The notes beneath the pieces were generated by a model, which made no database searches, had not been told where the DNA came from, and saw nothing but the letters and a program-made list of their open reading frames with translations. Below are positions 1 through 20,000 of a stretch of DNA of 20,000 nucleotides, piece by piece (positions within the stretch are counted from its first letter, which is position 1; the number at the start of each line of letters is the position of its first letter). Origin of the DNA: Chiloscyllium plagiosum (Eukaryota); the NCBI RefSeq assembly GCF_004010195.1, contig NC_057754.1:2051139-2071138 (forward strand), in the 5' to 3' direction. The position numbers and the translations under genes are program-made.

Positions 1-383
1 AACTCACCTAGGATCTTACTGAAGTCATCGTATAGTGTGGTCGCGAGAGGACTCGGGCAGTGGGTGGTGCCAGAGAATAACAGTACACACCAGGGAGCAG
101 GCCAAGAGCAGTGATTATGATGGGATTGAGGCCACAGCTGATGGCTGAAGATGGAAGTACTCAGCAAGGTAATTACAAACATTGTCATAGAGAGCAGTCA
201 CAAGGGAACTCGGGTTGTAGTGATGCCAGGGGAAGAACAGTATGCTAACACAATTGGTGAGGGAATGACCACACAGAGAACACAATCCACCAAGGGGACT
301 CGGGCTGCAAACAGCTAATAGACTCAACTGGTGGGAAAAATTCCTGCTGGTGGGAAAACAAAGTGGTAGACGAATTTTGAGAA

Positions 384-1340
384 ATGGGACAATTTGATGA
401 AGAGACAGTGTTGCAAGCAGTACACTGAACATTTTTGTGCATGACTAGATTAGATTAGATTCCCTACAGTGTGGAAACAGACCCTTTGGCCCAACAAGTC
501 CACACTGACCCTCCGAGGAGTAACCCACCCAGACCCATTTCCCCTGACTAATGCACCTAACACTACGGTCAATTTAGAATGGCCAATTCACCTGACCTGC
601 ACATCTTTGGACTGTGGGAGGAAACCGGAGCACCCGGAGGAAACCCACGCAGACATGGAGAGAACGTGCAAACTCCACACAGGCTGGAATCGAACCTGGG
701 TCCCTGTTGCTGTGAGAAAGCAGTGCTAACCACTGAGCCACCGAGCGCCCACGGTGGCTAAAAACATACCGATACCGGTTTTCTTGAGTACTGTTGGGAG
801 CAATCCCTCCATGATTCTAAGGTGTCTGGTGCAACCAGAGAAACTTACAGAAGACATAGCAAGAACTATATGAATTGTTGGGGAGTTATTTTGCACCGAA
901 GTCATGGATGATCACAATGATTCTGTTTTTAATAATGGTTACAGCACAAAGGAGAGTCTATCACCCAATTTGTGGCCAGGTTAGCGGAACATTGAAAATT
1001 TAAAGGGTTTCTCTAAGATGCTTTGTGAGACCATTTGATTAGTGGCTTCTGATATGAAGCCACTAACAAAGAGAGACCTGGATTTCAAGGCAGTTTTCGA
1101 AATTGCTACCTTGATGGTGTTGACCGCCAGCAAACCTTCACAAACCTTGCGAAAGCAACTCAGTTGAGTGACAACTCCTGGGTGCATTAAATAGCGGAAT
1201 CTCAGTGGAGTGCAGTTCCTGACTGTAGAATGCCTCTTATATGGCAAGAGTGGACACAAGGAGTCAATATGGTGGGCTCGGGAAGCTCATTGCCACAGGT
1301 ATAAGCGACCATATTGCTCGAGATTGCCGAGTAAACTCAA
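384..1340 (+). pseudogene. Gypsy gag remnant, interrupted by a SINE at 446-750, with two decayed CCHC knuckles
   Basis: 'MGQFDEET..QYTEHF' lies before the SINE. 'VAKNIPIPVFLSTVG' and 'GESITQFVARLAEH*KF..L*DAL*DHLISG' lie after it, followed by knuckle-like 'ECLLYGKSGH' and 'CHR...HIARDCR'. Many stops and frameshifts. Confidence 0.75.
446..750 (-). mobile_element. tRNA-derived V-SINE (HE1-like), full length
   Basis: The minus strand begins GGGCGCTCGGTGGCTCAGTGGTTAGCACTG (A box) and GGTTCGATTCC (B box). It continues into a V-domain (TGTGTGGAGTTTGCACGTTCTC...GGGTTTCCTCCGGGTGCTCCGGTTTCCTCCCACAGTCCAAAGATGTGCAGG), a CR1/HER1-type 3' tail and a terminal (AATCT)n repeat. Confidence 0.92.
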
Positions 1341-2580
1341 CTAAAAGAAGGGATGTTTAAAGGACACAATTCAGGAGACAATACATAAGGTTCATATCAC
1401 CAGCCAGGAGAGGACTGGGAGTCAGCCGGGTCTGTGGGAGAAGCAGAAGGCCACAAATCTGTTGGGTTTGGTTCAATATTCTATCAGTATGGGATGAGGC
1501 TGATTGTTTCTGGGTTCTTCCCAAATCAGAGGGTAAGAGCATAAAGGTGGAAGTGGATATTTGTGGAGCAGTGTCTCTGTCTCCCAAATCAATATATAGG
1601 GAATAGTTAAAGGCACTGCCTTTGAAGGCTACCAAGATTACACGACTGATAATCAATGAACAAGTGATGCCACTGAAGGGCTATGTACTGGTAAAAGTAC
1701 AGGGTGGGACTAGAGTGCTAAACTACCTCTGTACATAGTGAAAGGTGACTACTCTGCATTATTCAGACTCTCCTGGTTACAGAAATTAAAGTTTAAATTG
1801 GTGCATAACTAATTGGCTGGCGGACTCAAAAATGAGTTTGCATGTGATTTTGGACAGTATAAAGATGTCTTCATGGAAACTCAGTGGAAATGAATGGTGT
1901 AGAAATTAAACTCGGTTTGAAGCAAGAGTTTTGTCCAGAGAGTCTGAAGATGTATCCAGTACTTCACGCCAACTGGCCTCAAATGGAGGCGAAACTGGAA
2001 TGACTGTTGAACCTGGGAGCGCTGGAACCAGTAACCATCAGTTAATGGGCCATTCCAGTTGTCCCTGTCTTAAAACCAGAAGGCACAGTGAGGATTTGTG
2101 GTTACTTTATGGTCATAGTCAACCCAGTCCTTGGTGCAGATCAATATCTACATCGTGAGGACCTGTTCATTGGACTAGCTGGGGGAAGGCAATTCTCAAA
2201 AATGGATCCGTCACAGGCCTACTTGCAGATGGGGGTCATGAAGGACTCCCAGCCACCGCTGACGAAAGTAACACAGTGGATTATTCCACTACAAGAGTTT
2301 GCCCTTTAGCATTGTGTCAGCACCATGTCTATACCAGAGAGCCTTGGATCAAAATTTGAGTGGATTGCTGGGTGTCCATTATTATCGGGATGAAATTTTG
2401 GCTCCTCTGAAGATGGTTACAGGAACACAGCCTAAACGTGAAAAGACTCCATAGAGTACCTGGGCCACGTAATAGATGGTGAGGGACTACACAAGGTGCC
2501 AAGAAGATAGAGGCTACCATGAAAGCCCTTAGACCAGAGAATGTGTCAACTGAGTCATGTAATTGGGACATGTAAATTAC

Positions 2581-3092
2581 TACAGTTCATGTCATCTTGC
2601 TATAGGAAGGGCATTATTAAATTGGAAAGGGTGCAGAAAAGATATACAAGGATGTTATTAGGACTAGAGAGTTTTAGGTGTAAGGAGAGGCTGAATAAGC
2701 TGAGGCTATTTTACTGGAGTGTCAGAGTCTGGGGGTGACAATGGAGGTTTATAAAATTATGAGAAGCATAGATAAGTTGAATAGCAAAGAGGTTTTTCTA
2801 GTGTAGGGGAGTTCAAAACTAGAGGGCATAGGTTTTAGGTGAGAGGGGAAAGATTTAAAAGGGACCTGAGGGATAACTTCTTCACACAGAATGGTGCGTC
2901 TTTGGAATGATCTGCTTGAGGAAGTACAGATAGAGTTATCACTTTTAAAAGACATTTGGGAAGGTACATAAAAGGTTTAGAGGGATATGGGCCAAATACA
3001 GTCAAATGGGGCTAGTTTAGTTTGAGAAACCTGGTTATTATAAAGGAGTTGGGTTTCAGGGTCTATTTCTGTGTTGTGACTCTATGATTGTA
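2581..3092 (+). mobile_element. 5'-truncated CR1 LINE 3' fragment inserted into the Gypsy RT/RNase H connection
   Basis: It encodes 'CYRKGIIKLERVQKRYTRMLLGLE', 'KTRGHRF.VRGERFK' and 'FFTQ', and ends in a CR1 tail with a (TCTATGA)-like repeat at ~3078-3092. Gypsy sequence 'VNYY' precedes it and 'YVPD' follows. Confidence 0.9.
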
Positions 3093-4134
3093 TGTATGTG
3101 CCTGATGTGGCTTACCGGGAGGTGAAGGAAGCTTTAAAAATGTCAGAAGTGTAAACACGTTTTGACCCAAGCTAACTAGTGCGATGTCTTGCCTTATAGA
3201 GGGTTGGCGCTGAACTGTCACAATGGAGTGGAAATGACTATTGCATTCCCATTGAGATCACTAATGAAGATGGAGGAGAAGTATGCCCAAGTGGAAACCT
3301 CCATTTTTGATCTGTATATGGGAATACTGACAGAGGCAGCAACATGCCTGTAGAGATAGGCACTGGCTCCATCAGCCTACTTGTATGAAATCAGATATTG
3401 ACAGTCAGAGAAGCACAGCAATACAGATGGTTTGTCAAGGTTACCACTACCAGGAATTAAGGAGGTACTTTTCCCTGGAAGACAAGGCACTCGTGTCAGT
3501 GAGTCAGGTGCAGAATGCTACCCGGAATGATCCAATCTCATGGACTCAGTCCTGAGAGGAAGGACTTTTCATAGAAACTGCCCAGAGTTACACCTTTACC
3601 TGTCCAAGAGGTGGGAATTGTCCACATCAGTGTTTAATGTGGGGATTGAAGGTTATATCCATTCACCATGAAGAAGATGATGCTGGAACATGTGCACCAA
3701 AGGCACCCTGGTATGGTGCAAATGACAGAAGTAGCCAGGAGCACCATTTGATGGCCGAATGTGAATGTTTGAGGAAAAAGAAGGGTCATGTGAATCCTGT
3801 GTACTAGTAAGGAAGGTGCTGCCATTGTTGACCCTTCACCCATGGGAGTGGCCTCAATCACTGTGCCAGCAGATTTATGTTGATTTCGCAGCAGCAGTAG
3901 AGGGAGGGGTGTTCCTAGCTGTTGTGGATGGCCACTCCAGGTAACCCAAGCTGGCTGTCATGAAGCCACTATCATCAGCAGCAACGATAGACTGACCAGG
4001 TGAAAGATTTGCCAGATTCAGGAACCTCAAACAAACGTGACCAACAATGGTCCACACGTTATGGTGCAAGAATTCAGGGAGTAGCTGGAAAATCACAGAG
4101 GCGTCATGTGAGATTGGCTGTGTATCACTTTGTG

Positions 4135-4344
4135 GAGAAAGTGAGGTCTGCAGATGCTGGAGATCAGAGCTGGAAATGTGTTGCTGGAAAAGCGCAGCAG
4201 GTCAGGCAGCATCCAAGGAGCAGGAGAATCGACGTTTCGGGCATAAGCCCTTCCTGAAGAAGGGCTTATGCCCGAAACGTCGATTCTCCTGCTCCTTGGA
4301 TGCTGCCTGACCTGCTGCGCTTTTCCAGCAACACATTTCCAGCT
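4135..4344. mobile_element. Short non-coding Penelope-type palindromic insertion (family A, copy 1) carrying an HHR motif
   Basis: Perfect 86-bp inverted repeat (4168-4253 / 4259-4344) with a 33-nt unpaired tail (4135-4167). Flanked by the direct repeat GCTGTGTATCACTTTGTG (4117-4134 / 4342-4359). Removing it restores the integrase frame. Confidence 0.9.
4251..4285 (+). ncRNA. Minimal type I hammerhead ribozyme motif (family A)
   Basis: CTGAAGA (4254-4260), A, stem II GGGC-TTAT-GCCC, GAAA (4274-4277), CGTC (GUC cleavage triplet). This matches the minimal PLE-associated HHR architecture. Stem I is short or truncated. Confidence 0.75.
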
Positions 4345-5166
4345 GTGTATCACTTTGTGACAAACAGCCAGGCGGAGAGATTTACACAAAGCTTCATGTC
4401 GGCCTTAAAGGCCTCACTAGGGGAGGGTTCACTAGATCAGCAACTCAACAAATTCCTCAGTATGTACCACATGCGACAACCCAGTGCACGCCACCGTCAC
4501 TTATGTTCAACTGCCAGCTGAGGGCGATGTTTGATGCAACTGGAAAAGGCCAGAGAGATGGTAAAGTGGAATCAAGAAGGACAGTTGACCAGAAGCGCAG
4601 GAACCTCACTGTCCAGAGTCTTTTAAAGAGGTGAGACTGTATTAGTCTGGAATTATACTTTTGTGGAAAAGTGGATCCCAGCAATAGTGGTGGCTCAAAC
4701 ATGACCGTTGTCATTTTCACTAGAGACGAGGGATGAACTGGCCTGGAAGAAACAAACAGACCAGCTGGCTTCTGCACCTCACCAAGGTGGGGAACATCCC
4801 TCAGAATAGATGGAACCAATGGTGTCGACCAAGTCATGTGTCTCCAAGCCAGAGTTGGCTGCATCCAGGGAGGAGACAATAGCATCACAGGGGAACAACA
4901 CCAAATCAGAGAGGGACATACCTGCAACATACCAAGAGCTTCCAGAAGCCCAGGAGTGTGTACTTAGAAAAGGTTCCTGAGAAGAGGCAACAGTCTTTGA
5001 GGAATCGCTATTCCCATGAGAGACTGACCATGTCTGTAAACTGTGGAAGGATTGTTTTCTTTTTTCATTTTTTTTGTGAATATTCCTGATGTATATATGT
5101 TCGCTGCAATGTTCATATAATAGTTATGATTGTTGGGTGTATAATCAGTAAAAGGGTTAATGGAAA

Positions 5167-5180
5167 TAAAGGGAGAGGGG
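5167..5180 (+). promoter_or_regulatory. Polypurine tract of the Gypsy element
   Basis: AAAAGGGAGAGGGG-type purine run immediately 5' of TGTTATGTAT. Confidence 0.8.
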
Positions 5181-5365
5181 TGTTATGTATGTAGTTGTGT
5201 GGTATTGCCCCTTTTAGAGAGTGGGTCAGCTGACGACACAAGAACTAGGGGAAGGATGGACTGTGGAGCTGAGGGGACACATAATAAAATATTCCTTGTT
5301 CAAAGTATTACCCATTATCCTCCTCATGTTCTATTTCCGGTTGTAGTGAGCAGCAAACACAATAT
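5181..5365 (+). repeat. Gypsy 3' LTR (right end approximate)
   Basis: Starts with TG directly after the PPT and contains AATAAA at ~5283. The right boundary near ...CAAACACAATA is inferred because the 5' LTR is not in the window. Confidence 0.65.
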
Positions 5366-5571
5366 AGGTCTATCAATGGAAAATTAGCTGAGCGTGAATG
5401 AGTACCCCACAAAGAAGAGAGCTTGTTCTCCTGGCATCATCCAGCATCTTTCCTTTAATCAAGACTAAACCAACACCAAGACAAGGAGTTAAATTATTCT
5501 TCTCTGTTGTTGCTTGTTGTGTTTGACTGTATGTTAAATAGTTGTTTTTGCCATTCAGCCATTGTTTCATA

Positions 5572-6045
5572 GGAGTAGATGGTGTAGTGGTCATGCCAAT
5601 GAACTGTAATCCAGATGTTGTGATTCATGGTCTGGGGAAATGGGTTCAGATCCCACCACAGCAGCTGGTGGACTATTACTCAATTAATCCATGTCGCACA
5701 GTTTCAATAACGCTGACCATAAAATCATTACTGGCTGTTGCAGAACCCCATCTCTTTTAGGGAGGAAAATTTGTCTTCCTTAACCAGACTGGCCTACATG
5801 TGACTGCCGGCTCACCACAATGTGGTCGACTCTTACCTGGCATATGAAAATGGCTATGCCACTCACTCAGTTCAAGGGTAATTAGGAATGGAGAAAAATT
5901 GCTGGCCTTGCCATTGAAGCACTCATCCCAAAATATTTTTAAAATGCCCTCAGAAATAGCTGAGCAAGCAACTCCGTTTAAGAGCAATTATGGATGGGGG
6001 AAAAATGCCAACTTTGACAGTGACTACTATATTCCACGAAGTAAC
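5572..6045 (+). mobile_element. tRNA-derived SINE (same family as 11560-11907) followed by a second copy of its 3' tail
   Basis: A-box-like TGGTGTAGTGG and B-box GGGTTCAGATCCC are present. The body (GGCCTACATGTGACT...CAATGTGGTCGACTCTTA) matches the reverse complement of 11650-11700. The tail motif AAATGGC..CACTCAGTTCAAGGGTAATTAGG recurs at ~5942-6040. Confidence 0.75.
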
Positions 6046-6714
6046 AAAGAACAAGTGATTTGGTCATTATAAGTAGTGTGGAATGTAAGATGAGACTTTT
6101 TGACTATGTCATAGTAATTTCTTTCCCCAATATCAGAGGATCTCAAAGTCTCGAGGAGCGCATTTATATCAGTGGTGTACCTTGATGTACACTAGGCATA
6201 GTATAATGACATCTTAGCTTCACTCATCTTTCACTGTGAGGACAAATACTTCTTTAGTGCCCCTGGAAACTCAACAAAATCAGTGTCAGGCACCTCTGCA
6301 GCAGGGCCTGTAAAAGAAAAATGATTGCCTTCCCTCCCTCCTCATTCTCTTCAAAGGTGTAATTTCTCAGGAAATTTTGAGCAGCACATCTCAAAGTCAA
6401 GGTACAGATGCAAGCCAGTAAAAAGGCAAATTTCCTGATGCCAGTAAGTTCTTCACAGAACAATCAAAGTATAAAAGGGAGGCATAAAATCCTGATAATT
6501 GAAGATACAGCTGGTGGGGTTTGGGGATTATCAATGAATGGTTGAATGAGGATGGATTAAATTACTTTCTTCATTCATATGTATCACATTAATAGGCTGG
6601 ACATGACTCAGTAACAATTTCAATATTGGGATTTGAAGAGGAGCTAGAATAACTTCAGAAAGTAACTGAAGGAAATCTATCTTATTCACTGAGTTATGTG
6701 AGGTGGAAGAGAAA

Positions 6715-7195
6715 CGTTCATATTTTAACTCATAGCAAGTCCTGTTATCTTGTCACTCCCATGTTTGCTTCCCATACTGGCTCCCGGTCAAGCAATATCT
6801 TGATTTTAAAAATTTTATTTCAAGTCACTCCATGGCTTCGCCGCTCAATGTACAGATCCATGATACTTGAAAGTTATCAGAGTCTAGATGAGAGTGGTGC
6901 TGGAAAAGCACAGCAGGTCAGGCAGCATCCGAGGAGCAGGAAAATCGACATTTCGGACAAAAGCCCTTTTGTCAGGAATGGAGGCAGGGTATCTCCACAA
7001 CTCCCTGCCTCCATTCCTGATGAAGGGCTTTTGCTCAAAACATCGATTTTCCTGCTCTTTGGATGCTGCCTGACCTGCTTGCTTTTCCAGCACCACTCTA
7101 ATCTAGACTCTGGTTTCCAGCATCTGCAGTCCTCACTTTTGCCACTGGAAAGTTATCAGCCTAAGACTCCTCTGTCCCATCCAGTAGTTCGATTC
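6715..7195 (+). mobile_element. Old L2-type LINE ORF2 C-terminal fragment, interrupted by family A copy 2
   Basis: Translation with frameshifts gives 'LTHSKS..VTPMFA.HWLPVKQ..DFKIL..KSLHG.A', which resembles the L2 'ITPVL..LHWLPV..RI.FKIL...KSLHGLAP' motif. Confidence 0.6.
6881..7143. mobile_element. Short non-coding Penelope-type palindromic insertion (family A, copy 2; older, opposite orientation)
   Basis: Imperfect inverted repeat (~6878-6989 / 7003-7112) with a 13-nt spacer and a 31-nt unpaired tail (7113-7143). TSD ACTTGAAAGTTATCAG (6865-6880) / ACTGGAAAGTTATCAG (7144-7159). The HHR core CTGATGA is at 7017-7023, with GAAA decayed to AAAA. Confidence 0.88.
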
Positions 7196-7249
7196 AATTA
7201 AGTCACGAGGTAACAAATGGTTTGGTGACTGTTGGAATGTGGATTACAG

Positions 7250-8610
7250 AAGCAGAACATCAGATTAACATAAAGTATGTTAATCTTTACACCACTGCAT
7301 TGAGCAACACCATTACCCAATGGACTTGTCCAAAGTGGCTCACCCATTGGTCCAAAAATAAGGCTGAGGCTATCATACTGATGGCATCATACTTGTGCTA
7401 AGAGGACAGCTTGGACCAGTCACCTTCAATAAACCAAAATGGATTTGTAAGCTGGATCATTGATCGTAGAACATATCTGAGAGGAGTACACCAATGTGTT
7501 TATAGGATGAAGTCTTTGTGGAGGATATCATCTCAAAGTCGCTGAGTGTAAGTTCCAATTCAGTATCTGCTGAGGCAAGTTCCAGCTGCCCTCAATGACA
7601 CACAAGATTAAAACAGAGTAACCAAGAGGGTGACAATTCCTGCAGAATGGGTTAGTAGCATGGTAATAGTGAAAAAAAAGCTGAGAAGCTGAGTATTTGC
7701 ATCAAGCTAAAGGATCTGAATAAAGCTGACTGGGAGCTCACTACCATTGAAAGCATTTTGCATCAATTTACAAAAACAAATATCTTCACTACCCTGGATA
7801 CAAAGAATAATTCCTGGCAAGTGAAGCTGGTTGAAAGCAGCAGCTCACATATGTAAAAGCAAGGCAGCAATTTCCTGGTTTCTTCAACTGTCAATTTATA
7901 GCCAAGGATATGCCGAGTACTGGGGCATGGGCAGCAAGCAGCGATCGCTAAAATCAAGCAACTAGTGACAGTAACTCAGGTGCTGAAATATCTCACAAAT
8001 GATCAAATCACAGTGCACAGTGATGTCAGTGACTCAGGATGCTGAGCAACCCTCATATTGCAAGGACAACCAACTGCATTTGTATCCAGGGCGTGAACAA
8101 TCTGAATAATGCTATATTTGAATCAAGAAAGAATGCTTGGCTATTGTTTTTGCTTTTGAACATATTCATCAGTACCTACTTGAAAGAGACATAATGACAG
8201 TTGAGACATAATGCCATCACTACACTACTGTCTACTCCAAAGCATCTTACTCAGTTACAGCACCAGCGAAGAAATTTGCCACTTCATAAAGGATTGGGGA
8301 ATTCAACATCATACATCATCTCCACACTCACTGCTGTCAAATAGAAAGGCTGAGGTGGCAGAGAAAATTTCAAAACAATCATAAAAAAATAAAGCAAATC
8401 CATCACAGGTGGAGAAGCATGCCTACTGCCTGCTGTATCCAAACTACTTTTTCAACAGCCAAAAAGCTCCTGATGGTAGAAGGTGAGATGGCAGAGAGCC
8501 AGACTTCATTTTAACAGGACTACCAAACTATTGCCAGACTTGAGTGTTGGAAAGTCAGTCAAGGTGCCAATTTTCAATTCTCCAAACAGCCAAGAGAACC
8601 TGCACAGTTA
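7250..8610 (+). mobile_element. Second, distinct Gypsy pol remnant with large internal deletions
   Basis: RT 'PAEWVSSMVIVKK', 'KLSICIKLKDLNKA' and 'IFTTLDTKNNSWQVKL'; RNase H 'ITVHSDVSDSG..ATL..QGQPTAFVSRA' and 'KECLAIVFAFEHIHQYL..R..MTVET'; integrase 'FIKDWGIQHHTSSPHSLLSNRKAEVAEKI'. Boundaries are approximate. Confidence 0.82.
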
Positions 8611-8946
8611 CTGCCTTTGCTGTTTTGAATTCATGTATCGCTGGACATCAGAGTGCGTCGGGGAAAACTAATAGACAGTGAAATTCACAACTAACCTTGG
8701 AGGAACCTGTTTGGGTGAAGTTCACAGCCCAGAAGCAGATAAGTTAATCGTTGTTTTAAGTGTGTCCAACAGAGAGGCTGCTGTAGTGAGTAGAGCGGGT
8801 TTTTTCTTGATTATATGTTTTTGGAGATATGTCTCTTGATTAAACTTAAAATATAAGCCATAACTGTTAATTTAACCTGGGGCAGTGTTTTGTAGAGGAA
8901 TAAGACGGTGTTATTTTCTGTGTCTGTAGATTGTGAAGGAGCAAAA

Positions 8947-9308
8947 GTGGCCTTTAGTAGAGTGATATGTACTTCTTGTCAGATGTGGGAGTTTAAAGAG
9001 AGTTTAAGGGTTACTGCAGATTATATCAGCCATAAATGCAGTTGGATACGAATCTTATCAGATCGAGTGGATCGGTTGGAGAGACACTTAGAAGCAATGA
9101 GGAATTTGCAACAGCAACAGTATGTGATGGATGGCAGTTATATGAAGGGGGGGGAAAGTCTCAAATACAGTCACATAGATGGGTTAACTCCAGGAAAGGT
9201 AAGAGAGGTAGGCAGCTAGTGCAGGAGTCTTTTGTGGATGTGCCCATTTCAAACAGGTATGCTGTTTTGGAAAATGTAGGGGTGATGGATTCTCAGGGGA
9301 ACGTAGCA
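8947..9308 (+). pseudogene. CR1 ORF1 N-terminal remnant (Cys-rich zinc finger plus leucine zipper)
   Basis: 'RVICTSCQMWEF...DYISHKCSWIRILSDRVDRLERHLEAMR' followed by 'VPISNRYAVLENV' after a frameshift, which is typical of CR1 ORF1p. Confidence 0.8.
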
Positions 9309-9309
9309 C

Positions 9310-11513
9310 GATTTAGATGGAGAGGAATTTGTTAAGTGTGTACAAGACAATTTTCTGATTCGGTATGTGAATGTACCTACTAGAGAAGATGCAAAATTTG
9401 ACCTACTCTTGGGAAATAAGGCAGGGCAGGTGACTGAGGTGTCAGTGGGGGAGCACTTTGGGGCCAGCGACCATAATTCTATTAGATTTAAAATAGTGAT
9501 GGAAAAGGATAGATCAGATCTAAAAGTTGAAGTTCTAAATTGGAGAAAGGCCAATTTTGACGGTATTAGGCATGAACTTTCGAAAGCTGATTGGGGGGAA
9601 ATGTTCACAGGTAAAGGGACGGCTGGAAAATGGGAAGCCTTCAGAAATGAGATAACGAGAATCCAGAGAAAGTATATTCCTGTCAGGGTGAAAGGGAAGG
9701 CGGGGAGGTATAGGCAATGCTGGATGACTAAAGGTATTGAGGGGTTGGTTAAGAAAAAGAAGGAAGCATATGTCAGGTATAGATAGGATAGATCGAGTGA
9801 ATACTTAGAAGAGTATAAAGGAAGTAGGAGTATACTTAAGTGGGAAATCAGGAGGGCAAAAAGGGGACATGCGATACCTTTGGCAAATAGAATTAAGGAA
9901 AATCCAAAGGGTTTTTGCAAATACATTAAGGACAAAAGGGTAACTAGGGAGAGAATAGAGCCCTTCAAAGATCAGCAAGACGGCCTTTGTGTGGAATCGC
10001 AGAAAATGGGGGAGATACTAAATGAGTAATTTGCATCAGTATTTACTGTGGAAAAGGATGTGGAAGTTATAGAGTATAAGGAAATAGATGATGACATCTT
10101 GCAAAGTGTCCAGATTACAGAGGAGGAACTGCGGGATGTCTTGAAATGGTTAAAGGTGGATAAATCCCCAGGGCCTGATCAGGTGTACCTGAAAACTCTG
10201 TGGGAAGCTAGAGAAGTGATTGCTGGGCCCCTTGCTGAGATATTTGTATCATTGATAGTCACAGGTGAGGTTCAGAAGACTGGAGGTTGGCAAATATGGT
10301 GCCATTATTTAAGAAGAGTGGTAAGGACAAGCCAGGGAACTATAGACCGGTGAGCCTGACCTCGGTGGTGGGCAAGTTGTTGGAGGAAATCCTGAGGGAC
10401 AGGATGTACATGTATTTGGGAAGGCAAGGACTGATTAGGGATAGTCAACATGGCTTTGTGCATGGGAAATCATGTCTCACAAACTTGATTGAGTTTTTTG
10501 AAGAAGTATCAAAGAAGATTGATGAGGGCAGAGCTGTAGATGTGATCTGCATGGACTTCAGTAAGGCGTTCGACAAGGTTCCCCATGGGAGACTGATTAG
10601 CAAGGTTAGACCTCATGGAATACAGGGAGAACTAGCCATTCAGATACAGAACTTGCTCAAAGGTAGAAATCAGAGGGTGGTGGTGGAAGGTTGTTTTTCA
10701 GACTGGAGGCCTGTGACCAGTGGAGTGCCACTAGGATCTGTGTGGATGCTGGGTCCTCTACTTTTTGTCATTTACATAAATGATTTGGATGCGAGCATAA
10801 GAGATACAGTTAGTAAGTTTGCAGATGACACCAAAATTGGAGGTGTAATGGACAGCGAAGAGGGTTACCTCAGATTACAACAGGATCTTGACCAGATGGG
10901 CCAATGGGCTGAGAAGTGGCAGATGGAGTTTAATTTAGATAAATGCGAGGTGCTGCATTTTGGGAAAGCAAATCAGAGCAGGACTTATACACTTAATGGG
11001 AAGGTCCTGGGGAGTGTTGCTGAACAAAGAGATCTTGGAGTGCAGGTTCATAGCTCCTTGAAAGTGGAGTGACAGGTCAATAGGATAGTGAAGAAGGCGT
11101 TTGGTAAGCTTTCTTTTATTGGTCAGAGTATTGAGTACAGGAGTTGGGAGATAATGTTGCGGCTGTACAGGATGTTGGTTAGGCCACTGTTGGAATATTG
11201 TGTGCAATTCTGGTCTCCTTCCTATCGGAAAGATATTGTGAAACTTGAAAGGGTTCAGAAACGATTTGCAAGGATGTTGCCAGGTTTGGAGGATTTGAGC
11301 TACAGGGAGAGGCTGAACAAGCTGTTTTCCCTGGAGCATCAGAGGCTGAGGGGTGACCATATAGAGGTTTACAAAATTAGGAGGGGCATGGCTAGGGTAA
11401 ATAGACAAAGTCTTTTCTCTGGGGTCGGGGAGTCCAGAACTAGAGGGCATAGGTTTAGGGTGAGAGGGGAAAGCCACAAAAGAGACCTAAGGGGCAACTA
11501 TTTCACGCAGAGG
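9310..11513 (+). pseudogene. CR1 ORF2 (partial APE endonuclease plus reverse transcriptase), disrupted
   Basis: 'PTREDAKFDLLL', 'GASDHNSIRF', 'KSPGPD', 'PGNYRPVSLTS', 'QHGF', 'DFSKAFDKVPH', 'SGVP.GS..LGPLLF', 'FADDTK' and 'LERVQKRFARM'. Broken by stops and frameshifts (~9790, 10027, ~10270, 11070). Confidence 0.95.
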
Positions 11514-11559
11514 GATAGAAATATGATCTGGAATAATGTGCTTCTTGGCTTCCTGTGGT

Positions 11560-11907
11560 TGTTTTTTAAAAATTTAATTAATTCATGGGATTTATTGCCA
11601 TGCCCAGCATTTATTGCCCATCCCTAATTACCCAGAAGACAGTTAAGGGTCAACCACATTGTTGTGGGTCTGGAGTCACATGTAGGCCAGACCAGGTAAG
11701 GATGGCAGTTTCCTTCCTTAAAGGACACTAGTGACCCAGATGGGTTTTTCTAACAATGGATTCAAGGTCAACATTAGACTCTTAATTCCAGACATTTATT
11801 GAATTCAAATTCCTGCCATGACAGGATTTGAACCCAGGGCCACAGAACATAACCTGGATCACTGGATTAACAGTCTAACAATAATGCAACTAGACCACTA
11901 CCTCCCC
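11560..11907 (-). mobile_element. tRNA-derived SINE (same family as 5572-6045)
   Basis: The minus strand starts GGGGAGGTAGTGGTCTAGTTG and has the B box GGGTTCAAATCC. It shares the body GGTCTGGCCTACATGTGACTCCAGACCCACAACAATGTGGTTGACCCTTAA and has an A-rich tail. Confidence 0.82.
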
Positions 11908-11944
11908 CTCTAGTGTCCTTCAGTGTCTCTAGTTTGAGACACTG

Positions 11945-13242
11945 AACAGGGGCTATCATTAGTGTCCACTATTGAGGATGAGATTGCTGCATATGTGGAA
12001 GTGTGTGGTAAAACAGGGCCGAGTCAGTACAGCTTTGTCAATACCTGACACATCAGTTAGAATTCTTTGAGGAGACAATTAGCAAATTAGACATACGAGA
12101 GTCAGTGAATGTGATCTGTTTGGATTTTTAGAAGGTCTTTGACAAGTTGCAACACAGGAAACTGCTAAATATGATAAGAGACCGTGATATTAGAGGCAAG
12201 GTAATAACATGGCTGGAGAATTAGTTTTCTGACAGAAGGCAGAGAGTGGGGATAAAGGAGTCTTTTTCAGGATGTCAGCTGGTGACCAGTGGAGTTCTGC
12301 AAGGTTCTGTGTTGGAACCAGAACTATTCACATTATGCATTAATGATCTGGATGAAGGAACTGAGGGCATTGTGTCTTCTGAAAACTCAGCAACAATGAT
12401 AGAGAAAATGTTGTGGAAGCAGGGAAGCTGCAGAAGACTTAGAAAGACAAGAAGAGTGGGCAAAGAAGTGGCAGATGGCGTTCAATGTGGGAAAGTATGA
12501 GGTTATGCACTTTGGTAGGAAGAATAGAGGTATAGGCTCTTTTCTAAATGGGGATTGGCTTCAGAAATCTGAAGCCTTCGGAACTTAAGAGTGTTAATTC
12601 AGGATTCATTTAACGTTTACATGCAGGTTCAGTTGTCAGTTAGAGCAAATGCAATATCAGCATTCATTTTGAGGTGCTAAAATACAAGAGCTGGAATCTA
12701 CTGCTGAGGCAGACCACATTTGGTATATTGTGAGCAGTTTTGGGTCCCATAACCAAGGAAAGATGTGCTGGAGTTGGAGAGGGTCCAGAGGAGGTTTACA
12801 AAAATGATCCTGGGACTGAAATGCTTGTCATTATGAGGAGTGGTTGAAGACTCTGGGACTATACTCAATGGAGTTTAGAAGGCTGGGGGGACTCTCTTCG
12901 AAACATACAGAATACTGAGTGGCTTAGATAGAGTAGACATAGAGAGGTTTCTCCTAGTAGAAGACACTAGGACTCACTGGCATACCCTCAGAACTGAGAT
13001 GAAAAGGAATTTCTTCAGCCAGTGGGTGGTGAATATGTAGGACTCATTACCGCCGAGGGTTGTGGATGCCAAGTCATTTGAGTGTATTTAAGACTGAGAC
13101 AAGTTCTTGATTAGTAAGGGGATCAAGGATAATGGGGAGAAGGCAGGAGAATGGGGTTGAAAAGCACATTAGCCATGATGCAGTGGCAGAGCAGACTCTA
13201 GCAGCTGAATAGCCAAATTTTGTTCCTGTATGTTATGGTCAT
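11945..13242 (+). mobile_element. Older, decayed CR1 LINE (RT to 3' tail)
   Basis: 'EFFEE', 'LDF*KVFDK', 'VTSGVLQGSVLEPELFTLCINDLDEG', 'WQMAFNVGK' and 'LERVQRRFTKMI'. The 3' tail ends ...TTCCTGTATGTTATGGTC. Confidence 0.88.
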
Positions 13243-13329
13243 CTTGCTGCCAATTTTCAATAAAGTCACAGTATATAAGCTAGACTATTGTCTTGAGAGC
13301 TTGTGACATTGACCAAGTCTGACTTAATG

Positions 13330-13433
13330 TTTCCTCATGTGATTTGTTGTCATACTTTGTTTTAAAATGACCCTGTGAAATGTCTTGGGATATTTCATTA
13401 CATTAAAGTGCTTTGTAAATGTAGGTTGTTGTG
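13330..13433 (+). mobile_element. L2-type LINE/SINE 3' terminal fragment
   Basis: CCTGTGAAATGTCTTGGGATATTTCATTACATTAAAGTGCTTTGTAAATGTAGGTTGTTGT resembles the L2 3' end (TGTGAAGCGCCTTGGG...AAAGGCGCTATATAAAT..(GTT)n). Confidence 0.55.
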
Positions 13434-14480
13434 AAATGTCTGAAGTTATCTGTGGCATTTGAAAGGTATGTGGGGGTGGGGGGAGAGGTGAGGAGGGTGC
13501 AGTGAAGCATAGTAACTCTACTGACAAGCCCCTGAGTGACATGTTTCAGTTCAGCTTGGTTGGAATAGAGTTCGAGTTGAATTTTTCTGTCTTGACCTTG
13601 AAATTGGGTATGTATTTTATAAACCTACTCAAGATTAGCAGTAAGATTTGAAGCCTGATTTATGAATTTTACTGGCTGTCTTCCTTTGTCAGCCTACTTC
13701 ATACCATTAACCTCCAGAAGCTGTTGAAGTCAACAATGTGACTAAGTGCATTTGTGCATGTCAATACAGCATTGATTTACCTGAGGTTGTCTTAAGACTT
13801 CAGGTTTCTTAGAAAACCTCTCAGTTCCAGCTGTAAAAGATTAGGAATTGTCAGTAACAACATCCAGGAAATACGTTCTGTGTGCCAATCTTTGTGAACC
13901 CATGCAAGATTTATTATGCACAAATATAAATTTGACATAATCTTTAGTTTAAACCAGTGAATTATGAAGATTATTTCTGTGAAAGAGAAAGACACTTCCA
14001 CACAAGAGACCTTCTATTTGATTTTGTGAGCAAGAGAAAGAAAAAAACAGAGACATCTGTATTTATACATCAGAGAGATTATCTGTAACATCAAAATGGC
14101 CCCTATGCATGGGCAGACATGATTCGTGGTCAGCTGGACATGACAGGCAACAGGGAGCCTCTGTACACACATGCACTGCTGACATCATTGGGAGGGGGAG
14201 GTGGAGTTGGAGGCTGATGAAGCAGAGTTTCTTCTTCCCATTGGCGTCAGCTGTTATTCATTCACTGCGGCCACCCAGCCATCTCCAGTCACCCCAGCAC
14301 CCAGAGAGAGGCCCTTCCTGGAGTGAGGAGCCTATGCCAGCAGGCCAGGGCTTTCACGGCTGTCCCCTCCCTTCCACCACACCACCCTCACTCAGATTCC
14401 AACATTCCCGATAATGATGTAAGCTGGCCATGACATTGTGTACCTGTTTTTCATTGCTTCACTTCATAGTAGCGTTCACA

Positions 14481-14927
14481 ATAAGTGCAGCCTTTATACA
14501 TGACCTTTCATGATATCCCATAGCACTTTACAACCAATGAAATCCTTTTAAAGTGTTCTATTTGTAGTTATTCTGAGTTTTGACAGGCAGTTTTCCCTGA
14601 GAAAACTTTTACAAACTGCAAAATAATAATGGTCAAACAATTTGTTGTTTGGTGATTTGGATTACTGCATTTATTATTAAAAATTAGCCAAGTCACGAGG
14701 GGTTAATTCTCTGCTGTCTTAGAAACAGTAGAATGGAAACCTTTGTATCCACCTAAGAGTGCAGGTAGGATATCGCTTTAAAGACTTATCTGAAAGATGG
14801 TAGCTCCGACAGTGCAGCACCGTCTTGATTCTCTGTTGGTGTGTCAGGTTTTTGTGCACAAGTCTCTGGAGAAACCTGGGCCCACAACTCTCAGACTCAA
14901 AGACCAACCAGAAAGCTGCCAACTGAC
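14481..14927 (-). mobile_element. DeuSINE (SacSINE1/AmnSINE1-related), decayed
   Basis: On the minus strand, a tRNA-like head (TCAGTTGGCAGC...TGAGTCTGAGAGTTGTGGG) is followed by a Deu core (GTGCTGCACTGTCGGAGCTACCATCTTTCAGATAAG...CTCTTAGGTGGATACAAA) and an L2-like tail (TTCATTGGTTGTAAAGTGCTATGGGA). Confidence 0.78.
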
Positions 14928-15469
14928 ATCAAAATACATCTCCACCAGGAACATCCATATTTAAGAACAAACACTGCAGATCCATGCATTCATGAGCAGT
15001 AGTAATTGACGCAATGCTTATACGTAAAATATTGATAGCTTAAAATAGTAGAAATCTTTTTCACTTCATCCAGGTGTGAAAATGTCGTTCATATAACTCA
15101 CAAAATCAGTAAGTCAAATTCTCAATCCTGTCTTATTTCTTTGCACATCTGTCTGGAAAATGAAACATACTTGGGTAACTTGAAATGAGGAATAACAGAC
15201 ATTTACCATGTGCTTCCTGGTTCTTTCTGTTTTTATCAGGCTTTTCTGCACCTTTGGGAAATCAGCAAGTAAACAGTATTGTTACTCTATTAGTTCTATG
15301 ACTACAGTATCTCTAAAAGGATTATAAAGGAAATCCTGGTGAATGTAGATCAAAGAGACCCCAGGCTCGGAGGAGCTGCTATTTAGAGCAAAGGAGTTGG
15401 TCCAGGAAGGGAATAATTGAAAGTTTAGGAATTTGTAGCACAGCCCAGTTCCTGTTGGCTAATTTAAAA

Positions 15470-15640
15470 AAAAAGTGGCTAAATAATGGCACTACCCAGT
15501 GTGTCACTAATCCCCACAGATGAATGGGGTTCCTAGTCTAATTGCCCATGTGTGCTGAGTTAATAGATCTTAGATCAGGCACTACAATTGTCCTCAGTAA
15601 CATCTGGGGTAAAGTAGAAAGATTACAAGATCAGCAGCTT
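15470..15640 (+). repeat. Probable ancient SINE fragment
   Basis: TGTGCTGAGTTAATAGATCTTAG...CTACAATTGTCCTCAGT resembles a decayed elasmobranch tRNA-SINE body as I recall it. It is strongly diverged. Confidence 0.35.
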
Positions 15641-16429
15641 TTCTGACATGCAGCTGTTTGAAATACGCTGCTTTTGTTTCTTTTCCCTCGTAGGGTCCAC
15701 TCTGCACTCCAGTACCAGCAAACATTGTTTAATAGTACTTCAGTACTGTGTGCAGTTGTAGTGGCTGTGGTTTAAAAAACCATTCAGTTTCTAAAGAAGG
15801 GTGTCAATCAGAGTGATGAAGCTGGACCCCAGCATTAAAGAGATGAACTTTGAGAAAAAAATGAGATAAGCTAAATGCCTTCAGCTTCAAAAAGTGTCTT
15901 CTAACAGAGGCAATTTTAGTGCAAACACAGAACTTTCAGATATGCAAACAGGATCAAGGCAAGTTGAGGACAGAGACCAAGAGAAATTTAGGGTGTAGGT
16001 TTGCTCGCTGAGCTGTAGGTTTGATATCCAGACGTTTCCTTACCTGGCTAGCCTCCAAGTGAAGCGAAGCTGTTGTCTCCTGCTTTCTATTTATATGTTT
16101 GTCCTGGTTGGGGTTCTTGGGGTTTGTGGTGATGTCATTTCCTATTCGTTTTCTGAGGGGTTAATAGATGGTATCTAGATCTATGTGTTTGTTTATGGCG
16201 TTGTGGTTGGAGTGCCAGGCCTCTAGGAATTCTCTGGCATGTCTTTGCTTGGCCTGTCCCAGGATAGATGTGTTGTCCCAGTCGAAATGGTGTTTTTTTT
16301 TCATCCATGTGTAGGGCTACAAGGGAGAGAGGGTCGTGTCTTTTTGTGGCTAGCTGGTGTTCGTGTATCCTGGTGGCTAACTTTCTTTCTGTTTGTCCTA
16401 CGTAGTTTTTGTGGCATTCCTTGCATGGA

Positions 16430-16563
16430 GGAGAAAGTGAGGTCTGCAGATGCTGGAGATCAAAGTTGAAACTTTATTGCTGGAACAGCACAGCAGGTCA
16501 GGCAGCATCCAGGGAACAGGAGATTCGACGTTTCGGGCACAGGCCCTTCTTCAGGGCCTGACC
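16430..16563 (-). mobile_element. Family A short element, copy 3 (one full arm plus a vestigial inverted arm), nested in the PLE GIY-YIG domain
   Basis: Shares GAGAAAGTGAGGTCTGCAGATGCTGGAGATCA...CAGCAGGTCAGGCAGCATCC with copy 1. TSD TGCATGGA (16422-16429 / 16564-16571). Confidence 0.9.
16522..16556 (-). ncRNA. Minimal hammerhead ribozyme motif (family A)
   Basis: The minus strand reads CTGAAGA-A-GGGC-CTGT-GCCC-GAAA-CGTC. The core is intact, and stem II is identical to copy 1 while the loop differs (CTGT vs TTAT). Confidence 0.75.
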
Positions 16564-17306
16564 TGCATGGAATTTTGTAGATGACGTTGGTTTTGTCCAT
16601 GGATTGTACTGGGTCTTTTAAGTTTGTTAGTTTTTGTTTGAGAGTATTGGTGGGTTTGTGTGCTACTAGGATTCTGAGGGGTCTTAGTAATCTGGCTGTC
16701 ATTTCTGAGACTTCTTTGATGTATGGTAAGGTGGTTAGGGTTTCTGGCTGTGTTAGGTCTGCTAATCGTGGTTTGTTCTTGAGGAATCTGCGGACTGTAT
16801 TTTTTCAGTATCTGTTCTTCTTGAATACGTTGTATAGGTGGTTCTCCTCTGTTTTCCGAAGTTCGTCTGTGCTGCAGTGTGTGGTGGCTCGTTGGAATAG
16901 TGTTCTGAAACAGCTTTGTTTGTGTGTATTGGGATGGTTGCTAGTGTAGTTAAGTATTTGGTCAGTGTTTGTCGGTTTTCTGTATACGCAGGTTTGTAGT
17001 TCTCCGTTGTCCTTTCTTTCGACTGTGACGTCCAGGAATGCGAGTTTGTTGTCAGTTTCTTCCTCCTTGGTGAACTTTATGCCTGTGAGGGTGTTGTTGA
17101 TGATGTTAAATGTCTCTTCTATCTTGTTTCGTTTTGTGTTGGCAAAGGTGTCATCTACGTAGCGGACCCAGATTTTTGGTTTGATGGTTGGTAGGGCTGT
17201 TTGTTCTAGTCTTTGCATTACCGCTTCTGCTATGAATCCTGATAGCGGAGATCCCTGCGTATACTTGCGTATAAAACAACTTTTCAAGAAGAACGGATAC
17301 TCAAAA

Positions 17307-17467
17307 AATTCTGTATCCAGACAGCTAAGTTCCCCTGTTTCCCACTCCTCCTGACCTTCTGAATGAGCCTACCATGGGGAACCTTATCAAATGCCTTGCT
17401 AAAGTCCATATACACCCATATCCACAGCTCGACCCTCATCAACTTTTCTAGTCACATCCTCAAAGAA
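17307..17467 (-). mobile_element. Internal CR1 RT fragment captured at the PLE inversion junction
   Basis: The minus strand translates to 'FFEDVTRKVDEGRAVD..VYMDFSKAFDKVPHGRLIQKVRRSGKQGNLAVWIQN', homologous to 10494-10652. Confidence 0.9.
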
Positions 17468-17604
17468 CATAGATCTAGATACCATCTATCAACCTCTCAG
17501 AAAACGAACAGGAAATGACATCACCACAAACCCCAGGAACCCCATCCAGGACAAACATATATATAGAAAGCAAGAGACAACAGCTTTGCTTCACTTGGAG
17601 GTCG

Positions 17605-17644
17605 CCACTGGTGATGTTACCTAGCCAGGTAATGAAACGTCTGG
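17605..17644 (+). ncRNA. Minimal type I hammerhead ribozyme motif (family B) in the PLE pseudo-LTR
   Basis: Stem I CCA/TGG, core CTGGTGA (one substitution from CTGATGA), stem II GTTACCT-AGCC-AGGTAAT, GAAA, CGTC. Confidence 0.72.
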
Positions 17645-18578
17645 ATATCAAACCTACAGCTCAGCGAGCAAACCTACACCCTAAACCTCAACCTGAGCTA
17701 CAAACCTTCACAAACCTTGCACCAAGAGAAATGTTTTACTCAAAGGTGAGCACGTGGGGTTAGCAAGGGACATGTGTTTATGAAATTGCAGGATGCTGCA
17801 AAGGACTTCTACCTGGAAGACTGAGATGGAGCAAGTTTTTTTTTAACTTGAATCTATCTTGGCAATGTTGTGTTTTTTCGAGCATTTTGTTGAAATTATT
17901 TCTATTTGTTTATTGAAGTCAGGAAGGAGTTGAAGGATGTACGTGTCATTGTAGTTCCCATGCAGGAGTTCAGGTCAGTCGATATCAAAGAACAAGCTGC
18001 TTTGAGAAACACTTTAGGTGTTAAATATACTGAATAGAGCTTTCTCATTAGAGGTTGTTAATAAACTGGATTGACTTTATTGCCTATACACCATTTGACA
18101 TTGTTGGAGTGGGGCAACGGGGAATTGTGGAAAACTGAGGACATTTGGTCTGAACTGTCTATGTTGATGTTTCTGCTCCACGCCAGCAACTCCTGCCTTT
18201 CCACATCGACATCTATCATCATAACTCTCTAATTCCTTCAGCCACAAATACTTGCTTAATTGACCCTTAAATTGACTCTTTGTTCTTTCATTAATTGGCC
18301 ATCTAAGGACCTCAACCTGATGGCAAAGTGAGAAGGTTGAGAATGGCACCTCCTACCCAAAATTAAATTCCATTGAAGGTGGAACAGCAGAGGGGACTGC
18401 CTTAGTTAAGTTGCCTTCCCATTCTAGCTCTGCTTGCTCCAAGACCACAAGAGTCTGCCCATTCTTTCTGTATCCATGCTATCAAAATCTTCCATAATTT
18501 TAAAGTCCTTCATTAGGTCATCACTCAGCCATTGTTTTTGAGAGTGAAGAGACTCAACATGTTAATTCTTTAATTCTC

Positions 18579-18730
18579 CCACACACACACACCAACACTC
18601 ACTCTCTCAGACATACCACACACACACACACACACATACACACACATACAAGCTTATGCACACATACTCTATCACGTGCACACACGCCCACATGCACACT
18701 CAATCTATTGCTCCTACATGCGCACACATA
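18579..18730. repeat. Imperfect (CA)n microsatellite
   Basis: Interrupted CA runs seen directly in the sequence. Confidence 0.9.
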
Positions 18731-19020
18731 TAAGTTTATGGGGTGAATTTGTTTTTGCAGAATTACATTTTATTTTGCTCAAAAACTGCATGGATCCATG
18801 TAAAACTCGAGACAGACTTTACACCTATTGTTTAAAAAGCTGAGCTATTTTGAGAATGTAACTTAAAAGAAGTTTTGGGATTTACCCATCAAAGCACAGA
18901 AACCAATATATCCCATTATAAAAGATGCAAGTTTTCTAAGATTGTTTACTGTATCACATCTCCATGACACTGGACTCCTTTGGCTATAAATTCTGTGAGC
19001 ATGATCTTAACCTCCACAAC

Positions 19021-19055
19021 CACCTGATAAAAGAGCGGCACTCCGAAAGCTAGTG
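19021..19055 (+). ncRNA. Degenerate minimal hammerhead ribozyme motif (family C)
   Basis: Stem I CAC/GTG, core CTGATAA (G to A from CTGATGA), stem II GAG..CTC, GAAA, palindromic AGCT then A (CUA triplet). Confidence 0.6.
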
Positions 19056-19821
19056 CTTCCAAGTAAACCTTTTGGATTATTGTGTGATTGTGTTGTGTGT
19101 TTTTTAACTGTGTCCACCCCAGTCCAACACCAGCACCTCCAAGTCTTTAAATTTTAACCACATATTTCTGGTTTCATCCTTGTAATTCTTCTCTGCACCG
19201 TCTCTCATGTCCTTTTTATGATCAGAACTGCACTCAGTAATTTTAAAGATGGTCAGAGTAAGGTTTAATACAGGTTTAGCATGAACTTTCTACCTTTCGA
19301 TGTTATCCCATTAGAAATAAAACCTAGTGCTCACTTTGCTTTTTAATATCTTTTATAGCCCGTGATTTTTCATTTGCACTGAGATGTCTTTGTTCCCTGT
19401 ACCCCTCCAAGACTCCTATCTTCTAAGTAGTAGTGACTTCCTTGTGAGATTTTTAAAATGTTAGGTTAGAAAGGCGTCCTGTACCGACTATAAGAACTCC
19501 ATTCTGTCCAATTAATATCAGGGATTAGAGGTGGGGCTGAAGGTAGGGTGGTGTGCAGAAAAGAGAAACACAGGAGGTTACATCTGGATCAGAATGTCTG
19601 GGTTCAAATCCCACTTGCCCCAGATACAAGTTGCAGCATTTCTTATGGAATAAAAATGTGTAGAAAGGGGAATTGCCTTTAGGGGCCAGTGCTCTCCACA
19701 GAGGCTGGAGGATCAGCTCTGGAGAAGACATTTTAATTTAATTCTAAAATTAACAGTCCCCTAAGTTTCCAGTGACTTTGTTCTTTTGTCTTTGTTACAT
19801 GCCCCATCAGGGCTATTTAAC

Positions 19822-20000
19822 TTTTTTTTTATAGTATATTTTTATTAAGAAAAAATAGATTGTTAAATATTACAACAAATACAAAACGATGCAATTCAAA
19901 ACAGTACAAAAATAGTACAAAACTAAACCCAAATAATAAAAAAAATTCCCCAACCCACGAATATATAAACGAATGTATAAACATATATAGAGAAGTATAA
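19822..20000 (-). mobile_element. 3' end of a poly(A) retroelement (L1/Tx1-like), continuing beyond the window
   Basis: The minus strand shows a T-rich 3' UTR, AATAAA (TTTATT on +, ~19841-19846) and a poly(A) tail (T-run 19822-19830). No coding sequence lies in the window. Confidence 0.5.

Follow-up and report, generated by a model that had tools for sequence, protein, structure and literature searches.

The window analysed here is a 20,000-nt stretch of contig NC_057754.1 of Chiloscyllium plagiosum, and all coordinates below are window positions. At 4135-4341 it carries an insert of 207 bases that is a mirror-image palindrome (Table 1). A repeat search returned inverted arms at 4165-4253 and 4259-4347 (89 nt, 99% complementary, 5 nt in between), and the portion of them that is perfect, 4168-4253 and 4259-4344, is 86 nt long, as had been stated in the original prediction. 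The five bases between these arms, CTGAA (4254-4258), had been described there as a spacer; they are present, but they are the inner 5 nt of a right arm that is longer than the left one. The direct repeat around the insert, identical at 18/18 positions, was also found as described, including its 3-nt overlap with the arm: GCT at 4342-4344, the start of the right repeat copy, also matches the family continuation ...CAGCT, and therefore the real duplication is 15-18 bp. The final G of the left copy may double as the last base of the element's tail. This tail, 33 nt long and one-sided as predicted, is absent from the right arm, and its end, ...CAGC/TCTGATCTCCAGCATCTGCAGACCTCACTTTCTCC, is common to the window and sister copies. 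The arms of the insert measure 88 and 120 nt. The left arm is cut off within the CUGANGA box and is left without an intact core, while the right arm extends to family position -3 when TTC is counted and to +90 when GCT at 4342-4344 is counted. Neither an ORF nor a direct pLTR is held by the insert.

Table 1. Features of the palindromic insert and its borders (family positions are numbered from the C of CTGAAGA)
Feature	Position	Strand	Basis
Target-site duplication (TSD), left copy, GCTGTGTATCACTTTGTG	4117-4134	.	18/18 match to 4342-4359; TSDs of sister insertions
Tail, 33-35-nt 3'-terminal extension of the minus-strand arm	4135-4167	-	family about +91 to +124
Left arm proper, family +90 to +5	4168-4253	-	coordinates via comparison with natural copies
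TTC, 3-nt microhomology at the inner ends of both arms (inversion junction)	4251-4253	.	read from sequence
Right arm, tail-less, family 0 to +87	4254-4341	+	sequence and family comparison
Minimal hammerhead motif	4254-4281	+	sequence; features compared with available text of PMC4209133
Target-site duplication, right copy	4342-4359	.	repeat search

The palindrome is far beyond chance expectation. RNA of 4135-4341 is predicted to form a hairpin of 82 bp with a CUGAA loop, at -188.2 kcal/mol compared to -68.2 +/- 4.4 kcal/mol in 200 shuffles (z = -27.2), and 0/200 shuffles were as stable. The left junction was bridged by one contig of a public run, covering 3996-4151; no empty site and no bridge of the right junction occurred among the listed contigs of two DNA-like runs.

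The motif at the centre is spelled CTGAAGA-A-GGGC(TTAT)GCCC-GAAA-CGTC, with CTGAAGA at 4254-4260, A at 4261, GGGC at 4262-4265, TTAT at 4266-4269, GCCC at 4270-4273, GAAA at 4274-4277 and CGTC at 4278-4281; the predicted ribozyme cut lies after C4281 (family +28). The CUGANGA box of the minus strand is broken and reads CTTCAGGA-A-GGGC, and the whole core is present on one strand only, in agreement with the earlier claim. The motif has four features published for the minimal hammerhead (min-HHR) of metazoan Penelope-like elements (PLEs) (Cervera and de la Pena 2014, PMC4209133; this and the other sources below are cited from the parts of their text that were available). The CUGANGA and GAAA boxes stand around a helix II hairpin (4254-4277), a single unpaired nucleotide, A4261, lies between A9 and G10.1, G4262 and C4273 form the G10.1-C11.1 pair, and GAAA-CG-UC at 4274-4281 contains the palindromic C15.2-G16.2. 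Like the min-HHR, the motif lacks helix III and loop 3, so that helix III needs two copies, and has a short, ill-defined helix I. Its helix II (GGGC/GCCC, loop UUAU) differs in having 4 bp compared to 7-8 bp in the Schistosoma examples of that paper, and in the window copy the 5' side of helix I ends at -3 and a perfect hairpin encloses the motif. Against a helix I of 4-5 bp, the window allows only C-G and U-A (...UUC vs GAUUC past the cut site) and the long copies of the family form 3/5 pairs (CAUUC vs GAUUC). This poor helix I weakens the case for a min-HHR on sequence grounds, although kinship would still be compatible with it, as a 2-bp helix I is described for D. virilis (PMC4209133).

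A search with the Rfam models had been proposed as a check, and it did not bear the hammerhead out: no hammerhead model gave a gathering-level match in the entire 20-kb window, and none of the 13 matches at E <= 10 in 4050-4450, nor of the 3 matches at E <= 10 in three long copies (5,049 nt in total), was to a hammerhead. The hammerhead at this locus is probably a sequence relic and is predicted to be inactive, because its helix I partner is nearly missing and the motif is buried in the 82-bp hairpin. In the available text of PMC4209133, min-HHRs are inactive as single motifs and weakly active as dimers. Among family variants, N7 is A, T or G and loop II is TTAT, TAAT, TCAT, CTGT or TTTT. A second family keeps both boxes with another helix II, GUUACC/GGUGAC (4 instances in the sampled DNA, found with a search pattern that presupposed the boxes). 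Sixty arms of the family were 95-100% uniform apart from CpG sites, a single position in loop II and three sites that distinguish subfamilies. Within the core, CpG decay has affected C11.1 in 10/60 arms, G12 in 7/60 (with a G-to-C change in one more) and G16.2 in 8/60. Since the family is too young, comparing the conservation of the core is uninformative.

Both arms are the 3' end of one PLE family, whose 3' ends number at least 84,102 genome-wide. This is the number of occurrences of a 27-mer 3' anchor, searched as an exact pattern in the 3.56-Gb genome; a 36-mer spanning the motif occurred 28,555 times, and the reversed-pattern controls for both words gave 0. Copy counts drop toward the 5' end of the element, from 84,102 to 28,555, 4,968 and 493, the last being the count of a word in the RT thumb. 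Upstream of this 3' end, long copies contain an ORF in which motifs of reverse transcriptase, of a CX4CX2C linker and of GIY-YIG are recognisable. When 30 loci with an RT-thumb 29-mer were sampled, the motif followed downstream in the same orientation, at a distance of 574-1,472 nt, in 23 of them. In L064, L070, L085 and L092 exactly 263 nt separate the endonuclease motif from the hammerhead, and a link between the ORF end and the motif is also seen in L022/L035 and L024/L036. A single frame in L070 (1348-2358) runs from the thumb through CNRRRCNTC to IIYCIRCSRCGLLYIGETG...LIFRLGTLQPQGMN, and the GIY-YIG segment after the thumb in this frame is also given as IIYCIRCSRCGLLYIGETGRLLAERFREH...LIFRLGTLQPQGMN; in L081 and L091, too, CNRRRCNTC precedes the GIY-YIG motif. 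The RT signature in the ORFs upstream of the family 3' end reads ...GVAMGTRMGPSYACLFVGY...FLRYIDD...YYKPTDSHSYLDYTSSHP.

Pfam matches to these ORFs stayed under the cut-offs, for GIY-YIG at E = 2.2e-4 (21.9 bits, cut-off 22.6) and for RVT_1 at E = 0.0025-0.0048 (17-18 bits, cut-off 29.6), and three other, shorter ORF pieces gave no match. The ORF had 174 homologues at E <= 1e-3 (best 2e-92); among those listed, lengths were 592-1,097 aa with a precomputed PF00078 assignment, and a subset including P0013 and P0017 also had PF01541. By its CX4CX2C linker the family would provisionally be placed with the Neptune/Nematis-type PLEs, following the criterion in the available text of PMC8557442. The ORF of this exact family is known from partial copies, its 5' part and a full-length copy not being among the readable loci. 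A 151-aa N-terminal stretch of a related protein had 150 genome matches with open frames of up to 1,253 aa; the loci with intact ORFs of 900-1,250 aa found through this related protein were largely N (1,138-1,319 N per 3,453 in the three counted) and had only scattered arm matches. A search of the genome with a GIY-YIG family profile gave 1 weak match among 150 scored of 14,403 candidates. No paper on this shark family, or on the cluster of ends at -4 described below, was found in searches of the literature.

The architecture of the family was determined at the first 100 anchor places, with arm boundaries taken from BLAST and good to about +/-2 nt. Pairs were arranged head-to-head in 41 cases and tail-to-tail in 2, and the sample contained neither adjacent direct pairs nor tandem arrays. 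The 3' ends of the arms were bimodal, 60/106 lying at +84 to +96 and 46/106 at +119 to +124. Exactly one arm carried the tail of about 35 nt in 35/41 pairs. The 37 pairs with both arms classed were split 1 / 35 / 1, the middle class being that with one tail, where independent choice would give 9.25 / 18.5 / 9.25 (P = 6e-8). Exact-match lengths of the TSDs in 39 sister pairs ranged from 3 to 18 bp with a mode of 15, and 27/39 were within 12-18 bp; shifted-boundary controls gave 3-7 bp, and the short TSD values were mostly from older copies. Solo arms made up 76/158 of those sampled, indicating that priming from two ends is not obligatory.

Partner arms resembled each other more than other arms of the family, with a median identity of 98.2% vs 95.6% for non-partners. 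They were concordant in 146/160 comparisons at polymorphic sites, the 14 discordances standing against 54.3 expected under random pairing. The insert had been called young, and in relative terms this holds, but its perfect arms are not exceptional as 8/36 sampled pairs also have arms that are 100% identical. Inner breakpoints differ among copies, and inner junctions with an overlap of 1-5 nt were seen in 24/41 sister pairs, 3 nt being the commonest (10 pairs). The exact 35-nt central junction of the window occurs 737 times in the genome. In three sampled copies of it the tail was on either arm, which indicates that every event forms the junction anew, without a master palindrome being copied.

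The insert is an ordinary footprint of a known type of PLE insertion. The palindrome at 4135-4341 very probably consists of two copies of the 3' end of an endonuclease-bearing PLE, extremely 5'-truncated and dead, and likely derives from one insertion event in which both ends of a staggered cut of about 15 bp primed reverse transcription of the element RNA. In agreement with this, the left arm, with its 35-nt tail, begins at the distal family 3' end and the tail-less right arm begins at the proximal one. A dimeric RT-EN would cut both strands with a stagger of about 15 bp; cDNA synthesis would then begin near +124 from one 3'-OH and near +90 from the second. One of these cDNAs would extend to the usual stop at -3 while the other would halt at +5, and the two would be joined via TTC/GAA microhomology, followed by fill-in. 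Being 88-123 nt from the 3' end of the element, the hammerhead would have been carried along. The original prediction of a retro-inserted, PLE-derived unit is thereby upheld by the continuity with the RT/GIY-YIG ORF, the asymmetric termini, the variable junctions, the TSDs of 12-18 bp and the min-HHR features, and its alternative of an extremely truncated PLE fits the insert.

The available text of PMC8557442 and PMC3846280 describes PLEs with an inverted 5'-truncated copy, a one-sided tail of 30-40 bp and a hammerhead in the pLTR. Insertion units of such EN+ PLEs, for example Pen2a_Av of Adineta vaga (PMC3846280; PMC8557442 in general), are similar to the shark family in the head-to-head inverted copies of the 3'/pLTR region, the tail (33-35 nt) on one arm, the flanking TSD, the inverted junction with a short palindrome or overlap, the hammerhead in the repeated region and the ORF with RT and C-terminal GIY-YIG in long copies. 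In contrast to those units, the shark insert is a miniature with arms of 88 and 120 nt, no ORF and no direct pLTR, the TSDs are longer (mode 15 bp vs 8-10 bp cited for A. vaga PLEs) and the copy number is very high.

Support from in vitro work comes from the Anolis Poseidon protein PAc: in the available text of PMC11167929 the purified protein cuts and extends both strands, and two internal start sites bracket the tail. The shark family is alike in having two discrete 3' ends about 34 nt apart (+90 and +124) and products compatible with priming from both DNA ends. PAc belongs to another PLE clade, whereas the shark family has the CX4CX2C linker, so the mechanism outlined above would be carried over from a Poseidon-clade lizard element to a family with a Neptune/Nematis-type linker. 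Start-site use in vitro was the same on both strands (PMC11167929), whereas one-tail pairs prevail in the shark; the one-tail rule is therefore not explained by that paper alone.

Priming from one end followed by snap-back would be another route to the same palindrome, though we consider it improbable. Here the 3' end of a cDNA made at a single nick would use a short palindrome close to the ribozyme hairpin to fold back, the cDNA would copy itself, and endonuclease resolution would leave a one-sided tail; the idea joins the self-priming of PMC3846280 to the "EN-mediated resolution" of PMC8557442, both as given in their available text. The junctions do cluster in or beside the palindromic helix II, with the short overlaps given above, the near identity of partner arms is what self-copying would produce, and palindromes at inverted junctions were taken as signs of self-priming in PMC3846280. 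However, in 14/35 one-tail pairs the centrally shorter arm has the tail and the longer arm has none. A self-copy cannot hold what its template lacks, and these pairs therefore count against snap-back. Tail-less ends moreover form the discrete class at +84 to +96, which is found also in 43 solo arms without a fold-back partner; being discrete and occurring alone, they resemble a true second start site such as that seen in vitro (PMC11167929). Snap-back on a sense template would also yield tail-to-tail arrangements, a point made in PMC3846280.

The 5' ends of the arms were also informative. Starts within -8 to +9 of the motif were found in 63/106 arms, 30 of them at -5 to -3; the ends cluster 3-5 nt upstream of the ribozyme and not at its cut site (+28). 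Four of the 106 arms started at +28 to +31, near the predicted cut, where 0.98 would be expected (nominal P = 0.018, with boundaries good to +/-2 nt). In the 25 arms with ATTC at -4 to -1, the base at -5 was C in 10, G in 9 (3 of them junction-derived), T in 5 and A in 1, and there was no significant excess of a cap-derived extra G at this position. None of the listed runs containing the sequence was recorded as RNA. Raw single-cell polyA reads (X19) comprised 1,599 reads from both strands, 93% of which continued into unlike flank, and a second read set (X20) contributed none. The depth of the X19 reads steps at -4 to 0 in parallel with genomic copy number. Neither their starts nor their ends piled up, at the cut site or elsewhere, and their library type is unsuited to mapping start sites or cleavage. 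The RNA pattern looks like passive co-transcription.

These results bear on the retrozyme-like alternative of the original prediction, in which the insert would be a non-autonomous, ribozyme-defined retrozyme-like or SINE-like unit whose RNA is processed by the hammerhead. Such an origin is very unlikely. Short units far outnumber coding copies (84,102 anchors vs 493 RT-thumb words), the clustered 5' starts suggest a discrete short template, the starts at +28 to +31 are near the expected cut, and vertebrate retrozymes have been proposed as derivatives of PLE pLTRs in the available part of a preprint (bioRxiv 10.64898/2026.07.22.740005). However, the excess at +28 to +31 amounts to just four arms, the units end at -4 and +90/+124 and not at the cut site, direct pairs and tandem arrays were absent from the sample, and the window copy has one intact core without a helix I partner. 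The reads from both strands, running into unrelated flank with no start or end pile-up, also argue against it. The animal non-LTR retrozymes of the same preprint share with the shark insert that they are non-coding, hammerhead-bearing and PLE-related, but they are tandem repeats thought to yield circular RNAs by ribozyme cuts, whereas the insert is a single inverted pair with its ends away from the cut site.

A further proposal, which we regard as possible but rather doubtful, is that the units of 95-130 nt are full copies of a short RNA starting 3-5 nt upstream of the hammerhead, and not random truncations. Such an RNA might start at TCATTCC, which resembles an initiator and follows, by about 30 nt, a TATA-like GATAAAAG on the opposite strand, so that each promoter-bearing pLTR fragment could be a SINE-like source. 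In that case the one-tail rule would reflect a dimeric RT-EN with two different fixed start sites, one for the cDNA at each DNA end, and the hammerhead would stand at the 5' edge of the copied module as a marker and would not cut it.

An origin as a MITE (a DNA-transposon derivative with terminal inverted repeats), as two independent nested insertions or as a local inverted duplication has a negligible probability in our view, since the perfect arms and flanking direct repeat give only a superficial likeness to a MITE, which would have symmetric ends and a fixed TSD and against which stand a 33-nt tail on one side only, inner and outer ends that vary among copies, TSDs of 12-18 bp with no single short length and arms that are the 3' end of an RT/EN element, and since independent insertions would be expected to give equal numbers of head-to-head and tail-to-tail pairs (41 vs 2 observed) and no common TSD around the pair.

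In LINE-1 twin priming, which generates 5' inversions, a second priming from the other DNA end gives an inverted segment joined by microhomology, and the second primer anneals internally, inverting a 5' segment. In the two-ended PLE insertion favoured here, by contrast, both primers would start in the same specific 3' region and a near-palindrome would result.

The single locus is of little weight, being one dead stub among tens of thousands, but all copies of the family together form a large natural archive of PLE insertion products. Its one-tail rule (35/41), the TSD mode of 15 bp and the 5' ends at -5 to -3 bear on the unsettled mechanism of PLE integration and also on whether PLE hammerheads cut in vivo. 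Perfect 200-bp palindromes at the copy number of this family pose a practical risk in assembly and may give rise to hairpin RNA.

When the host DNA around the insert was searched against Pfam, only chance-level DUF matches were obtained at E <= 1. By eye this DNA resembles a decayed integrase core (...TNSQAERF...), and the insert lies within other repeat-derived DNA.

The sequence structure of the palindrome at 4135-4341 (inverted arms, their centre, a 33-nt tail, an 18-bp repeat and the spelling of a hammerhead core) was found by sequence inspection and repeat search to be as the original prediction had described it. The RNA fold of 4135-4341 was an almost perfect hairpin of -188.2 kcal/mol, compared to -68.2 +/- 4.4 for shuffles (z = -27). 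The left arm carries, in reverse complement, the complete 3' end of a sequence family, including its last 33-35 nt (the tail), and the right arm terminates at ...CAGC(T) without the tail. With family positions counted from the C of CTGAAGA, the right arm of the palindrome runs from -3 to +90 tail-less and the left arm from +5 to +124 tailed, which fits the commonest class of sister insertions. The overlap at the junction is TTC, and the target-site duplication (TSD) comprises 15 bp and 3 ambiguous bases.

Coordinates of the palindrome and of other elements in the window
Feature	Position	Strand	Description	Source
Inverted arms	4165-4253 / 4259-4347		89 nt, 99%, 5 nt between	repeat search
Direct repeat	4117-4134 and 4342-4359		18 bp, perfect	repeat search
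One-sided extension	4135-4167		33 nt before left arm; no partner on right
Hammerhead motif, centre and right arm	4254-4281		CTGAAGA-A-GGGC-TTAT-GCCC-GAAA-CGTC	sequence
Second, solo copy of family 3' end	16430-16554	-	0..+124, tailed, loop II CTGT
Reverse transcriptase (RT) ORF piece	16805-17368	-	RVT_1 E = 5.9e-4, weak; adjoins interrupted GIY-YIG-like frame
RT ORF piece	10269-11072	+	RVT_1 E = 8e-32, clear; retroelement

The palindrome is a single member of a very large family. Exact-pattern searches of the C. plagiosum genome (3.56 Gb, 101,977 contigs) returned 28,555 occurrences of a 36-mer starting at CTGAAGA and 84,102 of a 27-mer close to the 3' end, with 0 for the reversed-pattern control of each. 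When the first 30 loci were aligned by eye, the complete family 3' terminus read ...ACATTT(T/C)CAGC followed by TCTGATCTCCAGCATCTGCAGACCTCACTTTCTCC and then unrelated flank. The 35-nt junction of the window palindrome occurred exactly 737 times in the genome and, since the tail lay on either arm among three sampled copies, it is a recurrent product and not a copied master palindrome. The family was also seen at very high contig depth in sequencing runs X1, X4 and X6 (organism codes A, B and C), indicating that it is common to related species.

The parent of the arms is a Penelope-like element (PLE). Upstream of the motif, long copies carried ~230 nt of C/T-rich sequence preceded by the ORF end ...EEERLIFRLGTLQPQGMNSDFSSFLISPPP. 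In an upstream walk with exact words, a 21-mer of the ORF end occurred 4,968 times and a 29-mer of the RT thumb 493 times. Natural copies translated as ...GVAMGTRMGPSYACLFVGY...FLRYIDD...YYKPTDSHSYLDYTSSHP...IPFSQFLRLRRICS...CNRRRCNTC...IIYCIRCSRCGLLYIGETGRLLAERFREH...VAQHFNSPSH...LIFRLGTLQPQGMN. Pfam searches of the family ORF gave RVT_1 at E = 0.0025-0.0048 and GIY-YIG at E = 2.2e-4 (21.9 bits, below the 22.6 cut-off), matches that are weak but specific; three shorter ORF pieces had no Pfam match. Among 5.8 billion proteins searched there were 174 relatives at E <= 1e-3 (best 2e-92). Among the matches listed, relatives were 592-1,097 aa long with precomputed RVT_1, some also with GIY-YIG, and the sole close named one was an uncharacterised Chiloscyllium punctatum protein. 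As the motif lay 574-1,472 nt downstream of the RT-thumb word on the same strand in 23 of 30 sampled loci, the link between ORF and arm is physical, and the original claim of a PLE-derived retro-insertion is upheld; in four of these 30 loci exactly 263 nt separated the endonuclease motif from the hammerhead. The parent ORF carries the linker CX4CX2C, given in PMC8557442 as a feature of Neptune/Nematis-type PLEs, with which it would tentatively be placed. In locus L072 (contig 1, 56237413-56240441), the coding segment QDRTPLVLTRTEPHWSSPGQNPTGPH was tandemly expanded ~6x between thumb and endonuclease, and in L069 the endonuclease motif word was repeated 5 times at 114-nt spacing. Loci L180-L199 held a related PLE with 82-95% identity to the C. 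punctatum protein over 151 aa. Many of its copies had stop-free open frames of 900-1,250 aa in loci that are largely N, which suggests that this genome may still harbour active PLEs.

Sister insertions were sampled on contig 1, at the first 100 sites where the 27-mer occurs, and their arms were annotated by BLAST against two natural copies. Because this anchor is 3' of the motif, it imposes no bias on arm starts. Among the 158 arms there were 41 head-to-head pairs and 2 tail-to-tail pairs, the latter both with arms of greatly different age; 76 arms were solo. In the 106 arms with an exact anchor, the distribution of 3' ends had two modes, one of 60 arms at +84..+96 and one of 46 arms at +119..+124. 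Exactly one arm was tailed in 35 of the 41 pairs; in the 37 with both arms classed, the tail split was 1 / 35 / 1 compared to 9.25 / 18.5 / 9.25 expected (P = 6e-8). At least one arm ended at -6..+2 in 34/41 pairs, and junctions showed a 1-5-nt overlap (24/41), a blunt joint (3/41) or filler (14/41). The view that the insertion is not a MITE agreed with the TSD lengths tabulated across copies: exact matches in 39 pairs had a mode of 15 (14 cases) and fell within 12-18 in 27, whereas moving the right boundary by 60 nt gave 3-7. Some pairs had a tail-only arm of 30-41 nt, such as L132 (contig 1, 1211203-1211333) and L136 (contig 1, 1320016-1320137), and in L025/L151 an apparently solo arm was preceded upstream by an inverted piece of the tail, ~23 nt long. 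Some 'solo' arms are therefore pairs with a very short partner; among solo tail-less arms, a simple scan detected such a partner for 2 of 43.

The window palindrome is an unremarkable footprint of a type already known. According to PMC8557442, PLE insertions are heavily truncated at the 5' end, where an inverted copy, itself 5'-truncated, is found; a tail of 30-40 bp is often present on just one side, and hammerheads lie in the pseudo-LTRs (pLTRs). In the type example of PMC3846280, Pen2a_Av, two pLTRs are accompanied by an inverted one, one of the inverted pLTRs has a 31-bp tail, the TSD is 9 bp long, and the inverted junction shows palindromes; that paper proposed self-priming.

Partner arms had a median identity of 98.2%, compared to 95.6% for non-partners, and were 100% identical in 8/36 pairs against 21/392 random pairings. 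They were concordant at 146 of 160 polymorphic-site comparisons (14 discordances against 54.3 expected). The best-supported account is two-ended priming in a single event: both DNA ends of a ~15-bp staggered break would serve as primers, with cDNA synthesis starting at +124 from one and at +90 from the other, and microhomology near the ribozyme hairpin would join the two products. In PMC11167929, a purified lizard PLE protein cleaved and extended both strands, with two internal start sites of reverse transcription bracketing the tail. Snap-back, in which one arm is self-copied from the other as template, fails because in 14 pairs a tail is present on the arm that is shorter at the centre and absent from its supposed template. 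The one-tailed-arm rule is explained by neither two-ended priming nor snap-back.

The hammerhead motif genuinely belongs to the family. Its subfamily variants differed in N7 and loop II only, and another family within the sampled DNA, found with a regex that presupposes the boxes, kept them with a different yet complementary helix II. The minimal PLE hammerhead, as defined in PMC4209133, has no helix III, a palindromic 15.2-16.2, one additional base following A9, and a G10.1-C11.1 pair, and the window motif shares all four of these sequence features. That form showed no activity as a single motif and weak activity as a dimer; opposite-strand pairs were noted there, and single motifs were ascribed to truncated PLEs. 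The predicted core is indeed spelled on one strand. Several results speak against ribozyme function at this locus, and any activity implied for it there stands outside the supported interpretation. Rfam hammerhead models, run as had been suggested, matched neither the window nor three long copies. Helix I has 2 pairs in the window copy (3/5 in long copies), the core is not intact on the minus strand, and the predicted palindrome hairpin buries all of the motif except CUGAA. Across 60 arms the core was kept no better than its flanks, and CpG decay affected C11.1, G12 and G16.2 in 7-10 of them, both as expected of dead copies. Arm 5' ends coincided with the cut site in 4/106 arms, at most a weak excess (nominal P = 0.018). 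For the lizard PLE, PMC11167929 reports normal insertion by ribozyme mutants and no RNA-seq reads ending at the cut site. The alternative of a 'retrozyme-like' element is excepted from the supported interpretation.

Arm 5' ends clustered beside the motif. Within -8..+9 lay 63 of the 106 (41 at -8..-1, including 30 at -5..-3, and 22 at 0..+9); 28 were further upstream, to beyond -300, and the others at +10..+27 (7), +28..+31 (4) and +32..+58 (4). The cluster could be accounted for by a discrete RNA 5' end: by eye, in 30 aligned loci, the motif TCATTCC, in which A occupies -4, is initiator-like, and ~30 nt further upstream there is a TATA-like word. It could equally be accounted for by a hard stop of reverse transcriptase or by a site of template switching. 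A test for cap-type extra G at arm 5' ends was not significant, and in one raw run of a polyA single-cell RNA library family reads were found on both strands and mostly extended into flanking sequence. Of 15 joints listed from run contigs and compared to the window, 8 ended at 4251 and 12 within 4251-4256, echoing the junction hot spot at -3..+2.

The DNA hosting the palindrome (3765-4116 and 4360-4521, plus strand) gave nothing significant in Pfam; by eye its translation resembles an integrase core of retroviral type that has decayed (...VDFAAAVEGGVFLAVVDGHSR ... TNSQAERFTQSF...). The solo copy elsewhere in the window has an imperfect 10-11-bp flanking duplication (TCCATGCAGG / TCCATGCAAGG) and 7 extra bases ahead of CTGAAGA. 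It splits, by eye, a GIY-YIG-like frame between ...NVIYKIPC and ...KECHKNYVGQTERK, apparently of a different PLE, and the minus-strand RT piece probably represents another PLE family.

Follow-up and report, generated by a model that had tools for sequence, protein, structure and literature searches.

Three short inverted-arm insertions in a shark genome as likely end pieces of an endonuclease-bearing PLE

In a 20,000-nt window of the Chiloscyllium plagiosum genome (contig NC_057754.1, positions 2,051,139 to 2,071,138), three short insertions of one family, family A, each consist of two inverted arms between target-site duplications (TSDs). What kind of element left these insertions behind, and how did each of them acquire a second arm? 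The structure itself is ordinary for Penelope-like elements (PLEs): an inverted 5'-truncated copy, a one-sided tail of 30–40 nt and a variable TSD make up the already published PLE insertion unit (PMC8557442, PMC3846280, PMC11167929). However, PMC8557442 still describes the way in which inverted PLE copies arise as undefined, and insertions of this kind offer a cheap genomic test of how they form. We conclude that these are likely dead end pieces, truncated at the 5' side and made up of pseudo-LTR, minimal hammerhead and tail, of an endonuclease-bearing PLE, and that each was probably built at insertion, by reverse transcription primed at both target nicks.

Structure of the family A insertions

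The first-pass annotation of the window had claimed three insertions with one geometry, and we found that each has a TSD, one common end, a tail and an inverted second arm. The copies carry no ORF and are 134–263 nt long. In all three, an inverted 5'-truncated copy adjoins the main copy and falls short of the shared end by 33, 31 and 63 nt (copies 1, 2 and 3), the lengths of their one-sided tails.

In copy 1, the left TSD (4117..4134, 18 bp; its last G also fits the element) is followed by a 33-nt tail present on one arm only (4135..4167, minus strand) and by the tail-bearing arm (4168..4253, minus strand), which stops within the hammerhead core and is missing the CUGA box. The tail-less arm (4251..4344, plus strand) extends 5 nt further upstream than the tail-bearing arm and has a complete hammerhead core at 4254–4281, a reading backed by the consensus of loose ends behind 4253. 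TTC at 4251–4253 is common to both arms, GCT at 4342–4344 is common to the tail-less arm and the TSD, and the right TSD (4342..4359, 18 bp) matches the left one without mismatch. The arms are identical at 86/86 positions and fold as an 86-bp perfect hairpin. The flank of copy 1 presumably resembles an LTR-retrotransposon integrase relic, a likeness for which Pfam and PDB searches gave no confirmation, and no RNA sequencing run is among the matches listed for 4360–6860.

In copy 2, the left TSD (6865..6880, 16 bp with 1 mismatch) shares CAG at 6878–6880 with the tail-less arm (6878..6989, minus strand). The tail-bearing arm (6990..7112, plus strand) starts 27 nt upstream of a decayed core at 7017–7044 and is followed by a 31-nt tail (7113..7143, plus strand) and the right TSD (7144..7159, 16 bp). 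The centre (6990–7002) is 13 unpaired nucleotides, which we infer belong to the tail-bearing arm. The arms are identical at 100/112 positions (11% diverged), stem II has G.U changes, and the core is broken in both arms.

In copy 3, the left TSD (16422..16429, 8 bp) lies within the ORF of a second PLE, family B. The tail-bearing arm (16430..16555, minus strand) has a one-sided part of 63 nt (16430–16492) and a complete hammerhead core (16554–16527, minus strand), but the 5' strand of stem I is cut off. The inverted arm (16556..16566, plus strand) is 11 nt long, mirrors 16493–16503 and shares TGC at 16564–16566 with the right TSD (16564..16571, 8 bp). The first-pass annotation had not mentioned that the element around copy 3 is a further PLE, one that has an RT-endonuclease ORF.

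The TSD lengths given earlier (15–18, 13–16 and 5–8 bp) agree with these values: the TSDs are 15, 13 and 5 bp long without the 3-nt overlap and 18, 16 and 8 bp long with it. The existence of a common end was borne out, but the motif written for it was not, as no copy fits it exactly (copies 1 and 3 read GGAGAAAGTGAGG and copy 2 reads GGCAAAAGTGAGG). Likewise, the end is shared but is not strictly fixed: some copies run on past it, and in copies 1 and 3 the tail end therefore overlaps by 1 nt as well. Loose contig ends at 4134 finish AACTA, and T4133>A is found in 83% of local depth. None of the copies has poly(A), and the first priming would have used this internal end rather than a poly(A) tail. 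The short-arm ends and the centres differ among copies, indicating that the palindrome was not inherited from one master. These data support the earlier claims of target-primed retrotransposition and of a second arm that arose at insertion.

The description of the copies as ribozyme-bearing is also supported, as a minimal hammerhead of PLE type (defined in PMC4209133; Cervera and De la Pena 2014) is present. The core comprises CUGANGA, an extra base ahead of stem II, a G-C closing pair, GAAA, palindromic AC/GU at 15.2–16.2 and the cleavage triplet; it is intact in one arm each of copies 1 and 3 but disrupted in the three remaining long arms. The stem II loops are TTAT, TTTT and CTGT, as first described. 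Family A shares with the minimal metazoan PLE hammerheads of PMC4209133 the core boxes, the extra base 9/10.1, G10.1-C11.1, the palindromic 15.2–16.2 and the absence of helix III; in contrast to them, its stem II is 4 bp. The published hammerhead pairs lie 100–700 bp apart on opposite strands (PMC4209133). There are no two-sided changes in stem II among the family A arms, and among the 40 of 95 DNA variant rows listed, there are variants at loop positions 4244–4246 but, in the stem, only at CpG 4239. An Rfam search gave 12 matches, all to miRNA-type hairpins far below gathering scores and none to a hammerhead family. Inserted family A copies are predicted not to self-cleave.

Family B and a third PLE family

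Family B, the host element of copy 3, has the same layout as family A and carries an RT and GIY-YIG ORF joined to the copy. Its left TSD (15976..15987) is 12 bp, or 14 bp with one mismatch, and is followed by a 5'-truncated tail-less arm (15987..17254, minus strand) with a pLTR at 15987–16186 and a broken RT-thumb-GIY-YIG ORF at 16146–17254 (minus strand). Copy 3 splits this reading, with residues 28–259 and 256–303 of P0001 aligning on its two sides. The central junction (17254..17466) consists of 11-nt and 35-nt sense snippets of the element's own ORF and a 163-nt piece that is 71% like the LINE RT region at 10493–10654. The tail-bearing arm (17467..17720, plus strand) has a hammerhead-like core at 17608–17641 and a 35-nt tail at 17686–17720, and the right TSD follows at 17721..17732. 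Here, the ORF lies on the tail-less arm, which is by far the longer of the two (approximately 1.27 kb as compared to 254 nt). Family B was rejected as the source family of A because nothing in its pLTR can be aligned to A.

A third PLE family was found in metagenome contigs, where 30 of 80 loci have an inverted repeat of at least 40 nt and 10 have a TSD candidate. Because random position pairs reach 8 bp in 14/400 cases and 7 bp in 48/400, we dropped the loci with TSDs of these lengths (L114/L115/L117, one site, 8 bp; L146, 8 bp; L147, 7 bp). L073 (9 bp; random 3/400) was kept because its tail finishes at the family's shared end. In 3 of the 5 insertions (L073, L083 and L091), the tail-less arm is again the long ORF-bearing one. 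In viral contigs, we found no PLE relatives.

Priming of the two arms

At the tail-less end, the sharing of 3 nt between arm and TSD holds in 3/3 family A copies, as originally noted. In simulation, the chance of an overlap of at least 3 nt is 0.057 per junction and 1.8e-4 for three, in a post hoc test on three base-level junction sets that all come from the window. In contrast, the third family has the same layout with tail-less overlaps of 1, 1, 0, 0 and 1 nt, and 2 of its 5 insertions have a 4-nt overlap at the tail end instead; in family B, the tail-less overlap is 1 nt, or 3 nt on the 14-bp reading of its TSD, which includes one mismatch. Overlaps of at least 3 nt at this end are thus found in 3/3 family A copies, 0/5 metagenome insertions and 0–1 of 1 in family B. 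When all scored junctions are pooled, 5/17 have at least 3 nt as compared to about 1 expected (P 0.002), in a post hoc test that mixes families and in which the third family's sequence beyond the tail is taken from 3 loci. Microhomology is not required at the tail-less end, since the third family shows only 0–1 nt there, and the earlier proposal of microhomology-primed second-arm synthesis is not supported as a rule. Our literature searches found no description of a 3-nt overlap at the tail-less end of PLE insertions. The ends of tail-less arms fall in a narrow window, 31–35 nt in copies 1, 2 and B and 53–62 nt in the third family. With thousands of junctions on offer, a young shark family of very high copy number could show whether pairing guides the second priming.

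We propose that insertion would begin with staggered nicks 5–18 nt apart, as judged from the TSDs, which would leave two 3' overhangs. One overhang would prime at a fixed internal RNA site with 0–1 nt of pairing, as the shared end suggests; in PAc, the Poseidon element of the lizard Anolis carolinensis, an overhang primes in vitro at such a site with slight pairing at most (Frangieh et al. 2024, PMC11167929). The other overhang would prime on a sense template 31–63 nt further upstream, producing the one-sided tail, and in family A an optional 3-nt match may set its exact position. Both cDNAs would end prematurely (in family A, close to the 5' edge of the hammerhead) and would be linked head to head by end joining, with a 3-nt overlap in copy 1, bluntly in copy 3 and with filler in family B. 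The second template may be another RNA or another repeat unit, or else the first RNA itself, reused after strand displacement.

This proposal draws on PAc, which cuts both strands of its target and extends both; its tail lies between two internal sites at which RT starts, and no reads are reported to end at the hammerhead cut site (PMC11167929). On the present reading, family A would resemble PAc in these respects. The link from two-strand priming to an inverted copy is one that we draw here and is not derived in the available text of PMC11167929; PAc initiation is reported there as non-homologous to the target, which counts against pairing-guided priming. The PAc ORF begins in stem II, whereas no ORF start is established within the family A pLTR because protein searches gave nothing relevant: the minus-strand reading of 4135–4260 gave 7 candidates, none scored, and 4 HMMER matches to unrelated repeat-bearing proteins, and its frame has a stop in both copy 2 arms. 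The wider EN+ PLE insertion unit (Craig et al. 2021, PMC8557442; Arkhipova et al. 2013, PMC3846280) shares with family A the inverted 5'-truncated copy, one-sided 30–40-bp tail, variable TSD (8–10 bp in Adineta PLEs) and pLTR hammerhead, and differs in that the family A copies are ORF-less and short and copy 3 has a 63-nt one-sided part. There is also a functional likeness to L1 twin or proposed dual priming (PMC2837659; bioRxiv 10.1101/2024.08.27.596794), where a TSD-bounded inversion forms as a second overhang primes internally with short complementarity and two cDNAs are joined internally with little or no microhomology. Family A is not a member of this class, as it has no poly(A), its arms overlap almost wholly and the second site lies at a near-fixed distance.

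Alternatively, the 3' end of a single tail-primed cDNA could snap back and be extended by DNA-directed copying, the far end then being closed by ordinary LINE-type 5'-junction microhomology. Family A alone is compatible with such folding back: the two arms of each copy nearly match and belong to one subfamily, copy 2 forms a hairpin around a clean 13-nt loop, bases between the two TTC words at the centre of copy 1 could have been lost later, and the 3-nt tail-less overlap is explained equally well. In addition, the sense snippets in the family B centre resemble snap-back copies. However, the centre of copy 3 has no priming match, the narrow window of tail-less arm ends is expected of a second start site, and a folded-back cDNA cannot yield a tail-less arm longer than the tail-bearing one. 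The longer tail-less arms of family B and 3/5 metagenome insertions exclude simple fold-back there and favor priming from two nicks, and the finding of the tail on either arm points to two primings. We therefore consider fold-back unlikely.

It is very unlikely that the inverted junction was made on RNA or cDNA before insertion, by self-priming on an antisense template, although PMC3846280 (Arkhipova et al. 2013) interprets palindromes at inverted junctions in this way and family A reads derive from both strands in one poly(A) single-cell RNA run. In that run, 97% of the aligned family A reads continue into unlike sequence, as host transcripts would, and self-priming leaves unexplained both the match of the tail-less end to the target (3/3) and the tail on either arm.

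We give even less credence to a self-cleaving retrozyme, in which short tandem units would be cut by the hammerhead, circularized and copied as multimers. Non-LTR retrozymes (PMC7229834; 10.64898/2026.07.22.740005) are likewise short, ORF-less, PLE-related and TSD-bounded with a type I hammerhead, and PLE-derived ones are reported in a chondrichthyan (10.64898/2026.07.22.740005). Head-to-tail joints from 4253 back to 4133/4134/4166/4167 are indeed present, whatever their spacer, in all three DNA runs, and partial tandems of this kind are also a feature of the EN+ PLE insertion unit. However, such joints are rare: the one from 4253 to 4134 is found in 19 contigs of X1, whereas 2,527 loose ends lie at 4253. 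Whereas non-LTR retrozymes are defined by at least two consecutive head-to-tail units with a complete hammerhead each and by circular RNA, the window copies are head to head, mostly lack the complete motif, and have no arm that starts or ends at GUC. RNA ends do not pile up among 3,463 reads from the 2% of the poly(A) single-cell run that was covered, a library weak for this purpose. Finally, a palindromic MITE-like DNA element moving as a hairpin unit, as the perfect hairpin of copy 1 might suggest, is scarcely conceivable given TSDs that vary from 5–8 to 15–18 bp, asymmetric ends, and differing centers and arm lengths.

Abundance and origin of family A

In each of three species, we found 74,000–105,000 family A contigs. 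Summed contig depth gives anything from 6e4 to 5e6 arms depending on overlap, and we did not take it as a measure of copy number. The site of copy 1 appears empty in contigs of two of the three species, and the arms of copy 2 have diverged as described above; these data agree with the first-pass annotation in pointing to a high-copy, long-lived family. There is no family A ORF within the window, where the ORF-bearing PLE belongs to another family. Family A DNA patterns gave 0 matches in metagenome contigs and 0 in viral contigs, and 69 prokaryote-genome matches to a family A 18-mer were taken as chance, none aligning over more than 34 nt.

Family A may be non-autonomous, as the first-pass annotation suggested and as the PLE derivatives MRC1 and Chlamys-N are, but autonomous PLEs normally yield short copies too, with a median of 128 bp in Chlamydomonas (PMC9977147). 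A speculative and rather doubtful idea sees in family A an ORF-less, SINE-like derivative of a PLE. Its own short RNA would start approximately 8 nt upstream of the hammerhead, and a dimeric PLE enzyme would copy this RNA in trans, beginning at both nicks; shark genomes would in this way have received of the order of 10^5 hairpins that are self-complementary and act as major substrates of ADAR editing. The process that forms inverted copies supplies ready double-stranded RNA within host transcripts. The 5' ends of family A cluster just upstream of the hammerhead: in a view biased by contig breaks, loose ends behind 4253 have 13 letters in common and then scatter in three species, and, counted from the CUGA box, the arms start at –27, –14, –3, –1 and +5.

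Layout and junctions of the family A insertions

We found that the three short, hammerhead-bearing family A insertions lie where the first-pass annotation had placed them (4135-4344, 6881-7143 and 16430-16563; copies 1, 2 and 3), flanked by target site duplications (TSDs) of 18 bp (4117-4134/4342-4359), 16 bp with one mismatch (6865-6880/7144-7159) and 8 bp (16422-16429/16564-16571), respectively. In each copy, one arm reaches a common end and the inverted arm stops short of it by 33, 31 and 63 nt. The arms are identical at 86/86 positions in copy 1 and at 100/112 in copy 2; the inverted arm of copy 3 is 11 nt long. At the centre, both arms of copy 1 overlap by 3 nt (TTC; 4251-4258) and copy 3 is blunt. 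This layout is that of the published insertion unit of Penelope-like elements (PLEs; PMC8557442, PMC3846280). In that unit, the 5' end is described as carrying an inverted, 5'-truncated copy, and one end as carrying a tail of 30-40 bp (PMC8557442); Adineta is reported to have a 31-bp tail and TSDs of 8-10 bp (PMC3846280). Family A insertions are real but ordinary members of this already known unit.

In the sense of the copy 2 plus strand, an arm consists of a short upstream part, a minimal hammerhead, about 65-70 nt and the tail. The hammerhead core (CUGANGA-A-GGGC-loop-GCCC-GAAAC-GUC) shows features listed for PLE minimal hammerheads (PMC4209133). It is complete in 2/5 long arms, and the copy 3 hammerhead lacks the 5' strand of stem I. 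Copy 1 is predicted to fold into an 86-bp hairpin (–194.8 kcal/mol), which would bury its complete core. The three family A copies differ from non-LTR retrozymes, as these are described, in lacking their tandem arrangement (10.64898/2026.07.22.740005; PMC7229834).

The 3-nt overlap between the inverted arm and the TSD, read at first pass as microhomology, is present in all three copies. In simulation, an overlap of at least 3 nt has a chance of 0.057 per junction and 1.8e-4 for three, for a test picked post hoc. Tail-end overlaps, measured against the continuation seen in sequencing-run contigs, are 1, 0 and 1 nt.

Origin of the inverted arm

Copy 3 interrupts a minus-strand RT-GIY-YIG ORF, itself broken, that is part of a second PLE insertion, family B (15988-17720, or 15976-17732 with its TSDs), which has its own pLTR, inverted arms, a 12-bp TSD and a 35-nt tail. 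The protein P0001 aligns on either side of copy 3 (residues 28-259 and 256-303). Among proteins, the PLE fragment around copy 3 is closest to one of Chiloscyllium punctatum (92% identity) and next to sequences from other carpet sharks, which makes a carpet shark the likely host. We found no alignable sequence between the family B pLTR and family A. In family B, it is the short arm (254 nt) that carries the tail, and the ORF-bearing arm (about 1.27 kb) has none. The tail-less end overlaps the TSD by 1 nt; reading the TSD as 14 bp with one mismatch raises this overlap to 3 nt.

Using 13 aligned family B relatives, we scanned metagenome contigs and obtained 80 loci, 30 of which have an inverted repeat and 10 a TSD candidate; 5 passed a chance control. 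These five sites (L073, L081, L082, L083 and L091) represent one non-shark PLE family whose members are 84-93% alike; their TSDs measure 9-12 bp, and they have the same kind of hammerhead. Their one-sided stretches finish at a common point and, at 53-62 nt, are longer than the 30-40 bp commonly quoted for PLEs. The tail is found on either arm; in 3/5 sites the short inverted arm carries it, leaving the ORF arm without one.

The first-pass annotation had proposed that the second arm is primed by microhomology. At the tail-less end, overlaps at these five sites are only 1, 1, 0, 0 and 1 nt, so microhomology there is not a general requirement. Tail-end overlaps, scored visually against three loci extending beyond that end, are 0, 1, 0 (up to 3), 4 and 4 nt. 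Pooled, 5/17 scored junctions reach at least 3 nt (P 0.002), so short pairing is probably helpful, though dispensable, at either end.

The simplest account of PLE inverted copies is priming from both target nicks. One overhang would prime at a distal site and give the arm with the tail, the second would prime at a proximal site and give the arm without it, and both truncated cDNAs would then be joined head to head. In PAc, a lizard element, two RT start sites are reported to bound the tail, and the protein is reported to cut and extend both target strands (PMC11167929). Such priming resembles L1 twin priming (PMC2837659) and proposed dual priming (bioRxiv 2024.08.27.596794) as described there, although the PLE insertions here are without poly(A) and have overlapping arms. 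We did not find it proposed for PLE inverted copies in the literature searched, which covered few subscription papers. Self-priming on an antisense template has been proposed instead (Arkhipova et al., 2013; PMC3846280). In 4/6 ORF-bearing insertions (family B and the third family), fold-back of the tail-primed cDNA cannot account for the tail-less arm, because that arm is the ORF-bearing one and the tail sits on the short arm; for family A taken alone, a fold-back origin is possible but unlikely.

Abundance, RNA and autonomy of family A

We mapped public sequencing runs onto 4040-4256. Matching contigs number 105,230 in X1 (of 22.7 million), 83,922 in organism B (of 25.2 million) and 74,172 in organism C (of 35.4 million), bearing out the high copy number suggested at first pass. 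X1 is possibly the source of the window, and some of its differences went uncounted owing to the sheer number of contigs placed. The head-to-tail joints that the first-pass annotation had suggested looking for exist, running from 4253 back to 4134 in 19 X1 contigs. In one contig from organism B (2,634 bp) and one from organism C (3,690 bp), sequence matching the copy 1 left flank extends to 4134 or 4131 and continues with no element, which we read as a putative empty site, paralogy being possible. Since this site seems empty in both, copy 1 is likely young and copy 2 older.

In the poly(A) single-cell RNA run X21 (2% read), 3,463 of 12.96 million reads match family A. These lie on both strands, 97% continue into other sequence, and no pile-up of ends is seen among the 3,463 reads of this one run, indicating that family A RNA is passively transcribed within host RNA. 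Within 4135-4253, A>G or T>C changes occur at 27 places in RNA as compared to 9, 11 and 9 in the DNA runs, and C>T plus G>A changes are about equal (31 versus 27, 34 and 32; Fisher P for the excess 0.05, 0.025 and 0.019). This threefold excess, between RNA and DNA from different individuals, suggests possible ADAR (A-to-I) editing of family A hairpins, and 4/4 listed T>C rows lean towards one read direction. Counting against editing, G>A rows at 4192, 4201 and 4239 are likewise skewed, and just 2-3/7 A>G rows lean as expected. Lizard Penelope is reported to be heavily edited (PMC5625713).

The first-pass annotation had also regarded family A as non-autonomous. All five long arms begin at most 27 nt from the CUGA box, whereas the family B tail arm begins 141 nt upstream and third-family arms vary from 40 to 488 nt; this narrowness counts for non-autonomy, but the ribozyme fold could produce an identical pattern by stopping RT. 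Contigs with loose ends behind 4253 (2,527, 2,344 and 1,695 in X1, B and C) agree over 13 letters, reaching a point 8 nt upstream of the CUGA box, and scatter beyond; these are short-read contigs, which break at copy branch points and would under-represent long common extensions. Short copies need not mean non-autonomy: in Chlamydomonas, the reported median length of de novo PLE insertions is 128 bp (PMC9977147). Some family A copies extend beyond the tail end in sequencing-run contigs, as expected if the template continues into the next unit, which likewise counts against equating shortness with non-autonomy. A discrete ORF-less template behind family A is possible but less likely than not.

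Other observations in the window

A 19-nt deletion has removed the CUGA box from the ORF-side pLTR of family B. The family B centre (17254-17466) is a patchwork: it contains two sense snippets of the family B ORF (11 and 35 nt) and an inverted piece of LINE RT region (163 nt; 71% like 10493-10654), as if filler had been copied during joining of two cDNA ends. The last 20 nt of the family B tail (17701-17720) recur exactly at 1131-1150 (E 2.7e-5), possibly as a tiny tail-only insertion. A decayed hammerhead-like motif of another family lies at 19020-19050, downstream of a CA-rich tract (18579-18714); we found neither an inverted arm nor a convincing TSD for it. Copy 1 is inserted among fragments (2046-4520) that we take to resemble decayed LTR-retrotransposon pol, an assignment unconfirmed by Pfam or PDB searches. 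A long broken LINE occupies 9307-11627; its stretch 10269-11072 strongly matches an RT domain (Pfam RVT_1, 8e-32), and older related pieces lie at 2583-2890 and 12063-12515.
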